Shown piece after piece: positions 1 to 64,000 of a DNA stretch of 64,000 nt (its first letter is position 1; each line of letters opens with the position of its first letter). Source of the stretch: Calcarisporiella thermophila CBS 279.70 (taxonomy: Eukaryota > Fungi > Calcarisporiellomycota); NCBI RefSeq assembly GCF_041956535.1, contig NW_027192191.1, positions 371,267 through 435,266 of the forward strand. Direction: 5' to 3'. A program made the translations under genes and the position numbers. Below the pieces are notes generated by a model. The model saw nothing but the letters and a program-made list of their open reading frames with translations. It was not told where the DNA came from and searched no databases.

Positions 1-1580
1 ATTTGGTGTATTGGATCTTTGTGCTGCATGGCATCTCGATGCTGCTCCCATGGAATGGTAATTCCCACCTCCCCCCACCCCCCCTCTGGAGATCTCCTTG
101 CTAATGCCCTCTCTTTTCCCTTTCTTTCCCCCCCAACCCTCCTCGCTAGTCTTCATCACAGCCTCCGATTTCTTTTCCCGCAGATTCGCCGGCACACCCT
201 ATGCCGACAGCTTTCAAAATTACTTCTCTATCTGCTATAATGTCCCAAATCTAGTGTTTCTGATCCTTGCCCTCATGTCAAAAAAGCTGGTACGCTCTCT
301 CTTTCTTTTTCCTCTGTTTTGCCTCCATGCATTGGGATTGAGGATAACTTCTTTCCCTCTCTTTTCCTCCGCCAGTCCTTCTCTTGGCGCATCAAGATCG
401 CCATCGTTGCCAACGTGATCGTTATGCTGCTGCTTGCGCTCTCCGCCATGACCGCCGCTCTGGGCACTGGCGAAGTGTACTTCAAGGTGATCCTCACGCT
501 GGTCGCCATCATGGGCGCCTCCGCCGCTCTGTATCAGAATGGCATCTTTTCCCTGGTCTCTCAGTTCCCCGCGATCTACATGCAGGCCGTTATGAGGTAG
601 GAGGGCATTCCCCGGCTTATCCATCCGTGGATCACGGGCCTTGCGCGAATTCGGTGCTTATCTGCTTTTCGTTTTTTTTTTCCTCCCTCCTCTCTAGTGG
701 GCAAGGTATCGGAGGCGTGTCCGTAGCCCTTGCGCAGATCTTGACCACCGTCACCGTCGGCTCCGGCATCAACGTATCCCTTGGTGACGTGCAACTGAGC
801 GCATTCCGCTACTTCATATTTGCCTTCTCCATCTCGTTCACATCCTTTGTGGGGAACTTCGTCCTGCTCAAGCTCCCCGTCTACAAGGTAACTCCTCCCC
901 CCTCTCCCTCTCCCCTCCCCTCCTGCTAATGCTCATGCTCCGTGTCGTCCTAGTATTATACAACGTACAGCGAAGCCGACTCCTCCGTCTTCTCCACCTC
1001 CGAGACGGTGCTGGACGGCATCTCCCAGCAAAAGCCCACGATCCGCCAGGTCCTGCCCAAGATCGTGAAGCCCGCCTTCTCCGTCACCTACGTCTTCCTT
1101 ATCACCCTCGCCCTCTTCCCCTCCATCACCTCCCTCATCCACTCGGTGACCCCCACCAAGTCGCGCTTCTTCGCCAACGATGTCTTCGTCGGGTTCCACT
1201 TCCTGCTCTTCAACATCGGGGACATCGTGGGCAGGGTCATGCCCGGGTTCCGGCTCCTGCAGCTGACCAACGGCAACATGCTTGTGTGGGGCTCCCTCTT
1301 GCGTACCGCGTTTATACCTCTCTTCCTGATTTGTAACGTGGATGTCACCCCTCGGCGCGTGCAAACCCTTATCACCAACGATGGGCTCTATTTCTTCATC
1401 ATGTTTTTGTTCTCCGTGTCCAACGGCTACCTCGGCTCGCTTTCCATGATGGCCGCCCCTCAGGTCCGTGGAATCCGGCAGGGCGAGAAGGACTTGGTGG
1501 GGAGTTTGATGGCGGTGTTTCTGACCGCCGGCCTGGTGCTGGGGTCTGTGTTTTCCTTCCCGCTGCGGATGGCCGCTTAA
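1..1580 (+). CDS. Equilibrative nucleoside transporter (ENT/Fun26-like); start lies upstream of the window
   Basis: Spliced exons give the ENT motifs LLPWN-VFITA, MSGQGIGGV, TLALFPSIT, LLFNIGDIVGR and SNGYLGSLSMMAAP, with many TM helices. Four GT-AG introns; TAA at 1578-1580. Confidence 0.92.
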
Positions 1581-2309
1581 ATGCAGCTCGAGTACCCCCC
1601 CCCCCCTCCCCTCCATCTCTCGTGGGTATGCATGTGTGTGTGCGTGTGTTGTATTCGTTATGGACTCGCTTATCTCGTAGCTTCAAATACACTTGTTTTA
1701 ATAACTGTTTTCTCTTTTTTTTTTCCTACTTTTTTCTTCTATTTCCTCCCATTCCATCTCTGCTTTTAACCTCTGTACATTAATAAATACATCATGGATA
1801 CTTTGCCTCTATTGCTCGCGAGGATCCGAAACCGATCTGGAAAACAAAACGGTCGATTGTCTCTTCTAGGAAAATGCCCACCAGTTTCCCCAATGGGTCG
1901 ATCTTCATAAAGGGGAATCAAAAGGGGGAAGGTGGGGGTTTCATAGCGGCAATTCCTTATGGAAATACCAGGAATGCAAACCTCATGGAAATGGCCCTAA
2001 TTTGGTCGGTGACTAACGCTGGGACAGTACCTATGCATGATATGTCATGATGCGGGGCAGTTATGGAGGGGAAAATACTTAGCGTCCAGCACCTTACCGG
2101 CCCGCTCTTTCTCTCCTCGACGCCCTCATCAGGGAAGCACTCCAACGGATACCTCCTCCTCTCTCACTTGTAAAATGGAGACGAAAGTGCGATCGTGGCC
2201 CGAGGCAGCTCCGAGCCCGTCCTGTCAGTACGAAAGGTATTGATTGAAAGCTTCATTAGAGAGTTCATCGTCGCGAATAAACATGAAAATCCTTTTTGAA
2301 ACACCCTGA

Positions 2310-5300
2310 ATGTCCCAAAGCATTTGGCTTGTCGCGATTCCCCTTCTCTGCACCTTGCTCTCCATCTTTAATCTCCTCCTCCTGCGTCTCCTGACGCGCC
2401 GATTCCATCGCATCGGTCTAAATAACAATAATAGATGGACTTGGGGGGACTATGTGCACATGGTGCTTTTGATTGAGCAGAGTCTGGTCGTCTTAGCAAG
2501 AATCGGCTGGAGGGGCTGGGTGGAGAGGGAAAAATGCGCAGTGGTGAACGCTGCCCTCATGCTAATTCCTGTGGTAAACTCTCCTTTCCACAACACACCC
2601 ATACTCGTCTGCTTGAACTAGTCTTGTTATTTTATCTTTATCTTTTTGCTCACCCTCACCTCCGGAATCCTTTCCAGGTGTACGCACTTGGTTTCTACAT
2701 TTTCTTTTCAAAAAGCTCTGCTGCTACCACTTCTGCCCGTTTGCTCCCGTTGTACACTGTGTACGCTACATGCGGCGCCGCACAGCTCTATTTCTGGGCA
2801 CGGGGTGACCTCTTAACAATAAATGTAGACTGGATACTGGCGATATTGGAGACCGCAGGTTGGTCCTTGCTGATCCTGCTGGTAGGGAGTCGTCCCCTAT
2901 CGGGAGGAGCCGGTGAAAGCCAGGGGCCCTGCGCACACTATGTAAATTTCCTCTCAATGTCACCTCTAGTTGCCCCATCTGATCCCCTTAATGGTGTGTA
3001 TTTGATCAGGAAAAACAGGCGTCGCCCGAAGCGACCATGTCGTTCTTCTCCAGCATGCTGTTTTCCTGGATGAACGGGCTCATCTCGCTTGGAAGCCATC
3101 GGCCCCTCGAGAAGGAGGATCTGTGGGAATTGGCATCCTGGGTCCATCCGGAGGAGGTGTATGAAGAGTTCCAGGGAAAAAGGTAAGCGGACCCCACCTC
3201 TGAACTATTCTGTTCCCTTGCTCACGCCCCTCCCCGCTGAATTTTCTCTTTGCCAATGTTGGGACTGTGTTACAGATCGAATACACTCCTCCGGCGCATC
3301 TGGCTATTGAACCGTGGCATCTTATGGAGACAGCTGGGTCTCGCACTTGCTGCGGTCGCTCTCAGCTATGCGCCTCCCTACTTCCTTCAACAGTTGCTCC
3401 TCTTTTTCGAGCATCCTAGTCAAGGTCCTCTCGTGGATGCCTATCTAGCCGCGTTTTGCATATTTCTCACGAGCTCCGCCTACACTGTGGTCGACAATCA
3501 GGAGGAGAACTACAATCGATTGCTCATGCTGCGAACCTACGCGAGCTTGCAATCTGAGGTGTACAGAAAGTTCTTGAGACGAAAGCTTCTCACCCAGAAC
3601 CCCGTCACCGGGGAGTCAGAGGCAGAGGTAAGCGACAGGGATGAGACCGGGCGGTTGCTCAATCTAATGACGACGGATGCGGAGCGCGTCTCATCCCTCT
3701 TCAACTACCTCATCGCCCTAAGCATGACCCCACTGCACATTGTTCTGGGCACCCTTTTCCTCTACAACGTGTTGGGCTGGAGCGCCCTCATTGGCATGCT
3801 TGCCCTGCTTCTTGCTCTCCCGCTTCAGCTCGTGTCGAGCCGAGCTTACTCGCGGCTGCAGAAATCGCTGCTGCAGACGAAGGATGCGCGCATCTCCCTG
3901 ACGAGTGAACTGTTGAAGGCGGTGAGGATCGTGAAGTTCTGCGCGTTTGAGCGAAGATTCGGGGACAAGATCTTGGAGGCTAGGGAAAAGGAACTGAAAT
4001 GCTATCTGCACCGTAAGTATTCTCTACCGTTGCTTTTCTTGGCTTGATGATTTATCGGCGAGTTAACTCTCCATCCTTCTCCCCCCCTCTCCGTCTTTTC
4101 TTCGCCTCCCTCCCCGGTAGTGTTCATTATAAGAGGAATTTTCGATTTGACTTGGTTCCTACTGCCCACCCTTGTTACCATAATCGCCCTCTTTTCGTAC
4201 ACGAAGATTTTCCAAAACGAGCTGTAAGCCCTCTCTCTCCTCAAAATGGTCTTTTCGGATGGATTCTATTGACCCCCCCCCTTCTTTGAATTCTCTAGCA
4301 CGGCGGCAAAAACCTTCACCGCCATCACCCTTTTCGACATACTCCGGGTTCCCTTCACCCTCTTCACTGAAAAATTTCTCAAAAGTCAGGACGCCATTGT
4401 GTCGCTTCGCCGCCTCGAAGTATTTTTGCAATCAGAAGAGTCGGAAAAGTACGATCCCCAGCAGGATGTGCAGGGGCAAATCGAGGAGGGGGGTTTGGTG
4501 GAGGAGGGAGACGCTCGCGAGCTTGCCTTGGTGAACGGAACCTTTTGCTGGCCTACCCTAAAGTCCAGCTCGAGCAGCTCAATATCCACGAAGATCTCCA
4601 GCGAGGATCATTGCTCAGGCATCACTCATGGCTTACTCTCTCAGGTCCTCCCTACCTCGTCGACCTCTCTGAAGCCGCCCGTCGCTCTTAGAGCTTTGAC
4701 CATTAGCTTTCCGCGTGGAAAGCTGAGCATTATCTGTGGGCCTACTGGTTGCGGGAAGACGGCTCTCCTGCTTGCTCTTTTGGGGGAGATGGAAAGAGTT
4801 GGCGGATTTGTCCAGGCGCCCACCCTGGGAAGTCAGGAAGAGATTGAGAGGGCCAGGGTGGTGGACTCGAGCGGGCTCTCGCACAATGGGGTTGCGTATG
4901 TTGCGCAACAAGCCTGGCTGCTCAACGCCACCGTACGGGACAATATCCTCTTCGGGGAGGAGTGGAATGCCGAGCGCTACCGCCGAGTCATCGAGGCCTG
5001 CGCGCTCACCAGAGACCTCGAAATTTTGCGTGCCGGCGACTTGACCGAGATCGGCGAGAACGGAATCACGCTCTCCGGCGGCCAGAAGCAGCGTATTGCC
5101 CTGGCCCGTGCTCTATATAGCCCCGCGCGCCACCTCCTCCTCGACGACCCCCTCTCGGCGGTGGATGCCAATGTGGCCCGGCATATATACGAGCAGTGTC
5201 TCACCGGCGACTTGACCAAAGGTCGAACTCGCATTCTGGTGACCCACCACTTGAAGCTCTCTCTGCCCTCTGCAAGCATGATTTTGCTGATGGGGGAGGG

Positions 5301-8103
5301 TGGAACCGTTGTAGGCAGGGGGACGGTGGACGAGATAAAGGAGCAGGGGCTGCTCTCAGAGGTGCTGAGCGTGGAGGGAAAGAAACAGGTGGAGTCCATG
5401 CTGGCGATGAAGGAGGAGGAGGAAGAAGGAGAAGAGGGCGCGGAGACGATAAGCGATCCCAGCTCGCCTTCTCCCGCAATGGGCGACGATGAAGACGGGC
5501 AGTCAAAACCCATCTTCTTGGGGACGAACGAGGAGATGCGGCAGAGAGGTCGTACTCAATGGAGCGTGTATGGACGGTACTTGAAAGCCAATGGCAATGT
5601 GCCTTTTTGGATCCTTCTGATGACCTTGTTTTCCGCTCACCAATTGCTCGAGGTGGTGGACAGGTGGGTGTTGAAGGTCTGGAGCGAGGACACGTCCATT
5701 CCTGGGCTGTGGTCCTGGACACTCACCACCCTGGCGCCCGGTACCTTGATAGCTCTAAGTGCTCAACACGATAACAATTATTATCTCCGTATGAATCCAA
5801 GTGTACCATGCAGTTGGACTGATGATTGGAAAACAGTAACCCTTTTTTTTGTATTTGTATGGTTATGTTACCATAGTGGTCTATTGCTCTGTTCAGCTCG
5901 CCATCGTGGTCATTCTGATCTTCCGGACGGCAGCGTTGTACTATGGCTCTCTACGGGCTTCGCGTAATCTCCACCAGGAGTTGCTGCGGGTGATACTCCA
6001 CGCGCCGCTACGCTTTTTCGACACGTGCCCCATAGGCCGAGTCTTGAACCGCTTCTCGAACGACCTTGACACCATCGACAACACGCTCGCCCTGAACTGG
6101 AGCTTTGTCCTCTGGAACTCGCTGCAGATAATAGCAGGTATCGCGGTGATCTCGGTGATTGCCCCGGCGTTCTTGCTATTTGTGGTGGGCGTGGGGATCC
6201 TGTACAGCGGGATAGGCCTCTACTATATCCGAAGCTCTCGCGAATTGAAGCGTCTGAGCAGCGTCGCGCGTTCCCCGGTCTATTCGCTCATCTCCGAAAC
6301 CTCCACGTAACCTATGCCCCCTATTAGGCTTTCATCTTCTAATTGGTTGATATTTTTTGCTTTATGGTAGTGGGTTGGCGACCATCAGGGCGTTTGGGCG
6401 CGAGGCCTACTTCTTTCGAGATCTCTTGAAAAGGTGCGAACTGACAAGAAAACGGTTGCATATGCATCTATCTCACCCTCTCCCCTCTCCCAATCTAGAA
6501 TCAACCGAACCATCCAGACCACCTATTTTCTCTGGGCCTGCAACCGTTGGCTTGCCGTGCGTGTGGAGCTGCTGGGAAGTTCGATCACCTTTATTGTAGC
6601 CATCTTGCTACTTGGTAATCTGGACCACATCACTGCTGGCGGGGCGGGTTTGGCTCTGACCTTCACTAGGACGGTGCTGTTGTATAGTTATGTAGGTTAT
6701 ATTTTTACTGGGACCACTAATATCTAACACTTTCACCCAACAACTCTGTCCATCCTTGTCTAGTGGCTCATCTTGCAACTCACTTACGTGGAGTTGGAAT
6801 TAAACAGGTAGATGAGTTCGACTACCTTAACCTTCCCCCCCTTCCCCCCTCCCGAATTGGTCCAGCTGACTCTCTCCTATTTTGCATCTAGCGTCGAGCG
6901 AGTTGAGGAGTATATACGCCTCATCCCACAAGAACCTCCTGCCATCATCGAAAATTCAAGACCTCCAGCCGGGGTAGCGCATCCATGAAGATGGCTGTCT
7001 CAAAGGATTTATACTGATGGGTTATTTTTTTTATTTCAACTGTAGTGGCCTTTTGAAGGGAAGATAGTGGTGCAAAATCTCTGGATCCGCTACTCTCCGG
7101 AGCTGGACCCCGTTTTACGAAATCTTTCGTTCGAAATCAAAGGCGGCGAGAAGATAGCTATTGTCGGGCGAACCGGTTCAGGGTATTTCTTCTTTGCTCA
7201 TCCTGTGGCTGTATTCTCACCTTATGTGTTCTCACTCCAATACTTTTACGCTCTTCTCTCTTGATCCAAAGGAAATCCACGCTGGCTCTAGCTCTTATGC
7301 GCTTCATGGACCCTTGTGAAGGAAGAATTGAGATTGATGGGGTGGACATCACAAGTATTGGCGTGGAAGACCTTCGTTCGAGGCTGACCATCATTCCGCA
7401 AGGTATAGGAAAGTGATAAATTAGGATTTCCGAGCTCTGTATTGATCCCGATTTTTGCGGTCCTCCTATGTTGACCGCGGATTCCGCCATAGATGCTATT
7501 CTCATGTCCGGCACCGTCCGTTCCAACCTTGACCAGTTTGATGAGTACGATGACTCCGCACTATGGGATGCTCTGTATAGTGTGCACCTTGTGCCAAGAA
7601 CAGTCTCCAGCTCGTCTTGCTCCTCTCTCTCCTCTTCGGCAGGCTCTTCCCTCGTCGGAACCAATTCGCATGGCCCCGCCCCGAATCACGAGACTGCCCC
7701 TCAGGTCACTGCCATTACCAGCCTAGATGATCCGGTCGCGGAGGGCGGCTCGAATTTCAGCCAGGGCCAAAGGCAGCTCTTGTGTCTCGCCCGTGCGCTT
7801 CTCCATCGCTCAAAGATAGTGATCATGGACGAGGCCACCTCGTCGGTCGACATGCGCACCGACCGCAAGATTCAGCGCACTCTGCGTGCACTAGATCTCT
7901 TCGTCAGTGGCTCAACCCTCATCACCATTGCACATCGTCTTCACACGGTGATCGACTATGACCGGGTGATGGTGTTAGACGCGGGAGAGGTGGTCGAGTT
8001 CGATGAACCTCGCCACCTATTCCATCGGGAAACTAGCATGTTCAGGCAGCTCTGTGTGCAGTCTGGGGAACTCGACCACTTGAGAGGCTTGCTTAAAACT
8101 TGA
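2310..8103 (+). CDS. ABCC/MRP-type full-length ABC transporter (Ybt1/Ycf1-like)
   Basis: Hydrophobic TMD0 and TMD1. NBD1 has [16 protein letters not shown] and LLLDD. An acidic linker precedes TMD2 ([17 protein letters not shown]). NBD2 has GRTGSG/KS, FSQGQRQ, IMDEAT and IAHRL. About 13 GT-AG introns join in frame. Confidence 0.95.
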
Positions 8104-10418
8104 TCTCCGCGAGCGAGCCATTCCTCTTTTTTCTTTCCCAACCTATTTTTAAATTTTTTTTTAATTTATTTCGACCACAATGACAAAAATTTCACTAATG
8201 TATTATGCTTTCGTGGCTATTGATTAACAAAATTGTATTCGATTCCAATTGCATCACTAGAATAAAATCAACGCTGCGGTCCTTTGATGTATATGCACAT
8301 CTTTTCTTTATATATACGATTTGCATTTTAAGGTAAGGGATAGGACGAGAACTGGCCAGCTAATTTGGCCATATTAGGGGACGAATTTGCAAAGACTTGA
8401 ATGATCGATTGATGGCCCCACAGACTCCAGATCGGATTACAAAAAGGGATTTGGATGATTAGGCGATCCACATGCGTCTGGCAGATATCCCGGCCAGCCA
8501 TCAGAGGATCTGAACAGGCCCCACCAGTAGAAAAGGCCAAAAGTTCGTGGTGGCAGATCTTCGGGCAAAGCCTAAATATAGAAACTTGCCTGCTGCCTAC
8601 TACCAACACCGAAACATTAATTGCCCTGCTCCTTTGCTTGGCAGAGGTTTTCACTATTACGCAATTCGGTTTGTTATCGCGTGCTTGGGATCCTTTTAGA
8701 CTGGACTATTGTAAGATGGGTACCTTGCAAAAGGGTTTAACCTCGAAACTCGTAAGACTAGTTTTCCCATTTAACTTGCAGTACAAACACAAGTTTCTTG
8801 TGTTTACTCCACGCCTTTGAGTCACTAGGATGTTCTATCACGCTTCACTGGAACCTCGACGACAAATATCGCACTCACCGTAGGTGATGCGTACAAATTA
8901 TATTCGAAAGTTTAATATCCATGTTATTTTGGCTAGCAGGCGCGTTAATTCGTTGAACAAATTGGATCCTTCTTCTTCATTTGATTGCATGATCCACAGT
9001 GCCACAACAACTTGGAAGTTAGCTAAACTGGGGTGTATAGAGAGCTAAAAGCAAGTGGGCTAGATATCTGGAATCAGAGCACAAAAGTGGTAGGGAGGAG
9101 AGAGTTAAAAAGAGCAAGGCCAATGCTTCGGAGCGGAGAGTGTCTGCCACAAACACTTAACCATAGACTATTGGCCTCGAAGCAATCAAGGTACAGGAGA
9201 TATAAAATAAGGAAGCTTGGCCGCCTTAAGAGTTGACACATCATGCGAGAATATATCAGTGCCACCATTATCATTGTTATAAAAGTTAATTGTGGACATC
9301 TGCATCTGCATGAGGGAGCGGATGCACTTGTTATTTTTAATTATTACTTTGGGACTTCAGAACCAATGCCACAGCCGCAAACTGGATTAGCTGCAGTATA
9401 ACATATCCTCTCAAAGCACCAGGATTTTGCCTGAGAATATGAATTTGAAACCACGCCTAGGATGCCGACCACACAACTGACGAAATCTGCGATACTCGGA
9501 TGGAATACTCGATAATTTGCTCTTCCAGTACAACGCAATATGCTTAGCTTTTGGATGAGGTTGCAAGGTAAATATATAATGAAGAGACGCTGAATTCTAG
9601 GTACACTCTCGAATACAACCTCAATTCTTTATTGCTCCCCTCCTAGCTCAGCCTTGTTTCCTGGACACGAAATGAAAACATATTTGTACGGACAACTACA
9701 AAAAAGGGCTGCTTGGATATTAAAGCCAATCTGTGCTCTAAGCCTGACTCTCAACAGTGTCGCACCAAAGAACCCGTCGCGCCACCCCATTAGCTACTGC
9801 CATCGTTTGGGCATTGCATAGTCAGTGTCGAGAAGGGACGAGCTCCACGGATAATCCTCTTCTGCCATAATTGAGCATTCTATATGAATCATAAATATTT
9901 TCACCAATTTTTTTGTCTTTGGTGGAGGGGGCTAGTTCGTCAATGCCGCAAATCCTTTGTGCGGTGTCTTTGCTGTAGCCTTGCGTGACGGAAAACGCTG
10001 AATCTGTTCACCCTGCTAGTTACCCTCGGGTAATTGGATTCGAAATAAGCCGCCAAAATTTAAGTTGCTGCATTTAATATTCTTAATAACCAAAAGAGTC
10101 CAGTGCCTTTTATGCATTTTATCGAATTTGGCGTGACTGATCTTGTGACTTACTTTTCATTCATTGCTCTTCATCAGGCATGCAGGGGCAAAGAGGAAAG
10201 ATAACTTTTACCAGGTGTTTAAAATGAGGGGGCCTCTTCCGACTTGCCTGTCTTAATTGAATCGTGTACTTTTTTTTTTAAAGAAGTAAACCCACCCCTC
10301 GTCTAGCTAGAAATTCCCTATATTCTGTACATGTGCATTACTAGCCACTTGTATTAGTACTATATACTCTCTCTAGTTATTTTTGTTAACACGTATTCTT
10401 GACATAACGTGACTAGTT

Positions 10419-12476
10419 ATGGTGGTTCAACAAGCTATGCATTTAATAGTACCGGCCTACCATGAGCTCCCGAACCTGCGCCGCAGCTCATTGCCCCTTA
10501 TTTCAGCTGGCAAGCTGCGGCGTTTCGATGGGGATGCTGGGCCAAGCGTGCCATTTGGTAAGATAGGCTAGCCTTGCTATGAGAAACTTTTTTGTCTCGG
10601 CGTTGCATGCCCACTTTGCTAATCATTGGATGCTACGATTAGCCCTCCCCTCCATTCTTGAGACAGGTTTCACCTTCGACTTTGATGCTGCCTGGAAAAG
10701 TTGTTGCAATGAAGAGCCCCTAACCCATGCGCGGCCGACCAAGTTAGCTTCCCATGTTGAGGCCGAGACGGAAATTAAAGTGATGCTGCCGAGGATCTAT
10801 TTTAATAATCTCCCATACGAGCTGAAGCTGGAAATATTCAAGTACTTAAGTATTCCGCAACTATTGATTGCCGCCCAGGTAAAAACTCTGGAATAGTCGG
10901 GAATTTATTTTCTTTGAAAAAAAAAATTGAGCTTTTGGTGAATGGGTGTTTAGGTTTGCAAGAGTTGGCGGGTGCTGGCCATGGATGGGTCCCTTTGGTC
11001 GGTGATAAATTTCGATATCATACCCAAAATATCCGGACAAAGTTTGCTAGAGCTTGGGGTCTATGCTGGACGATTTCTCTATGTCTTGAACTTAAGGTAA
11101 CATTTCATGCTTAGAAAACTTCTCCTTCTCGGCATATTTACAATGGAATCTCCTCCTTTTTGTCAATACTTGTGTTTTATAGAGGTTGTTACCTTCTCTC
11201 CTCCATCATACTTCGCACCTTCGCCGAGCGCTGTCCAAATATACGGCATCTCACTATTCAGGGCTGCAAGCACCCATCCTCCGCGAGCATTGCCTATCTA
11301 CTTCGTCATCTCCCAAACCTACGTCATCTAAACCTCGCCTGTCTATTCCCAAAGGTTAACGACTACACGCTCCATACCCTTGCTACTGCATGTCCCAAGC
11401 TCGAGTATCTGAACATCGCGTGGTGTCGCAGCATCACGGACCGGGGCCTCACAGTAATCTTGAAGGGATGCCCGAGGCTGAAGACGCTGAAAATCGATGG
11501 CATGGTATCGCTTGGAAGGGGGGGCGATGAGGTGGTCGCCGAGGTGATCAAGGCCTTCGAGGGGATGCGAGAGCTGCGACGGTTGTCCATGGCAGGATGC
11601 AGCAGCCTCACGGACGCGTGCATTGAACAGCTCATTCGGTATATACCCAAGCTCACGCACCTCAACCTGTCGAACTGCATCCTCCTCACCAACACGGCAC
11701 TCCGGCACCTCGGGGCGGGTGGTCCCGCGCTGGAGCATCTTGATCTTGCGGGATGCTCTGCAATTGCAGATGATGGACTAGTGGCTCTCGCAGCGGGTTG
11801 TCGCCGGCTGCGCTCCATCGACCTCGAGGACTGCGTGATAGTATCGGACACGGGGCTTCGTGCACTAGCATCGCATTGCCAGCAGCTGGAGAAGGTGTGC
11901 CTGAGCTTCTGTGAGATGGTCACTGATGAGGGCGTGGAGCACCTGGTGAGGGAGTGCCCCTTGGTAAGATTAGAGCTCGACAACTGCCCGCTGGTGGGGG
12001 ATGCCGTACTGCAGGCGTTCATTGATCGGTATCGACGGCAGCAGAGTCAGGGCCGCTTGCACGAAAATGTCCATCGGGTGACCGTCGAGGTCTTTGACTG
12101 CCGGAGAGTGAGTCTCAAGGCCATCCTCGAAGCCGAGCATGCGGTGCCTCATCTAAGGGTGATGAGTTACTATTCGTGGATGCCTGGCTTCAACTCGCTC
12201 CGGGCCTCTCTGGTCCTCTCCGATATTGACCAGGCGGACAATTCAGAGACGGAGGCGGGGACAGGCAACGAGGGTGGGATTGAGGAGATGGGCGGAGGCC
12301 ATGAAGGCGTAACTCACACGATTTCACCTCCGGATCACCATGCTGCTGCTGCGTCTTCTTCCTCGGCCGGAGCTAATCGAGGAATGGTGCCCACCTCGCC
12401 CACTCTGGCTGCCACCTATCTCCGGGACCGTGTGGGCCGTCGGCGAAGACTAAGTACTTCCTGTTGTATTTCTTGA
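10419..12476 (+). CDS. F-box/LRR protein, FBXL2/FBXL20-like, with C-terminal CaaX
   Basis: F-box LPYELKLEIFKYL...VCKSWRVLAMDGSLW, followed by many cysteine-containing LRRs (LxxLxLxxCxxITD). Ends RRRRLSTSCCIS*. Three introns; the ATG at 10419 is inferred. Confidence 0.9.
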
Positions 12477-13036
12477 ATTGTGGAGCAGATGGCCAACTCT
12501 CCCCCCCCCCCCTTTATATATGTTGCTATATTGTCTTTTGCTTCTTCTCTTTATATACAGCAATCTGCGCAATATTTATGTAAAATGTAGAGAAAACACT
12601 TGAAATGTAATATTTTCTAGTTCTTTTCGTAGGTTTATTGTGTTGTCTTTTTTCTACTTTTTTCTTCTCCTGTTGTAGTATCACTAATGGAAGCGGCGAG
12701 AATCGGCCTCACGCTGAACTGATTTTCGTGGTTTCTAAAATATATTTTCTTCTAATGATACAAAATTTACAACCTCTATATACAACACGAATTTCAGGGG
12801 GTGAGATAGGATACAAAAGCTGAAATCAAGGAAACATTTTGAAGAATAAGAGCGTGAGAAAGAGAAATGTGGAAAGGCAAAAAAGGGGGGGGGGATAGAG
12901 GGACCCACAAAATCAAAGCCGATTATACTTAGCTTGAAATAATACTCAGCTGATAAATTACTTTTAGGGAAGCTCAAAGAATCAAGGAAGTGTAAATCAA
13001 AATAAGAAAGAGAGAGTTAAGAAACGGGAAGGCTCA

Positions 13037-16000
13037 TCACGATAGATACTTATCCAAGAGAAGCGAGAGCCTCGAAAGCCCTATTGGTTTCTAATAGGCA
13101 ATAGAAGTTAAAAAGAAGGCAGACGCTGGTTAAATCCCCGTATCTCTACTCTCAACAAAGCTATTACAGAAAATATAAAGAAACGAAGAATCCTCACCAC
13201 TATCACGTCATCGAATCCATGTTTAACCGCCCATCGTCCGTCTGTCTCTCCCGCCAGACTACTGTCGGCCGTAAGCGCGATGATAACGGTCGCCTTTCTC
13301 CGGCCCTCGCCTCCAGAGCTTGAAAAGTCGCTCACCCTCATGGCCGCTTCGACCTCGGTTGACATTCTCTGCCTTTCAAGGAATTCTCTCTCGTTCAACC
13401 GAATTGCTTCTGCGGTGCTGTACCCATCCATGCCCGGCATGTTTATATCCATCAGAATCAGGCGGTATTGGTACGTGCTGAAGAGTTGGAAGGCCTGGTA
13501 CCCGTTCACCGCCATATCCAACTGGCTGACCCCGAGCTTCTCAAGTTGACGTTTGAGCAGCCTCTGGTGGATGACATTGTCATCCACAATCAGCACACGA
13601 CCCTGCCTCTCGGGAACAGAGTTCGACTGAATCTCCAACGCGTCACTGGTGCTGGCGACTGGCTCGCCATCCGGGCGGGGATTCGAAAACACATCCCCCG
13701 AGCTAATGGGAGTCTTGGGCCCGGAAAATTCATGCGACTCTATCGACGCACGAGGGGTTGCACGCCGTTCAGAAAACCGGAGGGTTGGATAGGTTTTGTT
13801 GAAGTTTTTGGAGTCGAATTTCTTTAGCGATCGGAAGACAGGGGAAGTTCTTCTTCGAGGGATTTTATCCAAGCACTGCTTACGATCCGCACCTGTCTTC
13901 CCATGAGCACTCTTATCGCCGGTGGCCCCCTGTTTTGCTTCACATTTGTCAGATTCCGGCGCCAGCGTAGATCTGAAGGTCGTGAAATGGGCACCATCGA
14001 GCACGCACACCAAGTGCTCCATGATCTCCTTCTCCGAGGTAGGCTTCATGCATATGATCACCTCGTACATTTCCTCGAGCTCATCCCAAGGCCTCAAGTC
14101 GCTAGCAGAGCTTTGCTCGCAAAAGAAAAACACCACGTCTTTAGCGCGTGGGGCATCACTGAACCAGCGATCAAAGCTCCGAATGCGGGAGAAGACGGGG
14201 CGAGGGAGGGGGGTGACATTGGTTAGACTACGTCGAACACGGTAACGCGGAGACCCGGAGCTTGGTGGTTTGGGCCGGGTTGCAGTGATGGTGGAGAGAG
14301 AGATAAGAGTGCGCTGCATGGTCTCAAAAGTATCCAAAACTTTCTCCATATTCTCGCGATCTCGTTCTTGGCCAATCTCATCGATGAGCATTTCCAAGTC
14401 TGTGACCGCGCGTGTCCCCGGCGATACGTCGAGGAGAAAGATGGTGGGGCCCGTTTTCTTTTTAATGCTGTCGACGGGAAGATGTTTAAACAAGGCCTGA
14501 GTCGAGTCCAACAGGTGCACTCGGCCAAGCCCTTGCAGGAACTCTCTGAATCGATCACACCGCGAATACGCAAACACCGGTAGATCTTTCAGAGGAGCTC
14601 GTCTCGACCGCAAGCCGTAACTCCATTGCAGGAGCTTGGGAAGGGCGCGCTCCATGCAGGTAGAGTTCCGCCTTGTCTCCGACTGTTCGTCAAGAGTTTT
14701 GCCCGATTTCTCCAGGGTGAGAACAAACCCAAACTCACTTCCTTTCCCCAACTCTGATTTTAGCGTGACATGACCACCCATTAACTCCACAAACTCCTTC
14801 ACAAGGAATAGGCCCAGACCACTGCCTAGTTTTGCTGTCACGCCCACTTGGGAAAACTCCTTGAACAACTTTGTTTGTGCACTCTTGGAGATGCCGATGC
14901 CGGTGTCTTTGACACTACATTTGATTACAAAAGCGTTCTGAAGCTCCTCGATTAGGCGCACTTTGACGAGGATATACCCTTGATGCGTAAACTTTTGGGC
15001 ATTGGTAAGGAGATTACTCAGCACTTGACGGATCCTCCCTTGATAGTTTTGTTTTTTGTAGAATAGTCAGCGTATAAGCAAGTGAAGTCAGAGAGTTGGA
15101 CAAAACGTCTTTAAAGAAATACCTGAATCGCCATAGAACAAAGATTGCACGTCATAAGGGTATTCCACTAGAAGCTCTAACCCCTTTCGTGCACATAATC
15201 GTTCCATAATCTTACATTCGCGTAAGATGAGCTGATGCAGATCAAAATCCTCCAACACCAGCGTCATCTTGTTTGCGCTGAGCTTACTTGCATCGAGTAG
15301 ATCATTGAGCATCTGCAACATATTGTTTGACAGTTCATCGATTAGCTTTACGTCGCGCTGATACTCGGACAAGTTGGGATCCTTCAGGAGCATTTCAGCA
15401 ATGCTTTGCAGAGCAGAAAGTGGATTTCTGTATTACATACAAGTTAATAAAATCCAAAAAAGATTAGAAATAAGAACCAAATTGCAAGATATCTACCTCA
15501 ACTCATGGGCGACTTGATTGAGATTTGTTTTGGAAAGCTCCATCGCTCTCTCTTTTGTCTTAATAATCTGTGCAGTTGGAAGAAAGGTCGAAAAATCTGC
15601 CGCGGAAACAAATGAAATTAAACATTTAGAAAATATAGTAAGATAATTAGAATCTTCTGTTGATCTGCTTACCATTTAGCAAGATAAATAACAATACACC
15701 CGTTAGGTTGAACAAGAATCCCCAGAGCGCAAGAGAATTCCTCTGGGATTCAGGCAGAGAGAAATGGATGAATAATCCATCGGCGATAAGAGTCGTAATG
15801 TACCAGCTGCTTTGTGTACAGGTAAGAGTCATTACCGCAGGTAATGACAGTAGTTGAAGAGATGCTAGAGCAAGAATTCCTTCAGATTCCCCCAGGTGAA
15901 TGCAACTTGCAGCGAGGAAAAGAAAAAAAGCGCGCGTGGAGCTTCGTTGGGAAATGGAAAGAAAGAGATATACGACAGGAATGAGCCAAAGATAGGGCGA

Positions 16001-16132
16001 TGCGTGCAGTGTAGAAACAACAGCAAGAATGGCAGTGGCCGTGGATAGTGCCCATCGCTTCTTCCACTTCGAGCTCGGAATAAAAGCCCTTCCGGAGCGA
16101 AGGATTGGTGTATCCGCGCTGAATGGAATCAT
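13037..16132 (-). CDS. Membrane-bound hybrid sensor histidine kinase (TM sensor-HisKA-HATPase-receiver)
   Basis: H-box VAHELR/NPL (split by an intron), N-box NLLTNAQKFT, G1 DTGIG, F-box and G2 GSGLGL. Receiver VLIVDDN...LMDINMPGMDG...ALTA. The final exon KPIGLSRLSLLLDKYLS* has its stop at 13037-13039. The N-terminal exon is multi-hydrophobic. Confidence 0.92.
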
Positions 16133-17462
16133 ATATGTACTCGAAATTATGAATGGATGGGTATAAACTTGCTGTTGCTGTGAAAGAAAGAATATGGGCC
16201 TTATCTAATGGTTGCTAGCGCGATTATTTTAAGCGAACGGATTTAGCGAGGTTAGGTTGAAAACGGCGTCAGCGTTTTACTCGTAGAAAGGAAAAAAAAA
16301 AAGAGTCAGCGGCGTTTCAAGCTGTCTTTTACCGAAATCTGAACAGAAATAAGCAGTTTCTTCTCTTGGAGTTCCTAATTAGGTATAATGCATGACACCC
16401 GGCACTTCAAGATCTTAATTTATCGCCAGCACTTTATTCCGGTGACGTAGAGCGTAGTCATGCCCCTTTTAAAGTGTGCTCTAGCAGCATCGGATGGAGG
16501 CATCCCATAGTCGACTATCTAAACTCGGATATCCCCGTTCATTTTGATCTCTTTCCTCTAAGTGAATGACTCGCCCCTCTCTCGATGCAAAACTAGCGGA
16601 ATTAATGTAGATAGCCCGTGGCACATTGGGATCGGGGGAGAGGGGGAGGGGGGGGGGAGCTCATTTGTCAGATAAAAAACACTTGTCCTAAGACTTTGGC
16701 CATAACAAGCCGTATGGATTATATGGATTCAAGCCGACAACATCGATGCAAGCAGAGACGGGGCTGGCGTGAATTAACGAAGTAGTTGTGTTGGGGTGCG
16801 GGTCTAGTGTTCACACCCATTCTAATTAATCTGGCAGCCGCGTTAGGCTGACTCTTTGGGTATGTGAGCAGATTATACTGGCATCTTCATTTCCAGACAA
16901 AGCCTGGTAAGCCTGAAAGAGGACTGCTGTCTGCTTATCATCTGAAATGCTCTTGTTGTCTTCCCTCGCAGCTCTCTCTCAAGATCACAAGCTTTGTATT
17001 TTAAGCGGAATCAGGGTCGCATTCTCTGTGTTCCCTTAGTTTCTTTTCCCCCGCACTTCATTAACACCATTTAGCATTTTGCGGAAGGATCCGTGACTGC
17101 CATCACATTTCATTGGTGTGTAGGAAATGGAAATAGAATACGGAACACAAAGACCCATCTCTCTGGCACGCTCCCCTATCCACTTCAAAGGTGACTCTCT
17201 CATTTTCTCTTTATCATCTTTTCTTTCCATTTGCTGTATGCTGGACTGCATCAAATAGGATACTTCATTAATTTCCCCTCTCCTTTTGTACCTCATCCCC
17301 TCCTTTGCCATTCCGTTCCATTCTTTTCATCATTTTCTAAGAAGAAGAATTTAGTAGATTAGCATTTTTCTATTGGTTAGAACAAGTGTTCCATCCTCCA
17401 GCTCGCCTCGTTCATTCTCTCTTGCTCCTTCTGTATATTAACGTGAGATCGTATTCCTGAAT

Positions 17463-18272
17463 ATGATTATTGAGTCTCGATGGGATACTGCACCTCTATT
17501 GAGACTCAAAAGAAGGCGCAATGACGCTATGGCACTGGCATTGGCCGAAGAACAGACATCAGTGTTAATATCTCAGCCTAGCGGGTCCATTGCTGCACCT
17601 GCTTCTACCTCTGCCTTATCCGCTCCAGCCACCCAATCATCTCTTCCCTCTCAACATACTCCTGAGCCTGTCCATCATTCCGATCAGCATGGTGCGGCAA
17701 AGTTATCTCCTTTGTTAATCTCCATGATTGCCTTGTCTTGTCTTTTGGGATTGGTCGTGCTTCTAGCCTTGTTTGTGTGGTGGAGGCGATCTCAACGGCT
17801 TAAGCAAACTAAACTTCGCACGCGAGAGATGAGGAATCGGTTGAACACCTATTCTTTGAGCTCTGACCTCCCTTCCTCTACGACTTCACCAACCAGTGTA
17901 TATAAATTTTCCGGCTCTCTTCCTCGCTCAACGAACATCTCTCTCTCTGGGCAGACCCCGCCGCCACCATATAGTGCCACCATGGAAGGAAAGGACATCT
18001 TCGTAGATTTTGATGCTGCAGAAGGTTATTGTATACCAACCGGTAGTCCAATTACCTATCCTCCTACGGCGAAGAGTAGTGGGCATGTTACATTCGCATC
18101 TGTTGCCACTCCCCTCGCGGCCATGAATGGAAGAGCGGCTTATGGCGGCGCGGCCCCATCTGCCCACCGCGCTCAGAATAACTACCAGTCTCCTCTAGCT
18201 AGACTGAGCAGGAATCAGAGTGTTCGTCGTCTGCTTGGGCGGTTCTCACGCATGTCATACCAGGTGTGGTAG
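17463..18272 (+). CDS. Single-pass membrane protein with Ser/Pro-rich ectodomain and PPxY motif
   Basis: Intronless 269-aa ORF with one TM (LLISMIALSCLLGLVVLLALFVWW) followed by RRSQR, and a cytosolic PPPPY. Confidence 0.7.
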   Translation: MIIESRWDTAPLLRLKRRRNDAMALALAEEQTSVLISQPSGSIAAPASTSALSAPATQSSLPSQHTPEPVHHSDQHGAAKLSPLLISMIALSCLLGLVVLLALFVWWRRSQRLKQTKLRTREMRNRLNTYSLSSDLPSSTTSPTSVYKFSGSLPRSTNISLSGQTPPPPYSATMEGKDIFVDFDAAEGYCIPTGSPITYPPTAKSSGHVTFASVATPLAAMNGRAAYGGAAPSAHRAQNNYQSPLARLSRNQSVRRLLGRFSRMSYQVW

Positions 18273-18685
18273 CTGTAGATAATGATAAAAAAAGCCGAAA
18301 AATAAGCTATAAAATATGAAAAAAAAACGCAGTGCGTTAGAGGAAGGCATGCTGGCTTATATCTAGATTCAGTGTTTCTCTTGATCTTTCCCCTTGTCTT
18401 TATATATAGTTTTTCCTCCAGTATAGTATAGCTCGAAATATGCCTTTATTTTATTGTTTTTTTTTGTTACAGTTTTTCATTTACTCGCTTCGATTCTCAA
18501 TCATACTCTCTCTTTATTTCTTGTTGATAGGATTTGTTTTGTAGCTTTCTCTCATTATATCTGCTTCCATCCAAGAATACACATCCAATATTCTCTCCAA
18601 GATTTCGGTTCAAATTTTTCTTTTTCCGCGCCAACATTTCCTTTTAAATATTTCCTTATCTTCTTTGATGCCATTTTCATAAAAC

Positions 18686-20800
18686 ATGTCTTCTAATTTC
18701 AAATACTTAAGTGAGAGCAACGGATGTTCGGGGTCTTCACAGCCCCCTTCGCGTGAGTATCCTCCTCTCTCGTGTTTCTTCTCAACACCTTCACCCATTC
18801 TTAGTAATTGACGGTTAACCTTACTATTTCTTGCTGTATATTTTTGTGTAATAATCGATAAAGCCGATTCAGGATCACCTTCCATAGCCCCTATCGATCG
18901 CTCCAACAATAGCTCAAATGAGCCTCGAAGAAAAGGACCGACCGCATACCGGAAGATGAGTGTGTTGGGGTTAGATGTTCCCGGTGTTGTACAGACGCGT
19001 TTTCCAAAAGGTATGTTCTAGCCACGGCACCATTATCAATTGTAGATTTACCTATGGAACACATAGAGGTCGAGGATCGAATTGCTGAAATTGGAAGCAA
19101 GCTTGTGGTGGCTATGGGTAAATATAAGCGATATGCTCGCAAATCACTCGGTTGCTAATTACTAATGTCTTCATAATTCCAGTTGGACTGCCCGCGCGTG
19201 GCAAGAGTTATATAGTAAAAAAACTGACTCGCTATCTTAACTGGCTACAATATGAGACGAAGGTGCTACCCCTGTCGCTTGTTCTTCAATGCTTTTTTCT
19301 CTAAATGTTTGATCAAATTCCAATTAGGTATTTAATGTTGGAAATCGCAGGCGTGAGAAGGCCGCAAGCGACGAGAAATGCACGGGAAAGAGCGTCGATC
19401 ATTCCCACAATTTTTTCGACCCATCCAATGCAGAAGCGAAGCACCTTCGTGACCAGCTCGCAATGGATACACTGGAGGAATTGATTGCATGGTTGAAGAG
19501 CGGAGGAAGAGTTGGGATATTGGATGCAACTAATTCGACTATTGAACGCCGAAAGCTCATATTGGATCGATGCTCAAAGGAATCGAATATCCGTGTTTTA
19601 TTTGTTGAGAGTATATGTACCGATAAGAATGTCCGTTGATATTAAGTATAGCTTGGTGGGGTTGTTGGGCGCCCTATTCACACTAAGTTATATTTTTTAA
19701 ATCACTAGGTATTGGAAAAAAATATGCACCTGAAACTATCCGGGCCTGACTACAAGAGTAAAAATCCTGAAGAGGCCCTTAGAGACTTCAAGATGCGTGT
19801 CGCTAATTACGAAAGGGCTTACCAGACCATCGGCGAAGAAGAAGAAGCAAATGATGTACAGTATTGCAAGTTAATCAACGTCGGGAAGAAGGTGATTGCG
19901 CACAATATCTCAGGGTATTTATCGGGACAGTGCATTTTCTATTTGATGAATTTCAACCTGGCTGGTATGAATGTGAAATGCTTATTCAGTGTATAACAAA
20001 GGTGGATGAGGATGCTAAATGCATTTTTCAATACAATAGCGCGCCAGATCTGGCTCACAAGGCATGGAGAGAGTACCGATAATATGGTTGGGCGGATTGG
20101 AGGCGATGCGTCGGTGAGAATTCTAATCAATTTATCATCAGTAGTAAAAATATATGTGCATAATCGAGCCATTTACTTGCGATAGCTGTCGCCCAAAGGC
20201 CATAAATTTGGCCACACACTGGCTCGATTCATCCGACATCAACGGCAAATTTTCAAGGAGGAACAGGGCCTCCTCTCTCACCCCTTGATTGACTATTCAG
20301 ACCACCAATTCGCCGTATGGACAAGTATGTTGGCGCGAAGTCAAGAGACGGTTGAAGATTTTGATCCACACGAATTTGACATCAAGTGTATTCGCATGCT
20401 TAACGAAATTGATGCTGGAATCTGCGAAGGATTAACGTATGAGGAGATTCGACAACGCTATCCCTCAGAATACGAATTGCGAGCCAAAAATAAGCTCGCC
20501 TACCGATACCCAGGCGGAGAGTCCTATCTTGACGTCATCCACAGGCTACAGCCGCTCATAATCGAGCTGGAGCGAATGACTTCTTCATGCCTAATCGTCA
20601 CGCATCGAGTGGTGATGCGAATCCTTCTTGCTTATCTGCTTGACTGGCACTATCTCGACATGCCCAATATGCACGTACCATTGCACACCATTTACTGCCT
20701 GGAGCCTCGTGAATATGGCACTGTGCTCAAACGATTTCAATACAACTCGGATACAGACTGGTTTGACGAAATAAAAGAGTCGACACACGGCGCGCCGTGA
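18686..20800 (+). CDS. 6-phosphofructo-2-kinase/fructose-2,6-bisphosphatase (Pfk26-like)
   Basis: LDVPG N-terminal motif, kinase P-loop [16 protein letters not shown] and DATNST. Phosphatase motifs LTRHGES, LNEIDAG and YPGGESY. The 5' exons (start 18686) are inferred from in-frame splicing and are less certain. Confidence 0.9.
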
Positions 20801-21676
20801 ATTTAGATTTTTGCACTCCCACCCCCTTTTCTCCTGCTAATTTTTCCCTGCTTCATTTGCCTATATATTGCGTGGTAACTTTTATTATGTGTCTATCTCT
20901 TTCATAATCACCTTATGGTAGTGTTTTTTGTCTTTTCACCTTTCTCTTATCCATTCCTATGACAAACTCATTCCTTTTGTACTAGCATTATGAATGGTAG
21001 AAAAAGAGCAAGCCTGATTCGGCACGAGTTTTATTTGTCCCACCTTGAATTATTAGGAAGTCTAGGAGCTAGAGCATTAATATCTGCGGGGTTGCAAAAA
21101 GCTTATTCCTCTCCTGCGAGGAAGGTTTTTGGCCTGGTGGATTTGAGTCTCTTTATAAAAATAACCATAGTTTGTTTTATTTGATAATTCCCGTTTTCAC
21201 GATTCTCGGTGGAGGATCTCCTTGTAATTCTTGGTTCTTTTTAGACCGCTTGACTCGCCCCTTGGGCTACCCCATTCCGAATTTAATCTAGATTGTGTAT
21301 ATTCCTCTCTCTCATTTTACCCGATTGACAATTATATCATCAGAAATTGGATCGGGAGAAGGGCGAGTAACCATTATCAATTAGGTAAGTCCGATTCTTT
21401 TTGTTTTCTTGAAATTCATTTTCCTGCGATTCTTCCAGATGATGGCTTGAATTCATCACGACTTCTCACACCTTGTAATAATAGCAATTAATCCGCGGGT
21501 TTTGCATGTATTTGTTCTTTTGGATGCTCTCCATTTGCGTTGATTGTCCTCGGTGAAAAGAACATCACTACCACATTCTACTCATATCTAGGCCTCGATA
21601 CCGTTGTAGCATCACGCCACTAACCGGCCAATCTTAAAATTTACTCTCCATCTAATACTTACCAAGTAGTAGCATA

Positions 21677-24600
21677 ATGACATCCACCTCCGTACAATCC
21701 ACCCCAACATCCCCTCCAATTAGTACTCCAGAGCCGCCGGCTGAAAAACCAGCAGACAATCAGCTTCAACAGCTGCTCAAAGAAAAGAATGCCCTTCGCC
21801 AACAGAATGATTCTCTCTGGAAAATTATTGAGAAACAACGCAACGTTCTACAGAACCTGCAGCGTGAGATACAGCGTATAGCAGGGGAGCGTGATGAAGT
21901 GGTTGGAGAAAAAAATGCACTGGCAGCAAAAGTGAAGGAGTTGGAGAGCCTTCTCCACAGATCTTCCCGTGCAGAGGCTGGTCCGAAGGAAGTGCCTGTG
22001 GTGGGTGCTCTCGTGCTGCCAAAGGGACCAGAGGAATCTGGTTCGACGGAGGATTCGGGGCGAATTCTTTCCCCACTGCCGCTATCACCCTCGCAGCTCA
22101 AGTCTTCCTCTACACGTCACGAAGGGGGTTCATACTCCACTCAAGGTGTCACTGGTGAAAATCTTCCCTCGCCTCGTACTACTCTAACTGATTCCGGTCA
22201 CTCACGCCCTTCACCACCCCCTCGTTCCCCATATCGATCTAACACTATACCAACACATGAAGCGGACACACACCTTGATTCCGCTACTAGCAGCCAGCTT
22301 ACTTCACTCCCTATTTCTCCCCAGCTCTCCTCTCATGCGAAGGCGAATAATGAATCCATCCCCAAGGAAGCTTCTCTGCCTCCTGGATTGAGCGTCATTC
22401 CCCCCACCGAACAAACTCGTCCGCTTCGCAAGAAACCTTCATTCCCGCGCGCTTCAATGCTTCCCCCTCCTCGCCTCATCACAGAGCATGACCCAAATCT
22501 ACGTGCCCCTTCGCCACCTTTGCAACGCCCTACATCAATGCATATTCACGTTGGCGCACCTGCTGATGATGGGCCATTGTCTGCTCCTCTCCTTGGGGTG
22601 CCTTCTCCAACCGATATGGGAGGCAATGGACGATCCAAGCGGGAAAGTGCATTCTTCATGGCCCCGCAGGATTTCAAGCTGAGTGATTATTCGCCCCAGC
22701 AGCCACCATCACCCCAGCGGCAGAGACCAGTATCTCCGCTCCAGAAGCAGCTATCACAGCCTTCACTACCCGTGTCAAAATCCCATATACCTTCACTCTC
22801 TGCCGAACACCTTCCTCTATCTCCTCGCGTCGGCAGCTTGATGCCCCGTTCCCCAACAGCTACAGGGAATCAGCACAGTTTTCCAGACAGTCACCCAGCT
22901 TCTCCGTTGGATAAAATGCCGGCATTTGCTAACCCATCGGTAGTTGGGAATGGAAAGCGTACCCCCTCGCCCTCCCTTCCCCAATCGCCTAAAGTCGGTC
23001 TTCGCTCCCCTGGCCAGACTTCCCATCCGAAGCTTCACCCCTCCCATTTTCCAACCTCTAACCCACTCCCCTCCTCTTATCCTCATCAAACCCAAGATAC
23101 CTCTGTTCCCGGTGAATGTGGAAATAAGATGGACTCTATTTCAGGTGTCAATGTTCGTGTAGTTGGAACGGGTTTAAGGGCAATTGAACGCGGAAAGGAA
23201 AAGCTTTGCTTTGTGATTTCTGTGCTGAGAATATCCGACCCTCATACTGGGGCAGAGGAGGAATTGTGGAGAGTAGAAAAATTGTATTCAGATTTTATTG
23301 CCCTGGATGCCAAGGTAAGCATGCTATATTTGGTGTATTGCCCCGCCCCACTCATTACAATGCCAAGCCCACTAACACAACTATACTATTATGTCAGCTT
23401 AAAAAGCAGGAAAATAAAGCAATCGTAAATAGAATTGGAAAGTTGCCAGACAAGAGCATGTTCAGTAGTTATGCGCCTACAATTGTAGAGCAGCGCAAGG
23501 TACAATCCTCGTGAACACTTTGAGCGCCTTTACCACTGTTATTTTAACCAAGTCTATTTGTCTTCAGATCTTATTGGAAAGATATTTGCAGCATATCATT
23601 TCACTTCCGCTTCGGGACCCCGGTGAGATATGTGCATTTTTAAGCAGCGACGTAGTTGAGCAAAAGAAACGGCAGCCACTGGTAAATGGATAATTCATGC
23701 ATATGCAATTAGAGGAGTCTTTTTTATTTAATCCATTTTTACCCACAGATGGCTGGACAGAAGGAAGGCTACTTGACAAAGCGTGGTAAGAGTTTTGGCG
23801 GCTGGAAGAAACGCTATTTCGTACTCAAAGACGGTCCTATCCTCGACTACTACGAAGGCAAAGAGGGCAGCTGGCTTGGATGTATTAAACTCACCCATGC
23901 CCAACTTGCTCGGCACCTGCCTTCCGCTCCTTCCTCAGAGGCCATCCCCTCGTCACCAGTTTCTACCTCCGCTTCTCCAGCCAACTCGAACCAAAACTCG
24001 GATGCCTACCTACATGCTTTTATGATTCTGGAGCCAAAGAAACCGGGATCATCGGCCATAACTCGCCACATCCTGTGTGCTGAGACGGATGAAGAGCGTG
24101 ACGAATGGGTGGAGGCTTTGGCATATTGGATAGGTGTCCCAGAGAAATCCGAAGATGCCATCAACAGAGCCAATGGCAAAAAGTTGACGAATGCAGGTGA
24201 CAAACAACGTAAAATTTCCAAAGATGATATAAAAACCGTCCCTGGTTCTGCACACTCGATCACTTCATCGAGCGGATTTAGTTCCGGAGCAACTGGATTG
24301 GTAGAGGATTTAATTCCACCCCCACCACTGTTAGCACATTCAGGTCAGCGATCAAATTCAGACCCTAATATTGGCGCCTATCTTGGAATGGTTCCTAGCT
24401 TGCAACGGCAGCAACAACAGCCTCCGTCATTCGCAATGCCCCCACAGCGCTCGCCACAGCTCGAGGCTACGATTTCCACATCCTTGCCATCGTGTTCGGC
24501 CGCAGAGCGAGCCAGTCTTGATAGTCATAATTGGCCCCGGGCCAAGTCCGTATCGCCATCTTTCGATTCACGTGAGCGCGCTCGACATGAGCGTACAGAA

Positions 24601-25945
24601 TCGGCCGATTTACCTTCCACTTCCCCGATCCTTGGTTCAAGCGCGCTCTCTGCCGAAGAATCTGTGCAACAAAAGAAGCAGCGTGCTCGCATGACCTTTG
24701 CCTGGGGTCGGATGTTCCGTTCTGAAAACACCAATGCAGAGCCATCGGCATCCCCTGGTGGAATCCGACAGTTATTAGGAGGCGCAAAAGAGAGTGGAAG
24801 AGAAGGACGTCGAGGAATCTTTGGTATACCTCTGGAGGAAGCCATTCAAATCTCCAAAGTCAAGGAGGAGTATGAGCTACCATCCGTTGTGTACCGATGC
24901 ATTGAATATTTGGAAGCAAAGAAGGCGGAGAGAGAGGAGGGGATATATCGACTATCTGGAAGTAGTTCGACTATCAAGATGCTGAAGGAGAGGTTCAACC
25001 ACGGTAAAACTTCTATTTTTTGGACGTATCCCGTCGTACAGAGCATTTGCGCTGACTAAATTTCTTCGCAATTATATTTTAGAGGGAGACGTGGACCTTC
25101 TGAATCAGTCCGAGTATTACGATGTCCATGCCATTGCAGGCCTTCTGAAACTCTATCTTCGTGAGCTGCCTACGGGGGTCCTCACTCGCAACCTTCATAT
25201 GGAGTTCCTTCATGTCATTGATCTTCTTGATCGGAAAGCACGAGTTCGCGAGCTTGGGCGCCTTGTGTGTGCGCTTCCTCTAGCAAATTATACCCTTCTT
25301 CGTGCGCTCACCGCCCACCTTATCCTCATCGTTCAAAATTCGAATCTCAACAAGATGACAATGCGCAACGTGGGGATCGTGTTGGCCCCAACCATCGGGA
25401 TCCCCGCAGGAATTTTGGGCTTGCTGATGACGGAGTTTGAATACATCTTCTACGTGAATGAGGAGGGGGGTCGTGCTCCTCGTCGACTCGAAGAGGATGA
25501 TGAAGATGAGGAGGAGGAGGAGGAGGAGGAAGATGAAGTTGACGAGGAGGATGATGTATCCGTTGAAGCAGAGAATGTGAAAGTGGAAAAGAGCAACCAT
25601 GCGAATAGCAATGAAAAAACCACAACTAGTGCAGTAGAGAGTGACGTGAAGAAGCTTTCGGAGGAAATCCTCACTTCAGGTATATCCCGCCGCGTATCAC
25701 GGATTCGAAGCAATAGGAATAGTCTGAACTATATGGGTGGAGCTCCCGATACCATTATTGGGCTCGAGAAACGCCTTTCTTCTTCGCCGGTGATCCGTGT
25801 CGAGAACGAAGAGCTGGTTGACGAGCTTGGTCTAACAGTCCCTGAAGAGGATGAAGAAGAGAACGGAGAGGTAGAATCCGAAAACCACGAAGAGAAAACG
25901 GCGCAGGTCAAGGGCGAAAAAGAAATGGAAGGAAGCAACGTCTAA
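21677..25945 (+). CDS. Bem3-like Rho GTPase-activating protein (coiled coil-PX-PH-RhoGAP)
   Basis: PX-like WRVEKLYSDFIALD, PH KEGYLTKRGKSFGGWKKRYFVL, and RhoGAP IFGIPLEE...EGIYRLSG...DVHAIAGLLKLYLRELP...NKMTMRNVGIV. Confidence 0.9.
25492..25555 (+). repeat. GAG/GAT trinucleotide run encoding a poly-acidic tract in the RhoGAP
   Basis: Encodes EEDDEDEEEEEEEEDEVDEEDD. Confidence 0.8.
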
Positions 25946-27334
25946 GTCAACCTGGGGACTCAACCTTCGGGTGTGGAATTGAAGAAAAATTAGTTATATT
26001 CATAATAATTATTTTATTAATTTTTTTGTAGTTTGTCTTTTTCTTTTCTTTCTTTCTCTTATAGTAACGCTATTTATGTATGGTGGATGTAAATATCATC
26101 ATTTTTTTTTTGGTACAATAACTCTTAATAATATCAGAAATCCACCTTTATACTTCGTTATTATTATCTTGAGCGAGGTTATATGTGTAATATCCTTTTC
26201 TTCAATTGATTTAATATATATAAGCATAAAATTGTTTACCTAGCATAGGTGACCTATGAGAGCTAATATTCCAACTATGATCCAAATACAGGTATACTCT
26301 AATTAGTTATGCAGCATCAAAGGTAGCTGTGGGGGAATATGTTAATAACGCAGGCGGGCTATATTCCCAATATTTAAATTCCATACAAAAATTATATTCA
26401 ACTATTATTATCTAGATTTAAACTCAAGTAATATTGGTGTCAAGCTTGCACTTAATCGAGTTTTTAAGCTTCTTAGAACAAGGTGACTAGATATCTTCAA
26501 CCAACATTAGTAAATTATCTTAGCATCAAAATCGAATTGAGGGATGATCTGAAACTTAATTATAATTCGTCTGATACTTAAATTGAAATGTAAACAAGGG
26601 CAATCAGAAAAAGTATAAATAGAGGGGATTACCTGGTTCCACTTCTTTTTCTTTGGATCAAACCCGCTTCGTTAAAAGTAGCCATTTTGTTTTGATAATG
26701 GTATTCTTACGCTAGGTAGGGGAGACCAAAAAGATGGAAGTTTCATCTTATTACGACTGTTAATGCTTCACAATGAATTAATAGTCTGCAAACATTCCAC
26801 GACATTGCAAATCAAATGATTAAGAAAATTTACCCGTGTTCAAGCGAAAATAGAGGAAGAATCACCAAAAACAATACAGGATGATTACAAGTAAATGCAG
26901 TTCCAAAAACTGTTTTCAAGTTATCGCCGCGTATTGTTCTATCATATCAGTGATGGTTTATTCTATTGTAACTGCAGCCTCTAGAAATCTTATACGCGCT
27001 TGCTATAACTCGTTTGCTCGAAATCTAGGAATATCCCAAATTGGAAACGGGAAGTGTTCTTTTTTGAATACTAGCCGCTTTTAAGGGAAGAGTCATTACA
27101 AGTTAACCTTGGCCTTTTTTTTCATCATCTCTGCATTTCTCTAAGGAGATGGCTTGCCATCCTTTCGTCTAATCCATCGCACCTATTCAGCTCCCACTAG
27201 CCACGCTTTTTCCCATTTTATATGCTTTTTTATATTCATAAGTTCCCCGCCTTCATTAACTCTTCAGCCCTCAAACTTGACTACACTCATTAAACTTTAA
27301 CAAACAAATAGACAACCTTTGGTATATATTTGTA

Positions 27335-29773
27335 ATGGATGTCATTCAGCAACGGCTGTTGCACCTAGACACGCTTTGGAAACGCGTGGGAATACCTGAA
27401 AGTGAGTGCGAAAAAAAATGGAAAACAGAATTGCTCAAGGTGTGTGATGCTGTTATATACCATGAGCACATATGATTTTGATGGTAATCAATATATCGCT
27501 TTCTGCTTCCTTAGCCTGTACTATATGAGCTAGAAAGAGTTTTGGCTCATCATGAGTGGTCGATGCGAGTTTTAGCCGGCGAGATAGAAGATTATCTAGT
27601 AAATTTCAACCTTGCAAATATATTTTTTTCGAAATAGAAGCGTGTTCTCTTAACGCTTATTGTTCTTCCTATTAAATTAGTCTAGCATCTCTGAAAAGTG
27701 CGATCTTTTGGGGTATTCACCCGAAAATATTACCGATTTAGCTGCTCTTCCCAGTTTGCCTATATCCTACCTCACTCGTTCAAGACTTTCAGCTGTCGAC
27801 AAAGAACTACAGAAGGTATATTTGAATGGACTTAAAATATAGTGATATATAGAAGGTTTCATTAAGTATAATTCTGTTGTACCCAAGATAATTATAAGTC
27901 GCCAGAAACTGGTTGATAAATATGTGCAAGATATTGAAAAAATATCTGAAGAGATATACATGGGTGAAGTCATTGTGAATGAGCGAAAAGACTTTAGCCA
28001 GAGTGCCATAGAGAAGGTATGATTTCCCTATTTAACTTTGTATTATCCTTTATCAGCTGATTTATATTGCCTGTGCTATCTTGTGTTCTAGCTTGCACAG
28101 AAGCATTCGACAATAAAAGCTGAAGCGGTAAGTTTCTATAAGATTGCTACAAATAATTTCTTTATTGTATTTTTCCAAGCTCTTTCCTTATTTCAATTTT
28201 TATTTAGTCGCGAAGAAGGAATTCTTTTGAGCAGTGTATAAAGAAGCTCTATAACATCTGGACTGCTCTTGGATATCAGCCCAAAGACTCTATTGACACT
28301 GCCGTGGCGCACTTGCATTCCCAAGTGGCTGCCTCTGAATTGGTCAATCAATATCGCTGGTATCGAACACCGCTCCCTCATCCTCTATCGCTTTCAGAAT
28401 CCTGTTTAGAGGCACTGGAGAATAAGGTTTTGGCGTTAGAAGATGTCTACATGGATCGCAAGACCAAAAGAGAAAAATGGCAGCAGGGAATTGTGGCGTT
28501 ATGGGACGAACTACAAATACCCTTGGACGAAAGAGGGATAGAGATGATCGATAGCTATGACCTTGCTTATCTGGACTTGGTAATATATCTCTTTTGACAG
28601 GCAATTTCTGTTTCTGGATACTATTCATGTTAAAAATATTTTCAGTTGGAGGCAGAATATAAGCGTTTGAGAGGGAAATTCCGGGTTGCGGTCGACCAAT
28701 TACTTGAACAAGTGCATAACCTTGGATATCAATTAGGAAAGGCTTTAAACTAATCCAAAATTTCCGTCTAGCATATAAGTCAAATCACAGATCTCTGGGA
28801 TCAATGCCTAGTTAGTCAGAAAGAGAGAGAACATTTCTTGAACGATCTCTATGAAAACAGTACTTTGATGTGTGTTTTATTTTGCATCGATAGCATGTCT
28901 AATTTTTTTATTTCGAATAGCCAATACCTCTGCTGGAGTGAAGATGAAAATCAGCGATCTTCTTGTTTTGCTTGGTTCTCTCGCTGTAAAAGCAACACGC
29001 ATATTCAAGTTGATAAACGAGCGACGTGAATTCATAAACAAGATGATCGAGTTCGAAAAAAACGCATCGGATCCGCGCAGATTATTCCATAGCTCTTTCC
29101 AACTTATGCAGGTAAATGTTTTTGTAATTAAACTATTGCATTCAGTATTGATATAGCCCTTGTGGTTCAATAGGAGGAAAAATGGCGGCGTACTTGCTAC
29201 CCTAATTTATTAAAGCTCGAGGATGCTCTTTTAAGAAGTATTAAGCACTATGAAGAAGGTAAACTTTACGAGCACATTGGAAAAAGTGTCTCGATTGAAA
29301 TTTTACTCTGGCCTTTGATAGTCGAAGCGAAGCCGTTTTTACATGAAGGAACCCGATTTCTTGACACATTGGTAAGCAAATATTTTACTAGAAAAGAAGT
29401 TGGGTGAAGACCAATTTTTCTCTCTTAGCAATTTGAGATTACCGAGCGACAGATCAATAAAACATTTTTCGGTTTCATGACGACCCCCCGCCAACGCTCA
29501 TCAATGATGGCTCCCACACAGTCAACTATTAATAAGCAATCTTCTCCGCGAGCTCGTGAGGGCTCAAAATCACCCTCGATATCACCATCCAAATCTCCCA
29601 AGCCTCGAACTCCTAGCTATGCGGGTGGAAACATGTTAACCCCACCTCCTCTGAGGAGGCGTTCGAGTTGCTCCTCAAGTGTCACATCGCCAAGTTCCAG
29701 TGGACGAACAGAGGGGGCAGTATCACCTTCCCCAGAGTATAGGCGGGCGAATGGAAAGGTGCAGAGGGGTTGA
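27335..29773 (+). CDS. ASE1: Ase1/PRC1/MAP65 microtubule-bundling protein
   Basis: About 11 exons join in frame. Conserved core FEKNASDPRRLF...LMQEEKWRR...KPFLHEGTRFLD; basic Ser/Pro-rich tail with S/T-P sites. Confidence 0.82.
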
Positions 29774-30098
29774 GATGGTAGTACTTTTTTTCTTGTTATA
29801 TTCCTTTCAATAATTGCAATCTTAATTCAAAGCTAATTTTAATCACAATGGACATTGATTGATCAATAAATTGAATTACGAAAACTTGTAATCAAAATAT
29901 CACTATACATGATAGTAGGATTTAGTGCAATAGATAAGGAAAAAATTAAAAATAAATATAGTTGAATATTGCAGAAGAGACAATCTATAACTTTATACAC
30001 ATCAAAAAAACAACGGAGATTTGCGAATAACAGGAATAGAAAATCCAACTGTTTCCTTCTAGTAATCGAAGTGAATCCCAGTTCCTCTCTTTTCCACC

Positions 30099-31932
30099 CT
30101 AGGTCTTTAATCTTTTATCTGTCTTTCTCTCGTTGTCATCAACCCTCTGGTGATCGCCGCTCTCCTCCTCTGGGCGCCTTTTTCTTGAACCTGAAGCAGA
30201 AGAAGGAGCAAGAGGTACAGCATCTGGAAACTTAGAGCGCCCATTCGTATTTCCCTGGTGATGGGCTGCCTGTATAGGAGCGTTTCCTATGGCTCCAGGC
30301 GGTCGACCTCCATTCGCTTCTCGCAGTTTCCAGGCAGCACGTATTTTTTCAGAACTTGTCTCTAGCTCTTCCCGAGTTACGCCATCTGCAATACTTCTCA
30401 AAATCTTCTTCACCACCCTCTCGTCATTTGCTAAATTTTTATCATCTCTATATCGTGTGAAGCGCCAACCACCTTTTCGGATATGTGGAGGAGAATCTGG
30501 ATCGTTCCACACATAGGTAGGCCACTCTGGGTCATAAAGAAATTCACCTATCCGCCCATCTGGTGAAGAGGTACGCCAATTTTCGGCAAGCTCGGGGTCT
30601 GGCGTAAAGAAGTCATAAAATTGATGCACTCCGCGATTAGCAGAGTGAAGAGTAAAGATGGGTTTACGGTCTCGGGACCATCGAATGCAAATTTTAAAAT
30701 CGACAGTATTTTGATCTGCTGGCTTCCATTTTAACCTGTAACATTTTTTTTTTAAAAAATAAAAATTTCATAAACTTGGGCTGAGATAATGAAATGCTCT
30801 TTGGTAGACACTCACATTTTCTTGCAAGTTCCAAGGATATATGGCTGTTTAACGGGCGTGAAAATGAGGCCGTCATTGCCATGGTGTAGCTCCTTGATTT
30901 GTTCGAAGACCTGCGTGATCCCATATGATCTCTCCATATGTTTCATGGCGACTCTAATTTAACAGATATCATACTTAATTATCTTTCTTGTAATACGGCG
31001 AATAACTATCCGTACAAGCAGGGGGCATTTCTCGTAAATTCGAGATTTTGTTCCTTCGCGGAAATAAGAGGGTTGACGACGTGGTCTCGAGCATACTAAA
31101 ACGAGAAAGAAGTAAGAATTAGAAAATGTATGCCATTGATAAAATAAGTAGTTACGCCTAATCTTGAACTAAGCGATCGCTGCGTTACATTCACGCCATT
31201 GATAACAAGTAGATCGAAAACAAGGAAGCGTGAAATTTTCTGTAAATAGGAGAGGAGGTTATTTATATAATAAGTAGTAATACATCTGGCATTCAAAAAA
31301 CCTCGTCTCCTTTCACATCCAATACAAGCTCTCCGTCCAGTAGGGTATCATTTTGAAAACGTCCTGGCCTATCTTTCACCGGAAAAACAAGATTGGGAAT
31401 ATATCGAACCAAATTTTTTCTGCATATCTATATAGAAGCGTAGTAGGATAAGGCTTTGGTAGAGTGTGAGGACTGTGCGCGAATAATTTACCACAAACGT
31501 CGCAGGACCTTTCTGCGTCATTTGCGCAAACATTAAATATCTAACACCATCGCTTTTTTCGCACACATAATAATCCTCTTGCTCGAGAACTTTGAGATGA
31601 GTGGAATCAAAACTAACGGGCTGCGAGCCAGGAAATCTGTAATATTTGTTCAAAGGTATAGAGAATAATCAGCAAAACTTTCAAATGCTTGCATAAATAT
31701 GGAAGAAAAAATGAAATCTCCATAATATTTCTGCTGTTTTCTTTTTCCAAATGCTCTTAAACGACCAACTAATCTTAATTTCAAGAAAATCGAATTGGAA
31801 ATAACGAACATACCCATCCCCTTTCCATTCCAATAGCTCTTTTATTCTTGCATTAACATTTTTTTGCGTTATGGGATCTACAAGCACCCCAATCGAATCA
31901 GGTAGAGGGGCATCGTGTTGGCCGACAGACAT
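30099..31932 (-). CDS. CEG1: mRNA capping enzyme alpha subunit (guanylyltransferase)
   Basis: FPGSQPVSF, motif I VCEKSDGVRY, III TLLDGELV, IIIa FLVFDLL, IV DGLIF, V LKWKP and VI RYRDDK. Spliced in frame across 6 introns. Confidence 0.95.
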
Positions 31933-32281
31933 GCCCAATAATTAAATTGTCTCTTGAGCCTAATCAATGGTGCAAGGTCGATTTTTTAAGTCGGAGCTTG
32001 ATTAGTGAAAATTTATTACCGAGAGGCTTGGGTGAGAGTAGTTGTCGTATATCATGGTGAATTTAGACGGAAGTTTAGCAGAAGAGCATGCTAACTGTTA
32101 ATAAAACGGGGCTGTGGTGGGTTTTAAAAGAAGAATAAACTAGAAAGAACAATAGAAAAAAGTATAATAAGTACAGCCAAAAAACATTAAGTGGAAAGAT
32201 TAAAGTATTTAAGGTAGATATGGTACATATAAAAATGTGGAAAATGATAACATGGATAAATAACTAAGTATATGTACTATT

Positions 32282-35200
32282 TTATCTTCGTTCTACCGCC
32301 TCTCGTAATGACTCCACAATGATTGCCGAAAAGTGCCGAGAAACTTGTAAAAGTTGGACACCTTTGCGCTTGGCGGCACGAACCACAAGAACTATGAACC
32401 AGAACAGGAGGGCAATCCCTAACAGAATCAAAACCAGTGTTAAAACTTATTTAAGGAAGCTTATAACTTACCACTTACCGGCCATCAAGTACTCCAAAAT
32501 AATATAGCCAATATCTAGCCAAGGATTTTTAGCGAGCATGGCGTTAATTACTTGAACCTCATCCTCGAGCCCCTTCAGCTAATATTTTAAAAAAGATTTA
32601 GAATACATAAATGAATAAATCAACTAAAAAAAAAAATACTATATGGAAGTAGCGCTCATTGATCACAGCGGATATTTCCTTGATTTCTTCATTTATCGAG
32701 CGCATTTGCGCTCCAATACGTCTATTCAGTCCATCCAAATCTCCCAGAATCTCATCATATTGAGCCATATCATCTCTGATTAAATTTACTCCGAGTTCCA
32801 CTCCGAGTTGAGCATTTACGAATCCATTTAGTGCTGGAGAATAATGGATCGGTTTATTATACTCCTCTAGTTGGAGATTATGGATACGTTCTTGGGAGAG
32901 ATCAAGGAGATGCTCGTGTAACTTTGCAAAGTCTCGCGCCTCAATATGAATATTCGTACTATTGGAAATAGTTGATTCCATCTCCTGGTATTTGCCGCTG
33001 CTATTTTTTTCTGGGTCACCCACAAGTGTGACATGGAGATTTATGAGTTCACCTAATCAAAGTAGAGGTAAGATTAATCGTTTCCCCATTCATTTATAGT
33101 AAAGGGTTACCGTCGCATTCGATCATTTTCTCAAAAGCAATTCCTTCGCCATCCGCAAGATCAAAAACAACCACGTCACCTTCACGACTATGTTCTAGCA
33201 TGATTCCCTTCGTTTTAAACTGTTCAATAACTGTGCGTAGCTTGGGCGGAAGCCTGTCCATATCAAGTACAATAGTGCGGTGAGATTCTTCCTCGTGCGG
33301 AGTCTCTCTTACTATAAACAAGTAAGGGTAATCGGGAAGCTGAGTTAAGGATAGATATATTTCAAAGCGTATAGACCATACTATCATGTCTCTCTTCGAT
33401 ATCACTTTTCTGTTCTACATTATTGTCATTCTCTGTGTCCAGAGATATACGTGTTCGCTCTAAGTCAACTTCACTAGTGTTATGGTGCTTTGAGTACGAG
33501 CCACCTACGTCCAACGAGAGTTTCGATCCAATTAAGTAGTTCATCGCCTGATTCTACAAAAAAAAAGTTAATAATACTATAGATTAATCATACTGTAGAA
33601 ATGATCTTACATCTCGAGTATCTTCCAATTCTGAAATATCTAGAGGTAAATCAGACCTCTCCCTTACTTCTTCCAATTCATCCACCTCAAATTCCTCCTG
33701 CCATCTACCAGTTATCGGAATTTGCCTAGGAGATGATTTTGAATGGATATTCGCATGGGGATACTTCATTGCTCCACAGGATAAGTCAGGAGATTGATAA
33801 GAAAATGAGGTATCCGGAAGAGAGGTCATTGAAGAAACAGCAAACTTGGGAGGGTTAGCTTCATTTCGGTGTGAGTAATGCTGGGTAGCCTTCTTCAACT
33901 TTGTCGAAGCTTCAGGGATATCAGGTAAAGGCTAAAAAAAATTGATGATGTGAAAATTAGTTGCCAAAATGAAAATAACACACACTTGCCTTTGAATCAT
34001 TCACAAGAGTACCAATTTCTTGAAGCATCGAGCGATATCTTTGACTTTGTTCACTGGTCACATCCGGCACTGAGCCATATGCAAGTCGGGGTTGATGTAG
34101 AGCATCTAACGATGCGCTCCGATCTCGCCCATTTTCCTCCCTTTTTTTGCCTTTATGTTTCCGAAAGAGTGAAAGGGACCAAGACTTGCGTTTCTTGCCA
34201 TCCAAATGGTGTTCTAACGACGAGCGATTGTAGTATCGGTCCGAGTCGTCGAGGGAAGAACGGCCGGCGTCAGGAATGGTTCCGAGAGAGGAAGACTTAG
34301 AATGCATTGAGCCATGATGAGCTGATTGGGTGTGAGTATTCGAACTTCGCGGTGGTTTTTGCTCCAGTACATGAAAATTATCCCTTGGTTTCTTTAAACC
34401 CACATTAGTATGTGACCCGCTAATCTGAGAGGGGTAAGTGACGGAACTCTGTGATCCCGAATAGGAAGACTCGCCGCGATAAGCTATCTCTTCAAAACTA
34501 CTACTAGATGAGGGAGCAACTACTCGGAGTGACGAAGTGGGTCTCCCAGGGTCATCCGAAGCTGAGTCTTCTTCTCCGTCTTTCTCCTCTTCTTTGGTTA
34601 ATTGCAAATCTGTTCTATTTGCAATTCGAGAATATTTAAGCAGATCACTATTATCCAGCTGCCATGTTTTGGCTCGTGAATTATTAGGTAAACGATGGAC
34701 AGGTTTTTTGTTTATGGAGCGCATTCGTTCATTATATTCTTCCCGATATCGAATAATTGCTAGTGGATTGTAGGATTCACCGGAGCGTAGCAATGTAGAA
34801 ATGATGTTATAGCGAATTTTGAGATATTGTTTGCATTGTTCTGATCGTTCGAGAGTGGTGGGGGATGGATGCAATTTTTGCCTATAATGTGCTATGAAAA
34901 AATCACCATCATATTAAAATGCTATAGATTGATATTGCTTAAGTCGTGACCCAATTTTACCGTGTTCATCATGATTTAAATATCGTTCGATCTCCAAGCT
35001 TTCATCATCAGGTATAAGTTGATGGCTAAATTTTTCTTTTGAACTCTCATTATCTGTATGGTTTCGAGTCATCTGCGTCAATCGTAAAACATCTTTGTTC
35101 GTAATACCCTGCAATAAATCCTCAACAGAGTCTGAAATAGACGTAAAGAAAATATAGTGTTAGTGAGGTTATATAGAGATACAATTTCCAACCCACCTTC

Positions 35201-35695
35201 AGGGATATTTGAGGTATCATCATTAATTAAGCTCCCAAATCCTCTTCCTGCGGTCCCTATTCTTCGTCTCGTCGCCTGTGAACCCGCGCTCCGACTGCGA
35301 GATGAATGTGGCTCCATAGTAGTCGTTAAATCTGCTTCAGAAAATTCACTATTTTTTAACCACATCTGAGTGTCCACACCTGGCACTCTCAGATACTCTA
35401 TCTGGGACTGTTGCTGTTGCTGATATTCCAGCGGGAGATGGTCGAATGAAGTCGACACGGAGGCCGAAGGAGAAGCAAGGTAGCAATCGTCGTTATTTTG
35501 TTCAGGAACAGCATGATTTGGAGCATGCGGACTAAGGATAGAGTGCTCATTCTCATAATTATCGTATTCGACGACAGTCGATGAAGAATCAAAACGAAAA
35601 TGCCCATTGACATCACTAATACGATTTTTTCTACTATTTTCACGTAGCTGCCGAGATGAATTTGATCTGAAAAAGTCAGAGCTGTAGTTATACAT
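32282..35695 (-). CDS. Mtc4-like protein with coiled coil and C-terminal membrane anchor
   Basis: Multi-exon in-frame model. The YNPLAIIRYR motif and C-terminal WLDIGYIILEYLMAGIALLFWFIVLVVR resemble the fungal Mtc4-like family (from memory). Confidence 0.6.
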
Positions 35696-36171
35696 AATCT
35701 TTAAATTTGAATTAAAAAAAACCGTATCAAGAATTAATAGATCTTATTAGAAATAGAGGACAGTCGAGGAATATAATACCAATAAAACTGATAATAGTTA
35801 CTCGCAATCGTAGTTAAATAAATGACAGATACGCTGTTGGTGAAGGCTCGAGTGATACATTAATTATTGCTCTCGATAACAGGACTTTCATACCCTGGAA
35901 CCGCCTTAGAAGTAAGTAATAAGCCTTAGATACGAACATGTTAATTAACATTGGGAACGATTTTAATTATGTCGTTTGGTGGCTGAGGATATTCTATTTG
36001 ACTCTTGTAATAAATTTTGTTATTATATTAATTGATACAGCATAAAAGAGTACATCATAAAAATATATTAAATATCTTCGAAATAAATTAAAAACCGATC
36101 CAAAATAGAAGTTAATAGTACATCTCTACCTGAAACTAGCATATCACACTTGTAAAAAGAAAATACACAGT

Positions 36172-37323
36172 TTAAAGCTTGTTTTTGATACTGTGTTCAA
36201 TCTTTTCGTTCACTAATTTCTCGGTAAATTCCCACAAACGTCTAGCGAGGTCGAGATCTCGCCCATGTTTACTAGGTTTTCCAATCTAATTTTCAAAAAT
36301 TGTTAAACATTCCACGAATATACAAGAAAAACGTGTTGAAAAGTATCGATCACCTTTGCAATAGGTATAAAATACTCTCCATGTAGATCTTTTTCATCTA
36401 GCTCGGGGCTAGTTGCAACATAAAGCTGGGTAAGCGAGGCATCATCAATACTGATGGATCCATACAAAAATTTTGCCCCCATACTAACGACGAATTTCGG
36501 AAGAGGGAGATGCCGCATTAGATCTGTCTAAAAAAGGCCGCTCATTAAAATACTGTCGTTGTATTATGTGATATATATATGTTACCATTGCAACTCCTGG
36601 ATGAAGAGTGTTAACCCTTACGCCATTAATGCCCTTTTCTCGTAAACGACGATCTAGCTCTTTCGCGAATAATAAATTTGCCAATTTAGAACGCCCATAA
36701 GCGACTCGACGGTTATAATATTTAGTTGAATTAATTCTCTCAATATCACACTCCACACCCTTTTTTGGAGCCCACCCATGTGCATCAGATGATACAATCA
36801 CAATTCTAGATGGTGCCGACTTTTCAACTAAAGGTAGTAATCCCATTATGAGTGCGAAATGCCCAATGTGGTTTACTCCGAAATGTGACTCTATTCCATC
36901 CTTTGTAAGATCGTAGGGTGCCATAAATATGCCAGCATTGGCAATTAGAATATCGATTGGAAGATTAATAGAATTATAATGCTCGATGAATTGCTTTACA
37001 GAGCTGAGGGAAGAAAGGTCAAGAGGAAGAAATTCAATAACACCTCTCTGCGTAACCTTGCGGATATCATCGATTGCCTCGCGAGCTTTTTTCTCTGAAC
37101 GACAAGCAATAATGCTATGTTATAAGTGTTAAATGTTATAAGCGATAAATAGTTGAGATGTTTATGAATAATTAACTTTCATTCTTTATCACACTCACAC
37201 ATGTGCATTCTTATTCGCAAGCTCTCGAGCACACACCTTTCCTATACCCGTATTTGCACCGGTTACCAAGACAACCCGTCCAGTTAGATCAGGTATGTCG
37301 TTGAAAGAAAATTGTGAAGGCAT
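36172..37323 (-). CDS. Short-chain dehydrogenase/reductase (retinol dehydrogenase/WWOX-like)
   Basis: TGANTGIG, ANAG, HFGVNHIGHF, VSSDAH, catalytic YGRSK, LHPG and C-terminal RLWEFTEKLV. Confidence 0.92.
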
Positions 37324-37651
37324 TTTAATATTTATTAGTGCAGAACGAAAAGAATCTCAGATAGAGATGTATGCTTTGCTAAGTTGCATATGAAAATTGA
37401 AAATTAAGAGTATAATATACCCGCGGAAAGCAATTTGGTTTGCGCATGTTTAACTGAACCCTTAACAGGATATTCGTGTACCTGCTTTGGTATCATCATT
37501 AGCTGTGGCTTATGCACACTCCGTGCTGGCCGAAACCTCGTAAAATCATTAAATCCAACCGTATTAATGGAATAGTCTTGAATGGCTTAGCAATTTTACT
37601 ATAATTTACAGTATACTACTGATTGTAATACATTAACGAGTTTGGTTAAGG

Positions 37652-40296
37652 ATGACAGCCTACTATGAGCTCTCAGACGATGTGACTCTAGCCTTCGAAA
37701 AGGAAGAAAAGAGGGAGTTTGATAAACAAGTGGAAGATTTGATTCAACAGCTTGATTCAGTCCGAATTTCACCTCCAATACCCAATTCCAAAGATGTCCA
37801 TGAGCTCGTTGTTGCGCTCTATACTATCGCGAACTCAAGTGGAAGTAAACGTAAGCGCAATGTCACCCCCCACGAATACCAGCTTTCAAATGGATATACT
37901 ATTGTAAGCTGGAAGATGAATGAGTTTCAATATAGGAAAGATCCTCCTCCTTTTCCAACCCTTGCGCGTGGGCTATTTACACGAAAAAATGAAGAAGGAA
38001 AACACGAGATTGTCGCACGTGGATACGATAAATTTTTCAATATTGGCGAGGTCAAAAAGACTCAGGTGAGCTGAAATCATTGTTATTCGATCCCCGGCAA
38101 ATTATAGTATCTTACGATTCTATATAGTGGGATTGGATTGAGAAAAACACAGCTGGAACTTATGAAATAACGGTCAAAGAGAATGGTTGTATAATATTCT
38201 TAGCTGGACTACCGGATGGAGAGCTACTAGTTACTAGTAAACATTCCGTGGGCCAACTGGAAAACGTCAAAGTGTCTCATTCCCAGAAAGGTGCCGAGTG
38301 GGTTGGGAGACACTTGGAACTGGCTGGCAAAACCAGAAGGCAACTTGCAAAATTTTTATCGGAATACAATATTACAGCAGTTGCAGAAGTAATATTTCTA
38401 GTTAGTTCCTAGTCATTAGTGTAGCTAAATTATGTTTCGTTTTTGTAGCTATGTGACGATGACTTTGAAGAACATGTACTGCCATATCCAAAAGAACGAC
38501 GCGGGCTCTATCTCCACGGCATTAACTATAATACAACAGATATGCGAACTTGGCCGTCAGATGCTGTCGCTCGTGTTGCAAAATATTTTGGATTTCTCAC
38601 TGTTAAGTGTATACGAAAAGAGACGCTCAATCAAACCCGTAAATTCTTAGACGATATTGCTCGAGAAGGATCACTCGATGGTCGTGATATAGAAGGCTTC
38701 GTGGTGCGCTGTCGTGAGCTAGATACAAATAGTGATTTCTTTTTTAAAGTTAAATTTGAAGAACCCTATCTCATGTACCGTGAATGGCGCGAGATAACAA
38801 AGGCAATATTAGGAGGACGTGAATTCCGCTCAACTTATCCCGCTAGTGCACATTATGCCACATGGGTGAAGAAAACACTAACGAAAAATCCTGGCCTATT
38901 TGAAGAATATAAGCAAAATCGAGGCATCATTCGGGTACGAGATATGTTTTTAGAATATGCCCAAAAAAATCGAGTAAACTTAGGGGAGAGTAATAAAGAG
39001 CAAGACGATGGGCACAATTTCGATAAAACATTAATTTTAACTGTAGCAACTCCTGGATGCGGTAAGCACTAGACGCTCTCATAATAATTATATTTACCCT
39101 AAGTAATATCTTAATGGATAGGAAAAACAACCATATCCCTGGCACTTGCTGAGATATTTGGATTCGGCCACATTCAAAATGATAACATCCCTGGAAAGAA
39201 GCCCATGAGAAACTTTTGCAAAGCTATTTTGGAAGAATTCTCGGGCAAAAATGTGGTTATTGCTGACAAGTAAGATCTCGCGCTTTTTATACATTACATT
39301 AATTAATTATAATTTTTGAATAGAAATAACCATACTCATCAGCTTCGTCGAGACCTGATCATGAGCATTAGAGAGAAAATTAAACAATTGCGAATAATCG
39401 CTCTCTACTGGTCACATGAGGAAAAACCCGCGGAGGAGATAGCCCAAAAAACGTTAGAACGCATTCGACGACGCGGAGAGAATCATCAATCACTTACTCC
39501 AGGAAGTAACGCGAATTATTCCGAGGTTGTGTTCAACTTTTTGCATTCTTTTGAGCCATTTGATCGGGACATGATGGGCGATAGACAAATACATCATCTC
39601 ATTAAACTGGATCCGACTGATAGTTTGGAACATATGCTCGATACGGCCCTCGATGGTCTCTCGGTGCTTGATCTTAAACAGCCTACTGATGAACAGAAGC
39701 AAAAAGCCTTGCGGAAAGCACAAGGATATACCCCAACAACAAAAAAGGTGGTCGCTTCAGCAAAAACCAAGAAGATCCCGCGTTACTTTGGCATCAGTCT
39801 TGAGTTTAACCTCATCGAGTGGCTATCATCCTACCTTACCAAACACCCTCTACCCCCGGGAGCATTGGCGACATTTAATTATTTGCGAGATAATAAGCTT
39901 TTCCCACCCACCCACCACATCACACTTGTACATTCAATGGATATAGAGCGGGAGATCGATCCGAAACTCAAAAAGCATAAGCAAGAATTATGGGACAAAT
40001 TTTCAAGTGTAACGAAAAATGGAGACGTAGCTGCCCGCAAAGTGAAGTTTCGGTTTAAGGAACTAGTTGTATCTTCACAACTTATAACCCTCACAGTACA
40101 CGATATTGATCCTCCGAGTTGTGAGTCGTCGAATCGAGTTCCACACGTAACAGTGGGAACTCTTAGTAATATAAAAGCAGTAGAGAGCAAATTGTTATTA
40201 GAACGATTAGAAGATGAGGAAAAAATTGGAGATGTATGGCGGATAGATATTAAGGAAGATGAGTATCATATTGGAATGATATGCGGATACTATTGA
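37652..40296 (+). CDS. TRL1: Fungal tRNA ligase (ligase-kinase-cyclic phosphodiesterase)
   Basis: ARGLF, RGYDKFFNIGE, motif I TVKENGC, SKHS, AELCDDDFEEH, EGFVVR and FFFKVK. Kinase P-loop ATPGCGKTT; 2H motifs HITL and HVTV. Confidence 0.95.
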
Positions 40297-40771
40297 TATA
40301 TTGATATCCTTGTGACCCTTTATTTTCACTCTACCAAAATAAAACTCTCGCAAGTACTACAATAAAGATATAAATGCCGCAACTATATCTTTTTTTTTTC
40401 TATTTTTCAATATTCACATATCTATTGAAACTCTGTTTACTCTACTGAAATTATCAAAATAATTACCATTTTATGGTCTTATATGGATGATTCTTCTTCT
40501 ATTTATCGTGCTTTTTTACCAAGGATTCTACCATGGTTTTTACTGCATTTCATTGAAATAAAAATTGATCATTTGGTTTTAGTTTTGATTCAAAGACATA
40601 ACAAGTCACATCAATTATATTAATATTGATGCCGAATAAGATTATCTTTGATAAATTGTGACTTAGGGTGACTGCAAAAATATTTTTTAAATACTGAAAA
40701 CAAAAACTCAACTAGTTGCAATTTTCATCCTCTCATTGCTAAGTATACTAGATTAGACAATCGATAAAATT

Positions 40772-42891
40772 ATGAGTGGCGACAACAACGAAATTCAAGC
40801 ACAAAGTGCTCCTAATCTGCAAAAGGATCCAGTAACCGGCGAGATGATCTCCAAGACGTATGCTTTTCTTGGACATTTTCCTTTGATGTAGATCGACTAA
40901 TAATACACTATATAATATTTAGTGAATTCAAGCGCCGTCAAAAGCTCCGGGAAAAGGAAAAGAAGAAGGTATTTTTCTTTAATCTCTTTGCAATTGATTT
41001 CAATTTGGCATCAATAGGCAATGTAATTTTAGGCAGAGGCTGCTGAAGCTGCTGCGGTTCAAGGTCAAACCCGTAACAATAATGAAGAAGAAGGCGAAGA
41101 AACTCTTAACCCAAATGTAAATTCCTTCATATGCAACATTTTCATTTTTCTCTTTTTTTTACTAAATACTTCCAATTTATTATGTTCCTAGCAATATTTC
41201 GAATTACGCTCCAAGGCTGTTTTGAAGATGCGTCAGTCAAAGAACCCTGATCCTTATCCCCACAAGTTCCAAGTTAGCATCTCGTTGCCTGAATTTATTG
41301 CTAAGTACAAGGATATTCCCAAAGGAGAAAAGCTTGATGAAGAAGTAACTGTTGCTGGACGTATCCACAACAAGCGGTTACTTGGCCAGAAAATGCGTTT
41401 CTATGACTTGCACGCTGACGGCGTTAAAATCCAGATTGCCGCTATGGCACAGGATTCCGAAACCGATTTTATGGCCATTCACAATATTCTGCGTCGCGGT
41501 GATATTGTTGGTGTACGTGGATTGCCCGGTAAGACTAAGCCGAAGGACAAGGACGGCGAGCTCTCAATTTTCCCCAAGGATATTGTTTTGCTTTCCCCCT
41601 GCTTGCGTATGTTGCCTAAGGCACACTATGGCTTTAAGGATCAGGAGCAACGCTACCGTCAGCGCTACCTTGATTTGATTATGAACAACTATGTACGTGA
41701 TAAGTTTATTACTCGCTCACGCATCATTAACCACGTGCGTCAATTCCTTGATGAGCTTAATTTCATTGAGGTAGAGACTCCAATGATGAGCCAGATTGCT
41801 GGTGGAGCTACAGCGAAGCCATTCAAAACTCATCACAATGATCTAAATCTGGACATGTTTATGCGCATTGCACCAGAGCTGTATTTGAAGATGTTGATTG
41901 TTGGAGGAATGGACCGCGTTTATGAGATTGGACGCCAATTCCGTAATGAGTCTATCGACCTTACTCACAATCCTGAATTTACGACCTGCGAATTTTACAT
42001 GGCCTATGCCGATATGTACGACTTGATGGATATTACGGAGCGTATGATTTCTAGTATGGTCAAGAAGCTGACAGGCGGGTACCGCATCACCTATCATCCC
42101 GATGGGCCTACTGGCGAGGCTCTCGAAATCGACTTTACACCTCCATTCCGCCGCATTAATATGATCGAGGATCTGGAGAAGAAGTTGAATGTGAAGTTCC
42201 CGCCGGGCGACCAGTTACACACAGATGAGACCAACAAGTTCTTGTCGGATCTCTGTGACAAATTCAACGTGGAGTGTGGTGCCCCTCGGACAAATGCTCG
42301 GTTACTCGATAAGCTGGTTGGCGAATTCTTGGAAACTGATTGCGTGAACCCCGCTTTCATCTGTGGACATCCGCAGATGATGTCACCTCTCGCCAAGTAT
42401 CACCGCAGCTTGCCAGGATTGTGCGAACGATTTGAATTGTTTGTTGCAAGAAAGGAAGTCGTGAACGCATACACGGTAGACCATTTTACTTTTCTCATTC
42501 TCGCGCTCATTCTGACACATAGTATTCAATTTCTTAGGAGTTGAACGATCCATTTGATCAGCGTGAACGTTTTGAACAGCAGGCACGAGACAAGGCTGCA
42601 GGAGATGATGAGGCCCAAATGATCGATGAGACTTTCTGCACATCGCTCGAATACGGTTTGCCCCCTACTGGTGGATGGGGTATGGGTATTGATCGTATGA
42701 CCATGTTCTTGACGGTAAGATTTACATTTTTCATCTGCGGCTATCGGCCTAGACTCACTTTAAACTTGATACCCCTATCATAGGATTCCCACAATATCAA
42801 GGAGGTCTTGCTCTTCCCTGCTATGAAGCCAGAGGATAGCAACCCGGTTCGAGTTTCTCAAGCTGCCGGAAGTGATCTCTCAACCGCGTGA
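40772..42891 (+). CDS. KRS1: Cytosolic lysyl-tRNA synthetase (class II)
   Basis: YPHKF, OB fold, [59 protein letters not shown] and VLLFPAMKP. Five introns. Confidence 0.97.
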
Positions 42892-43124
42892 TAGAGTTTT
42901 TTTTTTACACAAAGAATGAGACGAATATTCTCGATAGTATTTGCCATATTAATGCTTTTGTCATAAACTGAGTTTGCTATAAAATAAAATAATGGAAGCT
43001 TTCAGAGCAATCGTATAAGGCAATGCATAATTTCAAGATAAAAAAAATCTTAATTTGAAAATTTTACGCGTTAGTTAATTTGGAATTTTTTTAACAAATA
43101 ACAATAATAATCCATAGAATCAGA

Positions 43125-44168
43125 ATGACCACATCAGATCCAGAAACACCTCTCGAATCACCTCTTCCAGCTACAACAGCTTCGATTGATACCGATTCTG
43201 CTTCTACGGTTCAGGAACAAGAAGAAGCAGAAAGAAAAGCCCAACAACGTCGCGAAAAAGAAGAGCGTGAACGTGAGGAAGAGGAACGCGATCCGGCGCT
43301 TAAGGCAAAGCGCGATTGGATCAAAAAAATTCGGCTCATGTTTTGTGTTCGCCCTGAATTTGAAGTGACAAAAAATATGATTTTTGAAGATGGCCGATTA
43401 AATCAAGAGTATATTCCTATAATATTTATAGATCTCCAAAGATTTGTAGAATTAACAGAATTTGAAATATGTAGTTACTTCCGGCCGCCAAAGGGTGCTC
43501 GCGAAGAGGCAGAACAGCCCAGGAAATGGACTTCTAAAGAGCGTGAGCTACTTATTCAGGGCATCGAAAAACATGGAATTGGAAACTTCAGAATGATTTC
43601 TGAAGAGCTCCTGCCTGCATGGGTATAGTTAATTATTGCGAAAAGCTTACTAATGGTAGTTCTGAATTGTTTAAGTATTCTGTTGTAGTCTGGCAATGAT
43701 CTCCGTGTTAAAACAATGCGCGTTATTGGCCGTCAGAATCTTCAGCTTTACAAGGGTTGGCGCGGTAGTGCCAGCGATATTGTAAAAGAATTTGAGCGCA
43801 ACAAGAAAATTGGTCTTGAAACAGGTCAATGGAAGCAAGGTGTGCTGGTATATGACGACGATGGCATAGTTTTAAAGAAAATCATGGAAACTGAAAGCCA
43901 GATGGCAGGAAGAAAAGGCCCTGCACCGCTGGAGGAAGAAGAGGAATTGCCGGAAGAAGAGGAATTGCCTGGAGAAATCGAAGAGGATGAGGAGATGGAG
44001 GAAGGCGTGGAAGTGGAAGAAATGGAGCAAGACGAAGGTGAAAATGGCGATGAAGAGGACGATGACTATGAAGAAGAAAAGGTATGTCGAAATAATTAGA
44101 ATAAATCAATTAGTGCGATATTAACTGCTCCTAAACTAAAGCTTGTACGAAAAAGACGGCGAGACTAG
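43125..44168 (+). CDS. Myb/SANT-like HTH protein, putative p1/p2-type accessory subunit of the MTA1c/AMT1 DNA 6mA methyltransferase complex
   Basis: Introns 43409-43474, 43623-43688 and 44082-44141. Core EDGRLNQDYF...WTSKERELLIQGIEKHGIGNF...DLRVKTMRVIGRQNLQLYKG. Acidic tail and final exon LVRKRRRD*. The gene model is secure; the functional call rests on recalled similarity. Confidence 0.7.
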
Positions 44169-44271
44169 GTTCGCAATCATATAGTTTAACTTTTATTATT
44201 CGACTCTACAAGTTTTATATATGCATTTTATTAAGTTTAAATAAAACCATCCCTCTTCTTGCTTTCTTGTC

Positions 44272-45529
44272 TCAGATTGAATATTCCGCTGCTGCCTTCT
44301 TCTTTACTTCTGACAACGTAGGGATTGATCTCATTGCTCCACTTTTGCTAACAGTCAATGCACCCGCGGCCATAGCTATCTTCAATGACTTCTCTACCAG
44401 CTCAAAGTATGTATCCTCGGATTTTTGCTCAACCTTTTCCCATTCGGTGGCCAAGCTTCCCACAAAATACCCCTACGTTATTATATGGATGGCGTGAACC
44501 AACAATAGTTTATACCGCATTAAAAATCAAATTACCACAAAAGCGTCGCCAGCGCATGTGGTGTCCACCGCTTGGACCTGAATAGCGGATAATCGGTATT
44601 CCCTTGCTGAGCTGGTTCTATTATATTTGAAGCGTGCGCATACCCCTTCTCCGCCAAGTGTTATTATAATACCAAGTAGGTTCGGAAACTTTTCAGCCAA
44701 TTCGCGCATAATAGTTTCGTAGTCGGACGTGGAAGAGGCGCCAGTTTGCGCATAAATATCACATGCCTCGTGCTCGTTTACAACAAGATAATGTATTTTA
44801 TCAAGGTGATAATTCCGAACAATATCGGGTGTGCAGGGCGCAGGATTGAAAACAATTGACCAGTTTCCTAAGAATATATTTAGCGTCTTGGAATAAACAT
44901 AAAAAAGTATAATTATTTACCAAGGTTAGCGGCTTCCTGAATAATTAAATCCACAGAATTGATCTCATTCTGAACTACTAGCCATTTACTTTCACTTCTC
45001 TTTTCATGAATGAATTTGTGGATATAGTCAAGGCTAATTTCCCTATTTACACCAGGGAATAGCACAATGGCATTATCTCGAGTTTCTTTGCTCAGCTGGA
45101 TAATAGCCCTACCAGTTTGACCTTCTGGTCTGTGTTCTGTCATTGATGTGTCGACCTGTGCTTTTTCAAGATCTTCGAGGATCCAGAGCCCGTCATTGCC
45201 CACGCATCCGGCAAGGAAGCATGCATTCGAGGCCTATGGGTAATAATGATCAGAAATATATTAAGAGTGACTATATGTAAAATATGATGAGTACCACTCC
45301 GAGAGCGTATGCTTGATTTGCGCCTATAATTACGCGTAGTCATTAGTTTATGAGAGAAATGCAGGCAAAAATCTAAGTGGCACGAGGAATAATTACCTTT
45401 GCCTCCAGGGCCAATACTCCTATTAGCGGAGGATATAGTCTGGCCCGACCTGACGATATGTGGGACTTCGTATACTTCGTCAATATTAATGGAACCAAAA
45501 CATAGAATGTAGGGTTTTCTGTAAGTCAT
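44272..45529 (-). CDS. RBK1: Ribokinase (PfkB family)
   Basis: GSINID, PGGKGANQA, VGNDG, TGRAIIQL, FNPAP, VNEHEA, ITLGGEG and DTTCAGDAFVG. Confidence 0.9.
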
Positions 45530-46422
45530 GTTTGGTAGGTCGAGAAATAGAAAAAGGATAGTTGGAATATAATTTGAGCTTCAAATTCCCAGCGGAAAAA
45601 ATAAGAAAAAATGGACTGGTTGTATTTTGAAATTTCAAATTGACCAAGCTTCTGCAGTAAAACCAATAAACGATATGGCGTTTGAGAACAATATTAGAAG
45701 TTCTAGAGAAGGTATATTTAATTAGCACTGTATTTTAAGCTATATACTAACTAGTATTGAAGCGGTCGATTTTGATTTTTTATCTTAAAACCCTGGAAAG
45801 GTTGAAATTCAATGTGCATCCCAACCACATACTACTATATATCATGATGAAACATAGCGATAGCAACTTTCAAGCTCAAGCTTAGATGAATATGACAATA
45901 CAAGTGGATAGCACTTCTCTTGAGCTTTACTCAGCAGTTATTCTCTTTATTCTCTAAGCTCTTCCAAAGCATTGTTTAAAAATCATACTCCGAAGAGAGT
46001 AAGCACTTACACTTTAAATGTGTTGGCGTCAACATATGCCCAACAAAATTCAGAGAGAAAAGTCGGGAATCTTGGTAGTAAACTGAAACAGACACTAGAT
46101 CAATAAAATAGCAGAAGCGCTAATATACTAGTGGTAGAACCTTACGTTCAGAAATCAGAAATGCAATCAATGATAATATGAAGATTATTATCATCGATCA
46201 TTTACTTAATATTAACAAGAAATATCAGTTTCTTCAGTCGATTTTTTGACTCATTATGGTTTCTATTCGAAGTTTTTTCATAAGTTTGAGATTGACTGAA
46301 TCATACAAATAAGAAAAAGCAGAAAACAAGGGTAGTATACAAAGAGCGGGGACAGATTAAAAAAAAAAAGAGTACATAAAACTGAAGTGATGGGTATAAC
46401 TGGTATATAATGAAAGGTGTAT

Positions 46423-47123
46423 CTAATAGAATCCATAAAAGAGATCCCTCTTGTGCTCATGTATAAATGCTTGCACTTCCTCGTCCTTAACAAGCACATC
46501 GTAGTCCAGGTGATAGAGGAGGGACCTTTCCATGGCACAGATTTCTTGAGGGGTGAACACATTATTTACCACGTATGACATAGAGCGGGTATTCATTGGC
46601 ATACATTTCCGGTTCTTCTTTCCGGTCCCAACCACATCCTCTTCGTTATTTGATCTTATCTTACAAGCTACTAGTACGCAGGCAGTAAATATTTTGTGAC
46701 AGAATCCTAACCAAAAATAAGAGGTGATTAATGACGGAACAATAGTAATCTTAGAGAAAGTTTATCAATACCATATTCTCCCACTACAATGTTTTCAGAC
46801 AGGCGCTTCTTTAAACGGTATACATAAATAAGTGCAATAATCATGGTATATGCATCAATTTCAGCCTTGCGAGTTACTCGCTCCATATAGAGCATGAACT
46901 CAGGGAGTACCCGCAAGGTTTTTTTGCTTGAATGGGATGGGCGAGGTACGAAAGCCGTGGCAACTTCCCAAATCGATTCACATGCAAAACCTAAGAGAAT
47001 TCAACATGAAGAGGATGAAGTTCATCCCGGTTGGAGATTGGGACAGAAATGAAGAGTACCTAATAAATAATCCGGCAGCTTCTTGGTAACGGAGCTATTG
47101 GGAGGATGTAGAGTACATGTCAT
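46423..47123 (-). CDS. Pcl/Pho80-like cyclin
   Basis: Cyclin box: IIALIYVYRLK...HKIFTACVLVACK...FTPQEICAMERSLLYHLDYDV. Two introns. Confidence 0.8.
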
Positions 47124-47455
47124 TCTAAAGACGATGCGAGCTTGATAAAAAAATTACAAGAGAGACAAACAACAAATAAATAAACAAGGGGGGCAAGTGA
47201 GGGCAAAGACCCCTATTTAAAATATCAACTCGGTATTCCTTTCCGGGTGGATACGAGGAACAAGGGGGACAAGAGTACACGTGAATGACATCCTCGAGGG
47301 GTGGAACTTTAATTTTTGGTAACAAGTCAAATGAACATGAGTCGTAGATTGAAGTTCGGTTGAGACATAACCGGAGTACAAATTAGTTGAGCCTTTTGTG
47401 ACTGCCTCTCTGATCGCATATTCTCCACTTTTCTAGTTCAAAATTCGTCCCCGCC

Positions 47456-49971
47456 ATGTCCGAGTCTTTCAAGGATTCACCCTATTCATTGGGATCTAAA
47501 ATTGCTGAGTGCTCGCTTGATGACAGTCATCACGAGGCATTGTTTAATCCTGACTTCGATTTCTCCCAGATTGAGAGCAATCAAAGAGGTGCAAAAACAC
47601 GGTCATTAAAGGTTTAAACCATGAAGAACTGTATACCGAGAGATTTTTACTAATATTCCGATTCGGCATTCTGAATCCTAGGACCAACTATTATATCCTA
47701 CTGAGGAGGACTACAGAATAATCAAGAATGACCTAGACCTTAGAATAAATGAGGGCCAAGGCGAATGCCTTTATGAGATCGGCATAGAAAGTAACATTTT
47801 ACTATATAAAGTTTTTGCGGGAGTGAATCTGTCTGTAAACTGATGCAAGGAGTTTATAGATAGCGGTGCATCTTTAAATCTCACGCCGCAACAACTTGAG
47901 CTTTGCATAGGGACTGTACGCGAGGCTGCTAAAAGGATTGACGCCGAGATCTCTGTACTTTGTGAGAAATTAATATTGACAGCGAGCATAAATAATGGCG
48001 AAGAGAAAAATGCACAAGGCAAAAGTGAGGCAAAAACTGCCCACATATTAGTGCGCAAAAGACCGAAATCAATGGAAGAATTACTTGAGGTGCGTGTTGC
48101 TGTCGTTGGAAATGTGGTATGTGTTAGATCCAAGTTGGTGAAGCTCTATTCTACGATTATCCTGCCATCTTACTCTAATTGTAATCTCTATTATTAGGAT
48201 GCTGGAAAGGTGTTATATATATTTTTTTCGATGGGTATGGTGTATTGATGTGCTAATGGATTTATTGTAGTCAACACTACTCGGAGTCTTGACAAAAGGC
48301 CTTCTCGATGATGGTCGTGGTAAAGCTCGGGTTAATCTATTCCGGTATGCAATTCTAGCAAGAATCAGTAGGCTTTTAACCATTTCCTTTTTGAGCATTT
48401 CTCTTTTCCACTCTACAGACATAAACATGAGTTTGAAAGTGGACGGACATCCTCTGTCGGAATGGAGATTATGGGTTTCACGGCTGATTCCAAGCTTATT
48501 CAAGGCGACCAAAGAAAATTGAGCTGGGATGACATATGCGTACAAGCAGCCAAAGTCCTTTCGTTCATTGACCTTGCTGGTCACGAGAAGTATTTGAGGG
48601 TCTCTATGAGATCATAAAGTTTGTAAGTGTTGGACGCGGTGTTTATAACAAACCCACTTTTTTCTGTAGACCACTGTTTTCGGAATGACTGGGTGTGCTC
48701 CTGACTTTGTGATGCTCATGGTTGGGGCTAATGCCGGTAAAAACCCATTTTCGCTGCCTAATGATTAATAGGATATTGAACCTTAATTACGCGTTTAAAT
48801 TTTTTTTTCCTCGAACTCTATCCGTTAAATTAGGTATAATCGGTATGGCAAAAGAGCATCTTGGTCTCGCCCTTGCGCTTTCCGTACCCGTCTATGTTGT
48901 GATCACAAAGATTGATATGTGTCCATTGAATGTGCTCGAAAACACGATAAAACAACTCACAAAATTGCTCAAGAGCCCCGGATGCCGGAAGATTCCTATT
49001 TTCATCAAATCCTTAGAAGACGTCGTTCTCACCGCAGTAAGTTGTGTGCTCACCTTTTCATTACGCTATGTTCTCTGATTTGAACTTTCATTCAGCAAAA
49101 TTTCAAGTCGGAGAGGCTCTGCCCCATATTCCAAGTATCGAATGTTACCGGCGAAGTACATTCGTGTATTAACCCGTAGCGTTTCTTCTTAGCTGACATT
49201 AATATTATCTAGGGTCTAGATTTACTGAAGTCATTTCTAAATATCCTTCCAGCGAATGGCCACTATGATATCAGCCAGCCAGTTGAATTTCAGATTACTG
49301 ACACATTTTCTGTTCCATTTGTTGGGACCGTCGTTAGTGGAGTGCTGATGACTGGTAAATTCAATTCAGCCGCAACTCACTCGAGCAACTAAATTTTGAC
49401 CAGGTGTTTGCTATATGTAAAGGCGTGGTTCATGTAGGCGACCATCTTCTGATTGGCCCAGACTCTCTCGGCCATTTCCAAATTACTACTGTGAAGAGCA
49501 TCCAACGGAAACGCGTTAATGTCCCTTTGGTAAATGCAGGGCAAAGCGCGAGCTTTGCGCTCAAAAGAATTCGGAGAAGTGCAATAAGGAAAGGCATGGT
49601 GATGCTGAGCAAAACAGAGACACCGCCCAAAGGTAGATTTTTACCCCCTCTATTAGCTCGAATTCACGAATGATATTTTACTTTTTTTTCCTTTGTGTCA
49701 TCTAGCGGTTCAGGAATTCGAGGCAGAAATTCTAGTGCTTTATCACTCAAGCACGATAAATCAACGATACCAGGCTATGTTGCATTGTGGTACAGTGCGT
49801 CAAACAGTATCCATTGTTAGCCTGGGAGGTCGTAGTGTTCTAAGAACAGGTGACCGCGCGACGGTTACATTTCGATTCTTGAAAACTCCCGAGTATATAA
49901 AAGTTGGAAGCAAATTAATATTTCGGGAAGGGCGCACAAAAGGGGTAGGCAAAGTATCTAAATTGCTGTAA
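47456..49971 (+). CDS. GTPBP1: GTP-binding protein 1 (GTPBP1/2 translational GTPase)
   Basis: [55 protein letters not shown] and [10 protein letters not shown]. Confidence 0.93.
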
Positions 49972-50545
49972 GAAGAACTGAATACACTATAACAAATGTA
50001 GCTGGCATGATTTTTTAGAGCCCTAGCTTGTATAAATGCTAATTCTGTATATTTATTTGTAGCTTTACATAGTATTCTTATTCAATTTAACATAATCTAT
50101 TTTATATTCTACAAGCTAATGCCATTTCCTCAAAGTGTCTACACAATTTTGAAGATGTTACTTTTATGCTTCGATTTTTCGCTTCACTCTTAATCTCTTC
50201 TGTAAAACTTTATTATTAAGCCTACCCTTCTAAGCACCATACATTCTTGTGAATATATGAAACAAGAACGTTAAGCTCGCATATCATTGAAAATGGTGTG
50301 ACCCTAAGAACACATTAATACACACACTGCAGCTGTAATCATCCATTCTACCCAAAGGAAATCTATAGCGTGAAATATATCTGTAAATATAAAATAAAAG
50401 TTATATGAAATAAAAAATGTTTTCCAGTGGATATTCCCCCTGAAGTCCAAAAAATTAAGCAAATATCTTTGAAATACGAAATAACGACGACAAAGCTATT
50501 TACATAAAAAAAAAATGGTATAGACTAATAGCAAATATTCCGCCT

Positions 50546-51564
50546 TCATCTCCTTTTTGATTTTAGTGATTTTTTCGGGTTTTCCGCATAATATCTGATC
50601 CAGAAAACACTGCCATCCGTCTTAAGATGCTGATTTGCTCTAAGTACACACCCGTCCCTTGCCATCCTTCGGGCTATTTCTGTCAAATTTCGCGAGTCAT
50701 CCAGGCCCGAGTGCAGTTTTCCATTGAATTCTACATCCCACCGCTTCAGCATTCGAGGAATATTTCTCTCTTTGCATCCGTAGAAATCCGAGAAAAGTAA
50801 GCGCAAGTTGACAAAAGACTCCGAAAAATAGGTTGGGCGTGGTATGGAGGAGTGTTTGCATTGTTTGGTAATAAAGTCGCGAATATCCCATGGACCATCC
50901 GTAACAAATACAGCACGATTTTCCCGGAAGAGAGAGTGGCGAGCGAGAAAGTCCTGAAATTTGATAAGAACTTCAGGGAAGAGTGGGCTTTGGTCTACAG
51001 AACTCTTGAAAAAAGTAACAAAGAGAACCAGATAAGCATTATAGGTATATATAGGACAAAAATCCTAAGATTATTGATGGTAAATACCTGTTGAATTCCC
51101 GTTAGCTCAATACAAAATTCAGATAGTTTTGGATTCATGCTAGGCTTTACATAGGAGTGAAATTCCTCCACTATTGAGAATCCTTTTGCCTCCACCAATA
51201 TTACAGGAAATTCGATGATCTCATTTGGAAAGTCAAAACTACCCGTCTTTTCGCAAGTCGCTTCTACATCGAAAAACAAATAATAGTCGAATGGCTGCTT
51301 GGGGAATTGAGGAAACTCCTCAGAATGATCTGACGCATCTGACTCGATCGCTTTGATATTCTTGCTGTCTAGATCTGAAGTGGAGCCAAGGTGGGCTTTT
51401 GCATCAGGTAAACTCGATTGTGTTTCTTTTGAATTTTTTACGTGATTCCGTAAGCGTTTCTTGAGTGTTTGCTTTAACCCGCGTGAATCCAATCCAAGCT
51501 CAGCAAGACGCTCACGCAACTGATCTACAGTAAGAGAATTGATCGGGGATGGGGAGGTTGTCAT
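50546..51564 (-). CDS. ERI1: ERI1-like 3'-5' exoribonuclease with SAP domain
   Basis: SAP LTVDQLRERLAELGLDSRGLK; DEDDh motifs DVEATCE, EIIEFP, TDGPWD and HSGLDDSRN. One intron. Confidence 0.92.
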
Positions 51565-51818
51565 TGCTAAATTTATTGTGTATAATTCATTTAGTAGTTG
51601 AAACGATCTTTGTAGATGAAGCGGAGGCGAAATCTATTGATTGAGATATAAAATTTTAGGCCAACAAATTTGAAGCCAAATAAATAATCGAGATATATTA
51701 TTAGGCCAATTAAAAGACGTTTACTATTGTCAATTAAGATGGGAAAATATAAGCAGAATATATAAATTAAGAGCTTTTTGCCTCATTAATCCTTGGATAG
51801 CCTTTCAAAGGGTTCTGC

Positions 51819-52625
51819 TTAATAATGATAACCGCGAGCCTTGTGTCTCTTGTTGCGCATGTGTGGACGTTTGCCCTTATTCTTGTTTTTACCATTCCCC
51901 TTATTAGGCTTTCCGGGCTTTCCAGGCTTGCCGGGCTTTCCGGGCTTCTCTGGTTTGCCTGGTTTTTCAGGTTCACCGGGCTGGACGGGTCCGTCACCAT
52001 TTCCACTCACAGTGATAGTTTTGCGCTTGTTGAACAAATCTTTACCAGTGTTCTTGTTTCCATTGAACTCAGGGATAGTAGGTTTACCGGGCAGATTCGC
52101 GACAAGAAGTTCTTTGCCAGTGAGTTTTCCACCCTGCTTTCCTTCGATTTGAACATCCACACAATTCATATAGTACTCGCGGTTTCCTACAGCGTTTACC
52201 CAAGTCCATGCGAATACAGCCTTACCAGAAGGGGCATTGGCAGGGATTTTGATATTGTAGTTGCGCTGAAGTGGGCAAGTCTCCATCTCGTCCTGGATGA
52301 CGACAAAGGTTTTGGCATTATCATAAGAAAGTGCAAACTGACAGTGACCGCCTCCATGAGGAGCATTCCCACCAATCTTAATCGGAACAGTTTGTCCCGC
52401 TTTGTAGGTGCGCTCAGCAGGCCCTGCCTTAAATCCTCTGCAGGGATAAGTCGTTCCACCGAAACCGATGGGAGCATTCATGTCATAGTCTACTTCCCCT
52501 TTGCTTGACCAATATTTCGAGTGCTGGCTGTGGCGAGGTGGGGGGTCAACGAGCTCCATGTGGGCGGCAGCGAGCCCGGAGAAGGCTACCAAGGAGGTAG
52601 CGATAAGCAGTGTTTTAGCAAGCAT
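51819..52625 (-). CDS. Secreted lytic polysaccharide monooxygenase, AA11-like
   Basis: Signal peptide ending AAA exposes His1 (HMEL). Second His in APHGGGHCQFALSYD; FAWTWVNAVGNREYYMNC. Intronless, with a PGK-repeat linker and basic tail. Confidence 0.85.
   Translation of the reverse strand: MLAKTLLIATSLVAFSGLAAAHMELVDPPPRHSQHSKYWSSKGEVDYDMNAPIGFGGTTYPCRGFKAGPAERTYKAGQTVPIKIGGNAPHGGGHCQFALSYDNAKTFVVIQDEMETCPLQRNYNIKIPANAPSGKAVFAWTWVNAVGNREYYMNCVDVQIEGKQGGKLTGKELLVANLPGKPTIPEFNGNKNTGKDLFNKRKTITVSGNGDGPVQPGEPEKPGKPEKPGKPGKPGKPGKPNKGNGKNKNKGKRPHMRNKRHKARGYHY
51900..51980 (-). repeat. Coding 9-bp tandem repeat (PGE PEK PGK PEK PGK PGK PGK PGK PNK)
   Basis: Nine consecutive P-x-K/E tripeptides in the LPMO C-terminus. 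Confidence 0.9.
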
Positions 52626-52844
52626 TTTGATTGAAAGGATAACAGGTTAAATCGACTAGCGAAAAGTTAGCTCTAAAAAGTGTATAAAGAGAAGATAGAA
52701 GGGTGGGGAAGAGGGAATAGAAGGAGTTGGAATAGAGGCCTTGGCCGGCAAGGATGAAGTCAAGGAGAGGTTGGGGGGTAAAAATTTGGCGTAAAAGAAA
52801 ACCTTTGGCTAGAGGGGATGACTAGTTTTATACGTTTTTTTTCT

Positions 52845-52851
52845 CCAAAGA
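52845..52851 (-). promoter_or_regulatory. Putative TATA box of the LPMO gene
   Basis: TATAAAA on the minus strand about 220 bp upstream of the ATG, followed by a CT-rich leader. Confidence 0.45.
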
Positions 52852-54042
52852 ACAACTTTACAAATCAAACTCCTGGGGGTACATGTGCACATACGTATTT
52901 CGGCATTTGCTGGGAGGCAGCTAAAAGTGCTCCCTCCGTTAACTATTCCAGGTTTAAGCTGGATTTGATCATTGGTTTCCTACGGCACTTTCCTATTACG
53001 CTTTTTCTCCCACATAATATCTGAACACAACATAAATAGTAATTTTTGTGGTGCAACCTAGGAAGTTAAAAGCACTTGAGCATCCCGGCGAGAAAATCAA
53101 ATGAACCATATGTAGCGGGAAAACGAGGTGTGCAAAGGTTGATTTTGCACTAATGGTATATCGAATCTCAGTATAATTCTACCCCACTATACTCCGAATC
53201 CATGCTTTTTATGCAAATTTAAGTAGCGGTTATCCACTCTATTGCGTTCCTATATGCATTGATATATAAGCCACCCGACCATCGGAGATGATGGTCATTA
53301 TTTCATTAAATTTGTGACCAAATGTTATTTCGTTATAATTTTAAAGTTCGCCCGAGCAATAATACAGGCGCGAATTGCAACAAGTTCTGTAAAAATGAGC
53401 GAAGCCTTATCTATAGTAAGTATGGTTAGGTTCTTGTAATTAGGAGCCGTCATGGACGATCTCCAGCCTATATCTCCCAATTAATTCGTTGAATATTTTT
53501 ATAGAAAAATGGTAGACAAATATACTAAGCTGAATATATGATTACCATTTTTTATCAATACGACCATTTAACTGGGTTTTGACTCGCTGTACGTCAGCAT
53601 GCCGGGTAATGAATTTGCATAGATTGTTTCCGGGCTGCGGAGAAGAATCTCCAATGTTCTACCAATATGTTTTTGTCTGGTCGACCTGCACGAATGGTAC
53701 AGCACAATGGTACCAAGTAATATTTGAATATGCTTCTGCCATTGTGGAATAAACAGTATCCTCGGTATTGTTTATTATACAAAAGATCTATATCAATACA
53801 ACTTCCGCACCCGGGCGTGGGATGCCAAGCTATATCGCTACCCTCCGTCTAACATTTATGAAGTCAATTGGCTGGAGTAGAAGATCTGATTTCGCAGGTT
53901 TATAGTTCGATACGCAACCAGCTTATTTGATATTCAAATGGCATTGCATTTGCATGATCCCGTAACTCCCATATTCTCTACAATATCAGCGTGTTTCCAA
54001 AGTTCCGACGGTTGGAAGTTAAAATTTAGATTTTTTTCTCTG

Positions 54043-54961
54043 TTAATTTCTGTGCAGATTTTTCCTTGCCCAAAGTTAGACCGCACTTTCGAACTGTGGT
54101 GTGTCTCTTCAATGCATCACGTCTAGAAAATTTCTTGGAACACACGGTGCAGGAGAAGGGCTTTATCTAATATGTATACAATTGAAGAGATAGTCAGCAA
54201 TCTTATATACTATATAGAATAAACCATCCTGTATGTATATCTTACCTGGTCATGTATCCTTCGATGCCGTTTCAAATCATGATTTCGATGAAAGGACTGT
54301 GAACATTGGTCACAGCGATATGGACGATCCACATTCCAAGGACTTCCTTTGGCAAATAGTGCAGGTACAACACATACTTCTTTTGTTGCTGCTGCTATTG
54401 TTGCTGCTGTTGGACAGAGTTGAGGAGAAGATGACGGAGTCGAATCGAGAGCAATATATGCTCCGGGTCCCCACGATAGACTCCATGGATTGATAGGGTA
54501 TATTGCCGAAGCTAGAGGAAAAAGCAGCAAAGGTGATGATAAATTTGCCTCTGGGATTGTATCTAGATCGGGAGACCTCGCAAAACTTGTCCAAGAGGCA
54601 GATGGAGTTGGTACCGAATACCCATCGGGTTGCAGTGAGACGGAATCTAGTGGAATAGATTCAGATCCTGCTGCCATCTCCGATTCACTTGGCGAGGCAT
54701 CGATGCTGAACGAATACTGCTTCTCTAAGTCGTACCAACTATTTGGCAATTCGGGTTTAGGGTCTAGTACTGGTGTTGGCTCAGAAAAAGTATCTGTGAA
54801 TGGTAGAAGAAGCACACTATCCGAATGGTTTGCAACGGCATCATAAGCTAGGTTAATTTGGTAGGTGCCTCTTTGTACCGCACTATAATTGACGTTGAAA
54901 ATGTCAAGAGGAAAATTGGGTTTGTATTCGAGATTTTCTTGTATATAGGTGCTAGCATGCA
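54043..54961 (-). CDS. C2H2/C2HC zinc-finger transcription factor; start uncertain
   Basis: RPYRCDQCSQSFHRNHDLKRHRRIH, then after an intron IKPFSCTVCSKKFSRRDALKRHTTVRKC. Stop at 54043-54045; Ser/Pro/acidic N-terminus. Confidence 0.82.
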
Positions 54962-56271
54962 TATCGAATACAGTCAATACTAGAAAGATTATTAGTAACA
55001 ACAAGAGATATCAATATAAAACCAACTGTGAAATAAATTGTCCAAATAAAAAGAAGATAAAACAACAAGTAGCTGGGGTTGTAAATTCCTGATCGCTGGT
55101 TTAAATACTTTTTAAAAAAATTATCTTCGGAGAAATAAAAACAATCAAGTGCAAATAAAGTACTTTTGTACAAACAATTTTCACATTAAACGAGATTGTC
55201 TTAATGAAATAAAAGAAAGTGTGATCAAGGCTTTGATTTAGTCCATAGATGTCAATGCGAAAAGCGATTGACAATAGTTTAATGGTTGGCCGGTTGTTAA
55301 AACCTTCGGGTTGGATAAAATCGGATATTTGTGCAGATAAAAACACTACCATCCTCTGCCAGATCCCAAGCAAACCTGATACCTTTCGGAGTGATCACTG
55401 TGGTTTCATACGTTATACGCCAAGTTTTCCCCCACTTGTACTGCAAAATAAAAAAAAGCAACCTTGTTACTCTCCTTAAATGGATATACCAATTAATTTG
55501 AGCTTAATCCAATTAACACTTATTTGTTTTATTGACAACAGTATCCGCTAAGTGACTATTTCAATGAGTTGGATTAATATTGTTCTCACATTCTCCGAAG
55601 TAATTGATTAATGTGGGAGCACAATAAAAAACCTGTTTATGCATGAATCGTTATCTCATAAGACGGAATACAAGCGAACTAGAACAAGTTTTAATACAAA
55701 AGTCCCACATGACTATCCGAAGTCTCTAATCTGTATTTATATTACATGCAATTTTCACCATTAATTGACATTAAATAAATATAGAAGCACTATTATGCTT
55801 TGGTAGAGAAAAACAATGCCTATGTATAGTTTAGATTTAAGACACTCTGGCTTCACGTTACTATTTGAAGTTTAATTTGGATGTATTTTGAAGGTCAACT
55901 TCTCCGATAGTGTTAAATATTAAAGCAGGTCAAAGGATTTCTTTATTCCTACTAAGAAATTTACCGGGAGTAATGGAGAGAGATTGTAATAAATAGTAAA
56001 ACTTTTTTTTATCGGTTAATTTTTCTTTCAGAGTGCTCCTTATACATTGAATTCAACTAATTTTATATTAAACAAATGACCTTATATTATATTATATTTG
56101 AAAAATTAGTACTATTTTGATCAAAGCCAAAAGAAATTCACGGTTTATTAATTGTTATTATCCATGATATTACGTGTAAAGGGTTGTTAGGAATTGTTTG
56201 GCAAAATGGCTCGCCAAGGAGCTTCCGCTCAGCTTTATTGACCATTATATATTTATTAAGAGCTTTATTCA

Positions 56272-56309
56272 AAATAAAATGCCAAATAAAATGCCAAATA
56301 AAATGCCAA
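56272..56309. repeat. Tandem 12-mer (AAATAAAATGCC)x3
   Basis: Three perfect copies read directly from the sequence. Confidence 0.9.
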
Positions 56310-56461
56310 GCCGATCTAACAAGTAGCGAACAGTGCACAATAAGTATGGGAGGATGTTCTCAAGGCGATTCCGAATAAACTTCAAATTAATTGACAATAG
56401 ATTCCTTGCTACTTCAATCTGCATACACATTAACATTTTGGAAATAAACCAGACATCTGTT

Positions 56462-56503
56462 AAATAGAAATAGAAATAGAAATAAAAATAAAATAAAATA
56501 AAA
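56462..56503. repeat. Compound microsatellite (AAATAG)3/(AAAAT)n
   Basis: Read directly from the sequence. Confidence 0.8.
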
Positions 56504-56832
56504 CAGCTGTAGATCAAATTGGTCATATAATTAAAACCAAGGCCAGTTAGAATGCGAAGCTCAGCACAAATGGGAATTAAAAGAGATTAAAATGTGGAGT
56601 AAAGTGTGATTCTGCAGTAAAAAAGAGTTTAGAGTTATATTTTAGTTATTACTAATCGATATCATTTAAATAGGCCCCAATATCATGAGTTGGATATTTG
56701 ATTGAGTTACCAGTGCATAGGAAAAAACAATATTCGTATTGGTATTGCAGAAAGAAAAATGAATATAAATGTATTTTTTAATCAGATATTAATTCCCAAT
56801 ATAAAGAGACAGGAAATTTTGTTTAAAAATAT

Positions 56833-58293
56833 TTAGCGATGAGTTGATATATGAGTCTCCAACTCCATTCCGCCTCGGATTATTGCAACGCGCATATGAG
56901 ACATGAGATTCCGAGCAGCATTTGAGTGATCATACGACCCTCCATTAAATGCGGTTGTCATATCTTTACCGATACCTGAGAGAATTAATTTGCGTCCTCC
57001 TGGGTGGCTATCAATGAAATCTGCAAGATCGTACACAACTCCTTCAATAACAACCAGTGCATGATTCTCTTTCAAGCACATGTTTTGAACTAAATAGCGT
57101 GGTGATTGAGATATCATTTAGTATCGAAAATATTATAGAAAATTGCTTTGTACAATTGCATTCTATTATCTGAAATAGCTCAACTTACACTCCTCAAAAG
57201 TGATAATGGGAAGCTTGTTTATCGGAACTCCCCAATTGAGTTTTGCCTTCCTTACATCAAGTTTTTTCTGTAACATATATATGCGTCCTCTTTGTACCTC
57301 GTTTTCTGGGAATTTTTTGAGATCATATGCCAGGCCTAGGAGGGAGCAGACATAGATGAGCCATTTGGTAGGGTCGTATTGGTAAAAACGTATTGCGTTG
57401 CGGTAATCGTTTGGGAACTCGTGGTGAACTAAATTTGCGACAATAGAGTTGGTTAAGGTAATGAATAATATCCTGTGTGATAGCATAATAAAAAAGTTCG
57501 ATTTGTTACAATTGTGATAACCCTCGCCCATTGTTACCAGCGCAGTGATAAAGTGATCTCGAGGTGTTCGTCTATCATCATAAGTTGTCTCTCCAATATA
57601 ATGGGCCAAGCTATTTACACAGAACGTGGCATGGTGCACAAAGGTTAACCTCAAGGTCCCTGCAATAAAAAGGCCACCTCTCCAATCTCCCCATCCAAGC
57701 CCTGCCACGAGATAGGGAAAAAGATACCCCATTCCAATTGCAAAATACCCGTAATATTTATGCTGAATCCACGCAATCGGATTTGCATCGAGATCGGAGA
57801 CGTCAGCATGCCCCACCTTAATTTTCTTGCCCCGTCTTAAAAGCATCCATCCTATATGAGACCAAAGTAGGCCTCGATGGGCGGAATATGGGTCCTTGTC
57901 TGTATCAGTGTAGCGATGATGCGCGCGATGCTTTAGACACCACCATCGAATCGAACCCTGCACGGCCCCTGAACCCCCCAAGCAAAAAAAGAGCTGTAGC
58001 AAAGGATGCGCTCTGTATGCTCGATGAGACCAAAGTCGATGATAACCAGCAGTGATGCACAGTCCAGTGTAGTAATAATAAATCACCGCCCATATCAGCG
58101 TTTTGATCTGAATTTCTGTGGTGCATATTCCATAAAGAGAGACAAGCGGCGTACCAAGGATAAAGGCAACGTTCAACCAATTGACATATTTGTACCAGTT
58201 GTTAATTGTTATTGGTCCATCGAATAATGGCTCGGATTTATCGGGCGTACTAATAGAACGTGATATCTTTGTTACTGTCGTAACTGTGGACAT
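56833..58293 (-). CDS. OLE1: Acyl-CoA delta-9 desaturase with fused cytochrome b5
   Basis: His boxes HRLWSH, HRAHH and GEGYHNFHHEF; YDPTKW; b5 domain HPGG and HSNAARN. Two introns. Confidence 0.96.
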
Positions 58294-59312
58294 GATTTAA
58301 TCTTCAATGTATCGTAGTAAAAATGTACTAGTGACAAGAGAGCATATATAAGTAAATATATATCTAGGTATATACACTGAATAAATAGTATGGTCGCTAC
58401 AATAATTGTGGATGATAGGTTATTTTAAAAATCTACTTCGGTTTATATATTATTTTCTTGTGTAATTCTGATGTAAGAAAAGGCCAATAGGGTTATTTAT
58501 TAATTTCAATTTATAATGTCAATGGCAATATTTAATATTCCCAAAGGTTGGGGAATTTAGAAAATAGCAATTGTGTATTATCTTGTGCATCTTTATAACT
58601 TGATACGTGTTTTTGGAAACTTGCAAGAAATTAATGAAAAATATTTGGTGATTTTTAGTATTTATAATTATATCACTATTCCTCTGAGAGAGTTCCTTAT
58701 CACATTGAGAAACTTCGTTTATTCCAACGTTCATTCTTTTTCTTGATACTATCAAATGTTAGAGCACACTTTATCATGATGTGTGTCAACAAATTTTGAC
58801 TAGCTATTGTTTGGGGTGAATACATTAACCTTTCAATATTTATTTTGGATTTGTGTTCACTCCTTGATTGGTTGTTTTGCATGAGCTTTTCTTTCATTTG
58901 GTACGATACGAGGGATAATGACTTCACTGCTATTTCTTGGTGTTTTTCGAGATAAATATTATTTGTTTAATATTTTTCACATATGTTGAGGAAGGTCAAT
59001 GTTTCTCACACTTATTTTGGGGCTATACTGAAGGATATTTTTTTAAATGAATTGGATGGTTGAACTTTCGTCAGATGTGAATGTTAGTGCGAAGGTTTTG
59101 AGCTGTTCAATTTTAGTATATTTTAATAAAACGTATCTGATGACTGTATTTAGATATGAACTTTTCATCTGAAAAACAAATTTATTAAAAGCTTTACAAA
59201 ACTATCTAAATGTCTGCTTAGGAAAGTAACACATTAAATTAAATGATATATTTCATTTGATCTGGTGCGTAAGTTTGATTTATAGAAATAGATATACATT
59301 TAAATATGCTGC

Positions 59313-60954
59313 CTAGTGCTTCTCCCCTTGGTCTCGCCGCTCTATAGTCATCCACATTCCATAGCGCATTTGAAGGGTAAGCGCGAGATTATAAGTGATA
59401 GTTTGGTGTGGAACAATATGGAACTTGTAACGCTTAATGAACAGTGCCATTACAAGAACACCCTCAATGGTTGCCAAGGTTTGACCCAAACATGTTCGTG
59501 GACCGGCATGGAACACCGGCCATTCGTAGGCGCTTGGCTTTTCATCTTTTAGCCATCGATCCGGATTAAAATCTTTCGCGTCCGGGCCCCAAATGGCTTC
59601 CGAGCGGCCCATTGCATAAGGGCTCCATACAACGTGATCACCTTTCTTTACAAAGGTACCGTCCGGCAAGAGAGTGTCTTCAAGGGCACATTTCTGGTTT
59701 ATAGGTACACTTGGGAACAGGCGTAGAACCTCGTTCCATACCGCGGTCGTGTAGGTCAATTTTTTGTAAGCTTCGTACAATTCGGCAGAATCGAGATCGT
59801 CTTTAATTACGCCTTTGACCTCTTCATAAATTTTATCAACCACTTGCGGGTGCTCTGAAAGACAGTAAAAAGCCCACGAGAGCGCTCCGGCTGTAGTGTC
59901 CCGCCCGGCAATGATAAAGTTTAGAATAATATCACGCAGCTGCTTGTCGTTTAACTGGTTGCCATGCTCGTCACGAGTGTTGGACATAAAACGAGAGAGC
60001 AAATCTTGTTTCGAGCTTAGATCCGCTGCTTTTCGTCGTTCCTGAATGACTTTACTTGCAAAACTATCCACCGTTTCCACATGTGGTTTAGGGTTACTGC
60101 GTGGAAAGACGAAGTTTCGTGCCGCCATGTAAATATTCCAAAGGGGAAGTACCTGGCGAAGCATGATCTCCGATTGCATTGCATCAAACGACTTGGCAAA
60201 CTTGACCTCGCGCGACAAATCCATTGCACCAATAGAGGTACCAAAGCCAATTCTCAGGAATGATTCGAGGGTGAATCGGAAAAAGAGATCGTGGAGATCT
60301 ATCTTTTCCCCAGTGGATGCATAATCGTCGAGCACTTTGAATGCTAGTCTAGATTCGTCAATGAACACCCTAGTTATAGTCACCCTGAGTTAATATCTTT
60401 TCTTCCCATTGCCAGTAAGTCCTAGGAAGGAGAACTCACCCAGTGAACCAATCGCGAAAGTTTTTGACATTGAATATATGACTAGCGGTTTTACGCTGGT
60501 AACGCCAAGTATCACCATTCACATTGAAAATGCCATCTCCAAATAGATCGTACATCTTTTCGTGGAAGTCGGATGCCTTCCCGAACCCCTCAAAATTTGA
60601 CTTTAGGATATACTCAACGTTGCGTGGGTCGATCGTCATAATTTGTCTGGGAAAGAACAACGCGGTGAAGGTCCTGTGAATCCAGAGATCAGAAGAGCTT
60701 TTCAGGCTTGCGTGTTATGTTTTTATTACTAACCAAGTCATTCCAAAGTCCTCGTGCGCTGCTGTAACTATATCGTGTATATGCCCCTGTGCCTGTATGA
60801 GTTCGGGCAATACCCCTATCAGAGGAAATCCTCTTGCATTTTTCATATCGGGACGGTGATCGGACCCGATGGCACTGTCAGGATAAAGATAACAGAGCAC
60901 AGCAAGCGGCACGGTAACGGCGCATCCAAGTGCGCCAATATACTTAGTAGCCAT
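59313..60954 (-). CDS. Cytochrome P450 of the CYP704/CYP86-like fatty-acid hydroxylase type
   Basis: DPRNVEYILK, FGDGIFNVNG, I-helix FIIAGRDTTA, EVLRLFP, PDRW and heme motif FHAGPRTCLG. Two introns. Confidence 0.92.
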
Positions 60955-61513
60955 AGCAATTTGATAATTTCAGTTAGAAAATATAAAAAAATTGGAAGCG
61001 GGCGAAGAGCAGTGTGGAGTGAATGTGGAGAAAATGCGAGTCCTATATAAAATGTGACGTAACACAGCCATTTTTCATGTGAAAAATCCTCTAGAACAAA
61101 GTTCCCCAAAAAATTGCGATTAGTTTTAGAAATATAGGGTGCTATAATAAGGGGTGCGACATTGAATCGAAGCTGTGAAAAGAGGCCAGACCTTTATCGT
61201 ATCTTTAAATTTTCTAGTGACAGCTGTCATATATGCAGTTAATTTGTTGAATTAAATCTTCCCTTTATCTCATGAAAATGTTGTGTTTTCAGCCATGAGA
61301 CGGTCAAAATTTTCAAGTTTATAGGAGAAAAAGTACAAAAGGGATTGGCTATTTTTCATCTAAAATCCTCTGGGCTCAACATTATACCCCAACAAGGGAT
61401 AAATGACATACCCATAACCAGCTCAAGCTGAGTAGAGATACGGGGCTACGCGAAGCGGGGTCACTGAGAATATTTAATAATTCAAGGGATTTTATTCTGA
61501 ATCTCTTTCGAAA

Positions 61514-62243
61514 TTATTGCTTTTTCTCCCATGGTTTTGGGCGGGGTTGCAGAGATGGTTTGCTTGGTGTTCCTTCATGGAGTTTATTGGGGATTTGGCG
61601 GATGCCTACAATTAAAATATTGGGATGTTATTTCTTAGTTATCATTAGAACACAGCATGTAGTCCTACCAGGTATTTCTTCGCCTCTAGCAATCATATCA
61701 CATATTTGATGAAAGGATAATGGATAATGTGGCTCATCGTCTATGGACAAAAAGATAATAGCACAATATTTCAATTTACGGGGCTAGGAAATTATACAAA
61801 GAATAAAAAACAGCCGAGAAAATCGAACCTTTCTCTTTAGATTTTGCTCCTGTCATTTTCACGCCTTCTGTAGGCTGCTCACTCTTTTCACTTGATTTCC
61901 ATTTTAAATAGGCATCGTAATCGAATGACTGGACAAATCTAGATTTATAAAATAAACTATCAGCTACCTTGCAACCTCCGATTGATTCTCTATGCCCATA
62001 ATATACTTTGAAAAGTAAAACCATTTCGCTTTTATTAGCCTTTCATCCGTTGTGGAGGGTATTTCACCATCGGGAAAGATGCGCGATAGGCCCACCTAAA
62101 TAATATCAGAATAAAAATAATTTTAATATCGTCCCATCGAATAGCATTGGAGAGGCAATACTTTCTTTGAACTGTGAATCATTATCGAAATTATAATTAT
62201 CAAATTGTTCAAAAATGGCGGTATCGTTGGCGTGTTGTTCCAT
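61514..62243 (-). CDS. PEX39: PEX39/DUF5572-like peroxin (about 146 aa), five exons, mostly missed by the ORF track
   Basis: Spliced protein MEQHANDTAIFEQFDNYNFDNDSQFKVGL...LIKAKWFYFSK...LSFHQICDMIARGEEIPGIRQIPN...PRPKPWEKKQ*, with a C-terminal KPWE motif. The first intron needs a non-canonical donor. Confidence 0.8.
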
Positions 62244-62568
62244 TGTATCGAGAACTATTCACCGCCTATTTTTTAATTGCTTATGGGGTGGCGAATTTGT
62301 AAATGCTAATTATCACATGAATATCTCTTGTGGATACATGAATACGTGGATACAGCCCTCTAAGGTACTCACGGTAATATAATCGCTGTTCATCTTCGAA
62401 AATATATAGGGATAGAAGTGGCAAAATAGATAACACATAAAATATGTAACATTTGCATAAGAGTAAAAAATGAAATTAAGGACGTCTTTCAGGGTGGAAA
62501 ATAGAAAATAAAATAGATAAAATAACAAGATAATAAAAAAGTAACAAAATATTTACGCATTAGTGTAG

Positions 62569-63560
62569 CTAAAGAATCACACAGCATCCTGTATCAGTTG
62601 GGTTTGTCCTCGCAAGCTGATTTACAGAGAATGATCAGTGGAACATGGATTACAAGGGAGCCAAAGGGAATATAGCATACCAATGCAGCGCGAGTAGCAT
62701 TTTCAAACACATCGTCGACCCCTTCGCCTGTCAGTGCGCTACACTCGAGATATTTCCGAGCACCAATTTGCTGTGCAACCGACTCACCCTAAAACAATCG
62801 AATAATTCAATAAGCCACGGTCCCGGCTATGTTAGGACGCACTAATTTCCGTACCTCTCGTTGGCTAACAAAATTCCTGCCCTCCATCTCCTGTATTGCT
62901 GCTGGATTCTCGCGGAGATCCTTTTTCAGGCCTACGAGAAGAACGGGTACGTCGGGGCACGCACTATTTACCTCCTCTATCCACTACGAAATTGAAGCAA
63001 AATTTAGTGTTTTCATCACCCTTTGTTCTCTTGACAAATGTTGTCCAACCTTGGTGGTAACATTTTCAAGTGAATCTGGATCGCCTATCGTGAATGCAAT
63101 CAAAATTACATCTGCTCTAGAATATGAGAGAGGCCGAAGTCGCTCGTATTCCTCTTGACCACTGAGAATACCAAAAGATATTAGTTATCATGTAGTCCAA
63201 TGCAATCGTTCTCGCAAAAAATTACGCAGTGTCCCATAGTGCGAGTTGAACAGGCTTTCCATCAATCTTGACGTCAGTAACATAGGTCTCGAAGACGGTT
63301 GGAATCTGTTCGAGGAAAAAAATTGGTTCAAAAACAAATCCAATTAACCTGCAGCATTCGCAACCCTGGTACTCACATATTCCTACAAATTCCGAGGGAA
63401 TTGAAAAATTTAGAGGGGCTAAATAGTAAATACTTGAGGACACACGTGTTTTAATTACCTTTGGGAAATAGCCTAGTGAAAACATCATAAGCAGCGACGT
63501 CTTTCCGCATGCGCCATCTCCTACAATAACTAATTTTCGCTTGATAGGTTCACGACCCAT
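62569..63560 (-). CDS. RHO2: Rho-family GTPase, Rho2-like
   Basis: [44 protein letters not shown] and CaaX GCCVIL*. Includes a 6-nt microexon at 63377-63382. Confidence 0.93.
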
Positions 63561-64000
63561 TCCGAGGTTAAATTTAATCCTGCGATAGATGCGACGAGAA
63601 AATGAAGAAGAAGGAAAAGATGTAGTGGAAAATGGGATTGGAGTTGAGAGAGCTAGAAGTGTAGAAATGACGAAAATAGACTAGGTTTCGAGTGCTAAAA
63701 AAAACTAGTACAAGTCCAGAAGAGGAAGCTGCTACGCCACACTCACATCATAAGCACCAAGCGAAGAGCGAGCTTGATATGGGGGTAAATGATAATATAT
63801 AGAGAAAGAATGAGAGAAAGAGAGATGAAGAGAAAGGAAGCAGTCAATGCAGCCGGCTGCTTTTAATGTGTATTATTAAGGCTTGGGGATGGTTTTAATA
63901 GTAAAAGAAGGAACGTAAGATTCCGTTCGAGAAAAACCCTTGGCTTCTGCAATGAGACGACTTTGTGTAACACGGCGCAGCAAATTTAGAGAAAAGAGCT

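What the first reader, a model, noticed from the sequence alone, without database searches (positions are those of the whole stretch)
43125..44168. Small Myb/HTH protein looks like a p2/p1 subunit of the 6mA DNA-methyltransferase complex (MTA1c/AMT1)
Seen: the spliced protein contains, in order, WIKKIR..., EDGRLNQDYF..KG, WT......L..GIE..G.GNF..I, DLRVKT..VIG..NL..Y.G and E..RN...G. Established: ciliate MTA1c (MTA1, MTA9, p1, p2) writes symmetric ApT 6mA; p1 and p2 are small homeobox/Myb-like proteins; heavy ApT 6mA occurs in many early-diverging fungi. Inference: this motif order matches my recollection of Tetrahymena p2 along its whole length (EDGxLNxxYF, WT, GIExxGxGN, LxxxTxxxxG, YxG), not just a generic Myb repeat. 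If correct, this fungus carries a p2-like subunit, extended with a charged N-terminus, a long acidic tail and an NLS, and probably has an adenine-methylation epigenetic system.
Basis: partly seen in the sequence, partly recalled or inferred. Interest (0 to 1): 0.8.

Follow-up and report, generated by a model that had tools for sequence, protein, structure and literature searches.

The report
Fungal p2 subunit of 6mA methyltransferase
This four-exon gene of the fungus Calcarisporiella thermophila encodes a homolog of p2 (AMTP2), the small helper protein that in ciliates switches on the DNA adenine methyltransferase MTA1; the same genome carries the other three subunits, so the find is solid but belongs to a known kind.

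Summary
Observation confirmed and interpretation supported.

- **Sequence.** A profile of 59 fungal orthologs hits only the solved p2 chains of the ciliate MTA1 complex: Paramecium p2 at E=1e-10 and Tetrahymena p2 at 3e-8, over nearly the whole p2 length. Generic Myb domains reach only E=0.002, and p1 is not hit.
- **Fold.** An AF2 model of an ortholog (pLDDT 87) gives p2 chains as the top nine Foldseek hits. VIA-align gives Z 15.6 for p2, about 10.9 for p1 and at most 6.8 for ordinary Myb.
- **Partners.** The genome is C. thermophila, because its Mta1 exons are identical to a named NCBI protein. It also encodes Mta1 (E=2e-48 to Tetrahymena MTA1), an MTA9-clade gene (8e-7) and a true p1 (1e-13).
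- **Predicted binding.** A same-species Umbelopsis Mta1/p2-like pair passes the test (ipSAE 0.80; best control 0.00), through the p2 N-terminal domain.

Fungal P2 is mentioned in the literature only briefly. Mucor was reported to lack it, yet orthologs appear in Mucor, Rhizopus and most early-diverging fungal lineages.

Earlier scan notes had flagged the p1 and MTA9-type genes of this genome on other contigs, but not this gene.

6mA itself, expression and the last intron remain untested.

The parts
43125..43408 (+). Exon 1 (codons 1-94 plus 2 bases). It holds a charged, lineage-specific N-terminal extension (aa 1-60; 18 D/E, 9 K/R) and then the p2-type N-terminal domain (aa ~65-94: WIKKIRLMFCVRPEFEVTKNMIFEDGRLNQ).
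   Evidence: Translation; composition; profile positions 8-66 match window 43227-43415 at E=1.4e-16.
43409..43474 (+). Intron 1: 66 nt, GTATAT...TAG, in frame and without a stop codon.
   Evidence: Orthologs read LNQDYFRPPKG straight across this junction.
43475..43622 (+). Exon 2. It holds the Y96-F97 motif (equivalent to Tetrahymena p2 Y41/F42), a linker, and helices 1-2 of the Myb/homeobox-like domain (KWT...LLIQGIEKHGIGNFRMISEELLPAW).
   Evidence: Pfam PF00249 at 28.2 bits against a cut-off of 24.4; profile positions 64-112 at E=2.1e-18.
43623..43688 (+). Intron 2: 66 nt, GTATAG...TAG, with a TACTAAT branch-like site and an in-frame stop.
   Evidence: Orthologs read LPxWSxNDLR across this junction. 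Public models P0001 and P0009 mis-handle the same intron.
43689..43907 (+). Exon 3, first part. It holds helix 3 of the homeobox-like domain (NDLRVKTMRVIGRQNLQLY, basic) and the p2-type C-terminal domain (…EFERNKKIGLETGQWKQGVLVYDDDG…).
   Evidence: profile positions 112-186 at E=1.4e-33. The ortholog model aligns to p2 residues 48-137 with rmsd 1.0 A and Z 15.6.
43908..44081 (+). Exon 3, second part: an acidic tail of 58 aa with 33 D/E, including the EEEELP repeats. It is lineage-specific.
   Evidence: Tails of orthologs vary in length and composition.
44082..44141 (+). Putative intron 3: 60 nt, GTATGT...AAG. It is inferred from splice consensus only.
   Evidence: No RNA run was listed.
44142..44168 (+). 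Putative exon 4: LVRKRRRD plus the stop codon, a basic NLS-like end.
   Evidence: The Spizellomyces ortholog P0083 also ends in a KKRRR-type run. The exon itself is unverified.

Best explanation
The gene encodes the Calcarisporiella thermophila ortholog of p2 (AMTP2), the small non-catalytic subunit of the eukaryotic DNA N6-adenine methyltransferase complex MTA1c (AMT1 complex).

Most likely mechanism, by analogy with the solved ciliate complexes:
- The N-terminal domain packs against the methyltransferase domain of Mta1. In the window this domain runs from about aa 65 to 97 and includes R70, F73, Y96 and F97. It contacts the stretch just before strand beta-1 and the C-terminal end of Mta1, and holds the SAM-binding loops open, so that Mta1 can bind its cofactor.
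- The homeobox-like domain and the C-terminal helix hold the N-terminal helix of Mta1.
- Together with Mta9 and P1, which are encoded elsewhere in the same genome, the complex would write symmetric 6mA at ApT.

What is shown here: homology to p2 in sequence and fold, presence of all partner genes, and a passing in-silico binding test on an orthologous pair.

What is inferred: actual binding, SAM activation, nuclear import through the basic tail, and the presence of 6mA in this fungus.
For: - **Sequence.** The profile of 7 orthologs hits PDB p2 chains at E=5.5e-9 (Paramecium) and about 6e-6 (Tetrahymena). The profile of 59 orthologs gives E=1e-10 (profile 36-165 against chain 11-127 of 128) and 3.3e-8. 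Next best is TRF2 Myb at 0.002 over about 35 residues, and no p1 chain appears at E<=1.
- **The window gene belongs to that family.** Its exons match the profile colinearly and are 62-70% identical to the core of orthologs from several phyla.
- **Fold.** The AF2 model of ortholog P0016 has pLDDT 86.8. The top nine Foldseek hits are all p2 chains (E 9e-7 to 5e-4, about 135 columns of 125-130-residue targets). VIA-align gives Z 15.6, rmsd 1.0 A over 89 residues for p2, against Z 10.9 for p1 and at most 6.8 for ordinary Myb domains.
- **Functional residues.** Tetrahymena p2 Y41 and F42 align with the invariant Y and F of the family (Y96/F97 in the window). F42E and M21E/L25E abolish activity (PMC12485025). 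Y41 and R22 hydrogen-bond MTA1, and the NTD activates SAM binding (PMC9174199).
- **Partners in the same genome.** Mta1 at E=2e-48 to Tetrahymena MTA1, against 6e-23 to METTL3. An MTA9-clade exon at 8e-7 and 2.6e-6 to MTA9/AMT7, above MTA1 at 2e-3. p1 at 1.2e-13.
- **Predicted binding.** Complex prediction on the same-species Umbelopsis ramanniana pair (Mta1 P0129 with p2-like P0016:28-182) gave a score of 0.80 against a best control of 0.00. On the tool's calibration that mark was reached by 51 of 78 solved complexes and 2 of 108 mismatched pairs. Runs agree in at least 79% of contacts and partner pLDDT is at least 82. Confident contacts are p2-like residues 31-68 with Mta1 residues 68-96 and 242-260, the same surfaces as in the crystal structures.
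- **Distribution.** The family is single-copy in this genome. It is present in Mucoromycota, Mortierellomycotina, Glomeromycotina, Zoopagomycota, Chytridiomycota and Neocallimastigomycota. Many of the same genera appear in the Mta1 hit list.
Against: - No experimental or read-level evidence exists for expression, splicing or 6mA in this organism; no RNA run was listed.
- The spliced protein of the window itself was never searched or folded as one chain. Fold and complex evidence come from orthologs about 65-70% identical in the core.
- Single exon pieces alone do not find p2 in the PDB; only profiles do.
- The complex test could pass from memory, because a like complex is solved. Its confident contacts cover only the N-terminal domain and not the expected clamp on the Mta1 N-terminal helix.
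- Helix 3 of the homeobox-like domain is basic in fungi (R, K, R, R) but acidic in ciliate p2, so that part may work differently.
- Fungal studies describe a working Mta1/Mta9/P1 set without P2.
Confidence: 0.8

Rival explanations
1. It is a p2-derived protein whose job has shifted in fungi. With its basic, almost invariant recognition helix it would act mainly as a DNA- or chromatin-binding or targeting factor. It might still be attached to Mta1, or might serve another partner such as the METTL3/METTL14 pair also encoded here, rather than activating SAM binding.
For: Helix 3 carries R, K, R, R in fungi but E, E, D, E in ciliates. The fungal core is unusually conserved, at 55-80% identity across phyla. 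The genome also has METTL3 and METTL14 orthologs. The complex model gave no confident contacts for the homeobox-like or C-terminal domains.
Against: The N-terminal-domain residues that activate MTA1 in ciliates are conserved. The predicted interface reproduces the p2 NTD-MTA1 interface. The listed hits come from lineages known to carry Mta1.
Confidence: 0.12
2. It is an ordinary single-repeat Myb/SANT protein, such as a TRF/Tbf1-like telomere binder or an Ada2/CoREST-type chromatin adaptor, with no link to adenine methylation.
For: Pfam sees only PF00249. TRF2 is the best single-sequence PDB hit for exons 1-2, at E about 0.1.
Against: TRF2 and other Myb domains cover only about 30-50 residues at E>=0.002 and Z<=6.8. 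The p2 chains match about 115-135 residues, including the flanking N- and C-terminal domains, at E=1e-10 and Z 15.6.
Confidence: 0.03
3. It is the p1 (AMTP1) subunit rather than p2.
For: p1 and p2 share the homeobox-like domain plus a following helix; p1 chains reach Z 10.9.
Against: A separate gene on contig C20 matches Tetrahymena p1 at E=1.2e-13, with the QTQRLLGQQS-type helix. The family profile does not hit p1 at E<=1. p2 scores about 5 Z units higher.
Confidence: 0.03
4. It is a decaying or silent gene copy without function.
For: No expression data could be obtained. No protein of this locus appeared among the listed database hits.
Against: The reading frame is intact across three exons with canonical splice sites. 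All invariant family residues are present and it is the only copy in the genome.
Confidence: 0.02

Closest known systems
Ciliate p2 / AMTP2 (Tetrahymena thermophila, Paramecium tetraurelia; PDB 7F4L, 7F4T, 7YI8, 8XYL)
   Same: It has the same three-part architecture: an N-terminal domain, a Myb/homeobox-like domain and a C-terminal helix. The profile match is significant over about 115-130 residues and the fold match is Z 15.6 at rmsd 1.0 A. The Y-F pair and the M/I-R-L motif of the NTD are conserved. The predicted contact with the same Mta1 surfaces is reproduced. It co-occurs with MTA1, MTA9 and p1.
   Different: Identity is only about 25%. There is a 7-residue insertion in the NTD and a 6-residue one before the Myb tryptophan. 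The recognition helix is basic rather than acidic. The window protein adds a charged N-terminal extension of about 60 aa, an acidic tail of about 58 aa and a putative basic end, so it has 283 codons against about 140.
Fungal MTA1c as described in Rhizopus microsporus and Mucor lusitanicus (Mta1, Mta9, P1; Lax et al. 2024, 2025)
   Same: It is the same pathway and the same lineage group. The window's genome has orthologs of all three described subunits.
   Different: The published fungal complex is treated as three subunits. P2 is said to occur in 'some EDF' and to be absent from Mucor. Here, orthologs of this gene were found in R. microsporus (P0020), Mucor circinelloides (P0111), M. mucedo, Phycomyces and many other lineages.
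p1 / AMTP1
   Same: It shares the homeobox-like domain with a following helix (Z about 10.9) and the L..T.RL.G.Q pattern in helix 3. Both bind the N-terminal helix of MTA1 in ciliates.
   Different: p1 lacks the EDGxLNxxYF N-terminal domain and has a C-terminal helix-turn-helix instead. In this genome it is a separate gene on contig C20.
Single-repeat Myb/SANT proteins (TRF1/TRF2, Tbf1, Ada2, CoREST)
   Same: They share the three-helix Myb core (Pfam PF00249; Z 6-7).
   Different: They have no counterpart of the flanking N- and C-terminal domains and match only about 50 residues.

Membership tests
p2 / AMTP2 subunit of MTA1c | Significant sequence similarity to solved p2 over the NTD, homeobox-like domain and CTD, not only over the Myb core | tested here: met
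   Ortholog profiles give Paramecium p2 at E=1e-10 (chain 11-127 of 128) and Tetrahymena p2 at 3.3e-8 (chain 27-133 of 142). The window exons fit the same profile colinearly.
p2 / AMTP2 subunit of MTA1c | The p2 fold: a homeobox-like domain plus C-terminal helix, preceded by an extended NTD | tested here: met
   The AF2 model of ortholog P0016 (pLDDT 86.8) has p2 chains as its top nine Foldseek hits. VIA-align gives Z 15.6, rmsd 1.0 A over 89 residues. This was tested on an ortholog, not on the window's spliced protein.
p2 / AMTP2 subunit of MTA1c | NTD residues that contact MTA1 and activate SAM binding (Tetrahymena R22, Y41, F42; hydrophobic M21 and L25) | tested here: met
   Y41 and F42 align to the invariant Y and F of the family (Y96/F97 in the window). 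The M-R-L motif aligns with Paramecium p2 (I69-R70-L71 in the window; R invariant in fungi). Equivalence of R22, M21 and L25 in Tetrahymena is inferred through the Paramecium alignment only.
p2 / AMTP2 subunit of MTA1c | Physical binding to MTA1/AMT1 | tested here: inconclusive
   This is in-silico evidence only, on the Umbelopsis ramanniana orthologs. The score was 0.80 against a best control of 0.00; that mark was reached by 51 of 78 solved complexes and 2 of 108 mismatched pairs. Contacts agree in at least 79% of cases and partner pLDDT is at least 82. It supports binding but does not show it, and a like complex is solved, so the pass may reflect memory.
p2 / AMTP2 subunit of MTA1c | Co-occurrence with MTA1, MTA9 and p1 in the same genome | tested here: met
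   Mta1 lies on C2 (E=2e-48; exons identical to C. thermophila P0123). The MTA9-clade gene lies on C6 (8e-7). p1 lies on C20 (1.2e-13).
p2 / AMTP2 subunit of MTA1c | The organism carries symmetric ApT 6mA | not testable with these tools
   No sequencing run was listed, and no paper links Calcarisporiella with 6mA.
p1 / AMTP1 subunit of MTA1c | N-terminal homeobox-like domain of the p1 type plus a C-terminal helix-turn-helix | tested here: not met
   The family profile gives no p1 hit at E<=1. The genome's true p1 is a different gene.
Myb/SANT superfamily (Pfam PF00249) | Three-helix Myb repeat | tested here: met
   Exon 2 alone scores 28.2 bits against a cut-off of 24.4. The full ortholog P0016 scores only 20.8 bits, which explains the 'hypothetical protein' labels.

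The most novel reading that the evidence does not exclude
P2 is not an occasional extra. It would be a near-universal fourth subunit of the fungal 6mA writer, overlooked in Mucor and Rhizopus because it is too divergent for BLAST. Fungal Mta1, like ciliate MTA1, would need it to bind SAM. In fungi its basic, almost invariant recognition helix would additionally contact DNA. With look-alike clusters in green algae, the four-subunit complex would date back to the common ancestor of the lineages that carry ApT 6mA.
Probability: 0.5. Interest if true: 0.6.

Novelty: new member of a known kind. Interest (0 to 1): 0.45.

Why it matters
Symmetric ApT 6mA is an essential epigenetic mark in Rhizopus, and its writer is currently modelled in fungi as Mta1/Mta9/P1. 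In ciliates, MTA1 cannot bind SAM stably until p2 is attached.

If the same holds in fungi, three things follow:
- Any reconstitution, structure or genetic dissection of the fungal complex that omits this protein is incomplete.
- The reported absence of p2 from Mucor would be a detection artefact.
- All listed database members of this family carry only 'hypothetical' or generic Myb-type source names, so they could be given a function.

For this particular window the result is a sound annotation rather than a new kind of system.

Tried and rejected
**Searches that gave nothing useful**
- Single-sequence phmmer of the exon pieces against the PDB gave only weak TRF2 Myb hits (E about 0.1) or nothing. 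p2 appeared only with ortholog profiles.
- Pfam gives only a generic Myb hit for this gene; the other family libraries (PHROGs, NCBIfam, PADLOC) were not run.
- No sequencing run holding this stretch was listed in the search for RNA runs. Splicing, expression and 6mA stay untested.
- Beh et al. 2019 (PMC6570567) is not held, and the supplement of Lax et al. 2025 is not held. I could therefore not see which fungi those authors scored as P2-positive, nor the accession of their P1.

**Readings considered and dropped**
- The gene as a TRF/Tbf1/Ada2-type Myb protein.
- The gene as p1.
- The published fungal 'P1' being this same family. I consider this unlikely, because the genome's true p1 is found by plain phmmer at 1e-13 whereas this family is not. 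It was not checked directly.

**Limits of the complex test**
- The complex model gave confident contacts only for the N-terminal domain. The expected clamp of the homeobox-like and C-terminal domains on the Mta1 N-terminal helix was not confidently placed.

- The spliced model was searched exon by exon and through database orthologs. The joined protein was not sent to any search, fold or complex tool.
- Absence from Dikarya and the range outside fungi are therefore not established.

Full report
**1. The observation**

The stretch 43125-44168 (+) reads as a four-exon gene: exons 43125-43408, 43475-43622, 43689-44081 and 44142-44168. The three short introns start GTATAT, GTATAG and GTATGT and each ends in AG.
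- WIKKIR
- EDGRLNQ-D-YFRPPKG, with the D codon split by intron 1
- KWT...LLIQGIEKHGIGNF
- DLRVKTMRVIGRQNLQLYKG
- EFERNKKIG

It also gives a 58-residue tail with 33 acidic residues and a final LVRKRRRD.

Junctions 1 and 2 are confirmed by orthologs that read straight across them. A search of the window's own genome with the family profile confirms them as well. It found only this locus, as three colinear pieces matching profile positions 8-66, 64-112 and 112-186 (E=1e-16, 2e-18 and 1e-33).

Intron 3 and the basic last exon rest on splice consensus alone. No sequencing run holding this stretch was listed.

The joined protein was never sent to a search, fold or complex tool.

**2. What family it is**

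Pfam sees only a Myb repeat in exon 2. Single exon pieces find nothing better than TRF2 in the PDB.

A word search with the exon 1-2 open frame found small 'hypothetical' or 'Myb-like' proteins of Mucoromycota. A profile of seven of them found 203 proteins. The 120 listed include:
- Mucorales, among them Rhizopus microsporus, R. arrhizus, Mucor circinelloides, M. mucedo and Phycomyces
- Umbelopsis
- Mortierellomycotina
- Glomeromycotina
- Kickxello- and Zoopagomycotina
- Basidiobolus
- many chytrids
- Neocallimastix

The window's exons are 62-70% identical to the cores of the best of these, drawn from several phyla.

The profile matches the solved p2 subunits of the ciliate MTA1 complex and nothing else comparably:

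| Target | 7-sequence profile | 59-sequence profile |
|---|---|---|
| Paramecium p2 (7F4T) | E=5.5e-9 | E=1e-10, chain residues 11-127 of 128 |
| Tetrahymena p2/AMTP2 (7F4L, 8XYL, 7YI8) | E about 6e-6 | E=3e-8 to 7e-8, chain residues 27-133 of 142 |
| TRF2 Myb (next best) | E=0.04 | E=0.002, about 35 residues |
| p1 chains | not hit | none at E<=1 |

**3. Fold**

An AlphaFold2 model of the Umbelopsis ramanniana ortholog P0016, built with the 59-sequence alignment, has mean pLDDT 86.8.

In Foldseek against the PDB, the nine hits with E<=5e-4 are all p2 chains. Each aligns over about 135 columns to targets of 125-130 residues, at 25-27% identity. p1 chains follow at E 0.02-0.08 and ordinary Myb domains at E>0.1.

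VIA-align gives:
- p2: Z 15.6, rmsd 1.0 A over 89 residues (model 78-166 against p2 48-137)
- p1: Z 10.8-10.9
- TRF and c-Myb domains: Z at most 6.8, over about 50 residues

**4. The partners are in the same genome**

The three exons of the MT-A70 gene on contig C2 are exact substrings of NCBI protein VTP21DRAFT_4234 of Calcarisporiella thermophila. That names the organism.

| Subunit | Location | Evidence |
|---|---|---|
| Mta1 | C2 | Second exon matches Tetrahymena MTA1 at E=2e-48, against 6e-23 for METTL3 |
| p1 | C20, downstream of RNR2 | Matches Tetrahymena p1 at E=1.2e-13. Found from an earlier scan note. |
| MTA9-clade | C6, just upstream of Sec3 | Best exon matches Paramecium MTA9 at 8e-7, Tetrahymena MTA9/AMT7 at 2.6e-6 and MTA9-B at 3e-4, ahead of MTA1 at 2e-3 and METTL3 at 0.04. 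Found from a second scan note. |
| p2-like | C1 (this window) | Sections 2 and 3 |

All four MTA1c subunits are thus encoded. The other MT-A70 loci are a METTL3 ortholog (1e-63), a METTL14 ortholog (5e-40) and a METTL4-like gene with DPPWPNKS (read by eye).

**5. How it most likely works**

In ciliates, p2 binds MTA1 in two ways:
- Its N-terminal domain packs on the methyltransferase domain and opens the SAM pocket. MTA1 binds SAM stably only with p2 attached (PMC9174199).
- Its homeobox-like and C-terminal domains hold the N-terminal helix of MTA1 (PMC9852454).

The mutations M21E/L25E and F42E in the p2 NTD abolish activity without breaking the complex (PMC12485025).

In the HMMER alignment, Tetrahymena Y41 and F42 fall on the invariant Y and F of the fungal family (Y96/F97 in the window). 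The M-R-L motif of Paramecium p2 falls on the fungal M/I-R-L (I69-R70-L71 in the window).

I ran the binding test on a same-species pair from Umbelopsis ramanniana: Mta1 P0129 with p2-like P0016 residues 28-182. Results:
- The score was 0.80 and the best of three controls was 0.00.
- On the tool's calibration that mark was reached by 51 of 78 solved complexes and 2 of 108 mismatched pairs.
- The runs agree in at least 79% of contacts, and the partner's pLDDT is at least 82.
- Confident contacts join p2-like residues 31-68 (the NTD) to Mta1 residues 68-96 and 242-260. These are the segment before strand beta-1 and the C-terminal end, the same surfaces described for Tetrahymena.

This supports binding but does not show it. 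A like complex is solved, so the pass may reflect likeness. It also concerns orthologs, not the window's own chain.

**6. Differences from ciliate p2**

- Identity is about 25%.
- The fungal NTD has a 7-residue insertion.
- Helix 3 of the homeobox-like domain is basic and nearly invariant in fungi (LRxKxIRLIGRQNLQLY) but acidic in ciliates. In Tetrahymena the acidic helix faces the MTA1 helix and argues against DNA binding. The fungal version could still touch DNA or an acidic stretch of Mta1. This is inference.
- The charged N-terminal extension, the acidic tail and the basic end of the window's protein are lineage-specific. Orthologs differ in these parts.

**7. Novelty**

p2 is a known subunit. 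The literature on fungal P2 says the following:
- Yan et al. 2023, citing Beh et al. [quoted passage not shown]
- Lax et al. [quoted passage not shown]
- Lax et al. 2024 state that Mucor has no p2.
- A 2026 review lists the fungal complex as Mta1/Mta9/P1.

Against that background, this gene is a new member of a known kind. The added points are:
- The family is present in nearly all early-diverging fungal lineages listed, including Mucor and Rhizopus.
- Every listed database member carries only a 'hypothetical', 'uncharacterized' or generic Myb/SANT-type source name, apart from one mislabelled fusion model and a few with no name at all.
- No protein of this locus appeared among the listed hits, although the Mta1 of the same species did.

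ESM-Atlas look-alikes by features (0.96) and by shape (TM 0.53-0.60 over residues 22-189) are clusters dominated by green algae. These are leads only.

**8. Not done**

- Absence from Dikarya and the range outside fungi are therefore not established.
- 6mA, expression and physical binding remain to be tested.

Noticed in passing
window 43409-43474: Intron 1 of the gene is 66 nt, in frame and free of stop codons, so ORF finders read exons 1 and 2 as one 167-aa ORF (43125-43628). Retention would insert 22 residues directly before the functionally critical Y-F pair.
   Followed up: partly
G000:C20 (L011 about 2700-3850): The p1 (AMTP1) ortholog lies directly downstream of an RNR2 gene. Its Myb-like exon matches Tetrahymena p1 at E=1.2e-13, and later exons encode a coiled-coil-like stretch. 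The full gene model was not worked out.
   Followed up: partly
G000:C6 (L015 about 6900-7750): An MTA9/AMT6-7-clade MT-A70 gene lies just upstream of Sec3. It falls below the Pfam MT-A70 cut-off (19.2 bits against 23.9) and so was missed by the genome-wide family scan. Its motif-IV position reads DPPF.
   Followed up: partly
G000:C21 (L001), C10 (L002), C8 (L003): The genome also encodes clear METTL3 (E=1e-63) and METTL14 (E=5e-40) orthologs and a METTL4-like gene (DPPWPNKS). This fungus therefore keeps both the RNA m6A writer pair and the DNA 6mA complex, a combination that Lax et al. 2025 highlight for chytrids.
   Followed up: partly
Public proteins P0001, P0009, P0072, P0115: Several public gene models of this family look wrong. 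The Jimgerdemannia model stops at intron 2. A JGI model retains intron 2. One R. microsporus model lacks most of the conserved N-terminal domain. The Mucor ambiguus model carries Myb and DAD4 (PF08650) domain hits together and its UniRef source name is 'DASH complex subunit DAD4'.
   Followed up: no
window 42541-42890 (+) and 44527-44709 (-): The flanking genes are the 3' end of a class II (D/K/N) aminoacyl-tRNA synthetase upstream (Pfam PF00152, E=2e-14) and a pfkB-family sugar kinase on the opposite strand downstream (PF00294, E=9e-6). Neither has an evident link to the finding.
   Followed up: partly
Ortholog model m6820229c0f59 against PDB p1 chains: p1 and p2 share not only the Myb core but also the following helix (Z about 10.9 over 84-87 residues) and an L..T.RL.G.Q pattern in helix 3. 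This suggests the two subunits are old paralogs.
   Followed up: no
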